64,000 nucleotides of DNA. Origin: Halobacteriovoraceae bacterium. Its GTDB lineage: Bacteria > Bdellovibrionota > Bacteriovoracia > Bacteriovoracales > Bacteriovoracaceae. The translations under genes and the position numbers were made by a program. Shown here in pieces: positions 1-64,000 of the stretch. The stretch spans positions 32,001 through 96,000 of the forward strand of contig CAVRCF010000004.1 in assembly GCA_963719505.1 (NCBI GenBank). Direction: 5' to 3'. Below the pieces are notes generated by a model, which made no database searches, had not been told where the DNA came from, and worked only from the letters and a program-made list of their open reading frames with translations. Numbering within the stretch: position 1 is the stretch's first letter; every line of letters starts with the position of its first letter.

Positions 1-171
1 AAGCACTGTAATGTAAATGAGCGGATGAAACCTGGTGATACTTACTTGCCACCGAAAGTTTTGCCATCCAAAGGACTTAGGCAGGCTGTCTTTTATGATC
101 ACTTTGAGTCAGATGATAGTATAGGGCGGTATATTCATTTTAATGTCGTCCCTGGTATGGAGGAACAATGA
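1..171 (+). CDS. 3' end of a hypothetical protein (truncated by window edge)
   Basis: Frame 1 is open from base 1 (KHCNVNERMKPG...VPGMEEQ) to TGA at 169-171, an ATGA overlap with the next gene. Confidence 0.7.
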   Translation, partial: KHCNVNERMKPGDTYLPPKVLPSKGLRQAVFYDHFESDDSIGRYIHFNVVPGMEEQ

Positions 172-437
172 AAGTCTTTATCTTTATTTTTATTCTTAGC
201 TTTTCTTCTTTTGCTAGTGTGACAAAAACTTACGCTATCCCTGATATGGTTTGTGGTCACTGTGAAAAGGCGATTACAAAAGAGCTTTTAAAAATCAGAA
301 AAATCAAAAAAGAAAATATTCAATTTGATGTTCAGAAAAAGCAAGTCACCATCACTTTTGAAGATGATACTCTTCTTTCAAAAGCTGAGCTCAAGTCCAT
401 CCAGTATAAAGCGGGTTACGATCTTTTTATAAAATAA
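168..437 (+). CDS. Exported heavy-metal-associated (HMA) domain protein, CopZ/MerP-like
   Basis: Signal peptide, DMVCGHC metal-binding motif, C-terminal KAGY, GGAGG RBS. Confidence 0.85.
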   Translation: MKVFIFIFILSFSSFASVTKTYAIPDMVCGHCEKAITKELLKIRKIKKENIQFDVQKKQVTITFEDDTLLSKAELKSIQYKAGYDLFIK

Positions 438-489
438 GTCCTTAAGCTTCCGGAATTACGAGTTTCTTTGAGTTTATGCCTCTAGAGAT

Positions 490-516
490 GAACTATATAG
501 GCCTTCTCTTCGTCTA
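490..516 (+). promoter_or_regulatory. Putative ECF sigma promoter
   Basis: GAACT-N16-CGTCTA upstream of the Spy-ECF-anti-sigma operon; matches the ECF AAC/CGT pattern. Confidence 0.65.
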
Positions 517-566
517 AAGAATGAAGCTTGTGTTTATAAGCAAAACTTAAATGAAGCAAAGGAGTT

Positions 567-968
567 ATGATGAAACAATTATTATTACCGATTCTTTTTA
601 TGATGATGTTCAGCTCAGTTTCCTATGGAAAATCTGATAAAAGAGGACACCGTTTGGCTCAAAAACTTGATCTCTCCTCAGAACAGATAGAAAAAATTAA
701 AACTCATAGAAAAGAAAATAAAGGGAAGGGAAGAGAGATTAGATCCCAGATGAAACAAGCTAAAGCTGAGTTTGATAAAGCTTTTTTAAATGGAGAGTCA
801 GACTCTGGTCTAAAAGCTCTTCATTCTAAGTTAAAAAACTTGAGGACTAGTCAAATGGATCTTCAGTATAATAAACTTGTCTTTATGAAGTCTGTTTTAA
901 CCAAAGAGCAGAGACAAAAATTTATCAGTTTGAAAAAAGAAAGAAAAAAAAGAAAAGGTAAAAAATAA
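567..968 (+). CDS. Spy/CpxP-family periplasmic protein
   Basis: Signal peptide; LDLSSEQ and LTKEQR (LTxxQ) motifs; helical. Confidence 0.8.
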   Translation: MMKQLLLPILFMMMFSSVSYGKSDKRGHRLAQKLDLSSEQIEKIKTHRKENKGKGREIRSQMKQAKAEFDKAFLNGESDSGLKALHSKLKNLRTSQMDLQYNKLVFMKSVLTKEQRQKFISLKKERKKRKGKK

Positions 969-1481
969 GTGTTTAAAAGAGCGCTAGATCTTTTTACTCC
1001 TTCAAAGAGCCTATCCTTGGAGGAGTTTGAAAATCTCTATCTTGAGCATAAAGAGTTTGTGAGGAATTCAATTTTCTGGATGGTAGGAAACGAGAATGCA
1101 AACGAGTTGACCCAAGATACTTTTATTAAAGCATGGAAAAATTACTCTAGCTTTAAAGGGGATTCAACCTTTAAAACTTGGATCTATAGAATTGCCATGA
1201 ACACGGCAAAAGATTTTTTGAGAAAGCACACGTACGCTGTTGAGTTCAGTGAATGTGACGGTGGGCCAAATGAGATGGAAATAGATCAAAAGCAACTTGT
1301 TGAAATGGCCATCGCGAAATTGTCGGTGGCACAAAGAGAGATGTTCATACTTTTCTACAAATTCGAATATAGCTATCGAGAAATCTCTGACATCACCCAA
1401 GTGAAAGAGGGGACGGTTAAATCAAGAATTCAAAAAGCAAAAGTGATATTTTCAACATTTGTTAAAGATAATGGAGAATAA
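969..1481 (+). CDS. ECF RNA polymerase sigma factor
   Basis: Region 2 (ELTQDTFIKAW, FKTWIYRIAMN) and region 4 (SYREIS...EGTVKSRI). Confidence 0.93.
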   Translation: MFKRALDLFTPSKSLSLEEFENLYLEHKEFVRNSIFWMVGNENANELTQDTFIKAWKNYSSFKGDSTFKTWIYRIAMNTAKDFLRKHTYAVEFSECDGGPNEMEIDQKQLVEMAIAKLSVAQREMFILFYKFEYSYREISDITQVKEGTVKSRIQKAKVIFSTFVKDNGE

Positions 1482-1483
1482 AA

Positions 1484-1753
1484 ATGAAGGACGAAGAAAT
1501 TAAAAATCTTTTGAAAGTTAAGTCGATAAAAGAGCCAGATTTTGAGTGGTCAAAAATTAAAAGCTCAATCAAGGCGAACGATATAAAGGTCAAACTTTCA
1601 ACGTTTGGAGTTTTTGCAACTTTACTTCTTTTAATTACGCTTAATATTTATCAACAAGAAGAGTCTACCGATGTGAATGAAGTCATCAATTACATGTTTG
1701 AAGACAACTACCTGGCAGCAGACTCTACTTATGATTATGTGGATCTGTACTAA
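1484..1753 (+). CDS. Putative anti-sigma factor (single transmembrane helix)
   Basis: Directly follows the ECF sigma gene; cytoplasmic N-terminus plus one TM helix. Confidence 0.6.
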   Translation: MKDEEIKNLLKVKSIKEPDFEWSKIKSSIKANDIKVKLSTFGVFATLLLLITLNIYQQEESTDVNEVINYMFEDNYLAADSTYDYVDLY

Positions 1754-2247
1754 AAGGTACAGCTTTGAACGACATGTTTTTTGAGTCTACCAAGTCTCGT
1801 TCTTTCATACCCCTCCATGACTCCCTCAAAACTTTTCGGATTTGCTAAATTTTGATCTACAGAAATACTAAAAGGATAGAGTCTATTCCAAACTTGTTCC
1901 GATTTTATCTTTGCAAAAGTTAAAGTTCTATTCTTGTAAGTTAAGAGCATTCCAGTAGAACCAGGAGTTTTAAAGATCTTTTCGAATCCATCCTTAAGAG
2001 GCAGATCACTAGGGTCTAACTCCATATTCCATCCAAAATAATCTATCGGTGAGCCGACAACCCCAACCTTCAGTTTTATGACATTCTTTGATTCATCCAG
2101 TCTCGTCTCGAAACGGCAAAACCTAGGCGCATTTTGAGATTCATACTGTCTACTTGTCTTTACCTTATAGCTTTGAGTTTCTACATACTGGGGCTCGAAG
2201 GCAAGTAAAGTCTGGGTCGCTAATAGAGCGATAATTATTGTTTTCAT
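1750..2247 (-). CDS. Exported hypothetical protein
   Basis: Signal peptide, AGGAG RBS, two Cys. Confidence 0.7.
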   Translation of the reverse strand: MKTIIIALLATQTLLAFEPQYVETQSYKVKTSRQYESQNAPRFCRFETRLDESKNVIKLKVGVVGSPIDYFGWNMELDPSDLPLKDGFEKIFKTPGSTGMLLTYKNRTLTFAKIKSEQVWNRLYPFSISVDQNLANPKSFEGVMEGYERTRLGRLKKHVVQSCTF

Positions 2248-2361
2248 TCTATCTCCTTGAAAGATAAAATCTTATGTATAAGAGTTTGGTATGTCAAACA
2301 TCCAACAAATGTACTAGGAAAGAATATTGTTAGGGGGAGAGGATTGTGCTAATTATTTCCC

Positions 2362-3114
2362 ATGTCAATTATAGAACTACAAAAAGCCATTGAGCCACAA
2401 ATCACACTGCTTCAAAATCATAAGCTTTATAAAAGTATCTATAGCATCGAAAAGTTAAAAGTTTTTATGCAAAGACATGTTTATGCTGTTTTTGATTTTA
2501 TGTCCTTGGCCAAAGCGCTTCAAAATGAATTCGCGCCAATTCAGACCATTTGGGTACCACCAAAAGACCAAAAGCTTGCGAGATTTGTGAATGAAATCAT
2601 TTTCGCTGAGGAATCCGACGAGTGCGATGGAAGAACCTTTAGCCATTTTGAAATGTACATCGAAGCGATGAATGAGGTCGGGGCAAACAGTGATTTGGCC
2701 ATGCACTTTGTGAGGCAAGTAGGCTCTTTGGGTGTGGACCAAGCCCTAGCTGACAAAGCGATACCAAAAAGTTGTCGCGATTTTTCACAGTACTCTTTCG
2801 ATCTCGTTCGATCAGCAAAGATTCACCAAATAGCTTCAGCCTTTTGCTTTGGTAGAGAAAAAGTTATTCCCATAATGTTTCAAAGTATCTTGGACAAAAT
2901 GAATATAAGGCAATCAGATGCCCCAATGTTTCACCTCTATTTGAATCGTCATATCGAAATTGATGGTGAATCCCATGGGCCTTTGGCACTTAAAATAATT
3001 GAAAGCCTCTGCGGAGAAAATAGCACGCGTTGGGAAGAAGCGAAACAGTCAGCTATTTTAGCTCTAGATAAGAGATTGAAATTTTGGGATGAAGTAAGCA
3101 AAGAGTTGGAATAG
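2362..3114 (+). CDS. DUF3050 heme-oxygenase-like protein
   Basis: HVYAVFDFMSL, WVPP, EESD, SHFEMY, FGRE, RHIEIDGESHG motifs. Confidence 0.85.
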   Translation: MSIIELQKAIEPQITLLQNHKLYKSIYSIEKLKVFMQRHVYAVFDFMSLAKALQNEFAPIQTIWVPPKDQKLARFVNEIIFAEESDECDGRTFSHFEMYIEAMNEVGANSDLAMHFVRQVGSLGVDQALADKAIPKSCRDFSQYSFDLVRSAKIHQIASAFCFGREKVIPIMFQSILDKMNIRQSDAPMFHLYLNRHIEIDGESHGPLALKIIESLCGENSTRWEEAKQSAILALDKRLKFWDEVSKELE

Positions 3115-3193
3115 TGTCACTTTGACTTCGGTAAAACCTAAAAAGACAATTAGCACTTTCATAAAAACCGATTTCATGCCATAATAGTAGTGG

Positions 3194-4084
3194 ATGAATA
3201 GCAAATCCTTAATTTCTACCTTTTTAATAATTTCAAGTTTTGTAATTTCAAATTCAGCATCAAGTGAATCATTCGAGCAGTGGAAACAGGATTATGCAGC
3301 TAGGGCTTCAAAAAGAGGTTTATCTAAGAGCTTTGTGCTCAGTACTCTAAAGAACGTTCAAAGAGACCCTAAAGTTGTCGAAAGAGACAAAAATCAAGTT
3401 ACTCTCGACACTGAAAGAAGCTATCAAAAGTTTATGGGCAGATGGCTTCGCGATGATAATGAGCGAGTAGTCCAAGGAATAAAACTTCTCAAAGAGCACG
3501 CAACTCTTCTTCAAAAAATCGAAGATGAGTATGGAGTTGAGAAAGAAATAATTGTTTCTTTGTGGGGAGTTGAAACTTTTTACGGACGAATTACCGGTGA
3601 CTATAATGTTGTGAGATCATTAGCAACATTGTCTCATGATGGTAGAAGAAGAAAGTTCTACGAAACTCAATTGAATGCCACGTTGAGACTTATAAAGAAC
3701 AAGCACACAACAGCAAAAGATTTTGTAGGAAGTTGGGCAGGAGCAACAGGTCAGTGCCAATTTATGCCATCTAATATTCCCGCTTACGGGCAGGATTACA
3801 ACAAGGATGGAAAGATCGACATTTGGTCAACGAAAGCTGATGTTTTCGCGTCCATTGCAAATTTTCTTCGCCAAGTTGGCTGGAAAAAAAATGATAAGGT
3901 TGGAACTTTTATTTCTAAATCTTCCAACACAAAGAACATGAATACTGCGACTATCCCTTTACAAGATAGTCCCATTATTCTGAAGGGACCTAATTACAGG
4001 GCAATTCAAAGATGGAACAACTCCAGTCTTTTTGTCGCTTTTAATATGGTTCTTATGGATTCATTTCAAAAGGAGTTAAAATGA
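3194..4084 (+). CDS. Lytic murein transglycosylase (MltB/SLT_2 family)
   Basis: Signal peptide; WGVETFYG, GSWAGATGQCQFMPS, DYNKDGKID, SIANFL. Confidence 0.9.
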   Translation: MNSKSLISTFLIISSFVISNSASSESFEQWKQDYAARASKRGLSKSFVLSTLKNVQRDPKVVERDKNQVTLDTERSYQKFMGRWLRDDNERVVQGIKLLKEHATLLQKIEDEYGVEKEIIVSLWGVETFYGRITGDYNVVRSLATLSHDGRRRKFYETQLNATLRLIKNKHTTAKDFVGSWAGATGQCQFMPSNIPAYGQDYNKDGKIDIWSTKADVFASIANFLRQVGWKKNDKVGTFISKSSNTKNMNTATIPLQDSPIILKGPNYRAIQRWNNSSLFVAFNMVLMDSFQKELK

Positions 4085-4539
4085 AATTCGAAGTTGGTGA
4101 CAATATCTCAGGCGAAAGTATTACAACTGGTAAATACCTAGGGCTTGAAGCGATGTACGGAAAAGATTTTCACCGTATTTATGACAATACTAAAAAAATG
4201 ACAGTTTTTGTTCCTATTGGAGAAGAAGGTAAGTTGAGAAAACTTCCGACCAAAGATACGGTTATTTCTTCGTTAAAATCTTTTGCCAAAGGTGAATTAA
4301 TTGAGTCTGACCAAATTGATGGTAGCCGCTATAAATTCTTTAAAGATAAATTAAAGCTGGTTAATTTTAAGAAAAGTATTGAAGTTCTTCATGACCTAAC
4401 ACTCTTAAAAAAGAATAAAGAGATCACAGTTAGTGAAAGAAAACTCCTTACATCATTAAAAGATAAGTTACTGATTGAGATATCTTTTATCATGGGAATT
4501 GATATGGCCATGGCAGAAGAAAAAGTAACAATAAATTAA
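4081..4539 (+). CDS. Divergent CarD/CdnL-family transcription regulator
   Basis: MKFEVGD start, KMTVFVP...LRKL, SRYK, VLHDL, SERKLL..LLIEIS pattern. Confidence 0.7.
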   Translation: MKFEVGDNISGESITTGKYLGLEAMYGKDFHRIYDNTKKMTVFVPIGEEGKLRKLPTKDTVISSLKSFAKGELIESDQIDGSRYKFFKDKLKLVNFKKSIEVLHDLTLLKKNKEITVSERKLLTSLKDKLLIEISFIMGIDMAMAEEKVTIN

Positions 4540-4547
4540 GAAGAAAA

Positions 4548-5507
4548 ATGAAGAAGTTAAAAGATATCAACTGGAATCATCTTTATGCCTTTCATGAGGT
4601 AGCAAAAGTCCAGTCGTTAAAGAAAGGTGCCAAAGGAATAGGTTTGGCATCTTCCACTTTAAGCGAACAGCTCAAAAAATTCGAAGAAAATTTAGAAGTT
4701 AGACTTTTTATTCGTAGCTCGAAAGGGCTCTCACTTACTCAAGAGGGTATTAAGCTCTTTGAGAGATCAAAAGTTATATTCGAAGAAGGAAATAAACTCC
4801 TTGAGCAATTCTCAGATGAGATTGTTGGAGGATATCCCGTCAATATTGGCATTGAAGAAACTGTTTCGAGTGATCTATCGACGGAGTTTGCGTCTCAGTA
4901 CTGGGATCTCTATACAAAGTACGGCACTGTAAATACTGTTAGGGAAGTTGGTCACGAGGCACTGGTTGAAAGTTTAGTAAGAGGAAATATTGACTGGGGA
5001 ATTAGCACCAGACCTCCAAGAAGGAAAACGATAGAGCACGCTGAAATTGGCTCCTTTGAAATTGTTTTTTGTTGTGCTAAAAATCTCTATCAAAAATTTA
5101 AAGACAAAAAAGATATTCTTATTAATATACCTTTTGCTGAAAGTAGTTGGGATAAGACATTAAATAAATCTATTTATAAACATATGAGAAAATTTAATAT
5201 TGTTCCAAAAGAAAAAATATCTAGTGACCATAGAGGATTTGTCGACAAGCTTTGTGAAAGAGGTCGTTGTGTGATGTTTATTCCTCAAAACCCTTTGGCC
5301 AACTATACTAAGTTAGAAACCTTTACCTTAGATGAGCCAATTAGAATTTCTTTGTACGCTATTTGGAAAAAAGGTGATGAATCAATGATCTCCATATCGA
5401 CATTGCAAAAGCTTATTGAGTCGAAAATCACCAACCTCCCAATTCGGTATGATGATATTGATTATCAAATAGAGGTCTCAGACGTTTCAAAAGAGAAGTT
5501 GAATTAA
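4548..5507 (+). CDS. LysR-family transcription regulator (NhaR-like)
   Basis: INWNHLYAF...STLSEQLKKFEENLEVRLFIR...LTQEG HTH domain. Confidence 0.9.
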   Translation: MKKLKDINWNHLYAFHEVAKVQSLKKGAKGIGLASSTLSEQLKKFEENLEVRLFIRSSKGLSLTQEGIKLFERSKVIFEEGNKLLEQFSDEIVGGYPVNIGIEETVSSDLSTEFASQYWDLYTKYGTVNTVREVGHEALVESLVRGNIDWGISTRPPRRKTIEHAEIGSFEIVFCCAKNLYQKFKDKKDILINIPFAESSWDKTLNKSIYKHMRKFNIVPKEKISSDHRGFVDKLCERGRCVMFIPQNPLANYTKLETFTLDEPIRISLYAIWKKGDESMISISTLQKLIESKITNLPIRYDDIDYQIEVSDVSKEKLN

Positions 5508-5541
5508 TTCAGTAGCTTAAAGCTTCTTGACACCTTGGAAG

Positions 5542-5558
5542 GTTCGGTAAATACGAAC
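5542..5558. promoter_or_regulatory. Palindrome GTTCG-N7-CGAAC, candidate LysR box
   Basis: Perfect 5-bp arms with a T-N11-A core just downstream of lysR; a related copy lies at 3127-3141. Confidence 0.5.
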
Positions 5559-5594
5559 TTGTGAAAATACCAATATTATTGATTAAAGGGCTCA

Positions 5595-5612
5595 TGTATA
5601 CTTATCTAGACA
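5595..5612. promoter_or_regulatory. TGTNTA-N6-TANACA palindrome (copy 1)
   Basis: TGTATACTTATCTAGACA. Confidence 0.55.
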
Positions 5613-5641
5613 TATTTATCACCACCAAATAGGAGATTAAA

Positions 5642-5812
5642 TTGAAAAAAGAGCACAAAGTTAAATCTAAAGAAACAAAGACGAAAACTGATTACAAGAA
5701 AGCTAAAAAAGAAATTAAAGATCTTATAGACTTTAATACGACGAAAGTTGAACCTTTAAATTTTACAAGAAAAAACCTTCTTGAAGATGAGGACTGCCTT
5801 TCTTATTTGTAG
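5642..5812 (+). CDS. Small Lys-rich hypothetical protein (56 aa), not in ORF track
   Basis: AGGAG RBS at 5631-5635, TTG start, MKKEHKVKSK...EDEDCLSYL, followed by a terminator. Confidence 0.65.
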   Translation: MKKEHKVKSKETKTKTDYKKAKKEIKDLIDFNTTKVEPLNFTRKNLLEDEDCLSYL

Positions 5813-5835
5813 TAAAAAAAAATCTTTATAGTTAT

Positions 5836-5867
5836 AAAAGCCTCAAATTAGTTTGAGGCTTTTTTTT
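5836..5867. terminator. Bidirectional intrinsic terminator
   Basis: AAAAGCCTCAAA-ttag-TTTGAGGCTTTT with T tracts between convergent genes. Confidence 0.85.
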
Positions 5868-5874
5868 ATTTTTT

Positions 5875-6762
5875 TTATGAGTCTTTATCTCTCTTTAAAA
5901 TTTCTTTTAAAGAATCGCCAGCTTCGAGAGTTCGAATTGGGAAAGGGATATTGAATCCTTGATCCACAAGAGCTTTTTTGACTAAGTTTATAGCATCGTG
6001 GCGGACCTGAAAATAATTTCCACCTGGATATTTGTACCACACTTGTCCAAAAAGGTTCACGCTACTTCCACCTAAGCTTTCTATGTAGGCATCTGGAGCT
6101 GGGTCGGTGAGAATTCCCGGAACAGAATTGAGAGCATCTAAAACGACTTTAACAGCTTTTGCTTGATCATCTTCATATCCAACACCCACTTCAATCTTAA
6201 TTTTTCTTTTTCCAAAGCTAGAGTAGTTAGTAAGTTCATTGGTTGTGAAGTCTTTATTTGGTATAAAGATATCTTGGCCGTCAAAATTCCTAACATGTGT
6301 ATCTCTAAGTCTTATATCAATGACGGTTCCCATAGTGCCCTTTATTTTGACAACATCCCCAATCTTTATTGGAGCTCGAAGGGCTAGCATGATACCTGCA
6401 ATGAAGTTTGAGGCAAGATCCTGGAAAGCAAAACCCAGTGCTAGTCCTATAACACCAACTCCGGCTAAGAGTGAGAAGACAGTCTTTTGAAGATCGAGCA
6501 CGCCAAGAGCAAAGACTAATCCCAAACATATAACAAGTATTTTTGCCGTAGAGGCCAATAAGCGTTCAATATTTTCATTGATATGAGTTTTCTTGAACAT
6601 TTTTAATGCCCAGTTATAAATGATCTTACTGAGGATCCAAAAGAAAATGACAATGAGAAGAGCGATAATAAGATTTGGGAGCATTTTTATGCTAGCTTCA
6701 GCCCATCCTTCGAGTTTATCGTAAAGTTTCGCAACTCCGTCTTTGATTGCGTTCATTTCCAT
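5875..6762 (-). CDS. mscS: Small-conductance mechanosensitive channel
   Basis: GLALGFAFQDLASNF...IKIGD...IPNK; start revised to the ATG at 6762 with AGGAG RBS. Confidence 0.92.
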   Translation of the reverse strand: MEMNAIKDGVAKLYDKLEGWAEASIKMLPNLIIALLIVIFFWILSKIIYNWALKMFKKTHINENIERLLASTAKILVICLGLVFALGVLDLQKTVFSLLAGVGVIGLALGFAFQDLASNFIAGIMLALRAPIKIGDVVKIKGTMGTVIDIRLRDTHVRNFDGQDIFIPNKDFTTNELTNYSSFGKRKIKIEVGVGYEDDQAKAVKVVLDALNSVPGILTDPAPDAYIESLGGSSVNLFGQVWYKYPGGNYFQVRHDAINLVKKALVDQGFNIPFPIRTLEAGDSLKEILKRDKDS

Positions 6763-6818
6763 TGGTTCTCCTTTTTCAAAATAACATACCAAACTATAAT
6801 CTATTTTCATTGATTTTA

Positions 6819-6836
6819 TGTGTAAAAAACTAAACA
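6819..6836. promoter_or_regulatory. TGTNTA-N6-TANACA palindrome (copy 2)
   Basis: TGTGTAAAAAACTAAACA upstream of mscS. Confidence 0.55.
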
Positions 6837-7104
6837 TTTAAAGTTTCTGTTGGCTTGGAAAATGAAGTGACTTTGGTTATTAATGATTAGGATAAAGGTA
6901 GAAGCATAGGCATAGATAACCTGTAGAGTATTGAATCGGCTTTTGATCGATCTATGTCTAAGTATATTTATCCGAGGCTTAATAAAAGTTATGAAATTGG
7001 TAAAAGAATGAGTATATTGGAAATAGAAGAAAAGAGTCTAACTTCAAAAGCATACTAGTAACCCAGCTGTGCCCGCTTCATGAAATTAGTAGGTGAGGAG
7101 AAAA

Positions 7105-7902
7105 ATGAAAAAATCACTTATATTTCTTTTACTTTGTCTTGTTGCCAGTTCATGCGCGACTTACAAAGCGGATGAAACGTATAAAATAATTGAGGATATT
7201 CCTTACACAACTAATAAAACTGATGAAAGATTGCAAGGAGACCTCTACCTAAGTTCAAAAGATAATAGTCCTATTGTTTTTGTCGTTCACGGGGGCGGAT
7301 GGTCATCGAGAAACAAGTCAGATATGGATAATGTCAGTGTCTCATTGGCCAGCCACGGTTTTAATGTCTTCAACATCAATTATAGGCTAAGCCCTGAACA
7401 CAGACACCCTGCAGCTATAGAAGATCTCTCTGAAGCTGTTTTATTTATAAAAAAGAATTATCCTAAGATCGACAGCTCAAAAGTTGCTTTGTGGGGTTAT
7501 TCTTCCGGTGCTCACACGTCATTGATGTACGGGATGGTGCATAATCGCGAGGTAAAGGCAATCGTCAGTGGAGGAGCTCCTTATGATTTAGCTTGGTACA
7601 AGTTTTCACCCTACATAAAAGACTATCTTGGAGAACACAGAGAAGGTTTTCTAAAAGAATATTATGAAGCATCTCCGATAAACCACATACGCAAAGGAGG
7701 GCCTGCTTTTTTTCTTTATCACGGAAAGTCTGATAGTCTTTTAGAACATTCTCAAATGACTAACTTTGAAGGAAGACTCTTAATGGCAGGTGTTGAAGTT
7801 GAATCTCTCAGTGTTTCTTGGTGGGGCCACGCTACACTTTTGCTGTTTTCTAAAGAGCCAATTGTAAAAGGAATAAAATTTATTAAAAGAAAATTAAATT
7901 AG
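7105..7902 (+). CDS. Alpha/beta hydrolase (esterase/lipase) lipoprotein
   Basis: Lipobox VASSC, HGGGW, GYSSG nucleophile, HGKSD, WGH; start revised using GAGGAG RBS. Confidence 0.88.
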   Translation: MKKSLIFLLLCLVASSCATYKADETYKIIEDIPYTTNKTDERLQGDLYLSSKDNSPIVFVVHGGGWSSRNKSDMDNVSVSLASHGFNVFNINYRLSPEHRHPAAIEDLSEAVLFIKKNYPKIDSSKVALWGYSSGAHTSLMYGMVHNREVKAIVSGGAPYDLAWYKFSPYIKDYLGEHREGFLKEYYEASPINHIRKGGPAFFLYHGKSDSLLEHSQMTNFEGRLLMAGVEVESLSVSWWGHATLLLFSKEPIVKGIKFIKRKLN

Positions 7903-7911
7903 GAGAGTTAT

Positions 7912-8172
7912 ATGTTTACTAAAATTTACAATGCGTTAGGAGTAAAGGGAATAGTCGTCACATTATCAGCTTTTCTCTTTATCATCTTCTGTGTTCAAAA
8001 TACTGAACCCGTAGCAATCAATTTCTTTTTTTGGGAGCTAACTCAATTTCCTAAACTTTATCTTCTTGTACTACTTACTCTTTTTGGTTTTGTTGGAGGG
8101 TTTGTCGTTGGGAAGTTTGGATTTAAAAGACAAGAGCCGAAAGTGGAAAGCTCTGGGCCAAATATTATTTGA
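7912..8172 (+). CDS. LapA/DUF1049-family small membrane protein
   Basis: IIFCVQNTEPVAINFFFW motif, two TM helices, AGGAG RBS. Confidence 0.75.
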   Translation: MFTKIYNALGVKGIVVTLSAFLFIIFCVQNTEPVAINFFFWELTQFPKLYLLVLLTLFGFVGGFVVGKFGFKRQEPKVESSGPNII

Positions 8173-8932
8173 TTTTTTTTATGAATATGAAAGAGATGTC
8201 ATCATCCTTCTTCCAAGTCTCAGGGTTTTGTTCTTTACAAATTTCACAAAGCTTCTCAAAGCCTTCTTCGAAAGAGACCTTTTCAATAATTTCTTTAAGT
8301 TGATCATGGGAAAAATTATCAAATAATCCGTCACTTCCCAGTAAAATAAGATGGCCAATTTTTAATTCGATTTTTGAAGTTGTCTCCATTCGAATATTTT
8401 TATCGCCCAAAAGATTAAGAACATAATGTCTCATGGGGTCATCGAGAGACTCTTCTTGGTCAATCGTTCCACTTTCTATCATGTAGCCAACTTCTGACTG
8501 CGGAATATTTCTGTACATCTCATTGAGCTTTGAATTCCAATAAATAACTTCCGAGTCTCCAACACTTACTGATTGAAGCATATTATCTTCAATTTTGAGA
8601 CAGACAAGAGTCGTCCTCGCTCCCACTTTCAGGGCTTTTACGTTCTCGTTAGCATCAATACAGGTGTCAATCAAACCTCTGCCACTATCAAAAAAATTCG
8701 AATAGCTCTCAACTGCTACCTTAGAGGCTTCAGCTCCTTTAGGGTGGCCGCCGGCTCCGTCAGCGATGGCAAATAATATAGAATCTTCCTTTTCGCTTAT
8801 GATGAGTGAGTCTTCGTTGAGGCTTTTTGTCTTATTCTTAAACCTGAAATAACCAAACTTGTAGTTCTCATTTTCAATAAGTTTGTATTGATCTTCAGTA
8901 TCGCCGCTTAGGACAAAGTTCTTAGATGGCAT
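8165..8932 (-). CDS. PP2C-family Ser/Thr phosphatase
   Basis: NEDS, AIADGAGGH, VGDS, LGSDGL, DDIS; start uncertain (8932 or 8953). Confidence 0.9.
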   Translation of the reverse strand: MPSKNFVLSGDTEDQYKLIENENYKFGYFRFKNKTKSLNEDSLIISEKEDSILFAIADGAGGHPKGAEASKVAVESYSNFFDSGRGLIDTCIDANENVKALKVGARTTLVCLKIEDNMLQSVSVGDSEVIYWNSKLNEMYRNIPQSEVGYMIESGTIDQEESLDDPMRHYVLNLLGDKNIRMETTSKIELKIGHLILLGSDGLFDNFSHDQLKEIIEKVSFEEGFEKLCEICKEQNPETWKKDDDISFIFIKKIK

Positions 8933-9653
8933 CGGACCAGTCCATTTGTTCAAGATGAAATCGTAAATGAGAGACCGTTTTAAATCGGCCTAGAATTAAG
9001 CTTCTTTTTAAGCCACAAACAATATATTTGATAGATGGAGGAAGGTCTTTGTAATACTTAGCCCCACCAAGGATGTCGTAAAAAATCCTAATTGTTTTTA
9101 TAATATCTTCATCTCTATTATCTTTTTTAGAGTCACCCCAGTGGTGAAAATCAATTATTTTGATGTCAAATTCAAGACCAAACTTTTTAATGATAATATT
9201 ATCGACGTGAAGATCTCCATGGTATTCTCCATTGAGATGAATGAATTCGAGACCACAAACTAATGAATAAAGAAGATGAATCCCAGCAAAAATACTTAGT
9301 TTTTTCCTCTTCTGTTTTTCAATTAAGTCACCAAGGATTTCCCCTTCAATAAGCTCACAGACAATACAAGCTATCTTCTGTCCCTTTATTTTAAATTTTT
9401 CATGTGAGTGAAAATTAACAATAAGCGGACTTTCTGACAGTTTATGGAGTTTCTTAGAGTTTCTAAGGCTGACTTGAAACTTTTTATTTCTTTGAGGATA
9501 AAAAAGCTTCAGGGCCCTTGGAATCTTTGAGTCGATCTCTAGAACCTTAAAGACTTCACCTTCCAATCCTGATCCAATATGATCTGTGATAATATACTTA
9601 TTACCAATAGTATCACCAGGCTCTAAATCAAAATTTTCAATCGTTTTTTCCAT
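8922..9653 (-). CDS. Ser/Thr protein kinase (compact)
   Basis: IGSGLEGEV, RALK, HGDLHVDN, IIDF. Confidence 0.88.
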   Translation of the reverse strand: MEKTIENFDLEPGDTIGNKYIITDHIGSGLEGEVFKVLEIDSKIPRALKLFYPQRNKKFQVSLRNSKKLHKLSESPLIVNFHSHEKFKIKGQKIACIVCELIEGEILGDLIEKQKRKKLSIFAGIHLLYSLVCGLEFIHLNGEYHGDLHVDNIIIKKFGLEFDIKIIDFHHWGDSKKDNRDEDIIKTIRIFYDILGGAKYYKDLPPSIKYIVCGLKRSLILGRFKTVSHLRFHLEQMDWSDAI

Positions 9654-9754
9654 CGCTATATAATCAGCTGTTTTAACCTCTTTCGCAAGATTATCTTGCC
9701 ACTATTTTAATTCTTAGATACTTTTTAAGAACACTTTAATACAAGAGGATTGAG

Positions 9755-10333
9755 ATGAATTTCGACAGTTGGATTGAGAAGTTTTTTACTGGAGCCAGCG
9801 TTGCTTCGAGTAAACTAAAGAAGGCTTATCAAGCTCTAAGTCGAGAAAACTCAGCTCTTTACGCAATAAGTGCAGATCCGCCGACATGGGGACATGCGGA
9901 TATTATGATGCGCGCCTCAAAAAAGTTCTCTCGGGTCGTTTGGGCCATTGCTCAAAATCCAGAAAAAAACTACCTGTTCTCGATTGAAGAAAAAAAGAAA
10001 ATGATGCAGATCTATATTGATCATTATAAGCTAGAAAATGTTGAGATCAAAGTTGTCTCTGGTAGTACCGCTAGGTTTGCAAAAGATGAAAGTATAAGTT
10101 TCCTTATCAGAGGGCTGAGAAGCAGTTCTGATTATCAGATGGAGTTCGAGCTCTCTGTCGGTAATAGAGGTATTGCAAAGAAGATTGAGACCATCTGTAT
10201 GTTCTCCAAGCCACACTACGCCACAATTTCATCGTCGATTGTTAGACAAATAGCACTTTTAGACGAAGAAATATCCCAGTATGTTCATTCTAAGGTCGCA
10301 AAGATAATCAAAGATAAGGTGAAAACTCTTTAA
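9755..10333 (+). CDS. coaD: Pantetheine-phosphate adenylyltransferase-like
   Basis: DPPTWGH, NPEK..LFS, IRGLRSSSDYQME, ISSSIVRQIA; has an N-terminal extension. Confidence 0.85.
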   Translation: MNFDSWIEKFFTGASVASSKLKKAYQALSRENSALYAISADPPTWGHADIMMRASKKFSRVVWAIAQNPEKNYLFSIEEKKKMMQIYIDHYKLENVEIKVVSGSTARFAKDESISFLIRGLRSSSDYQMEFELSVGNRGIAKKIETICMFSKPHYATISSSIVRQIALLDEEISQYVHSKVAKIIKDKVKTL

Positions 10334-10380
10334 TGAAATTGAAGCGCTGTGGAAACATAAGTGGTATTGTCTTCTATTAA

Positions 10381-11406
10381 ATGGAGAATAATATGAAACA
10401 AGAAATATTTGATTTTAATATTGAAGACTACGAAGTTGGCAGACAGTATCAGGAGTTTGTTACTTTTCCCACTTTTTTTGGCGTGAGTCGGCAAGAGGTT
10501 CCATTCTATGTACATAGGGCGACAGAAGAGATTTCACCCTGCCTGGTAGTCACAGCATGTATTCATGGTGATGAAATAAATTCTTTGAGAATTGCTCAAA
10601 AATTAATGCAAAGTAAATTGAAAATTACGAAGGGTACTTTGATCATTATCCCTTTATTAAATATATATGGGTTTTATAACAAGTCGAGATACCTTCCAGA
10701 TAGAAAAGACCTTAATAGGTTTTTCCCAGGAAACCAGAATGGAAGTTTTGGATCAAAATTTGCCGATTTTTGCTTCAAAAATATATCAAGGTACGGCGAT
10801 ATTTATATCGATCTCCATTCCGGGGGAGTCGGAAGATTTAATATTCCTCAGATTAGAATTGATATGAAAGACAAAAGATTGAAAAAGCTTCTTCCCAACC
10901 TTAGTATTCCAGTCGCTGTCAATAGTAATCCCGGTCAGGGATCGCTTAGGGCGGCACTCAAGGCGATTGATAAACCTTGTATTGTTTTTGAAGGCGGCGA
11001 GGGATTGAGACTAAATACATCGATAACAAATTACGGGGTTAATTTAGTCAAGAGTGTCTTAGTCGAATATAAAATGTTGAGACCAAAAAAGAAGTTAAAA
11101 AAAGAAACTCTAAGGCTTATGAAAACGAGTTGGATGAGAACTGAACGCGGTGGACTTATGGTCAATAAGGTCAAGCCTGGTAAGGTTGTTCAAAAAGGTG
11201 AGGTTCTTGGAGAGGTAAGAAGAGTTACAGGTCAGCTTCTTAATAAGATTGTCGCTCCCCAAAATGCCGTTATCATCGGGATTTCTGAGTCGTCATTGCT
11301 CATGACGGGAGATCCCCTTTATCACCTAGGGTACTTTAGAGAAGAAGACTGCGATCAAGAAGATAATTTTCTTGATTTTTACGATATTGACATCGCTGAG
11401 GAATAG
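10381..11406 (+). CDS. Succinylglutamate desuccinylase/aspartoacylase-family (M14-like) protein
   Basis: IHGDEIN, DLNRFFPG, IDLHSG, VFEGG, C-terminal biotinyl-like domain. Confidence 0.9.
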   Translation: MENNMKQEIFDFNIEDYEVGRQYQEFVTFPTFFGVSRQEVPFYVHRATEEISPCLVVTACIHGDEINSLRIAQKLMQSKLKITKGTLIIIPLLNIYGFYNKSRYLPDRKDLNRFFPGNQNGSFGSKFADFCFKNISRYGDIYIDLHSGGVGRFNIPQIRIDMKDKRLKKLLPNLSIPVAVNSNPGQGSLRAALKAIDKPCIVFEGGEGLRLNTSITNYGVNLVKSVLVEYKMLRPKKKLKKETLRLMKTSWMRTERGGLMVNKVKPGKVVQKGEVLGEVRRVTGQLLNKIVAPQNAVIIGISESSLLMTGDPLYHLGYFREEDCDQEDNFLDFYDIDIAEE

Positions 11407-11408
11407 AG

Positions 11409-12251
11409 ATGGTTTTAGAATCCTGGCTTTCGCAGGGCTATAATTTAAGGCAAGTAGTACTAACACTTCTTTTGATAGTAGCAGTTGTAGTTTTTAAGTT
11501 TATCTTTAATTTTCGAGTGAGAAAAAGTAAGAAGATTACTTCTGTCGAAAAAATTAGAAAAATTAAATCTACCTCAAATTATTTAACTTTTTTCACTTTT
11601 ATACTTCTTTTCGTTCTTTGGTTCTCCCACCTTCAAACTGTCATGATCTCTTTGGTTGCTGTTGCAGCAGCTATCGTAGTAGCCACAAAAGAAGTTATCA
11701 TGACGTTCATGGGTGGTGTCTTAATAAAAATCAATAATCACTATGATGTTGGAGACAGAATAGAAGTCGATGGCATAAGAGGATTTGTAGTCGAGAGAAA
11801 TTTGACGACAACGAAGGTTCTAGAGATTGGTCCAGAGAAACATTCTCAGCAGACAACCGGTGATATTATTACAATACCGAATTCATTGGTTCTAACAAAA
11901 GCTGTTGTCAACGAGTCTTACTTTAAAAACTATTCAATTAAGTCGTTTGCATTCTCAATGCCCACGGGTGTAACTTTTGAAGAATTTGAAATTGAATTGT
12001 TGCAGTGGTCTCAAGAGATCTGTAAAGATTATTTAAAAGAAGCAAAGAAAATTATAGAAAAATTTTGTCACAAAGAAGGCCTTTTAATTCCCAATGTTGA
12101 GCCAAGGGTGAGGCTTGTGATGACAGACAAGAAAGAGCTGGAAGTCCTTCTTAAATTGCCTGCAAAAAATGAGTATATTGGAGATGTCGAGCAGAGTCTC
12201 TTTAGAAAATATGCCCATTATCTTATGACTTTAGAGAAGGCTAAAAGTTAA
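11409..12251 (+). CDS. MscS-family mechanosensitive channel
   Basis: Three TM helices, VATKE, VGDRIEVDGIRG, TIPNS. Confidence 0.85.
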   Translation: MVLESWLSQGYNLRQVVLTLLLIVAVVVFKFIFNFRVRKSKKITSVEKIRKIKSTSNYLTFFTFILLFVLWFSHLQTVMISLVAVAAAIVVATKEVIMTFMGGVLIKINNHYDVGDRIEVDGIRGFVVERNLTTTKVLEIGPEKHSQQTTGDIITIPNSLVLTKAVVNESYFKNYSIKSFAFSMPTGVTFEEFEIELLQWSQEICKDYLKEAKKIIEKFCHKEGLLIPNVEPRVRLVMTDKKELEVLLKLPAKNEYIGDVEQSLFRKYAHYLMTLEKAKS

Positions 12252-14403
12252 TCTCTTTCTGTAGCATAAGATTTTTGGATTTCTCTTCATCGTTTGGATT
12301 ATAGCTTGTTTCAATGGCCCAAGTTTCAGATAATTGTTTTCTCAAAGTTAGCGCACTAACAGTTTCCCAGTTTGTACCTATTTTAAAAGATGTATTTCCA
12401 GGTAAGCTAATGCTTGCTGTGTAAGACTTAGAACTTGGGTCATAGGCGACATACTCTATGGGAGTCGATGCAAAAGCCCAGATACTAAAAAGGCCTAATG
12501 CCCTGTCTGCTATAGCAGCTTCAGTGCCTCCGACACTTTGTCTTTGAGAGCCTGATATTGCATTTGCTTTTCTTTTAAAGATGAGTAAAGAAAGTATGTC
12601 CTCACGAGGAAGAGTAGGGTAGCTAGACAATATTAATTTTGGTTTTTCAAGTGTCCCTATTATTTTTAGATTGATCTTATAACCTGATGTGAAATAGCTG
12701 GAATTGATATTTATTTCTGTCTTTTCATTTTTCTTATTTTCTACAACAAACGAGTTTAAAAAAAGCTCTCGTTTAAGATAGGAGATTGTTACTTTCTTTG
12801 ACCCTTGAACCTTTACTGTTGTAAATTCGTTGTTAACTTGAGCGTTTAGTCCAAATGCCAAATAAGGTTTCAAAAGATAGTAGTAGATTCTTATAGACTG
12901 ACTTGATGTTGTGGTAACGCTAATATCATAGATCAGCGGGGTCTCTTTGCTTTTGGTATTAGGTCTCTGTATTTTTTTTTGTACTCTACTACTTCCAGAC
13001 AAATTTGGAATTCCACCTATAGGGTCTATTTTAGGGACGTTTACAACCACTTCATCAAGACTAAGGTTTCCTTTTAGGATTGGTTTAAGCTTATTTCGAG
13101 CTTGGAAATTCCCTTCAAAGTTTAGTTTTATGGCATTTTTCTTTTTGTCACTCAGGTCTATCTGAGCAACCAATGGAATATTATATCCATTTTTATTTAG
13201 GTCAAGCATCTTTTCTGACTTGAGATGAACTTTCCCTTCCATGGTATTGAAAGGCGCAAAAATGGCAAAGGAGGTCTCTTCTAATCTCTTTACTAATTTT
13301 TGGAACTTTTGAAAACGCAGATCCCACCTAAACTCATTGATGTTAGGGTTTAGAGAGCCTTCTACAATATCGACGGAGGCCTTTGCTTTAAAGTCGAGTT
13401 CAAAAAGCTCTTTTTGTTCACCAAAAGATTTGACACTCATCTTTATGGCCTGATCAGTCTTTTTGAAATCTATTGTATTTTTAAGATAAGAATCAACTTT
13501 CAAAGAAATTAACTTCTCGTTTGAAACAACAAGCATGATATCGGGACAAATGAAGTTGTGCTGGGGTGACTCTGTAACCTCAAAATGACAAGAGTCTAGC
13601 TTCACAACTGCTTGGGGAAGCTTTATAGCTGTTTTTTGTACTTGTAAATTAAAGTTCTCTTGAAAAGAAAGCTTTATTGTTGAGTCAATTTCGAAGTCAT
13701 CCAATGTAACTTTTGGATTTAGAGTTAATAATATATTTTCTTTAAGATGAAGGGTTATTTTACTGTTAACTTTAAAATCATCCTTTTTAACCTTTAGCAT
13801 CCCCGAGAAGGATTTATCTGATTTTTGGTCTAAATCTAATTCAACGGAAAGTATAGGGGAATTCATCCTTAAAAAAATCACATCTTTGTTGGCCAGAAAT
13901 TCTACATCAGTACCCTCGTCTATAGTGAAATTTTTTATCTTTACATTAACTTCTTGGGGGAGTCTCTTATTGATTTTGCTATAGAGGGCATAGACTTGCT
14001 GGTATAAGCTGTAAATATTGACCTGTGGAAGTTCTTCAGATTTTTTTTCAGTCTTGCCAAGCTCTCCTTTACTAATATTAATGTTCATTTTCTTGATTTC
14101 AATTTCTAGCGGTGAGAGTATGTTTATATTGAAATCTAAATCTAGGTTCTCCAGACATACTTTTGTTCTAGAGTATTCGATACATTGAGCTTTCGAAGTG
14201 AAAGTAATCTCTCTTTTGAACAATGAGCTATCTTCTATAGAGAGATCAATCTTGCTATAGTCTATGGCCAATTCTTTAACGTATTTATTAGTGATGTACT
14301 CGCTTACTTTTTTTATTGAATCGCCGCTAGTTGAAATAAAGTAGAGACCAATTGTGATGGAGACAATAATAATAGCGAATAAAAGGAGAAATATTTTTTT
14401 CAA
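12241..14403 (-). CDS. tamB: Translocation and assembly module TamB-like protein
   Basis: N-terminal anchor, beta-rich body, GTLEKPKLILSSYPTLPREDILSLLIF (DUF490-like); follows an Omp85 gene. Confidence 0.8.
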   Translation of the reverse strand: MKKIFLLLFAIIIVSITIGLYFISTSGDSIKKVSEYITNKYVKELAIDYSKIDLSIEDSSLFKREITFTSKAQCIEYSRTKVCLENLDLDFNINILSPLEIEIKKMNINISKGELGKTEKKSEELPQVNIYSLYQQVYALYSKINKRLPQEVNVKIKNFTIDEGTDVEFLANKDVIFLRMNSPILSVELDLDQKSDKSFSGMLKVKKDDFKVNSKITLHLKENILLTLNPKVTLDDFEIDSTIKLSFQENFNLQVQKTAIKLPQAVVKLDSCHFEVTESPQHNFICPDIMLVVSNEKLISLKVDSYLKNTIDFKKTDQAIKMSVKSFGEQKELFELDFKAKASVDIVEGSLNPNINEFRWDLRFQKFQKLVKRLEETSFAIFAPFNTMEGKVHLKSEKMLDLNKNGYNIPLVAQIDLSDKKKNAIKLNFEGNFQARNKLKPILKGNLSLDEVVVNVPKIDPIGGIPNLSGSSRVQKKIQRPNTKSKETPLIYDISVTTTSSQSIRIYYYLLKPYLAFGLNAQVNNEFTTVKVQGSKKVTISYLKRELFLNSFVVENKKNEKTEININSSYFTSGYKINLKIIGTLEKPKLILSSYPTLPREDILSLLIFKRKANAISGSQRQSVGGTEAAIADRALGLFSIWAFASTPIEYVAYDPSSKSYTASISLPGNTSFKIGTNWETVSALTLRKQLSETWAIETSYNPNDEEKSKNLMLQKEINF

Positions 14404-16097
14404 AATTCTCTCCCATAGCTTAAATAAAAAACATACTGTTGGTCCTCATTCTCAACTCCGTTTTGAATAAGACCATTGGCCAGAGTCGTTCTGAAACTTC
14501 CAAATGGGCTTTGCCATCTCAGTCCCACTCCAGGTGAGTAGTATAGAGTGGGCGTAAGAGATGACTGGGAGAATCCCACCTTTGCAAGGTCGATAAAAGC
14601 CAAAGGTTGTAAATTAAACGGTAGAACATGGGTGAAACGACTTTCAAACCCAAGGTACGCTGTTGTTGTATAACCTTGTTCATCGTTGTTAAGAGACTTT
14701 CTTGAGAAACCTCTAATATTATTTTCACCACCAAGGTAGAGTCTATACTTTTGAGGAGTAAGGTCTTCTTCCTCGATAAGAATAGTTTTGTAGTGATACC
14801 TCATACCTAGAATGATGTTCGGCGGGCTAAAATTTCCAAGGTTGATCAGACTTGTACCAGTCAATTCAATGAGGTTTCCATTGATCTGTTCCCCAGTGAC
14901 TGTTTCTCCAGAAAAATACGTATTCTTGAGCTTTACTTCTTTACCTCTTCTGGGGGACGCCAAGAAGTATTCAAAGTAGTGGTCCAGAATATTAAAAGAT
15001 GTCTCCAGAGCAAAGAAATTTGACTCCCCAGGAGCTTCACCCTCATCTTGGACTTCTTTCGTTCTTGTTGGCGTGACAGAAAAAATAAATTGCGAGTCAT
15101 CTAGGTCGATAGAGTTACCAGCTTCAATACCTACCGTTTGACTCCTTGTCTTGTAGAACTGTTCTGTAATAATTTCTACTCGACCAAAGGGTTTAAAATA
15201 AAGAGCTGGTATTGATTCAGACGTGAAGAAGTTTGTCCCGAATTCAATACTTTGCTCTATAGAAGAAAGATAAAGAGTTGATTCTAGTCTTGAACCCATT
15301 TTATTGAGTCGAGAATTATTCCAAGTGACCTTAAATATTGGAAGCTCCTCTGTTGAAGCACCAACACCCATTATAATCGTATTGGGCTTATTTAGAGTGA
15401 TCTTCTGGGTTAATGTCTCTGGCTGGTTACACGAGTGGTTAAAGTAGGCGTAAGAGACCAAGCCTGAATTCGTTAGCCTTCGAGAGGTTAGGGCGAGATA
15501 GTCACCATTGTACCAATCACCTTCTTCTAAAGCATCGTGCCTTTTATAACTATTGGCATTTAACGGTGATGAAAAGTCTCTCTCAATAGACTTTACCCGG
15601 TAGCGTTCACCTGGACTAATATCGACCAAAACTTTTCCAGTAAGATACGAAGCTTTAATTTCTACTTGGTTGCAAGGATATCCTAGTGTCTCTAGACGGC
15701 CTTTGGCCCAGTTCTCAATTTCATCTAGATTCTCTTCTGTTAAGTCTTCTCCGGTACTACCTTGGTAGACTTCATTACCAAACATTGGAGGTTCGTTTAA
15801 AAATTCAATTTCTTTGATTTTTGATTTCGTCCCAATATCTATGACAAATTTCTCTGCCTTTTTTTGTATTGTTGGTTGGTAATAGCCTTTTAAAGAAAGA
15901 AAGTTTTTTATCGTCGTTTTGGCCTGAGAAATAGGTATAGTATTCCATCCCTCACTCTTAGATCCGCAGATGAAGATCTTTTCGTTTTTTGTAAAACTGA
16001 CGATTTCTTCTTTAAAAAAATAGGGATCACAAATTTCCTCTAACGCAAAAGCTGAGTAGAAAGGAATAAAAATGATCAAGCTTAAAATGTATTTCAT
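14400..16097 (-). CDS. tamq: TamA/Omp85-family outer-membrane protein
   Basis: POTRA-like N-terminus, YLGGENNIRGF, GVGLRWQSPFG, C-terminal Phe; TamA-like by position upstream of tamB. Confidence 0.8.
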   Translation of the reverse strand: MKYILSLIIFIPFYSAFALEEICDPYFFKEEIVSFTKNEKIFICGSKSEGWNTIPISQAKTTIKNFLSLKGYYQPTIQKKAEKFVIDIGTKSKIKEIEFLNEPPMFGNEVYQGSTGEDLTEENLDEIENWAKGRLETLGYPCNQVEIKASYLTGKVLVDISPGERYRVKSIERDFSSPLNANSYKRHDALEEGDWYNGDYLALTSRRLTNSGLVSYAYFNHSCNQPETLTQKITLNKPNTIIMGVGASTEELPIFKVTWNNSRLNKMGSRLESTLYLSSIEQSIEFGTNFFTSESIPALYFKPFGRVEIITEQFYKTRSQTVGIEAGNSIDLDDSQFIFSVTPTRTKEVQDEGEAPGESNFFALETSFNILDHYFEYFLASPRRGKEVKLKNTYFSGETVTGEQINGNLIELTGTSLINLGNFSPPNIILGMRYHYKTILIEEEDLTPQKYRLYLGGENNIRGFSRKSLNNDEQGYTTTAYLGFESRFTHVLPFNLQPLAFIDLAKVGFSQSSLTPTLYYSPGVGLRWQSPFGSFRTTLANGLIQNGVENEDQQYVFYLSYGREF

Positions 16098-16164
16098 TCC
16101 TTAATGTCATCCTTTTTTTGTGACTATAGGACCTTACCATTAGGAAAAAAAAATGAAAAGTGAC

Positions 16165-16192
16165 CTTGACACTTAAAAGAGTGAATCCATCT
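16165..16192 (+). promoter_or_regulatory. Putative sigma32-type promoter
   Basis: CTTGAC-N14-ATCCATCT upstream of Hsp20. Confidence 0.5.
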
Positions 16193-16242
16193 TTTTTAAA
16201 GAAGGAATACAAGCCTTTTAAACAAAATAACAAGGAGAAAGT

Positions 16243-16629
16243 ATGAGAACAGCACTTTTAACACGTGACGGAGTTCAATTTAAGCCTGAATATTTTGAGA
16301 CGTCAAAAAGCTCATTCGGTGCACAAGTAAAAGAGACCGATAAAATGGTTTTGGCCTCAATAGAAATGCCTGGGGTTGATGAATCATCTTTAGACTTAAA
16401 AGTTGAGGATCAGCGTTTAATTATCAAAGGTGAGAAAATAGAGGGGATTTCTAATAGTGTATCGACTATATCTAGGAGTATCTCTCTGTCTAAAGATATT
16501 GACAGCGATAAAATCGAGGCTACATTAAAAAATGGTATTCTTTATTTAGTTTTTCCTAAAATCGTAAAACCAGAAGCAAAAAAAGTTACGCTTTCAAAAG
16601 ATATTGATCTAGAGCGACTTTTAAACTGA
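16243..16629 (+). CDS. Hsp20/alpha-crystallin small heat-shock protein
   Basis: EMPGVD, LIIKGEK, IEATLKNGILYLVFPK. Confidence 0.9.
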   Translation: MRTALLTRDGVQFKPEYFETSKSSFGAQVKETDKMVLASIEMPGVDESSLDLKVEDQRLIIKGEKIEGISNSVSTISRSISLSKDIDSDKIEATLKNGILYLVFPKIVKPEAKKVTLSKDIDLERLLN

Positions 16630-16632
16630 TAC

Positions 16633-16658
16633 AAAGGGGAGTTTCATCTCCCCTTTTT
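16633..16658. terminator. Bidirectional intrinsic terminator
   Basis: AAAGGGGAG-tttcat-CTCCCCTTTTT. Confidence 0.85.
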
Positions 16659-16666
16659 AAAACTCT

Positions 16667-17101
16667 TTAAATATTACTCATACCTTCACGGTATTGTTGC
16701 CCTTGCGACTTTTTTTGTCTTTGTGAAAAAGCTATTCCAGCAGAGACAAAAATTTCTTTTTCTTCTTCCTCCAGATGGTGCCTGACTCTTTGAGCAAGAT
16801 TTTTAGCCGTAGCAAGCCAACCTGAACTGGAGAAATCAGTCGTTTCTAATTCCTTTATGAAGTCATCAATTTCTTTATGTTCAGCGATACTATGTCTGGC
16901 TTTTAGTTGTGTGTTATCTTGTTCAAGCATAGGCTTGTAGAGAGCCCTCTCTTCATATTTTGCGTGGGCTTTGAGTTGGTCTTTTAATTCGGCAAAAATC
17001 TTTTGCCTTCCTTCACTATTTCCTTCTGTTTCAAGAAGCATATCTAGGAGCTCCCTGATGAGATCGTGATCTTCTCTTAGTTCTTCGAATATTGTTTTCA
17101 T
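16667..17101 (-). CDS. Hemerythrin/HHE cation-binding protein
   Basis: LREDH, AHAKYEE, HSIAEH, HHLEEEE. Confidence 0.88.
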   Translation of the reverse strand: MKTIFEELREDHDLIRELLDMLLETEGNSEGRQKIFAELKDQLKAHAKYEERALYKPMLEQDNTQLKARHSIAEHKEIDDFIKELETTDFSSSGWLATAKNLAQRVRHHLEEEEKEIFVSAGIAFSQRQKKSQGQQYREGMSNI

Positions 17102-17256
17102 CGACGTCCTTGTGCTATTGGTTTAGTCTTCATTGACACTCCAAGAAGAGTTACATCTATTAAACAGTATATAAAAATTTTATTCATTTTAGATCATTTT
17201 AAACTATGTGTAGTTTCGTTCAAGACTGACAGCTAAATATCTGTTATTTTGTTAAG

Positions 17257-18552
17257 ATGAATAAATTGAGAAGAAAATTAGCTTATTTATTACAAGAGAT
17301 TCGGTCAAGTTATTGGTTCTTGCCTGGTGTAATGGTTACAGTGGCATTTCTTTTGTCTTTATTTGCTATTGAACTCGATAGGAGTGCCCCCAAGGACTTT
17401 ATAGACTCTTTATCATGGGCCTTCACCGATGATCCAGAAGCAGCGAGAGTCATTTTAAGTACAATCGCAACCGCTACTATGGGAGTGGCAGGGGTGACTT
17501 TTTCAATGACCTTATTGGCAATTTCTTTTGCTGCGTCGCAAATTGGACAAAGAATACTTTCTGGCTTTATGAGAGACAAAGGAAACCAATTTACGTTAGG
17601 TGTTTTTATTTCAACATTTGTTTATTGTATTATGGTCTTGAGAACAGTCTACAGTTCTTCTTCCGGGCAACCTTTTGTTCCAAACTTATCAATTGTTCTT
17701 GCTATTGGATTTTCAATACTAAGCATCTTCGTTCTGATTTACTTTATTAACCATATTCCAACGATGATGAATATGACGAATTCTGTTAATAGGACCGGAA
17801 AGCAATTGATAAAAAGTATTGAAATTCAATTTCCAAAAAAAATGGGACAAGAAGCTGATAAAGATGAAGACTTCTTTTCAAAGTCAGGAGATCCAGTTGA
17901 GATAAGAGCAAGAGGTATGGGGTATATTGAATACATAAACTACGAAGTTCTTTTGGAGACATGTGACGAATATGATCTGCTTGTCGAGATTGTAAAAAAG
18001 CCTGGTGACTTTGTCTCGAAGGAAATAACAGTCGCGCACGTTTATTGCTCAAAAGAAATTAGTAATGAGGTAAAATTGAAAGTATCGGAAACCTTTATCG
18101 AGGGAGTCATCCGATCTTATGAGCAAGATATTCGTTTTCCTGGTAATCTTTTGCTAGAGATTGCTGCAAGAGCTTTGTCTCCCGGTATCAATGATCCCTT
18201 TACGGCAATGGACTGCATTAACCAGCTTCAAACAGGGCTTCTTTTCATGCAAAATAGAGATAAGCCAAAAAGATTTAGAAAAGGAAATGATAAAAAAATA
18301 AGAGTTGTGGCTGAGCCTTTAACCTATGAAGAGTTTTTAGAAGATACGCTCAATTCTCTAAGAGGCTTCGTCAAGCGAGACTTTATCTGCTCTAGACACT
18401 TAATGCAGCTTATTCGCCTTCTTAACGATAGTGATCAAGCTGGAAGAGATCAAATTTATAAGCAGCATTCAAAACAACTTGCTCAAAGTTTTATGGATAA
18501 TACAAAAGATGAAATGAATATTAGAGCCATAAATGACTTGAGAATTTCTTAA
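17257..18552 (+). CDS. DUF2254 membrane protein
   Basis: SYWFLP, ARVILSTIA, LGVFISTFVY, EIAARALSPGINDPFTA. Confidence 0.88.
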   Translation: MNKLRRKLAYLLQEIRSSYWFLPGVMVTVAFLLSLFAIELDRSAPKDFIDSLSWAFTDDPEAARVILSTIATATMGVAGVTFSMTLLAISFAASQIGQRILSGFMRDKGNQFTLGVFISTFVYCIMVLRTVYSSSSGQPFVPNLSIVLAIGFSILSIFVLIYFINHIPTMMNMTNSVNRTGKQLIKSIEIQFPKKMGQEADKDEDFFSKSGDPVEIRARGMGYIEYINYEVLLETCDEYDLLVEIVKKPGDFVSKEITVAHVYCSKEISNEVKLKVSETFIEGVIRSYEQDIRFPGNLLLEIAARALSPGINDPFTAMDCINQLQTGLLFMQNRDKPKRFRKGNDKKIRVVAEPLTYEEFLEDTLNSLRGFVKRDFICSRHLMQLIRLLNDSDQAGRDQIYKQHSKQLAQSFMDNTKDEMNIRAINDLRIS

Positions 18553-18558
18553 TACCTT

Positions 18559-19182
18559 TTAATTTATATCATTGATAAAGCTATTAGCTTGCTGATTGGA
18601 CTCATCAATTTGACCGATGAGAGACACAATATCTTGTTCAATATTTTTTAACTCAATTTTTATTTTTCCTATCGCTTTAGCATTTAGATTGTGCTTTAGA
18701 TAAAGGACTCTGTCGTTGAGCTTCACTAAGACCTTTGTCATCTTGGATTCAACCTTTCTTACACTCTTCAAAGCGACCTTAAATTTAGTCATTGTTATGA
18801 CTCTCTTTCTCAAAGATTCAGCTCGAAATTTGGAATTTGTAATTTTAGACGCTTCATCTTCCCACTCATCAAAGAGGTCCTCAGCAATATTTTTTGCTTT
18901 ATCTATACTTTTACTTAGATCTTCTGCATTAGAATGCAAATCATTGTAGTCATCAGATAAGTCATCATAAGTACTTTCTAGGCTGCCCTCTTTATAACTG
19001 TATTCGCTGCGTATTTTTGAGAGGGTATCTTTAAAATCTTCCTTTGTATCGGTTTGGTTGCTTGTTATCGCTTCCATCTCAGATTGTAGAAGTTCTCTTT
19101 TTTCTTGGCCCAAAAATTCCCAGAAGTTATAGTAAACAGTTGAACAACTCGTACACAATAGAAAAATCAGGAAGTATTTCAT
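18559..19182 (-). CDS. DUF2959 lipoprotein
   Basis: Lipobox-like CTSCSTVYY, LFDEWEDE, DRVLYLKHNLNAKAI. Confidence 0.85.
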   Translation of the reverse strand: MKYFLIFLLCTSCSTVYYNFWEFLGQEKRELLQSEMEAITSNQTDTKEDFKDTLSKIRSEYSYKEGSLESTYDDLSDDYNDLHSNAEDLSKSIDKAKNIAEDLFDEWEDEASKITNSKFRAESLRKRVITMTKFKVALKSVRKVESKMTKVLVKLNDRVLYLKHNLNAKAIGKIKIELKNIEQDIVSLIGQIDESNQQANSFINDIN

Positions 19183-19337
19183 CTTTTAGCAATAATCCAA
19201 ACGGCATGGATAACACCAGGAAGATAACCCAAGAGTGTGAGTAGAATATTTAACCAGAAAGCTCCACCTAAGCCCACTTGTAGAAAAACACCAAGTGGTG
19301 GTAATAAGACAGAAAATAAAATTCTAATAAAGTCCAT
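19179..19337 (-). CDS. yqaE: YqaE/Pmp3-family proteolipid (52 aa), not in ORF track
   Basis: MDFIRILFSVLLPPLGVFLQVGLGGAFWLNILLTLLGYLPGVIHAVWIIAKR; AGGAG RBS; abuts both neighbours. Confidence 0.93.
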   Translation of the reverse strand: MDFIRILFSVLLPPLGVFLQVGLGGAFWLNILLTLLGYLPGVIHAVWIIAKR

Positions 19338-20714
19338 TTAAACACTCCTAACAGTAATTGTTTTTATATTTACAAATTCTTTTATGCCATTTTCTGAAAG
19401 CTCTCTTCCATGACCACTCATTTTTATTCCACCAAACGGTAGGAGAGGGTTTGACTTTACATAGTCGTTAACAGAGCAATTGCCAGTTTTTATAAGCTTT
19501 GTTGCGATATGAGTAGCTTTATCAATATCTTTTGAAAAGACTCCGCCTCCAAGGCCAAATTCGGTATCATTTGCAATCTCTAAAGCCTCATCTAATGATT
19601 CGTATTTATATAGACAAGCTACAGGCCCAAATATCTCTTGGGAGTAGGCCGGCATATTCTTCGTTACATGAGTTAGTATCGTAGGTGGATAGTAAAAACC
19701 TTCTCCTGATTGTATATTTCCACCTGTGACAGGCTTGGCACCAAGTTCAATTGACTTGGTTACTATATCGTGAAGCTCCTCTCTTAGGTCTTCTCGAGCA
19801 ATTGGCCCAATATCGACATCTTCTTCAAGAGGATCACCAATTTTCTTTGACTCAAAATCCGCTTTTAACTTCTCAAGGAAGGTATCATAGACAGTTGAGT
19901 GAACAATAAATCTCTTCGCAGCGATACAACTTTGCCCATTATTCAAAAGTCTACTTTCGGAGCACTTTGAAACAGCCAGGTCAATATCAGCATCTTCTAA
20001 AATGAGATAGGGATCATTTCCACCAAGTTCAAGAACGATCTTTTTAAGATTTTCTCCAGCTATCTTGGCCACTTTAATACCGGCTTCTGTACTTCCCGTT
20101 ATCGTAACAGCGGCAACATCTTTGTGGGCTATTAGAGGTTCTATTTCATTTGAATCAGTGACCGTCGATTGAAATACACCTTTTGGGAATTGAGCATTTT
20201 CAAATAGCTCTTGAATTAAAAGAGAACATCCAGAAACGTTGGATGCGTGTTTTAAAAGAGCTGTGTTCCCTGCCATAAGAGTCGGGGCAGCAAATCGAAA
20301 AACCTGCCAAAGTGGAAAGTTCCAGGGCATTATAGCGAGGATAAGTCCAAGGGGTTGGTAGGTGACAAAACTTTTATCATTTTCAGTTTTTACTTCTTTG
20401 TCTTTGAGAAAATCATGTGCGTTTTCGGCGTAGTACTCACAAACCTTTGCGCATTTTTCTACTTCACCTTTTGATTGTTTAATTGGCTTCCCCATTTCTT
20501 TGGTCATAAGAGCCGCAATTTCATCTTTTCTGTCAATTAAGCTTTCCTTTAGATTTTTAAAAAGTTCAGCTCTTTTTTCAAAGCTTGTTTCTTCCCACTT
20601 TGAACTTACGGACTTTGATAGTTTGATAAGGTGAAGATTGTGATTTAATCCATTTTTTTTATATTCTTCTAATGTCTTTCCATTAGAAGGATTAATTGAC
20701 CTTGTGTTGCTCAT
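19338..20714 (-). CDS. gabD: NAD(P)-dependent succinate-semialdehyde dehydrogenase
   Basis: IMPWNFP, LKHAS, TGST, LELGGNDP, GQSCIA, EIFGP, PFGGIKMSGHGRE. Confidence 0.88.
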   Translation of the reverse strand: MSNTRSINPSNGKTLEEYKKNGLNHNLHLIKLSKSVSSKWEETSFEKRAELFKNLKESLIDRKDEIAALMTKEMGKPIKQSKGEVEKCAKVCEYYAENAHDFLKDKEVKTENDKSFVTYQPLGLILAIMPWNFPLWQVFRFAAPTLMAGNTALLKHASNVSGCSLLIQELFENAQFPKGVFQSTVTDSNEIEPLIAHKDVAAVTITGSTEAGIKVAKIAGENLKKIVLELGGNDPYLILEDADIDLAVSKCSESRLLNNGQSCIAAKRFIVHSTVYDTFLEKLKADFESKKIGDPLEEDVDIGPIAREDLREELHDIVTKSIELGAKPVTGGNIQSGEGFYYPPTILTHVTKNMPAYSQEIFGPVACLYKYESLDEALEIANDTEFGLGGGVFSKDIDKATHIATKLIKTGNCSVNDYVKSNPLLPFGGIKMSGHGRELSENGIKEFVNIKTITVRSV

Positions 20715-20838
20715 AAGACTCCTCTTCTAATATTGTGGCATCGATCAGCATTTCTAAGGTCTTGATAAATGCACTTTTATCGAACTCTCTAGGTTCATTT
20801 AAAAGTTCTACTTCTGAAAAATAATTCTCTATGTTCAT
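20692..20838 (-). CDS. Small acidic hypothetical protein (48 aa), not in ORF track
   Basis: AGGAG RBS, ATG at 20838, MNIENYFSEV...EQHKVN; overlaps the gabD start. Confidence 0.55.
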   Translation of the reverse strand: MNIENYFSEVELLNEPREFDKSAFIKTLEMLIDATILEEESYEQHKVN

Positions 20839-20904
20839 CGTGATCTCTCCTGAAGTGATCATAGCCTAGAAATTTTTAAATAATTACACCAATTTGGAAT
20901 TTGA

Positions 20905-20922
20905 TGTTTAATTTTGTACACA
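20905..20922. promoter_or_regulatory. TGTNTA-N6-TANACA palindrome (copy 3)
   Basis: TGTTTAATTTTGTACACA upstream of the smallORF-gabD-yqaE operon. Confidence 0.55.
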
Positions 20923-20942
20923 TGTTTAAAATGGGACTGCAC

Positions 20943-21854
20943 TCAATTCAAATCCCTAATGTACTGATCTCTTTTATCTGGGGAAGCTTTTGCAATTGCC
21001 ATTTTGGCTGCTTGTTTATATTTAACTAACTTTTTTGAGGCTTTATAACTTAAAGCGAGATTGAACCATGCTTCAGGGAAATTTTCTTTTAGATCAATAG
21101 CTCTTTCATAGTTTTTTATCGCTAAAGTGAGTGAGTTTTTCTTAAAATAGATATTTCCAAGCCCGTAGTATGCAATTTCGCTGCTAGGCCATTTCCGTGT
21201 AATCGACTCATATGTTTTGATTGCGGCTTTGTAAGACTTTATATTTTCAAATGCTGCCGCTGATCTGACCAAATCCATCGCTGAAGCATTTTGTGACATC
21301 ATTCCAGGTTTGATGATTGAGAATGCCCAAAAGTTTGCTCTCTCCCAACTATTGTCAAAGTCTACTAGCTTCATGGTGCTATCTTTATCAGCTCCTGAAT
21401 GCATTGTGATGGTCTGTTGCTGCTTATCATAGCCGGTGATGACGGAGTAGTGCCAAAGGGGTACCCAATCAAATCCTAAGTTTCTGAAGACAATAACGGG
21501 GTTTCCAGAAGATATTTCTTGAAAAAGATCTGCATAGTTCTCAATAGGGATTGTTATAAATTGGTTAAGTCTAGCTGCAGAAATCATATCTTGTTGGAAT
21601 GTCCCACTGGCAGATTGGACAAATAAAAGTTTCGACAGTTGCTCTGCTGATACATCCTTCCCATAAAACTGCATAACCATCGCCAGTGTTGATGGGCCAC
21701 AAAAATCTTTTTTTTGGGAAATGAAAGGGACATTCTGGACTTGGGCTGATGGAGGTAGATTATCGATTCTTTTCTGATTGCTAGGAGAGTGTGCAACAAT
21801 TGATGCACACCCTATGATATTAAACAGACTTAAAAGTAATAAAACTTTTATCAT
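20943..21854 (-). CDS. PA2778-family C39-like cysteine peptidase lipoprotein with TPRs
   Basis: Lipobox IIGC, VPFISQKKDFCGPSTLAM, PLWHYSVITGYD, C-terminal TPR repeats. Confidence 0.88.
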   Translation of the reverse strand: MIKVLLLLSLFNIIGCASIVAHSPSNQKRIDNLPPSAQVQNVPFISQKKDFCGPSTLAMVMQFYGKDVSAEQLSKLLFVQSASGTFQQDMISAARLNQFITIPIENYADLFQEISSGNPVIVFRNLGFDWVPLWHYSVITGYDKQQQTITMHSGADKDSTMKLVDFDNSWERANFWAFSIIKPGMMSQNASAMDLVRSAAAFENIKSYKAAIKTYESITRKWPSSEIAYYGLGNIYFKKNSLTLAIKNYERAIDLKENFPEAWFNLALSYKASKKLVKYKQAAKMAIAKASPDKRDQYIRDLN

Positions 21855-22219
21855 ATTTTTTGAGCTAAATATATAATCAGAAGTACAAGCACAACTGTAA
21901 CTAAGATTCCTCCTGCTTTAGCTTGGTTCATGTTCTTCTGTAAACTTTGAATCTCAGCGTCACTTAAACTTGCAAGTTTGGAGTCAATTTGATTTACACT
22001 AAAGCCATTTGATGCAATTAGAGAAGCTGCTTCTTCTGTCTTCAGCAGTGTTGCAAGTTCTTTTTCCGTCGCTTTCCTGTCCATAGCATTTACCATGTCC
22101 ATAGTAGAGATGATTTCGACTCTGTTATGTGATTGAGAGGCATGGGCAATAGGTTGATTGATATTAAAAAATACAATACTTAAAATTATGCATAAACCGC
22201 CACGAAAATTTGTTCTCAT
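21851..22219 (-). CDS. PA2779-family protein
   Basis: Signal peptide, LASLSDAEI, AGG followed by a hydrophobic tail; adjacent to the PA2778-like peptidase. Confidence 0.85.
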   Translation of the reverse strand: MRTNFRGGLCIILSIVFFNINQPIAHASQSHNRVEIISTMDMVNAMDRKATEKELATLLKTEEAASLIASNGFSVNQIDSKLASLSDAEIQSLQKNMNQAKAGGILVTVVLVLLIIYLAQKI

Positions 22220-22308
22220 TGAAATTCTCCTTTATTATTTTTCAATTAAGCTTTGTCTAGCATTTTAGCCCCAAAGTGAGGCAAATATGTGATGTGAATA
22301 TGTACTTA

Positions 22309-22326
22309 TGTGTAGATATTTACACA
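22309..22326. promoter_or_regulatory. TGTNTA-N6-TANACA palindrome (copy 4)
   Basis: TGTGTAGATATTTACACA, a near-perfect palindrome upstream of the PA2779-like gene. Confidence 0.6.
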
Positions 22327-22327
22327 A

Positions 22328-22723
22328 CTAGTAGGTTTTATGACCCTTTTTCCAGTCAACATTCATTGCGTTTAATGTCTCTTTGTCCAAAACACCAGTT
22401 ACATCGAGCTTTTTTTCAATCTGATATGCCTTAACAGCTTGTTTCGTTTCAAATCCAACAATGCCGTCTGGATTAGACTTTAAAAAACCTTGGCTCTTTA
22501 AAAGCTTTTGTGCATCTCTTACTGAAGATTTACTAACAGTGGCTTTTGGTTTTCTTGTATAGGCAGTGGGATTAAAGTCTTCGCCCATCTGAGCGACCTT
22601 GGGTGAGTTCATTACCGCAGAATTCATGTGAGAAGACTCAGTCTCCATACTGGCCAAACACAATCCGCTTGTGATCAAAATAATAATTGTAAGCTTTAAA
22701 GGTATTCCATTAAAAAATTTCAT
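22328..22723 (-). CDS. Exported peptidoglycan-binding domain protein
   Basis: VRDAQKLLKSQGF...DGIVGFETKQAVKAYQ...LDVTG. Confidence 0.88.
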   Translation of the reverse strand: MKFFNGIPLKLTIIILITSGLCLASMETESSHMNSAVMNSPKVAQMGEDFNPTAYTRKPKATVSKSSVRDAQKLLKSQGFLKSNPDGIVGFETKQAVKAYQIEKKLDVTGVLDKETLNAMNVDWKKGHKTY

Positions 22724-22738
22724 TTGTTTTCTCCAGTT

Positions 22739-23104
22739 TTATTGAATCTTCTCAAGTCCATTTGAGAAAATGTTAAGGTACGAGTTTAGTTGCTTTCGAA
22801 TCTCCATTATGTCCGACTCCATAGCAACGAGCTTCTCTTTCGTTTTCTGAGGAGCTGCATGAGGCAATGAAGTGAAAATTGTGTCTATCCTGTCAACTCG
22901 ACTTCGAAAAGTTGAGACAACTGAGTGGTAAAAAGCATGAGCAGGAGTTCTATTATTGTTTATATAGGTCTCTAAAATATCTAAGCAGCTATCAATCTCG
23001 TCAACTCTAAGTTCGAGGAATTGTTCCTTCTTACTATTGAGTTCAATTAAATCATGCGAATTTATTTTTGATTTTTTATGTGTTGTACTAAACAGATTTT
23101 TCAT
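22739..23104 (-). CDS. Hypothetical helical protein (probable paralog of 23888-24256)
   Basis: AGGAG RBS; manual alignment to the neighbour. Confidence 0.7.
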   Translation of the reverse strand: MKNLFSTTHKKSKINSHDLIELNSKKEQFLELRVDEIDSCLDILETYINNNRTPAHAFYHSVVSTFRSRVDRIDTIFTSLPHAAPQKTKEKLVAMESDIMEIRKQLNSYLNIFSNGLEKIQ

Positions 23105-23193
23105 AAAACTCCTTTCTATAAAATTTCTACTTTTATTTTATAAGGTAAAGAGTTTCAAAAGATCGAAGGTTTTTGAAGGCTTTGAGTATAAAA

Positions 23194-23886
23194 TTAAACA
23201 TTTCCCTTGGTTGTAGTAGGAAGGAACTTATATCCTCTGCCTCTAATAGTTTTTAAAATATTACTGTAGGGACCAAGCTTCTTTCTAAGTTTACTAATGT
23301 GTATGTCCACTGATCGAGTCGATATATCTGGATTGAGTCCCCATACATCTTTGAGAAGACTTTTTCGCTCTATAACTCTATATGGAGCTTTTGCAAGATA
23401 AACAAGAAGCTTATATTCAATAGGACTTAAGAGAATATCCTTAAACTCCTTTATCCCGTACTTGATGAAGGCTTTTTGGTTACTGATATTAATTTTAATT
23501 TCTTCCCAGCTTAGATTGTTTTCTTTGGACTTCGTCTTTGATATTTCTCTAACCTTTGCCTCGATACGAGCTTTTATCTCCAGTAAAGAGGTATCAGTGT
23601 GAATAAAGTCATCTGCAAATCCATTAAAACACTTTTCTAAAAATTCATCATTTTTTTGTGAACTCAGAATAATAAAATAAGTCGAAGGGTATAATTTCTT
23701 CATACGAGTAAGATATTCAAAAACCTCTCCGTTTTTGTTTAACGCACAGATGAGTATTTTATGCTCTGAAAATGATTCAAGAGAGGATATCTCTCTAAAA
23801 TTTACCTTTTGAATTTCTAGGTCAGAAACCTTAAACTGGTTTAAAATGTCCTTGGTCGTCTGACTTTCAATGATGAGAGCTTTCAT
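23194..23886 (-). CDS. Atypical OmpR-family response regulator
   Basis: Intact winged-helix domain (LSPIEYKLL, DVWG, RSVDIHISKLRKKL, TIRGRGY); degenerate receiver; start revised to 23886. Confidence 0.88.
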   Translation of the reverse strand: MKALIIESQTTKDILNQFKVSDLEIQKVNFREISSLESFSEHKILICALNKNGEVFEYLTRMKKLYPSTYFIILSSQKNDEFLEKCFNGFADDFIHTDTSLLEIKARIEAKVREISKTKSKENNLSWEEIKINISNQKAFIKYGIKEFKDILLSPIEYKLLVYLAKAPYRVIERKSLLKDVWGLNPDISTRSVDIHISKLRKKLGPYSNILKTIRGRGYKFLPTTTKGNV

Positions 23887-23887
23887 A

Positions 23888-24256
23888 CTAATGGAACACT
23901 TTCTCTTCATTTATTTGATACGTTAAAATCTTGCAAGAAAGACTTAACAACTCTTCTTCAATCCTATCATAGGCTTTAGAAGCTTTTCTGGGGTGCGTTC
24001 CTTGAGATTGCTGATAAAGTTGTTCAACCTTCTCAAAAGCGCTAAACAGGGGATTGATAGTTTTTAGGTAGTCTTTTACTGAACTACTTTTTCTCGCTTT
24101 TACTATAGATGAAAACTCTTCAAGGTCACTTTCCATTTCCTCAATTTTACTCCTTATAAGAAACTCTCTGTCTTCATTTAGTTTTTCAATTTGGGCAACG
24201 GTCAACTGACTGTATTGGGTGAAAAAATTCTTGTTATTATTTTCAACTATGTTCAT
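23888..24256 (-). CDS. Hypothetical helical protein (probable paralog of 22739-23104)
   Basis: GGAG RBS; ends just before the regulator start. Confidence 0.7.
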   Translation of the reverse strand: MNIVENNNKNFFTQYSQLTVAQIEKLNEDREFLIRSKIEEMESDLEEFSSIVKARKSSSVKDYLKTINPLFSAFEKVEQLYQQSQGTHPRKASKAYDRIEEELLSLSCKILTYQINEEKVFH

Positions 24257-24271
24257 CTTATTCTCCGTTTT

Positions 24272-24303
24272 AAAAGACGACCAGACCTTTAAGGCTGGCC
24301 GTC
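24272..24303 (-). terminator. Intrinsic terminator after pfpI
   Basis: Minus strand reads GACGGCCAGCCTT-A-AAGGTCTGGTCGTC-TTTT. Confidence 0.65.
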
Positions 24304-24313
24304 AAGGCTTATA

Positions 24314-24874
24314 TTACCTAGGAATGCTGTGGACGCCTTCTCGAAATTCCTCGATCATTTTGTCGAGAAATGGTTCAAGGTCTTCTGGGGTTCTTGAAGT
24401 GACAAGTCCTTTGTCTACAACAACTTCCCTGTCTACCCAGTTCGCCCCAGCATTTTTTAAATCTTTTTTAATAGAGCTAAAAGAGGTCATCGTTCTTCCA
24501 GCTACAGCCTCAGCGTTGATTAACACCATCGGACCGTGACAGATTGCCGCAACAGGCTTTTGCTTAGATTCTTTGAAAAAACCCTTAACAAAATTTACAG
24601 CTTTTTCATTGTCTCGTAGTTTATCGGGGTTTATAACGCCGCCAGGAATTAAAAGAGCATCGAAATCATCTGAATTGGCAGAATCGAGAGTCATATCTAC
24701 ATCTATCTCTTTTCCCAAATTTCCATCCTTCCATGATTTGATTGCTTTTCTATCTGGTGATACAATCACTGTATTAGCTCCAGCCTCTTTGAGGGCTTTG
24801 AGTGGAACTGTTAATTCACTTTCCTCAAAACCATCTGTGGCGAGAATTGCGATTTTTCTTTTGTCTAATTTCAT
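24314..24874 (-). CDS. pfpI: PfpI/DJ-1-family protein (YhbO/GSP18-like)
   Basis: DGFEESEL, IPGGVINPDKLR, AAICHGP, VTSRTPEDL. Confidence 0.93.
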   Translation of the reverse strand: MKLDKRKIAILATDGFEESELTVPLKALKEAGANTVIVSPDRKAIKSWKDGNLGKEIDVDMTLDSANSDDFDALLIPGGVINPDKLRDNEKAVNFVKGFFKESKQKPVAAICHGPMVLINAEAVAGRTMTSFSSIKKDLKNAGANWVDREVVVDKGLVTSRTPEDLEPFLDKMIEEFREGVHSIPR

Positions 24875-25025
24875 AAAAACTCCTTTTTAAAATTCATCTT
24901 GTATACATAGTAGCTTCCGATAGCGCTTAGTTCATGATTTAAGGTTGATCAATCTGTGAATTTTGCTACACAAGAAATTTATATTTGAGTCTTTCCCTTT
25001 CAAGGATAAGTGGTATCCTTGTTCA

Positions 25026-26663
25026 ATGGAAGGTATAGAAAAAAGCAAAGTGTATCTCAAGCTCTCAAAGTATTTATTAAAGTACTCTGATTTCTCCTCT
25101 GGCATGCAAGATGTCGAGAGTAGTTCATTGGGAAAATCTACGAGTAGGACAGAGGATGCGAAAAATTTTGTCAAAGACATCGAAAGTCTAGGTCCCACAT
25201 TCATAAAACTTGGTCAAGTTTTGTCGACACGAAAAGAAATTCTACCGATAGAGTTTACATCAGAGTTATGTAAACTCCACAGTGATGTCGATCCAATCGA
25301 CTATTCAATCATTGAAGAAATTGTTGAAAATGAGCTCGGGGCAAAAATTAAGTCAGTCTTTCATTCCTTCGAAAAAGAGCCGCTCGCTGCAGCGTCTCTC
25401 GGTCAAGTCCATAGAGCTGTTCTTAAATCTGGACAGCAAGTCGTTGTAAAAATACAAAGGCCAAACATATATAAAAAGATTAAAGAAGATTTAGAACTTA
25501 TTTACAGCGTGGTTGGATACCTCGAGAAGTTTTCAGAAACCGTCAGGCGTTTTAACCCTAAGTCGATGATAGAAGAATTTGAGAGAACACTTCTTCAGGA
25601 GCTCGACTATAATGAGGAAGCCCACAATCTTGAGGTTATCTCAGCGAATTTAACTAAATTTAAGAAGATCGTTTTTCCTAAGGTTTATGAAAGCTATACA
25701 ACTCACAAAATTCTGACAATGGATTTCATTGATGGCAGAAAGTTTTCAAATATATCAAATATAGCTATGACGGAGTTAAATGGGAAAGAAATAGCACATG
25801 ATGTTTTCGAGGCTTACCTTAAACAAATTTTTGTCGATGGATTCTTTCATTCTGATCCCCATTTGGGCAACTTACTCTTTGTTGAGCCAGACAGTATCGG
25901 GATCCTCGACTTGGGAATGGTAACAAAGTTAGGACCTGAACTGAGAAGTGAGCTCCTCAGCCTCATCGTGGCCATAAGCGAGGGGAGAGGATATGAAGCC
26001 TCAGAGATAGCCTATAGACTTGTCTATCCGATTGAGTCTGTCACAGAGGACATGGATTTCTTTAAAAAAAGTTTATCTCGAATGGTAAAAGATGAGCATG
26101 GAAGGTCTGTTGAAAGAATTAAAGCGGGAACAATTTTATTTGAAGTCTGTAAGATTGCCTCAAGTGCTGGTTTATATTTTCCACCTGAATTAAGCTCCAT
26201 AGCCAGAACTTTAATGTATTTGGAAGAGTTGGGTTCTATTCTCGATCCTAGCTTTGATCCAAACGAAGCCGTAAGGGATCAATCAATTAAGCTTTTAAAA
26301 GATAACTTTAAGTCCGATCTAAGCTTGTCAGATGTTTTTTTAAGCTCGGTTGAGGCCAAGAGGATTGTCGAAAAAATTCCCTCAAATTTAAATAAAATTC
26401 TCGAAGACCTCGCAAATAAAAAATTTAAGATTAAGGTTGATGCCATTGATGAAGACAAAGTTATGGTCGGTATTCAAAAAATAGCCAATAGAATCACAAG
26501 TGGTTTGATATTGGCTGCTCTTATTATTGGAGCAGCGATGTTAATGAATATTAAAACGAACTTTATTCTTTTTGGGTATCCAGGATTTGCAATCATTTTG
26601 TTTTTGATTGCAACATTTGGAAGTTTAATTCTTCTTGTTAATATATTCTTTAGAGATGAATAA
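25026..26663 (+). CDS. AarF/UbiB/ABC1-family kinase
   Basis: LGPTFIKLGQ, AAASLGQVH, VVKIQRP, ELDY, HSDPHLGN, LDLGM, two C-terminal TM helices; start revised. Confidence 0.92.
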   Translation: MEGIEKSKVYLKLSKYLLKYSDFSSGMQDVESSSLGKSTSRTEDAKNFVKDIESLGPTFIKLGQVLSTRKEILPIEFTSELCKLHSDVDPIDYSIIEEIVENELGAKIKSVFHSFEKEPLAAASLGQVHRAVLKSGQQVVVKIQRPNIYKKIKEDLELIYSVVGYLEKFSETVRRFNPKSMIEEFERTLLQELDYNEEAHNLEVISANLTKFKKIVFPKVYESYTTHKILTMDFIDGRKFSNISNIAMTELNGKEIAHDVFEAYLKQIFVDGFFHSDPHLGNLLFVEPDSIGILDLGMVTKLGPELRSELLSLIVAISEGRGYEASEIAYRLVYPIESVTEDMDFFKKSLSRMVKDEHGRSVERIKAGTILFEVCKIASSAGLYFPPELSSIARTLMYLEELGSILDPSFDPNEAVRDQSIKLLKDNFKSDLSLSDVFLSSVEAKRIVEKIPSNLNKILEDLANKKFKIKVDAIDEDKVMVGIQKIANRITSGLILAALIIGAAMLMNIKTNFILFGYPGFAIILFLIATFGSLILLVNIFFRDE

Positions 26664-29600
26664 TTAATCAATGAGTGGAATTGTAGTTGATCCTGATTGG
26701 TAGAAAAAGGGTTCTACAATTCCAAACAGTGTATCTCCGATAATTTCCATTTGTTCGATCTCAAATCGATCATTATTTCCTTGAAGAGTGTTGCTTTCTT
26801 TAATTTCGTCAATGTCTCCTGGAAAGGCACTCAGAGTGCTAAAGAGACGGACATCTCTTTTGTATTCTTTGTCTTTAGCAAAGGAGATCATGAATTTTGC
26901 TATATCATTTTTAAAATTTCTATCATAGAAAAACTTAGATATTCTTTTGAGATACCTGTCTTTTGTCTGTTGAATAGGACTTGCTATTAACTTGTCGTAA
27001 TTTCTTTTTGCTCTATTATAGCGACGCCTTAGTCCTTTAAATTTGCGGTGAAAGTCAGGATTTAGTTGAGTATTTTTACAGACATTCTCAACTTGTGGAA
27101 CTTTTCGATAGCGAGCGAAATTAATGCATAGTTTTTCTTGTGAAAATTTATTACTAAAGAATCTCTTTATAATATTCTTATCGAAGACGATATTGACATC
27201 AGCTGAAAAGGCACCCATATAAAATTTGACGTGCTCTACGCTAAAAGGAATAAGGTCCTCAGGAAGTAGGTCTCTATATTTGGTAAGGAACTTTTTCAAG
27301 TCCTCTCTTTTTGCTGCTTGCTGGTAGTATTTTAGGTCAATTGCGACATTTATATCTTTGTCATCGTCAATATAAGCTGTACTTGAAAGTTGATCTGTCG
27401 AGGTTTCTAAGTTTCTAAAACCAGCTGAGTTTGTTCTAAAAACAAAGTATCTATCAGTTAAGACGGTATTATCCCGGTTATTGAAATATTGCCTGAAAGC
27501 CCTATAGGTGATTCTATTATTTCCAAAAAGATAGAAGAAGTTAAAGAGTCGCCGAGATGTTCTGAGACGAGTCTGTCTTACGATACTTGGAGACTTACTA
27601 CATTTTTGGTTTATCTTTAAGCATTCTTTAAGTTCAGGTTCTAGTTTGTCAGTTTTAAAACTTACGATCTTATCTTCAAAATTAGCAGTTGACGTGCTCA
27701 CTCCAGCGATTGGAAAGCGTAATAAAAAATCAAATAGATTAAAACTCAGGTCAAAATCAAAGATTGATCCTTTGTTATATCGAAGACTTAGTTCTTTTCT
27801 CTTTTTTTGTTATAAGTGTTCTTCTGAAGTTTGCAGATGATCCAGCAAGTGTCACTGATGCGAAGGGAACCATCTGAAAAGGACGAACCCTTGCTCTTGC
27901 ACCAAGGCCAAAGTAGTGATTGATAAAAAGCTTTTCATCTTCCTCAAGTAGCTCGATTCCCTCATCAAAGTGTGGCAGGAAATTATTCTCATCGATCTTA
28001 AGTATTTGAGGTCTATTCACAAATGTCATAATATTATCGATTTCTCGAACCTTTATATACTCTTTCATGTAGTAGACTTTTCCACTTGCATTATTTTCTA
28101 CTAAGCTCGATAGGTTGATTCCCAAACTAGTTGTAAAATGATCGTCATGCTTTCCAATAAATATTCCAGCTCTGAAACACATCCACTTGCATAAGTTGTT
28201 TTGGAGAATCTGGATTTGGGTTATTGATGACATAACGAAGCGGAACTAGGCCTTGAACTCCAACCTGCATGGCATTTAAAAAACAGGTTCCACCACAGAG
28301 ACTGATAAGATTATTAGGCCTTATTCGAGATGTAAAAAATCCAAGACCTTGATTCGATATATAACTTCCTCGCAAAATGTGGTCATTAGCCAATGATAAT
28401 GCTCTTCTTTTCAAAACGTATGTGATTTTTTGGCGCATAAAACTTTGAGGAGAGTTAGCCCGAAAGTCCCTAAAGGCAGCTCCCCAATATCTTGGAAAGT
28501 TCTCTTGTGTTGAGTCATAAATTAAATTTTCTGGATCGTGAAGTTGGCCGTTATCAAATAGAGACTCATGGCCTTCGATTGTACCGTTAAACTCTTTTAA
28601 AAGTTTAATGGTAAATTCTTTGCCCTCGTCATCTAGAAAAGTATTATTCTCCATTCCTAATATTCTAACCAATTCATTTCTCTTCTTTGCAAAAAGGAGA
28701 GAGTAGTATTTGGCTATTATATCTGGATATCCACCAGAGACGAAGGCTTTGTATATCTGGCCGTTACTCAGTTGTGCTATCCTTCTTGTAATCCACTTAG
28801 CATCGTCAAAATTGAGAAGATGTTTTTGACCATACTTAAATATTCTCAAATAGTTAAATTCGATTAAATTAGGTGTAGCATTTTTTATAAGTTTAAAGTT
28901 ATAGAGGTTTGGGTAACCAGTTCCCAAAGAGGAGCCCATATCTGAATTAGAGAGCATCACTTTATACTGAGTTTTTCCGTTTTCAGTAAATGGGACGATC
29001 TTAACCTTTGTGTTATCATCTTTAATATCTGGATCCATGATTAATGCCATAAATAAATAAAGAGCTCTATGTTCTCGCTTTAAGCCTTTACCAATAGCCG
29101 TTCTATTAAAGAAACCAATATTAGAATCTGTCTCTATATTAGATTTTTGTTCAAGGGTCGCTCCACGAATCAAGATAAAGGGTCTACCTTTTTTATCTAT
29201 TCTTACATCGTTCAAGGCTGAATGGGCATTAAACGCTATACCATATTTAACATTAAGGTTTTGGATCAGCTTTTCCCTAACTTGCTCAAATGATTGATCA
29301 GGGAACTCTTTGTGCGAAATATAAAGCTTTATCTTTTTTTGAAAGTAAGTCGGGTCAACAGTGTAGCCAATGGAGTGTGCCAGAGTATTAACCACAGGCT
29401 CAACATTTGTCTCGCTTCCCCAAAGATGTTTTTTGACTTGTTCAAGCTCGTTAAATGTGTCGGATCCTTCTTGTTTGTTTGTAATGGGCTTTAACTTAAA
29501 CTTTTCTCCATTGATATAGATATCAAATTTTATCGTGTTTCCACCACTGAAATTATCACCTCTATACTCTGCTACTATCTCTTGGTTAGGGTCAACAATT

Positions 29601-30457
29601 TGTTGGGCTATCTTAGACCCTAACGCTTTTTCTAGTCTTGAAATTCCATCATTATTATATCCTATGGGACTATAGTTTGAGATAGAAGTTCTCGGCTTTC
29701 TCCAAATTCCACTATCATGAGGGTCCAGTGTGGAGATATCGAACCCACTGTTTTTCAAATTTTGAAGTTCGGTGTAAGAATAAAATATCTCTTTTGAATC
29801 CTTTGGTTTCAACAAATTGGACGCATGCCTATCGTGATTGCTTATAAAGTCTCTGCCAATAAGACTACGCAGCTGGCTTACTGTAGCCAAAATGCTTGTC
29901 CCAGAGGCTCTTTGTTCGTCTTCGGCTTTGACAGCTTGGGTGATCTCAATTGCAGTAAAAAAATATTCTAAGAAATCAATATTCTTTTTTTGATTCAATT
30001 CACTAGCTTTAATATCAAAGAAATTAATTTTAATTTTTTGAAAATTTTGAATAGCTAGAGAGAGGGCAATGTTAAATTCGTTTTTAGCCCACCATTTACT
30101 TTTGTGTTCAAGAAAACGTTTGTCAGTACAATCATGATAAGACTCAATCTCATCTTTAAATTTGTCCATACAAAGGGAGACAGCTGTAGACTTTCTAAAA
30201 CTCTTCAAGGCAGCAATTTCTAGGTTAATTTTATCGAGGTCTAGTTTGTTTGCTCTAAAGTAAGACTTTAAAATTTTTGAGGGGTTTCTTCTTTCAATGG
30301 AGTCTGTTTTGTATCTACCCGTGCTAAATCCCAAGAAAAATGGATCTTTCTCATCAAAGGTTATGAAGCCCGGAAGTATTTTGGTCTCTCTTACATCTCC
30401 CAGCATCGCACCGTAAGTGTTTAATACTATGAAGAAGATAAAAAGTGATTTTATCAT
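26664..30457 (-). pseudogene. Large secreted kinase-fold-containing protein broken by two +1 frameshifts (pseudogene or sequence error)
   Basis: Three track ORFs join into one 1263-aa frame after removing one base near 28176 and one in 27795-27808; signal peptide; DIKDDN and SDMG motifs. Confidence 0.75.
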
Positions 30458-30540
30458 TTTTTGTACCCACTCTTTGTCAATTTTTCTCTCTGGCAGGTTC
30501 TATAACGCGCAACTGTGATAAACAAACAATAAAGGGTTTG

Positions 30541-30556
30541 TGTGAATAAATTCACA
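30541..30556. promoter_or_regulatory. CRP-family consensus site
   Basis: TGTGA-ATAAAT-TCACA, about 84 bp upstream of the large gene. Confidence 0.55.
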
Positions 30557-30704
30557 CTTTTCATTAATATGATAAATTGTTGTAGGTAAAATGTTCATAC
30601 ATGGCCGATCTTAAAAGGAAATATATAGATTTTCTTTTCAAATAATCGGGCTAATGAGTGTTATCGCCATTGCGAAGATAGATCTCAAAAGAGCTTCTAT
30701 AAAG

Positions 30705-31583
30705 CTAAGGAGCTTTATAGAAACTTTCTTGGAAGTCGTAATATCTTTCTTGAAACATTTTCAAGTCGGATTGAATAAAGACTCTCAAGTCTTCGAAAAG
30801 TTGATCTCTATGGGTTAGGAATAAACCATGAGGTGCCTTCTCGTAATATCTTACCTCAGATAAAGGCAATAACTCCTTTAATTGAGCTGAAGTTGTTGGT
30901 AGTGGAACAATCTTATCACCAGTTCCGTGAATGATGAGAGTCGGCACTTTAATATGTTGTATATCTGGCCTAAAGTCCGTAAAGGCAAAGGCGTCAATAC
31001 ATCTTATTGTTGCCTCCGGTGAAGCTTGAAGGGCTAAAGACTTAGTCCACTCTAGAGACTCAGCGGAAACATCGTGATGAAGAGTATCGAGACCATAGAA
31101 GTTTTTAGCAAATTGTTTAAGAAATTTTGGGCGATCGTTGTCCAGTTCAATTTTCATATTTTCAAAGAGACTGAAATCGACACCAGTGGGGTTATCAGCA
31201 GTTTTTAAAATAAAAGGAACAACTGACGAGATAAAGACGGCAGCTTTGATTTTGTCGTCACCATGACGACTCAGGTAGCGTGCTACTTCGCCCCCTCCCA
31301 TGGAGAATCCCACCAAGGTTACATCTTCGAGCTGAAGCTTTTTAATGATCGAGTGAAGATCGTCTGCTAAGGTATCGTAGTTATAGCCGTAAAAGGGCTG
31401 TTCACTTTTTCCAAAACCTCTTCTGTCGTAAGAGATAACACGAAAACCTGCATGCACAAGCTTTCTTGCTTGATGTTCCCACATATCAGAACTCAAAGGC
31501 CATCCGTGAATTAAAACAATTGGTTCTCCCGATCCCCAGTCTTTGTAGTTTAAATGAATATTGTCTTTGGTTTTGATAAACAT
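30705..31583 (-). CDS. Non-heme chloroperoxidase/arylesterase-type alpha/beta hydrolase
   Basis: IHGWPLS, YDRRGFGKS, GFSMGGGE, HGTGD, APHGL. Confidence 0.9.
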   Translation of the reverse strand: MFIKTKDNIHLNYKDWGSGEPIVLIHGWPLSSDMWEHQARKLVHAGFRVISYDRRGFGKSEQPFYGYNYDTLADDLHSIIKKLQLEDVTLVGFSMGGGEVARYLSRHGDDKIKAAVFISSVVPFILKTADNPTGVDFSLFENMKIELDNDRPKFLKQFAKNFYGLDTLHHDVSAESLEWTKSLALQASPEATIRCIDAFAFTDFRPDIQHIKVPTLIIHGTGDKIVPLPTTSAQLKELLPLSEVRYYEKAPHGLFLTHRDQLFEDLRVFIQSDLKMFQERYYDFQESFYKAP

Positions 31584-31667
31584 AGTATTCTCCTTGTCTT
31601 TCTTTTTATAGACACTTCTATTTTAATCCCTTATAGCTTTGAGAACAGATATCAAGTGTTGAAAGTT

Positions 31668-31685
31668 TGTGTAGAAAAATAGATA
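31668..31685. promoter_or_regulatory. TGTNTA-N6-TANACA palindrome (copy 5, one mismatch)
   Basis: TGTGTAGAAAAATAGATA in a divergent intergenic region. Confidence 0.45.
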
Positions 31686-31722
31686 CTTCCCTTGAAAGAA
31701 TCTACAAAAATGAGAGTTAAGA

Positions 31723-32499
31723 ATGACCGATTATCTAAAGTTACTTATACGAAAGATTGATGAAGATCAGGTCCTCACAGGAGCTGCGGCTTTAGCTTTT
31801 TATTTCTCACTCGCTGTATTTCCAGCCCTAATGACTATTATTGCTATCATTCCATATCTTCCTATAGAAAACCTTCAAGAGGGTCTCAATGCTATCATAA
31901 TGAGTAATTTACCGGATGAAGCTTCTAGCCTCGTGGTTTCTATTACTGCAGAGGTGGTTGAAGTGAAGAGACCAGGGGTACTATCTACTGGATTTGTCTT
32001 CGCTCTATGGTCTGCATCAAGTGGAGTGATGGGTATCATTCAACAAATTAATAAGGTGCTCGAAGTTAAAGAGTCGAGAAATTATTTCAAATTGCGACTC
32101 ATATCTACTGGTATTACAATCTTATTTGGTTTTCTAATCATAGCGACAATTACTTTTATTCTCTACCTTTCAAATTTTGATTCTTTATTCGTCGATTTTG
32201 TGAACTACCTTGTCTCATTTTTAGTTGTTGTCCTCGTATTTGCTGGACTATATTATCTTACACCAAAGCCTTCTAAAAGATTTGAATTTATTTCTCCGGG
32301 AAGCCTTTTTGGAGCCATTGGATTTATTCTCTTTGTTAATGGCTTTAAGCTCTACTTGTCTCACTTTAATAGTTATAGCAAAACTTATGGCTCTTTAGGG
32401 GGGATGATTATTTTTATGCTTTGGCTTTATGTCATTGGGTTATTGATTCTGCTTGGAGCCGAAATTAATAAAACTATTGAAACGAAGAAAATGAGTTAG
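31723..32499 (+). CDS. YihY/BrkB-family membrane protein
   Basis: AAALAFYFSLAVFP, LWSASSG, YSKTYGSLGG, LLGAEIN. Confidence 0.92.
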   Translation: MTDYLKLLIRKIDEDQVLTGAAALAFYFSLAVFPALMTIIAIIPYLPIENLQEGLNAIIMSNLPDEASSLVVSITAEVVEVKRPGVLSTGFVFALWSASSGVMGIIQQINKVLEVKESRNYFKLRLISTGITILFGFLIIATITFILYLSNFDSLFVDFVNYLVSFLVVVLVFAGLYYLTPKPSKRFEFISPGSLFGAIGFILFVNGFKLYLSHFNSYSKTYGSLGGMIIFMLWLYVIGLLILLGAEINKTIETKKMS

Positions 32500-33001
32500 A
32501 TTTTTCTTGGTTTTCTATCTTGGTATTCAAAGCAGTTATGGCATCAGCCACTGACACTAGAGTTTTATCAATATCGTGAAACTTTTTGTCGACATGGTTT
32601 TGAGGCTGGTGTTGTGGTGAGAATGTCTCTTTCACTTGTCTGATTGCTTCCACGATTTCTAAAACATTTACAGCACTTTGTTGCCTGATTTTCTTGCTTT
32701 CGAAAATTTCTTCAATTCTAGATCTACTTGTCACCATCCTGATGAGTAAAGCCGTAATAACGAGAATTGGAGCTAGGGTCCAAACAACGCCTTTTAAAGT
32801 CCCAAGTTCTATGCTTTGGGGTCCATAAAAAAGTGAGAGGCTCAGAGCAATCCCTAGTAGTGAGAAAGAAAAGAGGAAAGCTGAAATTTGTTTTATAAAA
32901 GATAAAACAAGTACTTTATGGGTTTTATCTGCTGCAAACCTATTAAGGTCTTCAACTTGGTCTTGAAAAATTGATATTAAAAGACTTTTTACAAAATCCA
33001 T
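32474..33001 (-). CDS. Two-TM membrane protein, possibly YqjE-like
   Basis: Two TM helices, follows a DUF883 gene, AGGGAG RBS. Confidence 0.55.
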   Translation of the reverse strand: MDFVKSLLISIFQDQVEDLNRFAADKTHKVLVLSFIKQISAFLFSFSLLGIALSLSLFYGPQSIELGTLKGVVWTLAPILVITALLIRMVTSRSRIEEIFESKKIRQQSAVNVLEIVEAIRQVKETFSPQHQPQNHVDKKFHDIDKTLVSVADAITALNTKIENQEKSNSFSSFQ

Positions 33002-33031
33002 TTTCAGCTCCCTTCTTTCTTTTTTTACTGA

Positions 33032-33250
33032 TTATTTCTTTCTTGTTAAAAGTGCTCCTACTGCGGCACCTGCAGCAGCTGCGATTCCAACTGATCTCCA
33101 TGGATGGCTTTTTACAGAATCGTCAACGGCTCTTGCTGTGTCCTTAGTCGTATCTGAAATCTTTCCATAGGACTCAGTTGCATAAGTTCTAATAGTATCT
33201 AATGCGTTTGAGATTTTTTCTTCTGGTGATAATTCTTTTTGTCTTGGCAT
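33032..33250 (-). CDS. DUF883/ElaB/YqjD-family protein
   Basis: DDSVKSHPWRSVGIAAAAGAAVGALLTRKK tail anchor. Confidence 0.9.
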   Translation of the reverse strand: MPRQKELSPEEKISNALDTIRTYATESYGKISDTTKDTARAVDDSVKSHPWRSVGIAAAAGAAVGALLTRKK

Positions 33251-33329
33251 GTAACGCTCCTTGTGTAAATGGTTCTTAACTATATTAGTTCAGATTCTTT
33301 TCCCGGTAACTACTGCTAAGTGCTCATTA

Positions 33330-33347
33330 AGTGTAGAATCGTAAACA
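33330..33347. promoter_or_regulatory. TGTNTA-N6-TANACA palindrome (copy 6, one mismatch)
   Basis: AGTGTAGAATCGTAAACA upstream of the DUF883 gene. Confidence 0.5.
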
Positions 33348-33373
33348 TCTTGGAAACAATTACGAAATAATCC

Positions 33374-33400
33374 TAAATTCCAGACTGGCTTTACCGATAG
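33374..33400 (+). promoter_or_regulatory. Sigma28 (FliA)-like promoter
   Basis: TAAA-N15-ACCGATAG. Confidence 0.65.
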
Positions 33401-33408
33401 GGGGACTG

Positions 33409-34074
33409 ATGAGAATTTCAGCCCTTTTACTTTTTTGCCTCTTTTCAAATGTTTTTGCATCTGACCTGTTGGATACTATATCCCAGTTAGAGTTGAACAA
33501 AAGAGATTTAAGCATCTTACAAAGTGAGATAACGTCTAATTTAGAGTTCGCTTTAGATTTTGAACAAGATCAAACCTCTCAGAATCTAAAGACAGATGTA
33601 GGGGAGATGGTCCACAAACAAGAGGCGATCTTGAGCTCATTCATTGTTTTTGAAAAGAAATTGGATTTTATTGAGCTCAAAGCAAAGTACCTTGAGATGA
33701 GAGATCTAAATGCTGAAATCGAAGATTATAAATCTCGACGAGTAAAGGTTCAAAGAATTTTGGATCGAGCATCTGGCTCAGCTAATTTAAAAAAATATTT
33801 TGATTTTTATTTGGGCAAAAAGTTCGATCAAGCCGCGATAGCTGAGCAAGGTCTAAACTTTCAAGAACTCTCTATTGTAAAATTGTATAAAACTGAAAGT
33901 GAGCTTTTACAGCGAGACCAGCTTCTTCAAGATCAAAGGCTCCACTCTCTTGAAAAAACTGAAGCAGAGGTTCAAAAAGAAATTGCTGGGTTCCAAAGCA
34001 TCTTTAAATCTTTATCTGACTTACATCAACTTTCTCAGAAGCTAAGACAAAATTTTAAACTAATAAACCTATAA
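33409..34074 (+). CDS. Exported coiled-coil hypothetical protein
   Basis: Signal peptide, heptad-rich sequence. Confidence 0.7.
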   Translation: MRISALLLFCLFSNVFASDLLDTISQLELNKRDLSILQSEITSNLEFALDFEQDQTSQNLKTDVGEMVHKQEAILSSFIVFEKKLDFIELKAKYLEMRDLNAEIEDYKSRRVKVQRILDRASGSANLKKYFDFYLGKKFDQAAIAEQGLNFQELSIVKLYKTESELLQRDQLLQDQRLHSLEKTEAEVQKEIAGFQSIFKSLSDLHQLSQKLRQNFKLINL

Positions 34075-34276
34075 TCCAAGACCAAGAGGCAATCGAGCTA
34101 TTGCTCCATCTCATCAAAAGATGAGATAGGGCAGGAGTAAAGCTACACTCTGTACGGCCAAAACCTCCTTTATTGCTCGCAAGCTTAATTGAACCCTATA
34201 ATATATTCATTTTTATTATTCAAACCTCAGTAAAATTGATAGGTTAAGCAAAATTAGGACAATTAAGAGGTAATAA

Positions 34277-35686
34277 GTGAGTCAAAAGACTTTTCAGGAT
34301 TTTTCTTTAGATGAAGATTTGCTTTTGGCGCTTGAAAGGATGGGCTTCAAATGCCCAACTGAAATTCAAGATAAAGCTATTCCCGTCATTTTAGAAAGCA
34401 CCAACGATTTTGTTGGTCAGGCCCAAACCGGTACGGGAAAAACGTTTGCTTTTGCTCTTCCTGTCCTTCAAAAAATTGATCATTCTTCAGAAAAAGTCCA
34501 AGCTTTGATTCTGGCTCCGACTAGGGAACTTGCTCAGCAAGTGGAATTGGAGATAAAGAAGCTAACGCTTCATCAAAAAGTGAAATCAATCTGTTTGTTC
34601 GGTGGAACTGATTTTGAACCACAGCTTAGAGGCCTCCAAAAGAATCCACAAATAGTTGTCGGTACACCAGGGAGAGTTTTAGATCTTCTCAAGAAGAAGA
34701 AGTTAAAGCTCGAAAGTGCAAAGATCTGCGTTTTAGACGAAGCCGATGAGATGTTAACAATGGGTTTTATTGAAGATGTTGAGGATATTCTTAAATATTT
34801 TAATGGCAATAGGCAGCTCATCATGTTTTCAGCCACTATGCCAAAAAAGATCTCAACGCTTATTAAGTCAATATTTAGAAAACCCACATTTGTTAAAGTA
34901 GATAATGTCTCATTGAGTAATGACGATATAGAGCAAAGCTATTTCGTGGTAAAAGATAAACATTTTAAAGAAGCGCTCGCGAGACTTATTGATGAAGCTT
35001 CTAATATTTATGCGATGATCTTTTGCCGTACAAAGCTTGAGACTAAAACAGTCGCAGATGATCTGAAAAAACGAGGTCATTCTGTTGAAGTGCTCAATGG
35101 CGATATGGGGCAGCCCGAGCGCGACGACGCCATGAATAACTTTAAAAAGAAAAAGGTTAATCTCCTTGTTTGTACAGATGTAGCAGCTCGTGGGATTGAT
35201 GTTGATACCCTCACCCATGTTTTTAATTTTGGTCCACCAAGAGATAATGAGAGCTATGTTCATAGAATTGGAAGAACGGGCAGAGCAGGCGAGACGGGCA
35301 AGGCCTATACAATTATTGGTCCTGGTTCCATATCTGAGATCAGAAGTATCGAAGGACATATTAATAAAAAGATAGAGAAAAAATCTCTTCCAGCTATTTC
35401 GAGTCTAATAAGAAATATGGTAGAGAAAGAAGTTACTGCTGCTGGATTTATAAAGGAAGCTATTCAAACTAAAGGAGATGACTTTAAGGTTGATCCTTCT
35501 TTTGAAATTGTAAAAGAGGCGTTTGGAGATTTGAGTAAAGAAGATATTTTAAAAATTATGTTCGTTTGGAAATTCAATAAAGAGATGAGGCATTTAAATA
35601 ATTTGTCAGATATTGAAAAAATAAATCCTAATAAAAAAATAAAAATTAACAAAAAGAGAAAAAATGTTCGAAATCGGAAAAGTTAA
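34277..35686 (+). CDS. DEAD-box RNA helicase (DeaD/CshA-like)
   Basis: AQTGTGKT, PTRELA, TPGR, DEAD, SAT, ARGID, HRIGRTGR. Confidence 0.96.
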   Translation: MSQKTFQDFSLDEDLLLALERMGFKCPTEIQDKAIPVILESTNDFVGQAQTGTGKTFAFALPVLQKIDHSSEKVQALILAPTRELAQQVELEIKKLTLHQKVKSICLFGGTDFEPQLRGLQKNPQIVVGTPGRVLDLLKKKKLKLESAKICVLDEADEMLTMGFIEDVEDILKYFNGNRQLIMFSATMPKKISTLIKSIFRKPTFVKVDNVSLSNDDIEQSYFVVKDKHFKEALARLIDEASNIYAMIFCRTKLETKTVADDLKKRGHSVEVLNGDMGQPERDDAMNNFKKKKVNLLVCTDVAARGIDVDTLTHVFNFGPPRDNESYVHRIGRTGRAGETGKAYTIIGPGSISEIRSIEGHINKKIEKKSLPAISSLIRNMVEKEVTAAGFIKEAIQTKGDDFKVDPSFEIVKEAFGDLSKEDILKIMFVWKFNKEMRHLNNLSDIEKINPNKKIKINKKRKNVRNRKS

Positions 35687-36503
35687 TACACTAACAATTG
35701 CTAGAGAAACAAAATCAGGCTTCTATCTAAAAGATGGAGACGAGTACGGAGAAGTCTTTCTTCCGCCTTCAATGGCCAATAAAGAGCTGGTGATTGGTGA
35801 CTCAATAGACGTCTTTTTATACATAGACACAAAAGATCAGGTGGTGGCAACTTGCTCAATACCATTTGCTCAGGTTGGTGAGTATGCCGTACTCGATTGC
35901 ATTGATGTTCAAGACTTTGGCGCTTTCTTTGACCTGGGAATTGAAAAACATTTGCTCGTTCCTGGAAATGAACAAAAAGAAAAAGTTTCGAAAAATAATG
36001 ACTATCTGGTTAGAGTTTGTCTTGAAGAGGGTACGGATAGAATTTTTGGAACGACTAAGCTTGGAAAGTATATTGAATCAAGTAAATTTGATATTGAAGC
36101 CAATGAGAAGGTTGAACTTTTTCTTGCCAGCGAAACAGATCTTGGAATAAGGGTCATTATCAACAAAAAGTTTATTGGTATCATTTATAATTCAGAAATC
36201 TTTACAAACGTAAAGCTTGGTACAACAGTGCCTGGTTACGTCAAAAAAATTAGAGAAGACGGATTCGTCGACTGTGCTCTCCAAATTCAGGGTATTAAGA
36301 ATCTAGATAAATCAAAAATTAAGATTATGGAATTTCTGCATAAGCATAACGGGAGAAGTCATCTCAACGATAAGAGCTCTCCTGAGGAAATTATGGATCT
36401 TCTTGGCATGAGTAAAAAAACATTTAAGAGCTCACTGGGTATGCTTTACAAGCAAAAAAAAGTCTTGATATCGAAAGACGGAATTGAGATCGTCAAAGGA
36501 TGA
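35664..36503 (+). CDS. cvfB: CvfB/YitL S1-domain RNA-binding protein
   Basis: IGKVNTL, GAFFDLG, KKIREDG, LNDKSSPEEI...GMSKKTFK. Confidence 0.88.
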   Translation: MFEIGKVNTLTIARETKSGFYLKDGDEYGEVFLPPSMANKELVIGDSIDVFLYIDTKDQVVATCSIPFAQVGEYAVLDCIDVQDFGAFFDLGIEKHLLVPGNEQKEKVSKNNDYLVRVCLEEGTDRIFGTTKLGKYIESSKFDIEANEKVELFLASETDLGIRVIINKKFIGIIYNSEIFTNVKLGTTVPGYVKKIREDGFVDCALQIQGIKNLDKSKIKIMEFLHKHNGRSHLNDKSSPEEIMDLLGMSKKTFKSSLGMLYKQKKVLISKDGIEIVKG

Positions 36504-37069
36504 GTTCTCCTTACAAGATTATTCGACTCACATCGGAGGAGTTCTATCCTTACTACAACAAGTATAGGGATGAACTCTTTGACCATGACCACAGCTACCT
36601 TTTATGGGAGGCTCTTTCTGAAACTGAGCTCAACGGTGTTAAGCGCCTTAGAGATAGTTTGAAGCATAGAGTTGAATTCTATTTAGGAGCTTTTGATCAA
36701 GATGATACTTTTGTCGGTTGGAGCTGGGGATTTCAAGAGAGTTCTACGAGTTTCTATATGGCCAATTCGGCGGTCTTGGAAAGTCATCGAAGAAAAGGTG
36801 TGTACTCATCTTTGTTGAGGACTATGATAAAGACGGCGATTAGTGAAGGGTTCCAGGTTATTACTTCTCGGCATAACGCCACTAATAACGCAGTCTTAAT
36901 TCCCAAGCTAAAAGAAAACTTTATTATTTCAAAAATGGAACTTGATGATGTTTTTGGTGTTCTGATTCATCTTCATTATTATGCAAATGCAATAAGAAGA
37001 AAAATGATGGATTATCGAAGTGGTCAAGCAAAGCCTGACAATCAGATTAAAAAACTTTTAAAAATTTAG
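36500..37069 (+). CDS. GNAT-family N-acetyltransferase
   Basis: AVLESHRRKGVYS acetyl-CoA motif; ATNNAVLIPKLK. Confidence 0.85.
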   Translation: MSSPYKIIRLTSEEFYPYYNKYRDELFDHDHSYLLWEALSETELNGVKRLRDSLKHRVEFYLGAFDQDDTFVGWSWGFQESSTSFYMANSAVLESHRRKGVYSSLLRTMIKTAISEGFQVITSRHNATNNAVLIPKLKENFIISKMELDDVFGVLIHLHYYANAIRRKMMDYRSGQAKPDNQIKKLLKI

Positions 37070-37077
37070 GAATCACT

Positions 37078-37887
37078 ATGAGCTTTAACCTCTTAACTCT
37101 TCTCGATGATATCACCTCAACAATGGATGATGTTGCTGTTATGACAAAACTTGCAATGAAAAATACAAGTGGACTCATCACTGATGACCTGGCCGTCAAT
37201 GTTGGACAGGTCGATGGAGTCGAACCTAAAGAAGAGCTTCCAATTGTTTTTAAAATCTTTTTAGGCTCCTTAGCAAATAAAGTTATTATTATCCCTTTCG
37301 TCTTACTCCTCACTTTCTATGCCCCAGTTGTCTTGAAGTATATTTTACTCTTAGGGGGGGCTTATCTTTGTTATGAAGGGGCTCATAAAATCTATGATAA
37401 AATTTTCGAAAAGAAGAAAGTAAAAGATGAGATCAGGTCAACAGATGTAAAGGGAAAGATTTGGGGGGCCATCAAAACCGACTTTGTTCTGTCAATTGAG
37501 ATAATGGTCATAGCTCAAAGTTCAATAAAAGGAGATGTACTATCACAATCTCTTACTCTTTCAGTTATTGGCCTAGCAGTCTCCTTACTTATTTATGGTC
37601 TTGTTGGCATTCTCGTCAAGATTGACGATCTTGGACTCTACCTCTCCTTAAACGGTTGGAAAAAGTTTGGAGTGTTTCTCATTAACCTTATGCCTAAGGT
37701 CATGAGAACGTTGTCAGTGGTTGGAGTCATTGCTATGTTTATCGTCGGTGGTGGTATCTTTAGTCATCATTTTCATTTTCAGTTCATTCCGATTGAGATC
37801 GTTCAAAATACTGTTGTTGGAGTTTGTATCGGCACTATAACACTCGTTTTTTTCTTTATTCCCAAGGTTTTTAAACGTATTTCTTAA
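37078..37887 (+). CDS. DUF808 (YedI-like) membrane protein
   Basis: LLDDI...DDVA, DDLAVN, TDFVLSIEIMVI, VKIDDLG. Confidence 0.9.
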   Translation: MSFNLLTLLDDITSTMDDVAVMTKLAMKNTSGLITDDLAVNVGQVDGVEPKEELPIVFKIFLGSLANKVIIIPFVLLLTFYAPVVLKYILLLGGAYLCYEGAHKIYDKIFEKKKVKDEIRSTDVKGKIWGAIKTDFVLSIEIMVIAQSSIKGDVLSQSLTLSVIGLAVSLLIYGLVGILVKIDDLGLYLSLNGWKKFGVFLINLMPKVMRTLSVVGVIAMFIVGGGIFSHHFHFQFIPIEIVQNTVVGVCIGTITLVFFFIPKVFKRIS

Positions 37888-37964
37888 AAAAGTGGTGCAT
37901 CTTTTGTTTTGGCATTTAAAAGGGTATGCTTAGGATAAGATAAACTCTAAAAAAAGAAGAAAAT

Positions 37965-38489
37965 ATGGAAATTAATATATCTCAAAAAGTCGCTATCCTT
38001 GTCGATGGTAATAATATCGAAAGGTCAATTCATTCACTCTACAAGTCAGATCAAATTATGATCAACTTTGACAGCCTCGTTCCTTCTTTATTACAAGACA
38101 GATCCCTTTCTCGATTTATTTATTTTAGAGAAGGGAAAAGGATCTCAAGTAAGCTGGCCGACAGGCTTCAAGAGAAGTTTCACGGTTCAGTCCAGCCTTG
38201 CCATAAAAGTGCGGATATTCCGTTGACAATTAAGGCTACTCAATTGGCCTCTAAGGTAGACACCATCATTATTTGTTCTGGTGACTCTGATTATGTGGAA
38301 TTGGTCTCACATCTCAAAGGTGAAGGCGTCAGGGTTGAAATATGCGCAGTCGAGCAGACATTAGCGGGTATTTTGCTAGATGAAGCTGACTACTACCATC
38401 CAATCTCAAAGGTCGATTGTTATAATTTTCCCAAAGGTAAAAAAACAGCTAAAAAGACGTCAAAAAAACCGACCTCTAAAAAGGTGTAA
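37965..38489 (+). CDS. NYN (LabA/DUF88) domain protein
   Basis: ILVDGNN, KSADI, SGDSDY, GVRVE. Confidence 0.9.
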   Translation: MEINISQKVAILVDGNNIERSIHSLYKSDQIMINFDSLVPSLLQDRSLSRFIYFREGKRISSKLADRLQEKFHGSVQPCHKSADIPLTIKATQLASKVDTIIICSGDSDYVELVSHLKGEGVRVEICAVEQTLAGILLDEADYYHPISKVDCYNFPKGKKTAKKTSKKPTSKKV

Positions 38490-38490
38490 C

Positions 38491-38518
38491 TAAAGGTTCT
38501 CATAAAACCGACCGATAT
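38491..38518 (+). promoter_or_regulatory. Sigma28 (FliA)-like promoter
   Basis: TAAAGGTT-N12-ACCGATAT, 6 nt before the ATG. Confidence 0.55.
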
Positions 38519-38524
38519 AGTTTT

Positions 38525-39484
38525 ATGAGGCTTTTTCAAATACTATTCCTTATTTTTTCGTTTTCTGTCGCTGCACAAGACACCCAGCTTTTCGATGACT
38601 ATTTAGCTGAAGTTAATGCGGGTAGAGTAACGAACTCTAATTCATTACAATACGTAAAAAGCGCTGAAGTAAAATTGTTTGAAAATATCTCGGTTTTATT
38701 TGATGAGCTTCACGTAAGTATGGATGAGGTTGGGTACATCTCTCCCAAGGATAGAGTTATAGAATTTTCCAGTGGTTGGAAAAAGCACTCTAAGGATCAA
38801 AAATTAGTAAAACTATTAAAGCGCTTAGTTGATGATCCAAAACTTGCCCTAAACGATCCAAGCATCCCCAAAACATTAAAGGATAATAGAAAGTTCTCTC
38901 AAATGCTTAGAGAGAGTTTTTATATTTTTGACCGAGATCATTCAGCTCCGAAAAGTTTGGAAAAAGTCGTTAAACCTTTTGGTAAATTAAATGACGCCAT
39001 CGTCGCAGGGAATCCAAATTTGATAGAGGAGTACTCTAAAAAAGTTCTAAAGGGTTATAATAACCTCGATACAGAATTGATACTCAAGGAATTTGACTTC
39101 ATCAGTAAAAGTGAATTTGATGACTTTTATAAAACGATAAAAAAAGATGTAAAAAGCCTTCTTGCTAAGCCAGCCCACACTGTTCATGATTTTCATACAC
39201 TGAGAAAGCAGCATAAAAAGTTTCTGACCATTTATTTTAATCTTGAAGGAGCTACTCCTCCGGCAAAGCTTAAAGTTTTAAATAATTACATTACTCAGTT
39301 GGGTGATCTAAATGATATCTATGTCGATATGAAAATGAGGCTTGGTGTTGATATTGACTCTCACACGATTGTTATTGATGATTCAATAAAAAGGAATATG
39401 AATAGAACGATGAGCTTTTTAGAAGAGGATATGATTAACGTAAAGCTTGGACCAAGTTGCTATTCCGCTTTTAAAGGCCTATGA
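38525..39484 (+). CDS. Exported protein with CHAD-like helical domain
   Basis: Signal peptide; FGKLND, FHTLRKQHKK, LGDLND resemble CHAD motifs. Confidence 0.55.
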   Translation: MRLFQILFLIFSFSVAAQDTQLFDDYLAEVNAGRVTNSNSLQYVKSAEVKLFENISVLFDELHVSMDEVGYISPKDRVIEFSSGWKKHSKDQKLVKLLKRLVDDPKLALNDPSIPKTLKDNRKFSQMLRESFYIFDRDHSAPKSLEKVVKPFGKLNDAIVAGNPNLIEEYSKKVLKGYNNLDTELILKEFDFISKSEFDDFYKTIKKDVKSLLAKPAHTVHDFHTLRKQHKKFLTIYFNLEGATPPAKLKVLNNYITQLGDLNDIYVDMKMRLGVDIDSHTIVIDDSIKRNMNRTMSFLEEDMINVKLGPSCYSAFKGL

Positions 39485-39506
39485 TTTTCTCTCTATAGGA
39501 GAGAAC

Positions 39507-40076
39507 ATGATTATTTTATTAGCGTTACTATCGCTGCCCACCTTTGCCCACACAATTTCTCATTATCCTAATGCTCCTTTAGAGATTATAAAAATTGGGC
39601 ATCCAACACTCAGATTAACCGCAGAAGCTGTCTCGAACCAAGAGATTGAGTCTGAGCAGTTTCAAAATCTAATTAATGATATGATCACAACAATGAAGGC
39701 TGCTTCTGGTGTCGGTCTTGCTGCTCCACAAATAAATGTGTCTAAGAGACTATTTGTCATGAAACCCAGTATGTTTAAAAAAGCTGAGGCCATAATCAAC
39801 CCCGTTGTTGAATACTTAGCCGACTACGGAACCAAAGAGTCTACAGAGGGATGTCTGTCGATTCCTGGAAAGCAATTTACAGTTGAGAGGTATAAAAAGC
39901 TTCATATTCACTATCAAGATAGAACTGGAGAGGATAAGTTTGAGAAAGCTTCGGGTTTTAGAGCTATCGTTATTCAGCACGAATATGATCATCTCAATGG
40001 GAATCTTATTTCTGATATGTTTATTAAGTCATTGGATTTAAAGGATGACTTCGAATTCGTGATCCCACGAATGTAG
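39507..40076 (+). CDS. def: Peptide deformylase with an N-terminal signal-peptide-like leader
   Basis: GVGLAAPQI, EGCLS, QHEYDHLNG; ATG 39507 with AGGAG RBS. Confidence 0.9.
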   Translation: MIILLALLSLPTFAHTISHYPNAPLEIIKIGHPTLRLTAEAVSNQEIESEQFQNLINDMITTMKAASGVGLAAPQINVSKRLFVMKPSMFKKAEAIINPVVEYLADYGTKESTEGCLSIPGKQFTVERYKKLHIHYQDRTGEDKFEKASGFRAIVIQHEYDHLNGNLISDMFIKSLDLKDDFEFVIPRM

Positions 40077-40149
40077 TAAATCTTTCATTTAATATAGCAA
40101 GGCGTTAATTTTCTGATATACCTCCATGAATTCTACCCCTGGAGCAAAC

Positions 40150-40791
40150 ATGAAAAACCTTTTAGCAGGACTACTCTTAACGACAATCACTACAACAGCA
40201 AGTGCAAACTGTATCTACGCCTTTGAAGAAGCGGCGATTGATAGAGAGACGAGAAATAATATCCTCGTTGTGGCAGGTGTTGCAGCAGCGGCGATTACGA
40301 TTGCGATCCTGACTGAGGATGATGCTCCAGCAAGACCGCAGACAAGACGTGAACAACAAAGACAGATTCATCGCAGAAGATATAATAGAAGAACTTATGG
40401 AGTCGTCTATATTTCAACAACAAGCTCATCTGACGATAGGTGGTTTGGAAGCAATAACTTTGATAAAGTTCTAATTGCCTACAATGATGCAGTGATGGCG
40501 TACTCTCAAGGAGTGGTTAGAACTTATTCCACAGAATTAAATGATCTTAACAAAAAAGTTGCTAAGAAGATCATCCACATGGCCCGAAGACAAGGTGTTT
40601 TGGATAGTGTTCGCGACATCAAATCTGACAAAAACTTAACAAACGACGAAGACCTGAGAATTGTAAGAGATGAACTCATGAATGGAATGGAGCAAACGGC
40701 TTCTATGAACTTCTGTCCGCAAAATGACGCCATCAAAAGAGTCGACGTTATCGAGCTTCTTGCACAAAAAGTGATCGATAGCAGAAATTGA
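40150..40791 (+). CDS. Exported hypothetical protein with internal hydrophobic segment and Arg-rich stretch
   Basis: GGAG RBS, signal peptide. Confidence 0.7.
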   Translation: MKNLLAGLLLTTITTTASANCIYAFEEAAIDRETRNNILVVAGVAAAAITIAILTEDDAPARPQTRREQQRQIHRRRYNRRTYGVVYISTTSSSDDRWFGSNNFDKVLIAYNDAVMAYSQGVVRTYSTELNDLNKKVAKKIIHMARRQGVLDSVRDIKSDKNLTNDEDLRIVRDELMNGMEQTASMNFCPQNDAIKRVDVIELLAQKVIDSRN

Positions 40792-40849
40792 CAGTAAATT
40801 TTCTGGGTGACACCATTTAGTGAGTTAAAATACTAAATGGAGTTTACCC

Positions 40850-41719
40850 CTGAGACTAATTCTCTTGCTATTTTTTATAGCGCTCAATTCAAAAGCCTAC
40901 TATGTCGAACTTCCAGTCATAGGAAAAATAAAAAAAAGCTATGATCTAAGTGCTATCAGCTGTATCGATCTTAATCGTTGTCTTATTGCCTCAGATGAAG
41001 CCACCTTTGTTCAAAGGGCCAAGATCGTTGCAGGCTCTCTTGTCGTCTCTGGAGAGAAAGTTAGCCTTGGAACCTCTTCAGATGAAAATGATATAGAAGG
41101 ATTGGCAAACGATGGAAAGTCATTCTATGCAGTTGGCTCCCACGCTCTTTCTCGTAAACATGGAAAGTTTCAACCCAGTCGATACCAATTTTTTAAAATT
41201 GATCTCAATAAAAATGGACTCTCAGTTTCCACTTATAGCTTGTCTACGGTTCTACGAGATGAGCCTCAGCTTAAAAAGTTTTACAAAAAACCTTTGGATG
41301 AAAATGGCATTAATATCGAAGGGCTCGCCTATCGAGATGGAAAAGTATTTCTTGGTTTTCGAGGTCCGATCATTGATTCAAAAGCTCAAATCCTCTCTTT
41401 TGACCTTGTGGCGTTTTTATCTACACAACAAATTGATTCCACACTTACCTCAATTGATTTAGGAGATGAAAGAGGGGTGAGGTCTTTAGAGTTTCATGGC
41501 GAGCTTCTCTATATTGTTGCTGGTGGAAATGATAGGTCTTTGAACTCTTTAAGTGAGATTAAAAGCTATAGTTTTAAGAGCAAAAGAATCATGCACTCTT
41601 ATGCGACCCCATTGGCCGAAGAAAAGTTAGAGGGCATAACATTTATAGGAAGTGGAAAAGTGATAACAATTTTTGACTCCCTTTTAAATGGCAACCCCTT
41701 TCAAGTTCACCTCTTTTAA
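40850..41719 (+). CDS. DUF3616 beta-propeller-like exported protein
   Basis: IASDE, DIEGL, VGSH, GINIEGLA, LGFRGP; possible CTG start at 40850. Confidence 0.78.
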   Translation: MRLILLLFFIALNSKAYYVELPVIGKIKKSYDLSAISCIDLNRCLIASDEATFVQRAKIVAGSLVVSGEKVSLGTSSDENDIEGLANDGKSFYAVGSHALSRKHGKFQPSRYQFFKIDLNKNGLSVSTYSLSTVLRDEPQLKKFYKKPLDENGINIEGLAYRDGKVFLGFRGPIIDSKAQILSFDLVAFLSTQQIDSTLTSIDLGDERGVRSLEFHGELLYIVAGGNDRSLNSLSEIKSYSFKSKRIMHSYATPLAEEKLEGITFIGSGKVITIFDSLLNGNPFQVHLF

Positions 41720-42255
41720 AAGACTCGTCCAAGATGAGAGTGAGTACCCACAGACGTATTTGCAATAATATCTTTTTGAAAAGTTTCAAGCTCTTTAAAA
41801 TGGGTTCTGACAAATTCTTTAGAGGAATCGTTGTGAGTGTGATCAAAAATCTTCTTTAGATTAATAGGTTGTTTTGCGATGAGAGACTTTAGGACCTCTA
41901 GGGTCTCTGATTCAATTGTGTTAATAATATAGATTCCCATTTGGGTCGGAGTGAGAACAAAGAAGTCGCTGTCTTTTCTTTTTTCATGTTTGATAAAATC
42001 TCCAATGAAGGCCCCTAGAATATTTTGCTTTGGAAAGATAAACTCAGCATCGTGAGATTCACTTGAGAGAACTCTTCCCGTTTTGTGAGAGAAGCCCAAG
42101 TCGGACAGCTTGTCTAAGAGATATTTTCTTTGGTCTTTAGATAAAAGATCTGCATCTGATCGATCATAATGAATATGCTCGAAAACACATACCAGGTTGT
42201 GTGGGGACTCTAGAAAGAAAAGATATTTGTCATTTTTTAGTTTTTCTATATTCAT
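41716..42255 (-). CDS. Hypothetical protein
   Basis: 179-aa ORF with a promoter-like upstream region. Confidence 0.65.
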   Translation of the reverse strand: MNIEKLKNDKYLFFLESPHNLVCVFEHIHYDRSDADLLSKDQRKYLLDKLSDLGFSHKTGRVLSSESHDAEFIFPKQNILGAFIGDFIKHEKRKDSDFFVLTPTQMGIYIINTIESETLEVLKSLIAKQPINLKKIFDHTHNDSSKEFVRTHFKELETFQKDIIANTSVGTHSHLGRVF

Positions 42256-42318
42256 GAAATAAATATACCATAAAATTTTGCGCTCATTTTTTTGTCAAAG
42301 TTATGTTAACGTCCAGAA

Positions 42319-43491
42319 ATGCGTGAAATTAGAACAGATATTGCAATTATTGGGGCTGGAGCATCGGGGATGATGGCCACGCACTTTTGTTCTGAGTTTG
42401 GAAAGTCTGTAACGGTTCTCGATCATAATAAGCAAATTGGAAGAAAAATTCTCATCTCAGGTGGAGGTAAGTGTAACTTTACGAATAGGTATGGAGAGTC
42501 AAAAGACTATTACTGTGAAAACTCTCATTTTGTAAAAAGTGCGATGTCTCGTTTTACAGGTTTGGATTTCCTCAAAATGATTGAAGACCATAACGTGGAA
42601 TATGAAGAGAGAAGGTTTGGTCAACTTTTTTGCAAGAAATCAGCTAAAGATATAAATACTATGCTGTTGTCTCAGGTTCAAAAAGATAATGTTGAAATTC
42701 TTCTTCAACAAAAAGATTTAAAAGTTACTCGGCTTGAAGATGAGAACTTCAAAATTGAAAATGATGCTTTAAGAGTTATTGCTAAAAAACTTGTCATTGC
42801 CACTGGTGGTTTGGTATTGCCCTCTATTGGTGCAAGTGATTTTGGTCATCGGCTGGCCAAAGAAATTGGTCATAAAATAATTCCGACCGTTCCAGCTCTC
42901 GTCCCCTTTATTCTTGAGGGATTTCAAAGTCTTGCTGGAAACGCTTTTGAAGCGGGTATTACGGTTAACGGACACTATCATGAAGAGCCAGTTCTTTTTA
43001 CGCATAAGGGACTTTCAGGACCTTGTATTCTAAAGACATCTCTCTTTTGGAATCATAATGATGTTATTACCGTCAACTGGCTTCCAAAAATTACTCTTGA
43101 TGAAATTTTAGAAAAGATGAAAGGGAAGTACCTGGTTATCAAATCCCTCAGACATCATCTTCCCAATAATTTTGTCGACATTCTTTTTGACAGGATTGGA
43201 CTCGATAAAAAAGTAACACTTGGAGGGCTGACAAAAGTTGATAGGGTCAAGCTTGAGCTCGAGCTCCATAAAATGAAACTCACACCCATTGGAACTGAAG
43301 GGTTTAGAAAAGCCGAGACAACGAGAGGTGGAATTGATACTTCAAAGGTGTCATCAAAAAATTTGGAGAGTAAACTCCAACCCGGAATTCACTTTATTGG
43401 AGAAGTTTTGGATGTCGCGGGCCAACTTGGTGGTCACAATTTTCAGTGGGCATGGGCCAGTGCTCATGCAGTAGGGGTATCTCTTCGCTAG
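42319..43491 (+). CDS. HI0933/YhiN-family FAD-dependent oxidoreductase
   Basis: GAGASG, GRKILISGGGKCNFTN, ATGG, LFTHKGLSGP, GGHNFQWAWAS. Confidence 0.93.
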   Translation: MREIRTDIAIIGAGASGMMATHFCSEFGKSVTVLDHNKQIGRKILISGGGKCNFTNRYGESKDYYCENSHFVKSAMSRFTGLDFLKMIEDHNVEYEERRFGQLFCKKSAKDINTMLLSQVQKDNVEILLQQKDLKVTRLEDENFKIENDALRVIAKKLVIATGGLVLPSIGASDFGHRLAKEIGHKIIPTVPALVPFILEGFQSLAGNAFEAGITVNGHYHEEPVLFTHKGLSGPCILKTSLFWNHNDVITVNWLPKITLDEILEKMKGKYLVIKSLRHHLPNNFVDILFDRIGLDKKVTLGGLTKVDRVKLELELHKMKLTPIGTEGFRKAETTRGGIDTSKVSSKNLESKLQPGIHFIGEVLDVAGQLGGHNFQWAWASAHAVGVSLR

Positions 43492-43544
43492 GAGAAACTT
43501 CTGTTACTGGCCTATCTTGGCAAAAGACTTGCAACAATTGATGT

Positions 43545-44471
43545 ATGAAAAAACTTATCTTACCACTCCTTTTAGTATCAACCGTCAGCTTTGGGCAAAG
43601 TAACTATCTTGCGCAACTGACGATTCCCCAGACCTCATCTGATAGCCTTTATGAAGGAGAGCTTTCTAGTTCTGGCATGAGACAAATCAAAGTTTCAAGT
43701 GCTTACTGTGAGATCTTTAAACTAAAAAGAGAAGAAATTCAGATGTATTCTGGAACAGATAGATTTTCCTCAGAATATGAAAAGCTCAGACCTCTAGAAA
43801 ATCTGTGTTACTTACAAATAGCAACGAACGATGATCAAGGTGGTCTTACGGGATTCTCAGTTTCAAGGCAGTTTGAAGGTGGCGGAGAGAGAAGTCTTCG
43901 ATTCGTTTTCGATAAAAGGGCCATGAATGACGCTCACTTAGAGATTACAGATGATTCCCAACTAACGGGAAGAATGTCTCACGACCTATTGGAGACGACT
44001 GTTCAGTTCATTCCGAGGCTTGTTATCCCTTATATTAAGTTAAATCAGGAATCGTTAGAAACGAAACGAGAAGTCGTTCTCTCAACGGGTGAGTCAGTTG
44101 TTATAGACTTTGCAAAAAGTAGCATTGTCGGTGGCGTCTTAGAATCTAGTCCCATTGATTTAGAACTTTCGAGGCATACGAGAAAATTTGTTGGTCTTAA
44201 GTATACAGGTTCTGGAATCATGATCCGGGCGGACAGAAGAGCTGGAACTCCAAGGCATATCTATAGGACTTCCTATAATTCTAATGAAAAGATCTCTAAA
44301 GCCACATTAACCTATCAAGGGGAGACTTGTTATATAGATAAGTCTCTTATATGGGCGAACTCTGATAACGCAAATCTAGGGGCCTATCTGCTCTATGAGA
44401 GTGATAAAGAGCTGATGGATAAAGTGATAACTCCAAAGTGTGGATGGGTGCTGGATACTGAGACTTTTTAG
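43545..44471 (+). CDS. Exported hypothetical protein
   Basis: Signal peptide, 308 aa. Confidence 0.7.
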   Translation: MKKLILPLLLVSTVSFGQSNYLAQLTIPQTSSDSLYEGELSSSGMRQIKVSSAYCEIFKLKREEIQMYSGTDRFSSEYEKLRPLENLCYLQIATNDDQGGLTGFSVSRQFEGGGERSLRFVFDKRAMNDAHLEITDDSQLTGRMSHDLLETTVQFIPRLVIPYIKLNQESLETKREVVLSTGESVVIDFAKSSIVGGVLESSPIDLELSRHTRKFVGLKYTGSGIMIRADRRAGTPRHIYRTSYNSNEKISKATLTYQGETCYIDKSLIWANSDNANLGAYLLYESDKELMDKVITPKCGWVLDTETF

Positions 44472-44614
44472 TCAACTAATTAGACAAGCGTCAAAACTTT
44501 AAACAAGTAAACTTTTATTAAGGCAAAATATTCCAAATTAAGACTTCTTTAGTTAAATCCAATCTCTACGAGTAAAATACTCTTAATAGATTAATTTAAC
44601 AAAAGAGGAATCAA

Positions 44615-45850
44615 TTGAAATCATTGTTGTTTTTGGCCATCATCTTCACAGGTCTAAGCGGTAAAGCTTTTGGGGTAAATCTACAAAAATTTCATTTTTC
44701 AAATTCTCCCATTTTTGCCACTCTAGAAGATGGTCTTTTAAACGATGGTCTCATCACGACTGACTATAAGTACATTGTCGTTTCAAGTTACAATTATGTT
44801 CGCTCTCCTTTTATAGAAGTTGATGGAAATCAAAGAGATAAAACTATTATCGAGTGGATGCATACTCTCAATATTGGCGGCGCCTACCGATTTACAGATT
44901 ACTTTCAGATTGGTCTCAGCACTTTTTTCACTTATGAGGAACTAGAGCCTGCAGATGAGACTGAAAAAGAAAAAGTTTTTACAACAGGTGATACAACAAT
45001 TGATTTTAAATATAAGTTTTATGATAAAAACAGACTCTCACTTGCTTTTACACCAAGGGTTTATCTTCCAACAGGACAAGAAAAATTTTTCACCTCTGAT
45101 AACGGGGTTGGTTACTACCTGGGGTTTGCACTGGATAAGGCTTTTGACTACTTTCAGGTCGCTCTAAACTTTGGCCATAGAGAAAATCCAAATGCTCAAT
45201 ACGATATCGTTGATTACAGACGCCAGTTTCACACGTCGATAGGTGCTATTATCCCACTTCTAGGTCCACTCGATCTCACCGCTGAGTTCTATAGAGATAC
45301 ACCTTATGATGCTGAAAATGAACAGGTACCAAGCGAGGTCAATGTTGGTCTTCGCTATGCTAACGCCAAAGATAGTGCCTTTTTTGCTGGTATGGGAACA
45401 GGGTCTCTTGAAGAAGACAATTCAACAGATGCAAGAGTCTATTTCGGATACAAGTATTTCCCGTCAAAAGACTTAGAGAATAAAATTATTGAAGAAGAAA
45501 AAAAATATGGAATCTTTTATCAAAACCACAATATTCTTTTTCCAACGGGAAAAGCACAAGTTGTTGGGATTAACCAAAACAAATTGAATCTTATGGTTAA
45601 AAATTTAAAAAGTGATCCTTATATATCCAAAATAGTCGTCGAGGGATACGCCTCTCGAATGGGTGAGAAGGAAATGAATCAAGAGCTCTCTAATGAACGA
45701 GCTCAAGTGGTAAAGGACTATATCATTAGTCAGGGAATGCCAAAGAGTATGGTTGAGATCGTCTCATATGGAAACTCAAAGGCAGATAAAAAAATTATTA
45801 ATAAAAAAACAGATAGAAAAGTAGCGTTTCGAATTTATAGAAACAAATAG
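44615..45850 (+). CDS. Outer-membrane beta-barrel with C-terminal OmpA-like domain
   Basis: Signal peptide, aromatic beta strands, VEGYAS..G..NQELSNERA..V..Y, DRKV. Confidence 0.85.
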   Translation: MKSLLFLAIIFTGLSGKAFGVNLQKFHFSNSPIFATLEDGLLNDGLITTDYKYIVVSSYNYVRSPFIEVDGNQRDKTIIEWMHTLNIGGAYRFTDYFQIGLSTFFTYEELEPADETEKEKVFTTGDTTIDFKYKFYDKNRLSLAFTPRVYLPTGQEKFFTSDNGVGYYLGFALDKAFDYFQVALNFGHRENPNAQYDIVDYRRQFHTSIGAIIPLLGPLDLTAEFYRDTPYDAENEQVPSEVNVGLRYANAKDSAFFAGMGTGSLEEDNSTDARVYFGYKYFPSKDLENKIIEEEKKYGIFYQNHNILFPTGKAQVVGINQNKLNLMVKNLKSDPYISKIVVEGYASRMGEKEMNQELSNERAQVVKDYIISQGMPKSMVEIVSYGNSKADKKIINKKTDRKVAFRIYRNK

Positions 45851-45859
45851 AATCAAGGA

Positions 45860-46600
45860 TTGATTATGAAACTAACATTAGGTTTACTCTTATTAAGTTT
45901 GTTAACTTCTTGTGGCAAAAATGCTTTCTTGGAAAGTAAAGATACTGCCGGAAGGATTATTAGCGGTGTTGGTCCTGGAGAAGGTGATGGAGAAAACGAC
46001 GGTGGTGTTCGTGATCCTCAAGGATGTTCGCTCAAAGAAGTCGTCATTGAAGCAAAAAATAGAGATCTTAATAAAGCTGATCACCCTTTTAATTTTTGGC
46101 CCATGAGACAAGCTGAATACAACCGTTATGTTAAAGACGGAAAAAATAAACTTTATATGGTTGATTTTGGAATGATTATCCTAGACTTTAATCTCTCTTC
46201 TTTAAACATTGAAGATAAGAAAGTGAAAAAAGTTTATGTGAGTTTTAACTCTGATCAGTACTTTCAAATTGACGGAAGCTATGAACACGCATCTCAGATT
46301 TGTCATAATCAAAACTATGTTTGTTCCGGTGTTGAGAAGAGTATGGATGGTCACGTCATCAACACGCAGTATACTTGGATTGATGAGGACTTCTCTCACT
46401 ACGTTGATGCTATAGAGACCACGCAGAGATACCGTAAATGGGCTTTGAGAGAAATTCGTGGAGGCTATGATGTCACGAAAATGCTTTTAAACGGGCAGAC
46501 AGAGATCTCAACAAACGAGTTAAAGAGCGACTATAGTATTTTTATTACTGATAATCATAAGGTTACTTCGGCTAAGCTTGCTGTTTCTTATTGCCAGTAA
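45860..46600 (+). CDS. Lipoprotein of unknown function
   Basis: Lipobox LTSC; co-oriented with the OmpA gene. Confidence 0.72.
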   Translation: MIMKLTLGLLLLSLLTSCGKNAFLESKDTAGRIISGVGPGEGDGENDGGVRDPQGCSLKEVVIEAKNRDLNKADHPFNFWPMRQAEYNRYVKDGKNKLYMVDFGMIILDFNLSSLNIEDKKVKKVYVSFNSDQYFQIDGSYEHASQICHNQNYVCSGVEKSMDGHVINTQYTWIDEDFSHYVDAIETTQRYRKWALREIRGGYDVTKMLLNGQTEISTNELKSDYSIFITDNHKVTSAKLAVSYCQ

Positions 46601-47012
46601 CTTTAAAGACCTTCTTTTCGCGTAGGTTTTTTAAAATTTCTAATTGCTCATCTGTCGGAATACATCGGCAGTATGGGCAAGTGATCCAGTCTGGTTCTAA
46701 GTCCTCATTGCACTGAAGACAATTGGGGTCACTGTTATCAACCCACCGATCGTTTTTGTGATAAATAATCTGACCAATAATGACGACTACAGGTATTGTT
46801 GTTGCTATTTGTTTGACTAAAAATATTGTTGAATTCTCAATCCAAGCAGTCAAGGTCAATATCCCAAAGCCCATTGCGAGCATTACATGGTAGATCATTG
46901 AGAGATCTCTTACTTCTTTGTGAATTTGGATCTTGTAGATTTGAAACCAATAGCTCGTAGATAATAACACTACCGCAGCCCAAGAAAGAATCTTTATAAA
47001 CTCTGGTGACAT
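46572..47012 (-). CDS. PQ-loop/SemiSWEET-like 3-TM protein with C-terminal zinc ribbon
   Basis: YWFQIYKI..HKEVRDLS, three TM helices, CLQC...CPYC. Confidence 0.72.
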   Translation of the reverse strand: MSPEFIKILSWAAVVLLSTSYWFQIYKIQIHKEVRDLSMIYHVMLAMGFGILTLTAWIENSTIFLVKQIATTIPVVVIIGQIIYHKNDRWVDNSDPNCLQCNEDLEPDWITCPYCRCIPTDEQLEILKNLREKKVFKVTGNKKQQA

Positions 47013-47227
47013 ATATTTACCCTTTAATTTGTTCGACTCGCTATTTTATCTACTAAGCTTTGTTAATGTCAAATTATGGCAGATCAAATGTATAAGTGAT
47101 ATAGTTAGTGCGAGGGGATTTCTAGCATTTTCTAAGTTTTAACGCCTTGTTGTGTCGCTATTTGGATCCCAAGATCTTCATATCCACAAGATATGATGCA
47201 GTGAATTTTAAAGAGAGATAATGATAA

Positions 47228-48016
47228 ATGAATGATCAAATTCTTAGAGTTTCTATATTCGTTTTGACCTTAGTGAGCTTTACATTGTTAGAGCTCAAAT
47301 TTGAATATAGACCCAGACTTTTAAAAAGAAAGGATCGTTGGGGGGCCAATATTGGAATGGTGATATTTTCATCGGCCTTATTGAGACTAATTGCTCCTTT
47401 GGGTTTATTTTATTTTTGCCACATGGGCCAGGAGAGATCTTTGGGTTTCTTCCATCTGGTTGATATGAATATATTCGTGGAAATTATTATATCTTTAATT
47501 CTTTTGGACTTTCTTATCTACCTGCAACATCGTCTCTTTCATCACTTCGATTTTTTATGGAGATTTCATAGAGTTCATCATGCCGATGTTGATTTGGATG
47601 CTAGCTCAGCGCTGCGTTTTCACCCTCTAGAAATACTTTTTTCATTTCTCTACAAAGCTGTCTTTATTTTATTATTTGGATTTAGTTTCGAGTCAGTTTT
47701 CTTCTTTGAAATTATTCTCAGCAGCATGGCCATTTTCAATCATTCTAATCTCTATATTCCTCACAAAATTGAGAGACTTCTTAGACTCATTTTTGTCACT
47801 CCTCAAATGCATATTATTCATCACAGTGTGAAGCAGATCCAAAGTGATTCAAATTTTGGATTTAATCTTTCTTGTTGGGATAGAATATTGAAAAGCTATA
47901 CTGATAAATTTGATCAGAATTCTAAAATTGGACAAAACTATTATCGCGATAGACAATCACATAGACTTTTAAAACTAATAGGACTGCCTTTTAAAAATGA
48001 AAATAATCTCAAGTAA
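47228..48016 (+). CDS. Sterol desaturase/fatty-acid hydroxylase family protein
   Basis: HRLFH, HRVHH, RFHPLE, NHSN, HIIHH, SNFG. Confidence 0.92.
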   Translation: MNDQILRVSIFVLTLVSFTLLELKFEYRPRLLKRKDRWGANIGMVIFSSALLRLIAPLGLFYFCHMGQERSLGFFHLVDMNIFVEIIISLILLDFLIYLQHRLFHHFDFLWRFHRVHHADVDLDASSALRFHPLEILFSFLYKAVFILLFGFSFESVFFFEIILSSMAIFNHSNLYIPHKIERLLRLIFVTPQMHIIHHSVKQIQSDSNFGFNLSCWDRILKSYTDKFDQNSKIGQNYYRDRQSHRLLKLIGLPFKNENNLK

Positions 48017-48758
48017 TATCAGATTTAATAACCCCGCTGACAAAGAAAATGCGTGGCCTCATAGAAAGTCTTTTCTTACAAATCTTCTTCTGTCTTATCA
48101 TCCGGATATTATCGGTACACAGGAGGGAAGAGAGCCACAAATACGAGAACTATTGTCCTTGTTGCCAGGAAGATTATTGGTCGATGGTCACCGTAAATGG
48201 ATCGAGCAAAGAATGTACCCCTGCCTTTTTGTGAGTCATAATATTCTAGTAGAGAAGTCCGCTGACATTTGGTTTTCAAAGACTCCCCATGTTCCTGGAA
48301 CTAAGCTCGAAGATTCTGCTTTTCCTAGAATGGCGACGTTTGCTATAATCAGTATAGACAAGAAACAAATTCTCGTGGCAAATATGCACTTAGATCACAC
48401 AGCTGATCCCGTTAGAGAAGATCAGATTGATATCTTCATAAAAGAAATAAAAAATATTGAGTTTGATGGGCCTTTGATAATTTGTGGTGATTTTAATTCT
48501 AAAGTTGATGGTGCCGTTTATAAGAAACTCATCGACGAACTCAGCCTAGTCGACCCATGGAAAACTCTGTCGTTAAAGGAAGAGACGAGCTTTCACCAAT
48601 TTATGGGAACGTTGGATACGGGGCATAGAATCGACTGGATATTGCATTCTGAGCATTTTATGTGCAAAGAAATTAAACTCTTAAAAGACACTGAGAATGG
48701 GCTTTATCCATCAGACCATTTTCCAGTTTTTTGTGATATAGTATTAAAAAAAGAGTAA
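47997..48758 (+). CDS. Endonuclease/exonuclease/phosphatase-family protein
   Basis: SSNIR, GTQE, NMHLD, GDFN, RIDWI, PSDH. Confidence 0.92.
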   Translation: MKIISSNIRFNNPADKENAWPHRKSFLTNLLLSYHPDIIGTQEGREPQIRELLSLLPGRLLVDGHRKWIEQRMYPCLFVSHNILVEKSADIWFSKTPHVPGTKLEDSAFPRMATFAIISIDKKQILVANMHLDHTADPVREDQIDIFIKEIKNIEFDGPLIICGDFNSKVDGAVYKKLIDELSLVDPWKTLSLKEETSFHQFMGTLDTGHRIDWILHSEHFMCKEIKLLKDTENGLYPSDHFPVFCDIVLKKE

Positions 48759-48768
48759 AGGAATATAT

Positions 48769-48978
48769 ATGGATGATTCAAAATTAGGAAAATGGGTAGA
48801 AGTTGAATTGGTTAATGGTAAAAAATGGGTAGGTCGTCTTGAAGAGTGGGATGAAGAAGCTGTTTTTATCAGTAATGGCTTTAAGTTTGGCCATACAAAT
48901 CATAAAGGTGCAGAGTGCGCCAGTAGCGAAGTAAAAGAACTTTCTACGACAGAAAAGTCGGAATTTAGCGTTTCTTAA
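48769..48978 (+). CDS. Small Sm/LSM-fold-like protein
   Basis: LGKWVEVELVNGKKWVGRLEEWD resembles the Sm1 motif; AAGGA RBS. Confidence 0.6.
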   Translation: MDDSKLGKWVEVELVNGKKWVGRLEEWDEEAVFISNGFKFGHTNHKGAECASSEVKELSTTEKSEFSVS

Positions 48979-49309
48979 AAATCAAACTCATTATTGTCAC
49001 ACTTAAAAAAGCACTAAATCCAAGTGTGCCACCTAAATTGATACCTAGGGTCGCAGTTTGGTTAAAAATGAAAACAAAAAGAACAGATCCAAAGAGAATA
49101 TGAGAGCTCCTTAGAACTTTTAAGGAAGTCATGCCAACAAAGCTAGAGCCGTAAATAATGGGCTGTAGACTTTGGTCGTTAGGAAAGATGGCCATCGCTA
49201 ATAAGGATAAAATAAGGGTTGATAGGATCGATGAAAGCACAATCGATATTCTGTGCCCAAGAGCCGTCGTTATTGCACAACTTGATATCGCAAAAGCAAA
49301 AGCTATCAA
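48965..49309 (-). CDS. Small multi-TM membrane protein (paralog of upstream gene)
   Basis: IYGSSFVGM, LGGTLGFSAF; TTG start overlapping the upstream TGA with a GGAG RBS. Confidence 0.7.
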   Translation of the reverse strand: MIAFAFAISSCAITTALGHRISIVLSSILSTLILSLLAMAIFPNDQSLQPIIYGSSFVGMTSLKVLRSSHILFGSVLFVFIFNQTATLGINLGGTLGFSAFLSVTIMSLIFKKR

Positions 49310-49665
49310 AACAACTCCACAAAGAGATTAACCGAACAACCGATAAAGGCAATTGTTCCCAATTTCCCACCAAATCCGATGAGACGGTTCTCAAGTGCGA
49401 TGAAAGCCAAGGCTGAAATAAATGATGCCGTTATTAAAAAAAATATATTATCGATATTCCCCATGGCGATAAAAGATCCACAATATAGCAAACCATCATT
49501 TTTGTAAGTTTTGAAAATAAGTCTATGAATAGCGATAAAGAATAAACTGGCAAGACAAGAAGCTATGACAGCTGAGAAGAAAGCTTTCAAATAGAATGTT
49601 CCAAATGAGCCAATTAAAATAGGCAAAAAAATATTAAGGAAGAGGGCAAAATACTTCGAGATCAT
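49306..49665 (-). CDS. Small multi-TM membrane protein
   Basis: LYCGSFIAMG, GFGGKLGTIAF; start uncertain. Confidence 0.7.
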   Translation of the reverse strand: MISKYFALFLNIFLPILIGSFGTFYLKAFFSAVIASCLASLFFIAIHRLIFKTYKNDGLLYCGSFIAMGNIDNIFFLITASFISALAFIALENRLIGFGGKLGTIAFIGCSVNLFVELF

Positions 49666-49778
49666 ATCTAACAGTCCGAATTCATGAAGGGGCAAATAAA
49701 GAGATATATAAAGTCTAAATATCTTTTATAATTCAAGATGACAAGAAAGCTAACCAAAGTCAAAAAATAAGGAATCAA

Positions 49779-50093
49779 ATGAAAAAAATTATCTTAATGA
49801 CCTTTCTCCTTCTATCTTTTATGAGCTATTCAAATGATTCTGAAAAAGAAGAAGGCAATATTAGTGAGCGTAAAAAAATGCGTCAAGAAAAGCGCAAAGC
49901 TCGAAAAGCCCACATGAAAACTCTAACCAAAGATCAAAGAAAAGATATGAGGGCTGAATTCAAAGCTAAAAAACAACAGCATTATGAAAACTCTAGTGAT
50001 GAAAAGAAGGCCAAGATGGACAAAAGAAAAGCCAGAAGACAAGAAATGAGAAAGAAGAGAAAGGCAGAAAGGCTAAAAAAGAAAGAATCTTAA
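49779..50093 (+). CDS. Exported highly basic helical protein
   Basis: Signal peptide, K/R/E-rich, LTKDQR. Confidence 0.7.
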   Translation: MKKIILMTFLLLSFMSYSNDSEKEEGNISERKKMRQEKRKARKAHMKTLTKDQRKDMRAEFKAKKQQHYENSSDEKKAKMDKRKARRQEMRKKRKAERLKKKES

Positions 50094-50110
50094 AAAGATT
50101 ATTTACACCT

Positions 50111-50130
50111 GGAGTAGCGAAGGCTACTCC
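50111..50130. terminator. Hairpin between convergent genes
   Basis: GGAGTAGC-gaag-GCTACTCC. Confidence 0.6.
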
Positions 50131-50565
50131 TTAGCGGCATTTAAAGATGATCATTTTATCTCCACCAAATTGAGAGAAGTTTGAGAGATATTTTCCCTCT
50201 CCCCCGGAGCTATTTTCGAATCTTCCAAAGAAAAAATCATCTTGATCTAACTCAAGGTATTTATCATAAAGGAAGATCTCTTTTATTCTGTAAGGGGTAT
50301 CCTTGATATTTGCTAAAACTGTTGAGCTTGTAAACTCCACAACATGTCTTTCACTATCAAATGTTTTTACATCCAATATCTGTTCTTGAGAAGATGTTTT
50401 GACAACGATAGAAGAGTTGATCAAGAATGGATTTTGTCTGAAGTCCTCTGTGTCATGGATAATATCAAGGACAACCTCAGTCTGGTTTAAAAGGGCTACA
50501 CACTCTAGATTTTTGATCTCCGAGTGTGCAGTAAATGATAAAAAGATGAGAGCTAAAAATTTCAT
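50131..50565 (-). CDS. Exported hypothetical protein
   Basis: Signal peptide; start overlaps the glucoamylase stop codon by 1 nt. Confidence 0.7.
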   Translation of the reverse strand: MKFLALIFLSFTAHSEIKNLECVALLNQTEVVLDIIHDTEDFRQNPFLINSSIVVKTSSQEQILDVKTFDSERHVVEFTSSTVLANIKDTPYRIKEIFLYDKYLELDQDDFFFGRFENSSGGEGKYLSNFSQFGGDKMIIFKCR

Positions 50566-51914
50566 TATTTCTTCATCTTTAGGACTTTAGAACGAGCGTT
50601 AACCGCTGTAATAAAAGCTCCATAACTCCAAGTTAAATGTGGGGCACCAGTCATATAACCAGAGTATCTTCCAAATTGTTCGTCAAGTTGGAGAGTCGAT
50701 CCAGAGTGGATTTTGATTCTTTCTAAGTTTTCATCTCCAAGTTCAGTAAGGGTGTCGACCAGTCTTTTTATAACTCCAGAATGAGAGATCGTTGCAGGGG
50801 CTAGGTTCATCTTTAAAATATTATTAAAGAATCCCATATTGTCAGATGTTATATTTACCTTACCGTTTTCTTTAATCATTAAAGCGAGTTCATAATAGTA
50901 CTCACTCAAAGCCGCTGTTAAAAGGAACCATGGCTGTCCACCAAAGTATGTATCTTCAGCATATCTTCCAATTCCTACTCCAACGAAAGTGTTGTTGATT
51001 GGATAGATTTCTTTAAATTTCAAAACGAGTTTTTCAACTGTTCTTAAAATTCTATTATCGAGGTGGTTGTAACTAAATTGTCTTACACCACTGTGAAGAA
51101 CGGCTAAGATTGTCGAAGCATCTAACCTTGAAGGCTTAACAAGTCCACCAGTTCTATCTATTGTAGAGAGAATATAGTTTCTGTCTTTAGACCAAAATGT
51201 TCTAAGTTTTGCATTGAGATCTTGGGCCTTGGCAAAATACCAAGTTGCAGCTGCCTCATCTCCCATGAGTTTTGCAACTTTACTTCCCATAAGAAGAGCT
51301 TTTCTTTGTGCCATTTTTGTATAAAAATGTGTCCCTTTAATTTCTTCCCAAAGGTCGAAATCATCCTCTTGAAAATGATGAGACGTATATTCAAGATCAA
51401 CCTTTAAGACTGTTCTTGCTGGAAGGCTAGGGTTGTATAAGTGCTTTTTAACAAATTCTATCTCGCCTTGGTCAATAAGTTTCAAAGCGTATTGAGCAAG
51501 TGTGATAACTCTCAAAGCCGGACCATCGTTTTGAGGTCTACCCCAAGGTCCTGTAAAACTTGTTCCGTCTGGATTAAATTTTGGCTCACCTTGATTGGTT
51601 AACTTGGAAACATTTTGATGATGAGAGACAAGATTAATATAGTCCTCCACCATTGGCTTAAACTTCTCAGCGCTCAGGGTCTCTTGAAGAGAACTCATCA
51701 CTAGTGCAGCGTCTCTTACCCAGTGGAAATAATAATTAGGGTATGACTTAGAAGGAGCAGCTATGATAAAGCCAGGTCGTGTATCGGGTCTACTGGTGTG
51801 GTCTAAAATACGTTTAAGACTATAGTCGTATTGATCTTTAACCCATTTTTCAGAAACGGTCTGTGCGAATGAATGAGCTGATAAAAGTAAAGAAAGCATT
51901 ACAATAAATTTCAT
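50565..51914 (-). CDS. Secreted GH15 glucoamylase (fungal/Legionella GamA type)
   Basis: Signal peptide; NYYFHWVRDAAL, GEPKFNPDG..FTGPWGRPQNDGPALR, FDLWEE, LDEQF, LTWSY. Confidence 0.93.
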   Translation of the reverse strand: MKFIVMLSLLLSAHSFAQTVSEKWVKDQYDYSLKRILDHTSRPDTRPGFIIAAPSKSYPNYYFHWVRDAALVMSSLQETLSAEKFKPMVEDYINLVSHHQNVSKLTNQGEPKFNPDGTSFTGPWGRPQNDGPALRVITLAQYALKLIDQGEIEFVKKHLYNPSLPARTVLKVDLEYTSHHFQEDDFDLWEEIKGTHFYTKMAQRKALLMGSKVAKLMGDEAAATWYFAKAQDLNAKLRTFWSKDRNYILSTIDRTGGLVKPSRLDASTILAVLHSGVRQFSYNHLDNRILRTVEKLVLKFKEIYPINNTFVGVGIGRYAEDTYFGGQPWFLLTAALSEYYYELALMIKENGKVNITSDNMGFFNNILKMNLAPATISHSGVIKRLVDTLTELGDENLERIKIHSGSTLQLDEQFGRYSGYMTGAPHLTWSYGAFITAVNARSKVLKMKK

Positions 51915-52047
51915 TTATTTCTCCCCAATAATGTGTGCAATGCAATTTGTTAGCAATTATGGGTTGAGCTGACAAGGGTAACTTGTTAATTGACACTTAA
52001 TATTCACAGCGATAAAAGCAAGTTACATAAATTTCAATAGGATACAA

Positions 52048-53640
52048 ATGATTACACTCTCTTCACTCGATTACGGGCTAATAGGCCTCTACTTCCTTGT
52101 TGTTTTTGGCCTGGCTTACATGGTTACAGGAAAAAAATCCTCTCAAGATTCTGAGGAATACTTTTTGGCCGGCAGAAACCTCGGTTGGTTTGTCGTTGGA
52201 GCGTCTATTTTTGCCTCAAATATCGGTTCCGAACATCTCATAGGTCTTGCGGGCTCAGGAGCTACAACGGGCGTGATTGTGGCCCAATTTGAACTGATTG
52301 CTTGCTTTGTGCTTCTTCTTTTAGGATGGGTTTTTGCTCCCTTTTATATCAAGTCGGGTGTTGTAACGATGCCTGAGTTTCTTGAAAAGCGTTACTCTAA
52401 AGCCGCAAGAGATTACCTTACATATGTCTCTATTATTGCCTACGTGCTCACAAAAATTTCAGTAACAATCTATGCGGGTAGTGTTTTATTTGAAAGTATA
52501 GGTGTGTCTTTTTGGGATGGGGCTTTAATTGTCGTTATCGCCACTGGTATCTATACTATTTTTGGCGGACTTAAAGCCGTCATCTACACCGATATGATTC
52601 AAATGATCGTAATGCTAGTTGGTTCAACTTTGATCGTCTATTTTGGATTGGATGAGCTCGGTGGTTTGGGTGAATTAAAAACGACTCTTAGTCCTAGCTT
52701 CTTTTCCATGTGGCGAACAATGGATGATCCCAGTTTTCCTTGGACAGGTATTTTATTTGGAGCTCCCATTTTAGGGGTTTGGTATTGGTGTACCGACCAG
52801 TTTGTTGTTCAAAGAGTCCTGTCTGCTAAAAATATTAAAGAAGCACGTAAAGGAACAATTTTCGCTGGATTCCTAAAGGTACTTCCACTCTATCTTTTTG
52901 TCCTCCCAGGGATGATTTGTTTTGCCCTGTCTCAAAAAGGTCTTTTAACCCTAGAGCGAAGTGATCAAGCCCTTCCTGTATTGGCCTCGTTCGTCCTTCC
53001 AAACGGAGTAAGGGGATTTTTTGTTGCCGGTTTACTCGCAGCTCTTATGAGTTCATTGTCTTCAGTTTTTAATTCGTGTTCAACCCTTGTGACCTATGAA
53101 ATATTTAAGAGAAAAAACCCTAGTCTTTCAGAGAAAAAGTTAGTTCAGATTGGGAGAATTTCAACTGTCGTCTTGGTCGTTTTAGGTATCGCTTGGATTC
53201 CAATGATGAAACATATCTCAGGAGAGCTTTTTACTTACATCCAAAGCGTTCAGGCCTATATCTCGCCTCCTATAGCCGCAGTCTTTTTTCTCGGGCTCTT
53301 TATAAAGAGAATTAATGCAAAGGCTGCTATCACCGCTTTATATGCTGGGCTGTTCGTGGGACTTTTTAGGCTCATCTTAGAAATTCAAAAAGCAAATATA
53401 GATGGAATCTTATTAGAATTTGCCACGATGAATTTCTTGCATTTTGCAGCCTTCTTATTTGTGTTTGTCTCAGTTTTAATGATTGTTGTGAGTCTTCTTA
53501 CAGCTAAGGATGATAAAGATCTCTCTAGCGTTACTTACAATGGAGATATGTTAAAACTTATGAAGGGTACGAAGACTGAGTATGTTCTTTCTGCCCTTCT
53601 TGTTTTTACAGTTCTCTTTATTTGGTGGTTCTACCGATGA
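52048..53640 (+). CDS. Sodium:solute symporter, SGLT/sugar type
   Basis: YFLAGRNL, ASNIGSEHLIGLAG, TMPEFL, GGLKAVIYTD, WYWCTDQFVVQR. Confidence 0.93.
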   Translation: MITLSSLDYGLIGLYFLVVFGLAYMVTGKKSSQDSEEYFLAGRNLGWFVVGASIFASNIGSEHLIGLAGSGATTGVIVAQFELIACFVLLLLGWVFAPFYIKSGVVTMPEFLEKRYSKAARDYLTYVSIIAYVLTKISVTIYAGSVLFESIGVSFWDGALIVVIATGIYTIFGGLKAVIYTDMIQMIVMLVGSTLIVYFGLDELGGLGELKTTLSPSFFSMWRTMDDPSFPWTGILFGAPILGVWYWCTDQFVVQRVLSAKNIKEARKGTIFAGFLKVLPLYLFVLPGMICFALSQKGLLTLERSDQALPVLASFVLPNGVRGFFVAGLLAALMSSLSSVFNSCSTLVTYEIFKRKNPSLSEKKLVQIGRISTVVLVVLGIAWIPMMKHISGELFTYIQSVQAYISPPIAAVFFLGLFIKRINAKAAITALYAGLFVGLFRLILEIQKANIDGILLEFATMNFLHFAAFLFVFVSVLMIVVSLLTAKDDKDLSSVTYNGDMLKLMKGTKTEYVLSALLVFTVLFIWWFYR

Positions 53641-54524
53641 TCTTAGGTATTGATATTGGTGGAACAAATACAAAGCTTGGTGTCGTTGATGATAAGGGGC
53701 GCGTTTTAACAAAAACTGTTTTTCCAACCATGGCGGACCAAGATATCTCCATGTTTCTCGACAATTTAAAACGAGAAGTCGATAAGATTTCTAAGCAGTA
53801 TCCTTTTACTAAAATAGGCGTGGGGTCTCCAAACTATTCTTCGAAGACTGGATTTCTCGCTTCACCCCCGAACCTTTCATGGGGAAGTGTAAATTTAAAA
53901 AAATTAATCAACGAAGCGTTGCCATCATTTGAAATCAATATTGAAAATGATGCGAACATAGCCGCTGTGGGCGAGAAGATTTACGGAGAGGCACAGTCTC
54001 TTAGTGACTTTATTGTGATCACAGTGGGGACTGGTATTGGTTCTGGAATTTTTATTGAAAACAAACTTTTCACTGGATTATCGGGACTAGCTGCCGAGGC
54101 AGGGCATATTCAAATTGCAAGTGAAAATAGAGCTTGTGGTTGTGGTGGCAGAGATCACTTTGAAAGCTATTGTTCAGTTAGTGGCATTAAGCAGACCTAC
54201 AAAGAGGTGACCGGTAAGGATGAAGTTAGCTATAGAGGACTTGTTGGTGAGTTTAATGATGGTGATCCTATTGCGCTAGAGGTTTTTACTAAAACGGCTA
54301 TTCACTTCGCTAATGGCTTAAGCTCCATTGCCGCTTTATTTTCTCCTGAGAGATTCATACTCACTGGTGGTGGGATGACCAATGGTGAGAAATTTTTAAA
54401 TCTTATTCAAAAAGAGTTTTCGGCCAGGGCCTATAGCTTACAAAAACATATACCTATCGAGATTTCCTCGATTGCAAAAGAGGATGGTGCGATTTTAGGC
54501 GCAGCAGCTTCTGCTTCTCTTTAG
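53637..54524 (+). CDS. ROK-family sugar kinase (glucokinase-like)
   Basis: GIDIGGT, ENDAN, GTGIGSG, EAGH, CGCG...E.YCS; no HTH; ATGA overlap with the symporter. Confidence 0.9.
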   Translation: MILGIDIGGTNTKLGVVDDKGRVLTKTVFPTMADQDISMFLDNLKREVDKISKQYPFTKIGVGSPNYSSKTGFLASPPNLSWGSVNLKKLINEALPSFEINIENDANIAAVGEKIYGEAQSLSDFIVITVGTGIGSGIFIENKLFTGLSGLAAEAGHIQIASENRACGCGGRDHFESYCSVSGIKQTYKEVTGKDEVSYRGLVGEFNDGDPIALEVFTKTAIHFANGLSSIAALFSPERFILTGGGMTNGEKFLNLIQKEFSARAYSLQKHIPIEISSIAKEDGAILGAAASASL

Positions 54525-54535
54525 CTTTTAAACTT

Positions 54536-56017
54536 TTAAAGTAAAAATTTGAGCAGCCAAGATGGGAGTGAAAGGAGTCTCATTTGCGTTAACCCACCCG
54601 GGTGATGACCGAAGCGATTAACTTCTTCTTTTGTTCTATTATCTCTCGCCTTTCTTTTTGCTAATATTTCCAAGCCATGGGAAATTCTAAGTTTAACATT
54701 ATCTGCGACTTCATCATAAAGTTTTTTACTTCCTTTGCAAAAGAGACCAAGCTCTGAATTGTAATGGTTGGATCTATTGTCTACATTATAGGTACTAACC
54801 ATAAATTCTAAGGTGTCATGACTTTCAAAAAGGTAAGTTTTTGAATGCGTACCCCACCGAGCATCTTTAATAGCGGGACTTATAACTTCTGTTTCAGGGA
54901 TAAATGAACCTTGATGGAGATTCGTTTTAATACCTTTTTTTCTCCACCTATAAACATCTTTGTAGAGGTTTGCTGCTACATATACGGCGTCTGTAGAAGA
55001 CAGTGAATTAGTATAAGTTTCAATTTCGACACCTTTTTCAAGCATCTTGTCCATTAATCTTCGCGAGTATTTATTGTTCAAAAGATAGGGAGATGAAATC
55101 GTCACTTTTTTATCTGTGGAACTCATTTTGTCGTAAAGTGTTTTTCTTAAATATCTATAGTCGTCTGAGTATGAGTCAACAAGTCTTCTCCAAAAAGTTG
55201 CCCCCGGTCTATCTGTAGACCAAGTGACTTCGGGGCAGAGACTAGAAGTGGCTTTGCTTAAAATGTTTTTTCCTAGGTTTCTTATTTTTGATAGTTTATT
55301 TTCATCTTGTTCAGATCTTACTAGGGTTTGCTGTGCTTTTTTCAAAAGAAGATCATAGTCTTTAGGTTTTTTGTCTTCGAGAATTGGAAAATTCACTCTT
55401 TGTGAAATTCTATGATCAAAATATTCATCAAAACTGGCTGCGATCGTTTTGACTAAAGGTCCTTCGACAACAACATCTCTATCTATAAAATTATATGTCT
55501 CTGATAGGTCAAAATAATCGTCTCCTATATTTCGTCCACCAATAATTGCGATTTCATCGTCGGCGATAAGAATCTTTCTATGGTTTCTAAACTGAATTGT
55601 TGAGACTCTGTAAAGGGGAGCTGAATTGTAGAATCTTAACTCCACACCATTTTGAGAGAGAACTTGGGAGTCGTATTTATCTAAGCTTACGATGGGCATT
55701 GATTTGTCTACCAATAGTCTGACTGAAACTCCTCTTTTTGCTGCTGCGACAAGTTCCTGGAGAATGATTCTTCCTGATAGATCCTTTTCAAAAATAAAAT
55801 ACTCTACCTCAATCGAGGTTTTAGCGTTTTGGATGAGTTGAATTCGTTTTTCAAGTGATCCTATCCCAGAGTTTAGAATAGTTAGGTAGTTGTTTTGATT
55901 ATTTTGCGCCGATTGAACTTCATAGTAAGGATATGGAATCCCTTGAGACAGTAAGGCCTCTTGTGCGATGGCACCAAGGGAGAGAACGAGCAAAAATGCT
56001 AAAATAAATTTCTTCAT
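54536..56017 (-). CDS. Exported phospholipase D-family protein (ClsC/YmdC-like)
   Basis: Signal peptide; HRKILIAD...GGRNIGDDYF and HSKTYLFE...NVDNRS. Confidence 0.88.
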   Translation of the reverse strand: MKKFILAFLLVLSLGAIAQEALLSQGIPYPYYEVQSAQNNQNNYLTILNSGIGSLEKRIQLIQNAKTSIEVEYFIFEKDLSGRIILQELVAAAKRGVSVRLLVDKSMPIVSLDKYDSQVLSQNGVELRFYNSAPLYRVSTIQFRNHRKILIADDEIAIIGGRNIGDDYFDLSETYNFIDRDVVVEGPLVKTIAASFDEYFDHRISQRVNFPILEDKKPKDYDLLLKKAQQTLVRSEQDENKLSKIRNLGKNILSKATSSLCPEVTWSTDRPGATFWRRLVDSYSDDYRYLRKTLYDKMSSTDKKVTISSPYLLNNKYSRRLMDKMLEKGVEIETYTNSLSSTDAVYVAANLYKDVYRWRKKGIKTNLHQGSFIPETEVISPAIKDARWGTHSKTYLFESHDTLEFMVSTYNVDNRSNHYNSELGLFCKGSKKLYDEVADNVKLRISHGLEILAKRKARDNRTKEEVNRFGHHPGGLTQMRLLSLPSWLLKFLL

Positions 56018-56075
56018 AAAACAGTCCTTTAGACTATTTTACTGTTCTTTGGGGTTTTTACGAGGTGGTTGACGA

Positions 56076-56091
56076 GGTTTACATAGGGGTG
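56076..56091 (+). repeat. Target-site duplication, left copy
   Basis: GGTTTACATAGGGGTG identical to 57417-57432. Confidence 0.9.
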
Positions 56092-57416
56092 TATAGAAAC
56101 TAGACGATTATGTCCTATCCTTATTTCTCAGCGATTATGTCCTATTCAATAATATTTATGTACCCTGATTCCAATCAGTTATTAGGGGAATTGAATGGGA
56201 AAAGTCACTATGTCACAAAAAGAATTGAAGCAGTATCGCCTGGCCATGGATGTTATTGAAGGTAAGTTAACTATAATTTCCTTCTCTGAACAGATTGGAA
56301 AATCGTATCGACAATCTCAGAGAATTATCAATAAAGTTAAGGCCAAGGGTTCGATTGGTGTCTTACATGGAAACATTAATCGAACTCCTCACAATAAAAC
56401 TCCATTCGAAGTTGAAGAAAAAATAGTCTCTCTTCTAAAAAATCAATATCGAAACTTTAATCTAACTCATTTTCGAGAAAAGATAGAAGAGTATGAGGAA
56501 ATTAAAATCAAAAAAGATGCACTTCACTCAATTGCTAGGAAACATTGCCTTGTAAAACATCCTAAACGAAGAGGAAGACGGTGCCATAAACCAAGAGCAA
56601 GACTTCCAAAAGAAGGGATGATGATTCAGTTTGATGGAAGTGATCATACTTGGTTCGGTGATGAAAGAACTGATTTGATTGGAGGAATTGATGATGCTAC
56701 CGGGATTGTTGTTGGTGCTGAATTTTTCTATGGAGAGACGTCAAATAACTCTCTGAAGGTGATTAGGGAGATCGTTGATAACTATGGATTGCCAGAAAGT
56801 TTCTATATGGACCAAGCAGGTATTTATGGTAAGAAAGAGCGCGAGTGGGAATCACAAATTTCGAGAGCATTTGATCAAACAGGAATTCAATTAATCTTAG
56901 CAGGTTCTTCTCAAGCAAAGGGAAGAATAGAGAGACTCTGGAGAACATTCCAAGACAGACTGGTAGCGGAGTTAGAATTTAATCACATAACAAATATTGA
57001 AGAAGCCAATTATTACTTAAAAGAGATTTTTATTCCTGCATACAATTTTCAATTCTCAGTCAAAGCCGAAGAAGAAGAAGAAAAAGCCTGGAGAAAAAAT
57101 GTTTTTGGAGACCTAGATATTATATTTTGTAAAAAGATTAGGCGAAAAATTATGGTTGGAAATGTATTTAGTTGGGAGAATGTGACTTGGGTGTTGGATG
57201 AAAAAAGGTGTTTCTATGGACGAGAAATCAATATAAATATTCACCTTGATGGAAGCTACAGCTTCGATGTGATGGGCAGAAAAGTTCAATGTAAAGTTAG
57301 TAATAGGAAAAGATTAAGTGACTATGGTGATAAGTCGAAACACAGAAAAAGCGCTTAAAGTCTGATAGGACATAATCGCTCAGAAATTAACCGGACATAA
57401 TTGCCCAGAAACAACA
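56092..57416 (+). mobile_element. IS1202-family (ISNCY) insertion sequence, 1325 bp
   Basis: TAT...ACA ends, imperfect IRs with repeated ATTATGTCC units, single DDE transposase, 16-bp flanking direct repeat. Confidence 0.9.
56195..57358 (+). CDS. ISNCY/IS1202-family DDE transposase
   Basis: N-terminal HTH, QFDGSDH, IDDATG, MDQAG, SSQAKGRIERLWRTFQDRL. Confidence 0.95.
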   Translation: MGKVTMSQKELKQYRLAMDVIEGKLTIISFSEQIGKSYRQSQRIINKVKAKGSIGVLHGNINRTPHNKTPFEVEEKIVSLLKNQYRNFNLTHFREKIEEYEEIKIKKDALHSIARKHCLVKHPKRRGRRCHKPRARLPKEGMMIQFDGSDHTWFGDERTDLIGGIDDATGIVVGAEFFYGETSNNSLKVIREIVDNYGLPESFYMDQAGIYGKKEREWESQISRAFDQTGIQLILAGSSQAKGRIERLWRTFQDRLVAELEFNHITNIEEANYYLKEIFIPAYNFQFSVKAEEEEEKAWRKNVFGDLDIIFCKKIRRKIMVGNVFSWENVTWVLDEKRCFYGREININIHLDGSYSFDVMGRKVQCKVSNRKRLSDYGDKSKHRKSA

Positions 57417-57432
57417 GGTTTACATAGGGGTG
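57417..57432 (+). repeat. Target-site duplication, right copy
   Basis: GGTTTACATAGGGGTG. Confidence 0.9.
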
Positions 57433-57433
57433 T

Positions 57434-58444
57434 TTAAATTTTAGACAGCTTTGCGATACCCTCTAAGTCTTTGTATTGTTTTGATGTTTTAAAAAATCTT
57501 AGTGAATGATTATAAATCTCTTCCTCTGAAAAATTTAGTATTTTTCGGTAAGAATACTCTTTTCTTAAAAGCTTAATAAACTCGAAAGATACTTTTGGTA
57601 TGATTGTGCAGTCAAAGTTTTTGACATTATGACGAGCGTGAAAGTCTCTTTCACATGCGTAATTAGTCATTGCCGGTAGATCAAAGACTTGAATATTAAA
57701 AGTTTCTAACTCTTCTTTCATTTTTTCATGAATTTTAATTATCGCCGGGTTTTGATTGTAGAGAGTTTTCTTGTTTACAAGCTTTGCGATATTGAATTCT
57801 CCAAGGCCTGAAATTAAAAGAAGTCTCGAAAAACTAATCTTTCCTTCAATACTTTCCACGGTAATATTGGGGTTTGATAGATAGTCAAAATGAGTAAATT
57901 TATGAATGAGAATGTTTTGCATCTGTTCAGGGGCCAGGGTGATAGTGTCGCTATTGATAAGCATAAGGTTTTTAGCTTTTCCTTGTGAATCAGATGTGAG
58001 CATTGAGCCACTTGAACGTCTCGGACCTAAGGGCATGACATAAATTGAGCCATAAATGATTGAATCAGGATATTCTCTAATATATCTTTCTCTTGCTTTA
58101 TCAACTTCGCTCTCTATAAGGCTTGAGTTCTGAATGATCCTTTGACCGTGGATTTCGTAGAGCTCAAAGGCTGCCCAGAGATCTATTTTTTTACTAAGGG
58201 CGCCAGCTGGGTCAGTCCAAATCAACTTTGAATAAAGCGGCGCAAATTTCCCTTCCACGATTTCGTCCCAAAGTTCTAGTCTCTGGTAAAGGGGCTTTGA
58301 CTTAGCTTTATTCCAAAAAGCCTCAAAGCGAGCGGAGATATCAACGTAGTCAATATTATTTGTTTGAGTTACTTTGACCGGTGTGGAGCTACAGCCCCAG
58401 ACGGATATTCCTATAAAAAGAAATAGAATGAATGTGTTTGACAT
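57434..58444 (-). CDS. Lipoprotein resembling a DUF2268-like zinc peptidase with degenerate motif
   Basis: Lipobox VWGC; ILIHKFTH in place of HExxH; start revised. Confidence 0.55.
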   Translation of the reverse strand: MSNTFILFLFIGISVWGCSSTPVKVTQTNNIDYVDISARFEAFWNKAKSKPLYQRLELWDEIVEGKFAPLYSKLIWTDPAGALSKKIDLWAAFELYEIHGQRIIQNSSLIESEVDKARERYIREYPDSIIYGSIYVMPLGPRRSSGSMLTSDSQGKAKNLMLINSDTITLAPEQMQNILIHKFTHFDYLSNPNITVESIEGKISFSRLLLISGLGEFNIAKLVNKKTLYNQNPAIIKIHEKMKEELETFNIQVFDLPAMTNYACERDFHARHNVKNFDCTIIPKVSFEFIKLLRKEYSYRKILNFSEEEIYNHSLRFFKTSKQYKDLEGIAKLSKI

Positions 58445-58466
58445 GCCAAACTCCGATTTGTATGCT
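58438..58466 (+). promoter_or_regulatory. Sigma70-type promoter
   Basis: TTGACA-N17-TATGCT, 6 nt before ATG 58473. Confidence 0.7.
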
Positions 58467-58472
58467 GAAGCG

Positions 58473-59774
58473 ATGAACAATTCACTTAATCACATCATCT
58501 TGGTGGCGTCTATTATTTTGGCGCAAGTTTCTTATGCGGCACAAGGAAGTCTTGTGGATCAGAAACTTCAAAAATACATAAAAACTTTTGTTATCTCATC
58601 TCCTAAAACAGTTCCTGGTCGTGGCTCTAAAAAATTTGAATTTGGCAAAATGCTTTTTGAAGACAATGATCTCTCAGTGTCAAAAAATATAAGTTGTCTG
58701 TCTTGTCATAATCCCACGTTGGGATCATCAGATGCTTTGCCTTTTTCTATCGGCTCAGGCGGTGTTCACAATGGTTTAAAAAGTAAGCAGCTCTTGGCAA
58801 AACTCACTTCTCGAAGTTCTCCGCATCTTTACAATAAAGGGCATGACTCTTTTAGAACTATGTTTTGGGACGGGAGAGTTTTTTATGATGATTTTGAAGA
58901 CGCATACGAGACACCTGAGCCTGGACTCAATGGAAAGGCTCCCGTGTACAATGATATTGTTGAAAAGATAGAAAATGTTTTGAGCATGCAAGCACTTTTT
59001 CCGATTGCTTCAAGTGTGGAGATGAGAGGAGAGAGCTTTAAAGGTCTTAGTAATAGAGAGGTTTGGAAAAAAATTTCTGATAGAATTGCCAATAAAAAAA
59101 TCTATAAACAGTACATCACTCACGATTTCAATATTGCCGATATTGCGAATGCATTGGCTTTTTATCAAAAAGTTGAGTTTCAGGTCAACGACACACCCTT
59201 TGACCAATATATTGCTGGAGATCTTCAGGTTCTTTCTGATAAAGAGAAAGAGGGAGCTGTCGTATTTTTCGAAAAAGGGAGATGTTCTCGTTGTCATCAC
59301 GGTGCTCTTTTATCTAATCAAGCCTTTCAAGGGGTGGGAGTTCCTCAAATTGGACCAGGGCATACTAAAGATAAAAATGATGAGGGGAGATATCTGATAA
59401 CGGGAAAAGAATTTCACAAGTATGGCTTTCTCACCCAGCCACTGAGAAATATAGCATTAACAGCTCCCTTCATGCACGATGGATCTTTAAAGGATTTAGA
59501 AGCAGTTGTCGTCCATTATAATAATCCTTCTCGATCGATAGATGATTATTCCGTTAGAGACTTGCAGACACTATATAGTGGGATTTTCAACGATTTTATC
59601 TACGTTGATAAAAACCCTTATAGAAATATCTACAGAAAGCAGGCTATAGCTCCTCCTATAAAAGCACCACTGGGGCTTAACTCAAGAGAAATAGATTCCT
59701 TAGTTTGCTTTTTAAAAAAATCATTAACCCAACAGAAGTATCATTTTCAAGTTAATTTTTCTCAGTGCCAATAA
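58473..59774 (+). CDS. Di-heme cytochrome c peroxidase/MauG-family protein
   Basis: CLSCH and CSRCH, FWDGR, LRNIALTAPFMHDGS; signal peptide from 58473. Confidence 0.9.
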   Translation: MNNSLNHIILVASIILAQVSYAAQGSLVDQKLQKYIKTFVISSPKTVPGRGSKKFEFGKMLFEDNDLSVSKNISCLSCHNPTLGSSDALPFSIGSGGVHNGLKSKQLLAKLTSRSSPHLYNKGHDSFRTMFWDGRVFYDDFEDAYETPEPGLNGKAPVYNDIVEKIENVLSMQALFPIASSVEMRGESFKGLSNREVWKKISDRIANKKIYKQYITHDFNIADIANALAFYQKVEFQVNDTPFDQYIAGDLQVLSDKEKEGAVVFFEKGRCSRCHHGALLSNQAFQGVGVPQIGPGHTKDKNDEGRYLITGKEFHKYGFLTQPLRNIALTAPFMHDGSLKDLEAVVVHYNNPSRSIDDYSVRDLQTLYSGIFNDFIYVDKNPYRNIYRKQAIAPPIKAPLGLNSREIDSLVCFLKKSLTQQKYHFQVNFSQCQ

Positions 59775-59782
59775 GTCTTTTC

Positions 59783-60025
59783 TTAGACCCAGCCTTGTTT
59801 CCAGGAGGATTCATTCTCTAGTTGCCTGTGGTTTATCTGATATGTTTTTCCTGTAAATATTGCTGTTAGGACGATGAAGTCGATGATCTGAGGATCGTTA
59901 TCATTAAGTTTGACTTCGGTAACGGTGAAATGCTTTTCTTTGTTTTTAGGTTCAGCTGCAGTCCACTTACTATTGAGTAGTTTCTTTTTATTAGGGTGAT
60001 TTTTATTTTTCATATCTTTTTCCAT
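59783..60025 (-). CDS. TIGR02450-family Trp-rich protein
   Basis: KKLLNSKWTA..P.NKEKHF...WKQGW. Confidence 0.85.
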   Translation of the reverse strand: MEKDMKNKNHPNKKKLLNSKWTAAEPKNKEKHFTVTEVKLNDNDPQIIDFIVLTAIFTGKTYQINHRQLENESSWKQGWV

Positions 60026-60041
60026 GGACTAGTATTTTAGT

Positions 60042-61238
60042 ATGCATTCCACAGGACTTAAATCAAATATTCAAAAGATCTATGCCTTAAAGTTTTTTGG
60101 AATGTTTCTCGTTCTTATGCCAATTATAGTACCCTTTTTTCAGTCAAAGGGAATAGGCATGAAAGGCGTATACCTACTCCAGTCAATCTTTGCAATAACG
60201 GTTTTCATAATGGAGGTTCCCTCTGGTTATATTTCAGATCTTTTGGGAAGGAAGTCGACTCTTATTGTGGCAGGTTTTCTAAAAGCTGTTGGGTTCTCTT
60301 TATTTCCACTTGCGGATGATATCAATATTTTAATTTTTGCTGAAGTGATTCTTGGAATCGGAGCATCCTTGAGTTCTGGAACAGATATTGCCTTGATCTA
60401 TGATACGCTAGCGATAACGGCACCTAAAAAAGCTCACATAAAGATTTTGGGAAGGACCTTGTCTTACCTCTCTTTGGGTGAGGCTGTCGCGGCTTTTATT
60501 GCCTCGGTCCTGATGTTGTTGAGCGTGAATATGCAAAACTTGGCGATTGTATCTGCAGCAGTGAGCTGGATTCCTTTTTTTATAGCCTTTAGTTTATGTG
60601 AGCCTAAAAGAAAACTTATGAATTCAACTCATAGGGAAAATGCCACCTATATCTATCTAAAGCTTTTTAGAGAGTCTCAAGTGTTACGTCTCATTATTTT
60701 AAATTCAGTTCTCATCTCTTCCGGTACGCTTTTCGCCGTTTGGCTTTTTCAAAAATACTGGGAAAATATATCGATTCCGATTGTCTATTTTGGTTTTCTT
60801 TGGGCGATGACAAACTTGATTGTATCCGTCGTTAGCAAACGGGCCCATAAAATAGAGAAAAAATGGGGAAGTGCAAAGACTCTAGTCATCATTGGTATTC
60901 TTCCCATTATTGGATATTTCGGAATAGCATTGACCAACTCTGTCTTTGGTCTTGTTTTTTGTTTTTGTTTTCAGCTCACTCGAGGACTTGCACAAATAAT
61001 TTTAAAAGACGCCATCAATAGAAGAATTTCAGCCGATTTTCGAGCAACAGCAAATAGTGTTACTCAAATGGGTGTAAGAGTTCTCTTTGTCTTCTTTGGA
61101 CCACTCCTTGGCTTCATCATAGACCTGAAAGGATTAAGTTTCGCTTGTTTCATCATGGGATCTGCTTATATCGGTGTTTTTTGCTTTTCAACTCTTAGAC
61201 TTCTTTCTAAAAAATCAGAATTTATACCAATAAAATAA
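60042..61238 (+). CDS. MFS transporter
   Basis: EVPSGYISDLLGRK, SGTDIALIYD, RATANS; about 12 TM helices. Confidence 0.9.
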   Translation: MHSTGLKSNIQKIYALKFFGMFLVLMPIIVPFFQSKGIGMKGVYLLQSIFAITVFIMEVPSGYISDLLGRKSTLIVAGFLKAVGFSLFPLADDINILIFAEVILGIGASLSSGTDIALIYDTLAITAPKKAHIKILGRTLSYLSLGEAVAAFIASVLMLLSVNMQNLAIVSAAVSWIPFFIAFSLCEPKRKLMNSTHRENATYIYLKLFRESQVLRLIILNSVLISSGTLFAVWLFQKYWENISIPIVYFGFLWAMTNLIVSVVSKRAHKIEKKWGSAKTLVIIGILPIIGYFGIALTNSVFGLVFCFCFQLTRGLAQIILKDAINRRISADFRATANSVTQMGVRVLFVFFGPLLGFIIDLKGLSFACFIMGSAYIGVFCFSTLRLLSKKSEFIPIK

Positions 61239-61239
61239 T

Positions 61240-62634
61240 TTACTTTAATTTCTCGTAGGCAGGCTGGATCTTTTCAAAATCAAAGCTCCAATTTGTAGTG
61301 GACTCAATTTCATTTTTAAATTGTCTCTTAGAGTGACCTAAAATAATAGCATCATAAAGAAAAGAAGCCTCTCTAATCATTTTCATTCTTAAACTTAAGA
61401 TGGGACTTCTAATTTTAAAATTTGGATAAAGAAGATTACCATCTCCGTTTCCTCCAAAGTTATAGGTATCTAGCAGAGGATTAACACCAAACCTGGAAAG
61501 TTTCCACTGCTCAATTGAGTTATAATAGAGCAGTCCAGTGATGGGGTACCGAAGAGATAAAAGATAAAACATGTAGATGTCCTGTGCGTCTGCTTCGATG
61601 GAGAGATCAGGAGTTCCTGTCTTGTCGTGAATCAGTCCTGGATTTGGATACTGCGGACTTGAAGTATACTCTCTCGATGGGCCACAGCCATGACTCATGC
61701 AACTGATGTACATCCACAACTCAGAACCCGCATCAATTATTTCCTTAGAACTTTGTTCATCTATATGTTCAGCGACGGGACAATAGATATCAATTTCAAG
61801 ATCAGAATTATAACTAGTCGTGACCATTGTAGATACACTGGGATGTCTTTTTTTAAGATCAGTGAGACTCTTTTTGAGGGCGACAAATTCATCACCAAAA
61901 GGCTCATCCCATACATAAAACCAAGGGTTTTTGAGAATGTTTTTACTTAGCAGCTTATCTATTTCGCCGTTGATTGGGATATTGGTTTGGGTTATTCCAT
62001 TTTTTGACACATATGTTTCAAATCGATCATGCCTTTTTTCATTATAGGGTTCAAGCCATGACTTAATAGGGCGAACTCTATGTTTAAGCGCTTCCCTATG
62101 GGCCTGTAAGGCAAGACTTTCGTCTTCTTTTTTATAAGTTCCACGGTTGAGACCGAGTGAATAGGCATAGGGCTCAATTGGAATAAACAGGTTGAGCTTT
62201 GGTTTAAGAGAGGACTTTTTTAGTTTATCAATGGAGATTTCAATATTTTCAAGTTTAAAGGACTCACTGGTTTCAAAAAAAGCGTAGTCAGTTCGTCCAC
62301 AGTTTTCTGCAGTCAGAGGCTTAAGGGCATCGTAGTAAATACCCGTAGCATAATCCCTTGCAGAGGGATGATCGATTTGAATTGGGAGTATGGCAAAGGC
62401 CAGTCCTTGGAGCTTACAAATTTCACCTGTAAAAATAAAGCCTGTCGTTTGATTTTTAAAAATAGTTCTTTTTAAAGTATCGACCCAATCATCTTTTTTT
62501 ATTTCGTGAGGCTTTTGAAGATAACGTGCAACTTTTAAAGGACCTCTTTTTATGAATGACTTTTTACTCGTTTGTTCTTTAGGGTTTTGGCAGGAAATGA
62601 AAATAAAAAGAAGGGCGAGGATTAGCTTTATCAT
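61240..62634 (-). CDS. Lipoprotein with DUF4091/GH123-like C-terminus
   Basis: Lipobox FISC; YVWDEP, LWMYISC, GLLYY, NGDGNLLYP, SLRMKMIRE. Confidence 0.7.
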   Translation of the reverse strand: MIKLILALLFIFISCQNPKEQTSKKSFIKRGPLKVARYLQKPHEIKKDDWVDTLKRTIFKNQTTGFIFTGEICKLQGLAFAILPIQIDHPSARDYATGIYYDALKPLTAENCGRTDYAFFETSESFKLENIEISIDKLKKSSLKPKLNLFIPIEPYAYSLGLNRGTYKKEDESLALQAHREALKHRVRPIKSWLEPYNEKRHDRFETYVSKNGITQTNIPINGEIDKLLSKNILKNPWFYVWDEPFGDEFVALKKSLTDLKKRHPSVSTMVTTSYNSDLEIDIYCPVAEHIDEQSSKEIIDAGSELWMYISCMSHGCGPSREYTSSPQYPNPGLIHDKTGTPDLSIEADAQDIYMFYLLSLRYPITGLLYYNSIEQWKLSRFGVNPLLDTYNFGGNGDGNLLYPNFKIRSPILSLRMKMIREASFLYDAIILGHSKRQFKNEIESTTNWSFDFEKIQPAYEKLK

Positions 62635-62647
62635 AAGGAGTAGGGAT

Positions 62648-62672
62648 AAGCCCCCGATTAAATCGAGGGCTT
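62648..62672 (-). terminator. Probable intrinsic terminator
   Basis: AAGCCC.CGATT-A-AATCG.GGGCTT hairpin. Confidence 0.6.
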
Positions 62673-62678
62673 TATATT

Positions 62679-63095
62679 TTATCTAAGTGTTGATCTACAG
62701 TTTGCAAAAGCTGATCTATGCGTATTGTTTTGTCTTACTCTCATTGTAAAGTTGTGGTTATCGTTTTCAAAAACTTGATTTGGAACTTCAAAAGTAATTC
62801 CTCTAATTCCTGAAAAATCTGTATTGATACATGTGCTATTTCCAGAACATCTTGCTCTATTGGTCCAAAGTCTATTGAAGACTTCGTAGCCTGGTCCAAA
62901 CATGTCTCTGATAACGAGAGTTGTTCCTGAAACATCTTCTTTTTCAACATTCATAAAATCTAGATCTGCTCTTCTGAAAACGACATTTCCAAAAGTACCC
63001 TCAACAACAAGCGGTCCACTAACACTACAGTTAATGTCTGCAGTTCCAGCAAAAACGGAAGTCGTAAGCATTAACGCTAAAATAAGCTTTTTCAT
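62679..63095 (-). CDS. Exported hypothetical protein
   Basis: AAGGAG RBS, signal peptide, four Cys. Confidence 0.72.
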   Translation of the reverse strand: MKKLILALMLTTSVFAGTADINCSVSGPLVVEGTFGNVVFRRADLDFMNVEKEDVSGTTLVIRDMFGPGYEVFNRLWTNRARCSGNSTCINTDFSGIRGITFEVPNQVFENDNHNFTMRVRQNNTHRSAFANCRSTLR

Positions 63096-63149
63096 AAAAT
63101 CTCCTTAAGGTTTTTTATCTTTTTTTCACACTCTGGCATTCAAGTCAAC

Positions 63150-63890
63150 TCAGTATGAGTTTGTTATATAGTATTCAAGTATTTGCACCAGCTCAATTTT
63201 CTTCTCTTTCAGGGTCTCTTTCTGGTCTTTATTCGTATTTGTGATCATTTGGCTTAGGAACTTAAAAAAACGCTCATTCAACTCATTGTTTTCATTGAGT
63301 GACTTGGTAAATAGAGCAAAAGCAGATTCAACCTGTTCGTAGGTCTTTGCTTTTTTCAGTGCCCTTTGAATTTTTAACCTTCTGTTTATTCTTTGTTTGG
63401 AAATATCTTTGAGAAGAGGCAGATTGCTTCTAATCAATTCTCGCTGACCATCATTGATATAGCCAAAAAAGCCATCGTATTTTTTGGCCACCGTTTTTAC
63501 TGTCATTTCATCAGCTTGTTCTTTAACGCTTTCGTTTTTCTCTTCTTGAAGCTTAAAAAACTCTTTCTTTTGTTCAACGGAAAGTTTGAAGTAGTATTTG
63601 GTAATAAGAGGCATCAATCTGTTGGTAATCTCTATGTATTGCTCTTTTAATCCTTCGATGGGGATGGGGCTATTGACATCCAGCTTGGAGATTTTCTTCT
63701 TGAGCAGCTTAGCTGTCTCTTTGTTTTGGTTGAGAAACTTTTTTACATCGACTCTCAGTTCGTCTTCTTGTTGGTCATTTAAGTTTAGTTCTCCGGCAAT
63801 TTTACTAGTCATAAGGTAGTCTAGCTTTGAGACGATGAGGCTTTTAAAAGAGCACGATGCTGATAGTAAGAGTATAAGGATTAATTTCAT
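63150..63890 (-). CDS. Helical lipoprotein (DUF6279-like)
   Basis: Lipobox SASC; LDYL...LNLNDQQ, LSVEQ. Confidence 0.6.
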   Translation of the reverse strand: MKLILILLLSASCSFKSLIVSKLDYLMTSKIAGELNLNDQQEDELRVDVKKFLNQNKETAKLLKKKISKLDVNSPIPIEGLKEQYIEITNRLMPLITKYYFKLSVEQKKEFFKLQEEKNESVKEQADEMTVKTVAKKYDGFFGYINDGQRELIRSNLPLLKDISKQRINRRLKIQRALKKAKTYEQVESAFALFTKSLNENNELNERFFKFLSQMITNTNKDQKETLKEKKIELVQILEYYITNSY

Positions 63891-64000
63891 AACTTTATCC
63901 TATCCAATAATGAACAAAATGTTGTGTAGATTAGTTCAAATTTGATTTTGGTGTACAGCGATATATCTATGGGTTAAGATGGAGGTTAATTTTTTTTTGG

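Follow-up and report, generated by a model that had tools for sequence, protein, structure and literature searches.

The window, by which we mean the whole stretch of 64,000 nucleotides that was analysed, contains two divergent gene pairs at the coordinates proposed in the original prediction, with families assigned by Pfam/NCBIfam match (Table 1). On the minus strand, the final A of the GH15 stop codon TAA is the first letter of the small144 ATG (TAATG junction), and both N-termini read as signal peptides by eye alone (MKFIVMLSLLLSAHSFA/Q and MKFLALIFLSFTAHS/E for the pair), in agreement with the earlier description of an exported glucoamylase coupled to a small exported protein. On the plus strand, the stop codon TGA of the sodium:solute symporter (SSS) at 53638-53640 is overlapped by an ATG at 53637 (ATGA junction), so that the suggested translational coupling of SSS and ROK is borne out. 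Judged from the sequence, this ATG is a likelier start of ROK than the TTG at 53622.

Table 1. Features of the four-gene locus (positions are those of the window).
Feature	Position	Strand	Description
small144	50131-50565	-	144 aa ORF; no Pfam/NCBIfam family
GH15	50565-51914	-	449 aa; PF00723 5e-79, residues 40-438
Divergent promoter region	51915-52047		133 bp; 8-nt inverted repeat and conserved block with TTGACA
SSS, SGLT-like	52048-53640	+	530 aa; PF00474 3e-86
ROK kinase without HTH	53622-54524	+	PF00480 3e-57; likelier start ATG 53637

The spacer between the two pairs has the length that had been claimed, and the arms of its inverted repeat are exact (GTAACTTG at 51978-51985 and CAAGTTAC at 52019-52026). 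However, perfect 8-nt inverted repeats with arms 3-60 nt apart also turn up when the spacer is randomised, in 672 of 5000 mononucleotide shuffles and in 841 of 5000 first-order Markov resamples, and the right arm is lost in the closest relative, L025, which has CAGGCTTT there. The repeat is real, yet within chance expectation and unconserved, and it carries no weight in our argument. The spacer block CTGACAAGrGTAAsTTGTTAATTGACACTTAATATT, with TTGACA at about 51992, is near-identical in L025. Among the matches listed by a consensus promoter scan there is no site inside the spacer, a region without excess over shuffles; the nearest of these matches lies on the plus strand at 51878-51905, within the GH15 coding sequence.

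Pfam profile search found PF00723 as the sole domain of GH15. In the PDB search the best solved match is a 438-aa glucan 1,4-alpha-glucosidase (27xj_A, 2e-68), and fungal glucoamylases match at ~1e-57 to 1e-58 over residues 47-445; the 11 PDB matches listed include no bacterial N-domain glucoamylase, glucodextranase or trehalase chain, the only non-glucoamylase among them being a dextran dextrinase (7e-6). The fungal-glucoamylase signature blocks and the two catalytic Glu contexts noted previously are present, DLWEE and LDEQF aligning with WEE (E179/E180, chain index) and SEQ of Aspergillus glucoamylase 3eqa. All 14 aligned relatives keep E190, E191, E412 and Q413, and the Trp/Arg/Asp columns of the substrate site are likewise without variation in 14 of 14 sequences. 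The score against TIGR01577 (NCBIfam) is 67 bits, at a cut-off of 820. Compared with its L025 orthologue, GH15 is 89% identical, with pN 0.08 and pS 0.74. On this sequence evidence, GH15 is a catalytic-domain-only enzyme of the fungal/GamA type and not of the bacterial N-domain type.

Human SGLT1 is the best PDB match of SSS (7e-108), with vSGLT at 9e-72. All seven glucose ligands of human SGLT1, a list of coordinating residues taken from PMC6133168, are kept in the alignment (N78, H83, E102, Y290, W291, K321, Q457), as are the Na2 residues A76, I79, S392 and S393. The protein is 91% identical to its L025 counterpart (pN 0.06, pS 0.76) and scores 318 against the nearest NCBIfam equivalog, below the cut-off of 401. 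The original assignment as SGLT symporter holds at family level, and SSS may be described as an SGLT-like sodium:solute symporter and putative Na+/glucose importer. ROK scores best in NCBIfam against TIGR00744 "ROK family glucokinase" (161 bits, cut-off 260) and in the PDB against glucokinase 3vgk (3e-39); pN and pS against L025 are 0.14 and 0.72. Of the predicted glucokinase, membership of the ROK family stands, but the glucokinase cut-off is not reached, and we describe the protein as a sugar kinase and putative glucokinase. Since both SSS and ROK score below NCBIfam cut-offs, their sugar specificity rests on conserved residues and context. Small144 is a real coding gene, as shown by pN 0.20 and pS 0.90 against the L025 orthologue; the pN and pS values of all four genes speak for purifying selection. 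Its family is tiny (3 proteins in one search, 4 of 1.84 billion representatives in another), and a homologue 37% identical is found in congener G002, away from any GH15. The AF2 model (pLDDT 68.6, ~9 strands) predicts an all-beta protein, and small144 is putatively a co-transcribed, beta-rich exported orphan that is part of the island.

In G002 the series OmpA-lipo246-FAhyd-EEP-lys104 is followed after ~170 bp by PLD-CCP-h348-MFS, i.e. this locus is without exactly small144, GH15, SSS and ROK between lys104 and PLD. In a close relative (L025/L026) the complete set of four occupies the equivalent position. GH15 is found in none of the three congeners; the ROK and SGLT orthologues are found in the module holders G000 and G004, and were not found in G001 (87% complete) and G002 (90% complete). 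Comparison of these gene orders indicates that the four genes with their two transcription units have been gained or lost together as one block.

Linkage of GH15, SSS and ROK recurs in other genera, both divergent and co-directional (the latter in L032). Of the best 80 GH15 loci from species genomes, 5 have an adjacent SSS and 3 have both SSS and ROK; a PTS EIICB(A) with EI lies beside GH15 in 7 of the 80 and in 2 of 12 relatives' loci, and neither SSS nor PTS is adjacent (within 6 kb) in 68. Two of the GH15-linked EIICB proteins exceed NCBIfam PtsG equivalog cut-offs. The SSS-linked and the PTS-linked rows of the GH15 tree require 3 changes each, at least 2 of which are forced by starred branches. 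SSS itself is found at E<=1e-90 in 24 of 401 phylum genomes, and the locus was inspected in 22 of the 23 other genomes. ROK adjoins SSS in 11 of these 22 loci and GH15 in 8, four times as the fungal type and four times as a non-orthologous bacterial type with Glucodextran_N; the single bacterial-type N-terminus read, that of G033, is signal-peptide-like by eye. Where SSS is at least 57% identical (10 loci), ROK is adjacent in 9 and GH15 in 6. Loci with a more distant SSS, five from a single genus (50-52% identity) and four others (37-40% identity), have neither gene nearby. At genome level, ROK or PTS EIIC is present in 9 of 11 GH15-positive against 27 of 49 GH15-negative relatives, a weak association among kin that are not independent. 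The synteny check across Bdellovibrionota proposed originally shows the linkage at some loci, also with a non-orthologous GH15 or with PTS. The comparative data support a functional link of GH15, SSS and ROK, and the combination of block gain or loss, SSS-ROK beside either GH15 type, and PTS as alternative lends support to the release-import-phosphorylate route put forward originally.

In such a route, GH15 with its Sec signal peptide would leave the cytoplasm and, as an exo-acting enzyme, free glucose from the non-reducing ends of exogenous alpha-1,4/1,6-glucan (glycogen, starch, maltodextrin). The SGLT-like SSS would bring glucose in with Na+, and the translationally coupled ROK, the sole ROK/Glk match in G000, would convert it to glucose-6-phosphate for glycolysis (PGI, PFK, PK). 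The downstream glycolysis genes called for in the original prediction were found: all four genomes have PFK and PK, and G000 has PGI. GH13 and glycogen phosphorylase were found in none of the four genomes; GT5 glycogen synthase and PTS EIIC were not found in G000, which is 83.5% complete, so that "not found" there does not equal absence. Cultured members of the Halobacteriovoraceae/Bacteriovoracaceae are obligate predators, and we infer a predatory lifestyle of the host from taxonomy. Because no own glycogen machinery was found and the family is one of obligate predators, glycogen of a prey cell under digestion would be the likeliest substrate; the alternative would be glucan that is free in the environment. 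On balance, we think it rather probable that the four genes at 50131-54524 form an accessory island for sugar scavenging in a Bacteriovoracaceae/Halobacteriovoraceae-like host, with prey glycogen as likeliest substrate. The predator group is usually regarded as not using sugars; the island suggests that some Bacteriovorax-like predators feed on sugar polymers.

The same genes and chemistry may instead act on environmental substrates acquired outside prey, namely algal starch, glycogen or maltodextrin in dissolved or particulate form. The beneficiary would then be a cell that is free-living or in attack phase, or a facultative predator, and prey digestion would play no part. No sequence feature ties the island to predation, its distribution within the genus is patchy, and 14 of the best 80 GH15 loci belong to Pseudoalteromonas, Vibrio or Catenovulum, free-living marine heterotrophs whose rows nest among the Bdellovibrionota rows of the tree. 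However, the named same-family records are all MAGs of the two predatory families mentioned above, this type of GH15 is also held by Coxiellaceae and Legionella, which live inside other cells, and the enzyme lacks a module for binding raw starch. We consider an environmental substrate unlikely, though a serious candidate.

GH15 might also reside in the periplasm and, much like the periplasmic amylase of enteric maltodextrin utilisation, trim maltooligosaccharides that have diffused through the outer membrane, leaving polymeric glycogen outside the cell untouched. The signal peptide alone would take GH15 no further than the periplasm, from where further export may follow; it is of Sec type only, with no export tag recognisable by eye, and there is no carbohydrate-binding module. 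GspL, the only T2SS family searched, gave no match in G000. Against this reading, the search covered one T2SS family in a genome 83.5% complete, and the island is without maltoporin or maltodextrin genes. In the passages of PMC6617341 on GamA (citing Herrmann 2011), this characterised relative leaves the cell by type II secretion and breaks down glycogen as well as starch, and a purely periplasmic role appears improbable to us. That SSS-ROK handles another sugar (galactose, mannose, an amino sugar, inositol) beside an incidental GH15 would accord with the sub-threshold scores of both proteins, the several solutes carried by SGLT-family members, the SSS relatives that stand alone and the commonness of ROK kinases in the phylum irrespective of GH15 (over the cut-off in 34 of 61 genomes), but appears very unlikely in view of the fully conserved glucose ligands, a GH15 adjacency that survives rearrangement and replacement by a non-orthologous type, a PtsG-class PTS at the equivalent place in other lineages, and the gain or loss of all four genes as a single block.

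The island can be set beside several known systems. Fungal glucoamylases (Aspergillus niger/awamori GA 3eqa/1agm, Trichoderma 2vn4, Saccharomycopsis GLU1 1ayx) share WxRD, WGRPQxDGPALR, DLWEE, GRYxEDxY, PWFLxT, EQ and LTWSY with GH15, which unlike them has no C-terminal CBM20 starch-binding domain or O-glycosylated linker, and has a bacterial host and signal peptide. GH15 resembles, by description and not by direct sequence alignment, the T2SS-secreted "eukaryotic-like" glucoamylase GamA of Legionella pneumophila (lpg0422), likewise a catalytic-domain-only GH15 of ~440 aa with signal peptide in a bacterium feeding inside another cell. The GamA passages of PMC6617341 mention no linked transporter or kinase, report normal growth of gamA mutants in hosts, by which a nutritional role is unproven even for GamA, and already record GamA-like proteins with signal peptide in "Deltaproteobacteria". 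The bacterial-type glucoamylase/glucodextranase (Glucodextran_N plus GH15, TIGR01535) has an N-terminal beta-sandwich domain that GH15 of the window is without, but fills an equal cassette role, divergent from orthologous SSS-ROK, in G033, G262, G323 and G406.

SSS has its glucose ligands and Na2 residues in common with SGLT1/SGLT2 and Vibrio vSGLT (SSS family, TC 2.A.21.3); at 530 aa it is without the long C-terminal loop of animal SGLTs, and its substrate is assigned from sequence. Like the ROK glucokinases Streptomyces griseus GlkA (3vgk) and Bacillus GlcK, ROK is of kinase-only length without HTH. It carries DIGGTN, ENDAN and GTGIG, which we take to be ROK glucokinase motifs, and by eye a zinc motif CGCGGRDH, presumably with His in place of the third Cys of many ROK kinases. 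The loci with GH15 and a glucose PTS, e.g. in a Halobacteriovorax marinus MAG (L062), would follow an equal logic, with a secreted GH15 beside glucose import and phosphorylation, and take up via EIICBA and EI, which are non-homologous to SSS-ROK of the window.

The four genes at positions 50131–54524 of the window, encoding a small protein (small144), a glucoamylase-type glycoside hydrolase (GH15), a symporter (SSS) and a ROK-family kinase, form a module, because they are gained or lost as a unit, because their linkage recurs whether one starts from GH15 or from SSS, and because a second uptake system adjoins the same type of enzyme elsewhere. The ORF map returned the coordinates of the original prediction for all four genes. 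The predicted coupling of SSS with ROK and of GH15 with the small protein is borne out by overlapping stop and start codons: the junctions read TAATG (GH15 stop/small144 start) and ATGA (SSS stop/ATG at 53637), hence both gene pairs are translationally coupled. ATG 53637 is the more likely start of ROK, compared to TTG 53622.

Features of the four-gene island, its surroundings and comparable loci (window positions unless a locus of a relative is named)
Feature	Position	Strand	Remarks
small144 (144 aa)	50131-50565	-	ORF map; without Pfam family
GH15 (449 aa)	50565-51914	-	ORF map; Glyco_hydro_15 5e-79
Divergent spacer, 133 bp	51915-52047	.	between GH15 and SSS starts; holds 8-nt inverted repeat
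SSS (530 aa)	52048-53640	+	ORF map; SSF 3e-86
ROK (300 aa)	53622-54524	+	ORF map; ROK family 3e-57
PLD-superfamily protein	54536-56017	-	putative signal peptide, two PLDc_2 stretches; convergent with ROK gene
IS-like element	56100-57450 (ORF 56195-57358)	+	387-aa protein, weak integrase-core match (PF24764, 0.0034); family search
464-aa ORF	61240-62634	-	possible glycosidase, weak GH123 catalytic-domain match (1.8e-06, 28 bits); ~7 kb from island
Bacterial-type GH15, Glucodextran_N + GH15, 705 aa	L107 10661-12778 (genome G033)	.	divergent from orthologous SSS-ROK, same position as the window's GH15
Glucose-family PTS genes directly beside fungal-type GH15	L062 1929-5811, L067 6930-11291, L054, L087, L090, L095, L031, L014, L022	.	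several Bdellovibrionota

Two metagenome contigs of the closest relative (L025/L026) carry the same four genes at the same place, and synteny of the flanks extends from OmpA as far as the cytochrome-c peroxidase (CCP) gene. Identity to the window amounts to 89% for GH15, 91% for SSS, 81% for ROK and 67% for small144. Between the window and L025, synonymous sites are saturated in all four genes (pS 0.72–0.90) and pN is low (0.06–0.20), which argues that all of them, small144 included, are maintained as coding genes. The congener G002 displays the flank order OmpA, lipo246, fatty-acid hydroxylase, EEP, lys104 (lysine-rich, 104 aa), PLD, CCP, h348 and MFS, with about 170 bp between lys104 and PLD; since the flanks are the same, exactly small144, GH15, SSS and ROK are missing there. 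Orthologues of ROK and the SGLT-type symporter were found in the window's own genome (G000) and in its relative G004, and not in G001 (87% complete) or the congener G002 (90% complete); G003 has an SSS fragment at a contig end. The GC content of the island (0.37–0.40, against ~0.36 nearby) is unremarkable, and horizontal transfer is not indicated by composition.

The region beyond the ROK gene differs between the window and its closest relative. In the window, the IS-like element (8 copies of 99–100% identity in G000) separates PLD from h348. At this place L025 is free of the IS and carries another PLD paralogue instead, so that it has two (72% and 47% identical) versus one in the window.

GH15 matches PF00723 (5.2e-79) over residues 40–438 and profile positions 16–426 of 427, and thereby has the (alpha/alpha)6 catalytic domain of its family. 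Its closest solved structure is 27xj_A, a 438-aa 'glucan 1,4-alpha-glucosidase' (2e-68), and fungal glucoamylases from Aspergillus, Trichoderma, Saccharomycopsis and others match at 1e-50 to 1e-58. Among the 11 PDB matches listed, no bacterial GH15 with an N-terminal domain is named, and the sole non-glucoamylase is a dextran dextrinase (7e-6). DLWEE aligns with DLWEE of the Aspergillus niger enzyme (3eqa; E179 by chain index) and LDEQF with its MSEQY; we take WEE to hold the general acid Glu and (S/D)EQ the general base Glu. E190, E191, E412 and Q413 are invariant in all 14 aligned relatives, together with other blocks of the substrate site. PF00723 is the sole domain found in the 449 aa; neither Glucodextran_N nor CBM20 was detected, and the lack of the former sets the fungal/GamA type apart from bacterial or archaeal GH15. 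Structural matches, alignment and invariance thus bear out the predicted fungal-type enzyme with both catalytic Glu contexts, and on sequence grounds GH15 is a fungal/GamA-type putative glucoamylase (EC 3.2.1.3) that consists of the catalytic domain only. By eye, its N-terminus MKFIVMLSLLLSAHSFA/QT looks like a Sec signal peptide. The putative signal peptides of GH15 (51864–51914) and small144 (50523–50565) are alike, with MKF..., a hydrophobic run and AHS. GspL (PF05134), the one T2SS family searched, was not found in G000 (83.5% complete), and gave a match below cut-off in G004.

SSS displays the SSF fold (PF00474, 2.8e-86; TIGR00813, 372 bits at a cut-off of 184) and is closer to human SGLT1 (7e-108) than to Vibrio vSGLT (9e-72). 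Aligned to 7sl8, it is identical at all seven residues (N78, H83, E102, Y290, W291, K321, Q457) given in the accessible part of PMC6133168 as the glucose-coordinating ones of SGLT1. The Na2-site residues A76, I79, S392 and S393 are identical as well, and position 389 is Ala both in SSS and in the solved chain. With 318 bits the protein stays below the cut-off (401) of its nearest NCBIfam equivalog, NF007790. SSS is a member of the SGLT subfamily and a putative Na+/glucose symporter. The ROK protein matches PF00480 (2.7e-57) over residues 8–296 of 300, a kinase domain without N-terminal HTH. Its best solved match is a Streptomyces glucokinase (3e-39), and its best NCBIfam model, TIGR00744 (ROK glucokinase), scores 161.4 bits, below the cut-off of 260.35. 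Hence we place it among the ROK sugar kinases, and the name glucokinase is given to it by best match and context only.

The window is C4:32001–96000 of a five-contig genome of 3.69 Mb (83.5% complete). Genomes of the same family are recorded as Halobacteriovoraceae and Bacteriovoracaceae MAGs, and we therefore infer predation from taxonomy alone. The glycolysis genes expected downstream of the proposed route are present: PFK and PK in all four genomes searched, and PGI in G000. GH13 and glycogen phosphorylase were each found in none of these four (13 and 12 of 14 controls positive, respectively). Neither a GT5 glycogen synthase nor a PTS EIIC was found in G000, an incomplete genome (83.5%) in which "not found" does not equal absent. 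A search for Glk-type glucokinases returned none, the PF02685 matches being the ROK gene itself. Since neither PTS EIIC nor Glk was found, the island is, within the reach of these searches, the sole way in for free glucose; and since GH13, phosphorylase and GT5 were not found, no self-made glycogen is apparent as substrate.

A search of GTDB species genomes gave 386 stretches that code for a GH15 relative, of which the best 80 were inspected. SSS is adjacent in 5 of these 80, and SSS together with ROK in 3; at one locus (L032) all three genes are co-directional. The trio also occurs in one (G004, contig L033) of 12 loci from 11 relatives. Starting from the symporter instead, SSS was found at E≤1e-90 in 24 of 401 genomes of the phylum, and loci from 22 of the other 23 (all except G361) were inspected. 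GH15 directly adjoins SSS in 8 of the 22, four times as the fungal type (L110, L117, L123, L124; L110 and L117 being the same records as L028, the contig of G114, and L032) and four times as the bacterial type (L107, L112, L113, L115). The latter carry Glucodextran_N (PF09137 in the G033 copy) and have glucan 1,4-alpha-glucosidase as best NCBIfam model; the G033 copy, the only one of them whose N-terminus was read, is signal-peptide-like by eye. At these four loci, where GH15 lies divergent from an orthologous SSS-ROK pair just as in the window, the glucoamylase is displaced by a non-orthologous one. L111 displays the same neighbourhood (MocA oxidoreductase, GS-III) and no GH15. Ten loci have an SSS of 57% identity or more; nine of them have ROK next to it and six have GH15; one of the four GH15-less loci (L108) ends inside the SSS gene, with the upstream side out of view. 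At L128 (5565–7220, genome G211), the gene directly upstream of a distant SGLT-like SSS (37% identical) encodes a protein of the GH13 alpha-amylase family (PF00128, 429 bits), which adds a third type of alpha-glucan enzyme to those that adjoin this family of transporters.

A second uptake system is found beside the same enzyme type. Genes for PTS EIICB(A) and enzyme I adjoin GH15 in 7 of the 80 best loci (of 386), one of them in a Halobacteriovorax marinus MAG, and in 2 of the 12 loci of relatives; at L067 the PTS comprises an EIIA-HPr-EI fusion. Two of five EIICB proteins scanned pass the NCBIfam PtsG equivalog cut-offs, and the other three have a glucose-specific best model, below cut-off. 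A PGI-like gene is also near GH15 in L067 and L072. In a GH15 tree of 82 bacterial sequences ('quick' mode, midpoint-rooted), the SSS-linked and the PTS-linked rows need three changes each, at least two of each being forced by well-supported branches. Within the flanks of 68 of the 80 best loci (of 386) there is neither SSS nor PTS, and at the genome level enrichment is weak (ROK or PTS EIIC in 9 of 11 GH15-positive versus 27 of 49 GH15-negative relatives). Synteny across Bdellovibrionota, named in the original prediction as a check, speaks in its favour: the GH15-SSS-ROK linkage recurs, and a PTS adjoins GH15 in other lineages.

Small144 has a putative signal peptide (by eye) and two conserved Cys (C22, C143), and its AF2 model is all-beta at moderate confidence (pLDDT 68.6, pTM 0.64). 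Pfam and NCBIfam hold no family for it. A Foldseek search of the PDB with the model was negative at E≤0.001; the best Z from VIA-align, 6.2 (small 8-stranded barrels: fHbp, NHBA, PliC and others), stays below the stated noise of that tool, 7–8; the ESM Atlas returned unnamed clusters only (best score 0.86); and a search for longer or fused forms was negative. As fold searches and family libraries both came up empty, we rejected two readings of small144, as a known fold and as a detached starch-binding module. Complex prediction with GH15 (score 0.00, mark 0.32) points neither way. Four proteins were retrieved by profile search from 1.84 billion representatives, and among 237 genomes of the family small144 is present only in G000 and G002. 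The G002 copy (37% identical) sits in a neighbourhood of dnaE, udk and DTW genes that lacks GH15. Small144 is part of the island in this lineage, and its family is not tied to GH15 generally.

The 133-bp spacer with its 8-nt inverted repeat is present as had been described. A perfect 8-nt inverted repeat arises in 13–17% of randomised spacers (mononucleotide shuffling, 672 of 5000; Markov resampling, 841 of 5000), and the right arm reads CAGGCTTT in the closest relative (L025) and is not conserved; the repeat therefore carries no weight, and its reading as an operator was rejected. The G004 spacer cannot be aligned with that of the window. A 36-nt block with TTGACA is conserved in L025. A consensus promoter scan listed no site within the spacer, the nearest being on the + strand at 51878–51905, inside the GH15 coding sequence; the promoter and terminator scan as a whole gave 15 sites versus 11.1 ± 3.1 in shuffles, hence no excess. 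A family search found no regulator gene in the island. Lacking a conserved operator palindrome and an adjacent regulator gene, the island does not qualify as a regulated sugar-utilisation operon with operator and dedicated regulator.

Most relatives of this GH15 (best 80 of 386) come from Bdellovibrionota; Coxiellaceae and a Pseudoalteromonas/Vibrio clade nest among these. The gammaproteobacterial clade comprises 14 loci within L061–L088 and L100 (Pseudoalteromonas, Vibrio, Catenovulum), with a conserved neighbourhood of a ferritin-like protein, a GMC oxidoreductase, a TPP enzyme and two unknowns. Its nesting in the midpoint-rooted tree suggests transfer between the groups, to which we assign no direction. 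The GH15 sequences of L096, labelled 'candidate division WWE3', and of L052, labelled 'Deltaproteobacteria', are close sisters (branch lengths 0.17–0.19), which may reflect a binning or labelling error.

Based on this dataset, we propose a route in which GH15, a putative glucoamylase predicted to be exported, would release glucose from exogenous alpha-glucan. The SGLT-type symporter would import it, and the ROK kinase, if specific for glucose, would trap it as glucose-6-phosphate for glycolysis; the four genes may be co-regulated. Families, residues, recurrent linkage and glycolysis genes support this route of release, import and phosphorylation, as originally predicted. Given the lifestyle and the lack of own-glycogen genes in our searches, prey glycogen may be the substrate. 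More broadly, and in our estimate rather improbable as a whole, several Bdellovibrio-like predator lineages would independently have wired a secreted glucoamylase, of two unrelated GH15 architectures, to glucose import and phosphorylation by SGLT and ROK or by a PtsG-type PTS; part of the phylum would truly draw carbon and energy from the glycogen stored by prey, and in this lineage small144 would assist the enzyme as a new accessory factor.

The diet of Bdellovibrio-like predators is taken to consist of the amino acids, nucleotides and lipids of the prey. SGLT-type symporters and ROK glucokinases are textbook kinds. If true, the broader proposal would contradict the notion, which derives from B. 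bacteriovorus HD100, that carbohydrates are not used by these predators. In the accessible text of PMC11271337, carbohydrate use by B. bacteriovorus is called unlikely for lack of a PTS, and the repeated coupling of GH15 to glucose uptake in Bdellovibrionota stands against that statement. The accessible text of PMC11656739 makes no mention of glucose, glycoside, glycogen or phosphotransferase. In a literature search with subscription papers and supplements outside its scope, we found neither a link of glucoamylase or glycogen use to these predators nor this repeated coupling. The types of enzyme, symporter and kinase are each already known, and it is their coupling in Bdellovibrionota that was not found in print; the repeated pairing suggests, in concrete and testable terms, how the glycogen of prey could be harvested by some predators. 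As far as the accessible text of PMC6617341 goes, Legionella GamA, a T2SS-secreted 'eukaryotic-like' glucoamylase, belongs to the same enzyme type as GH15, and the Bdellovibrionota-rich set of relatives widens the picture of this type.
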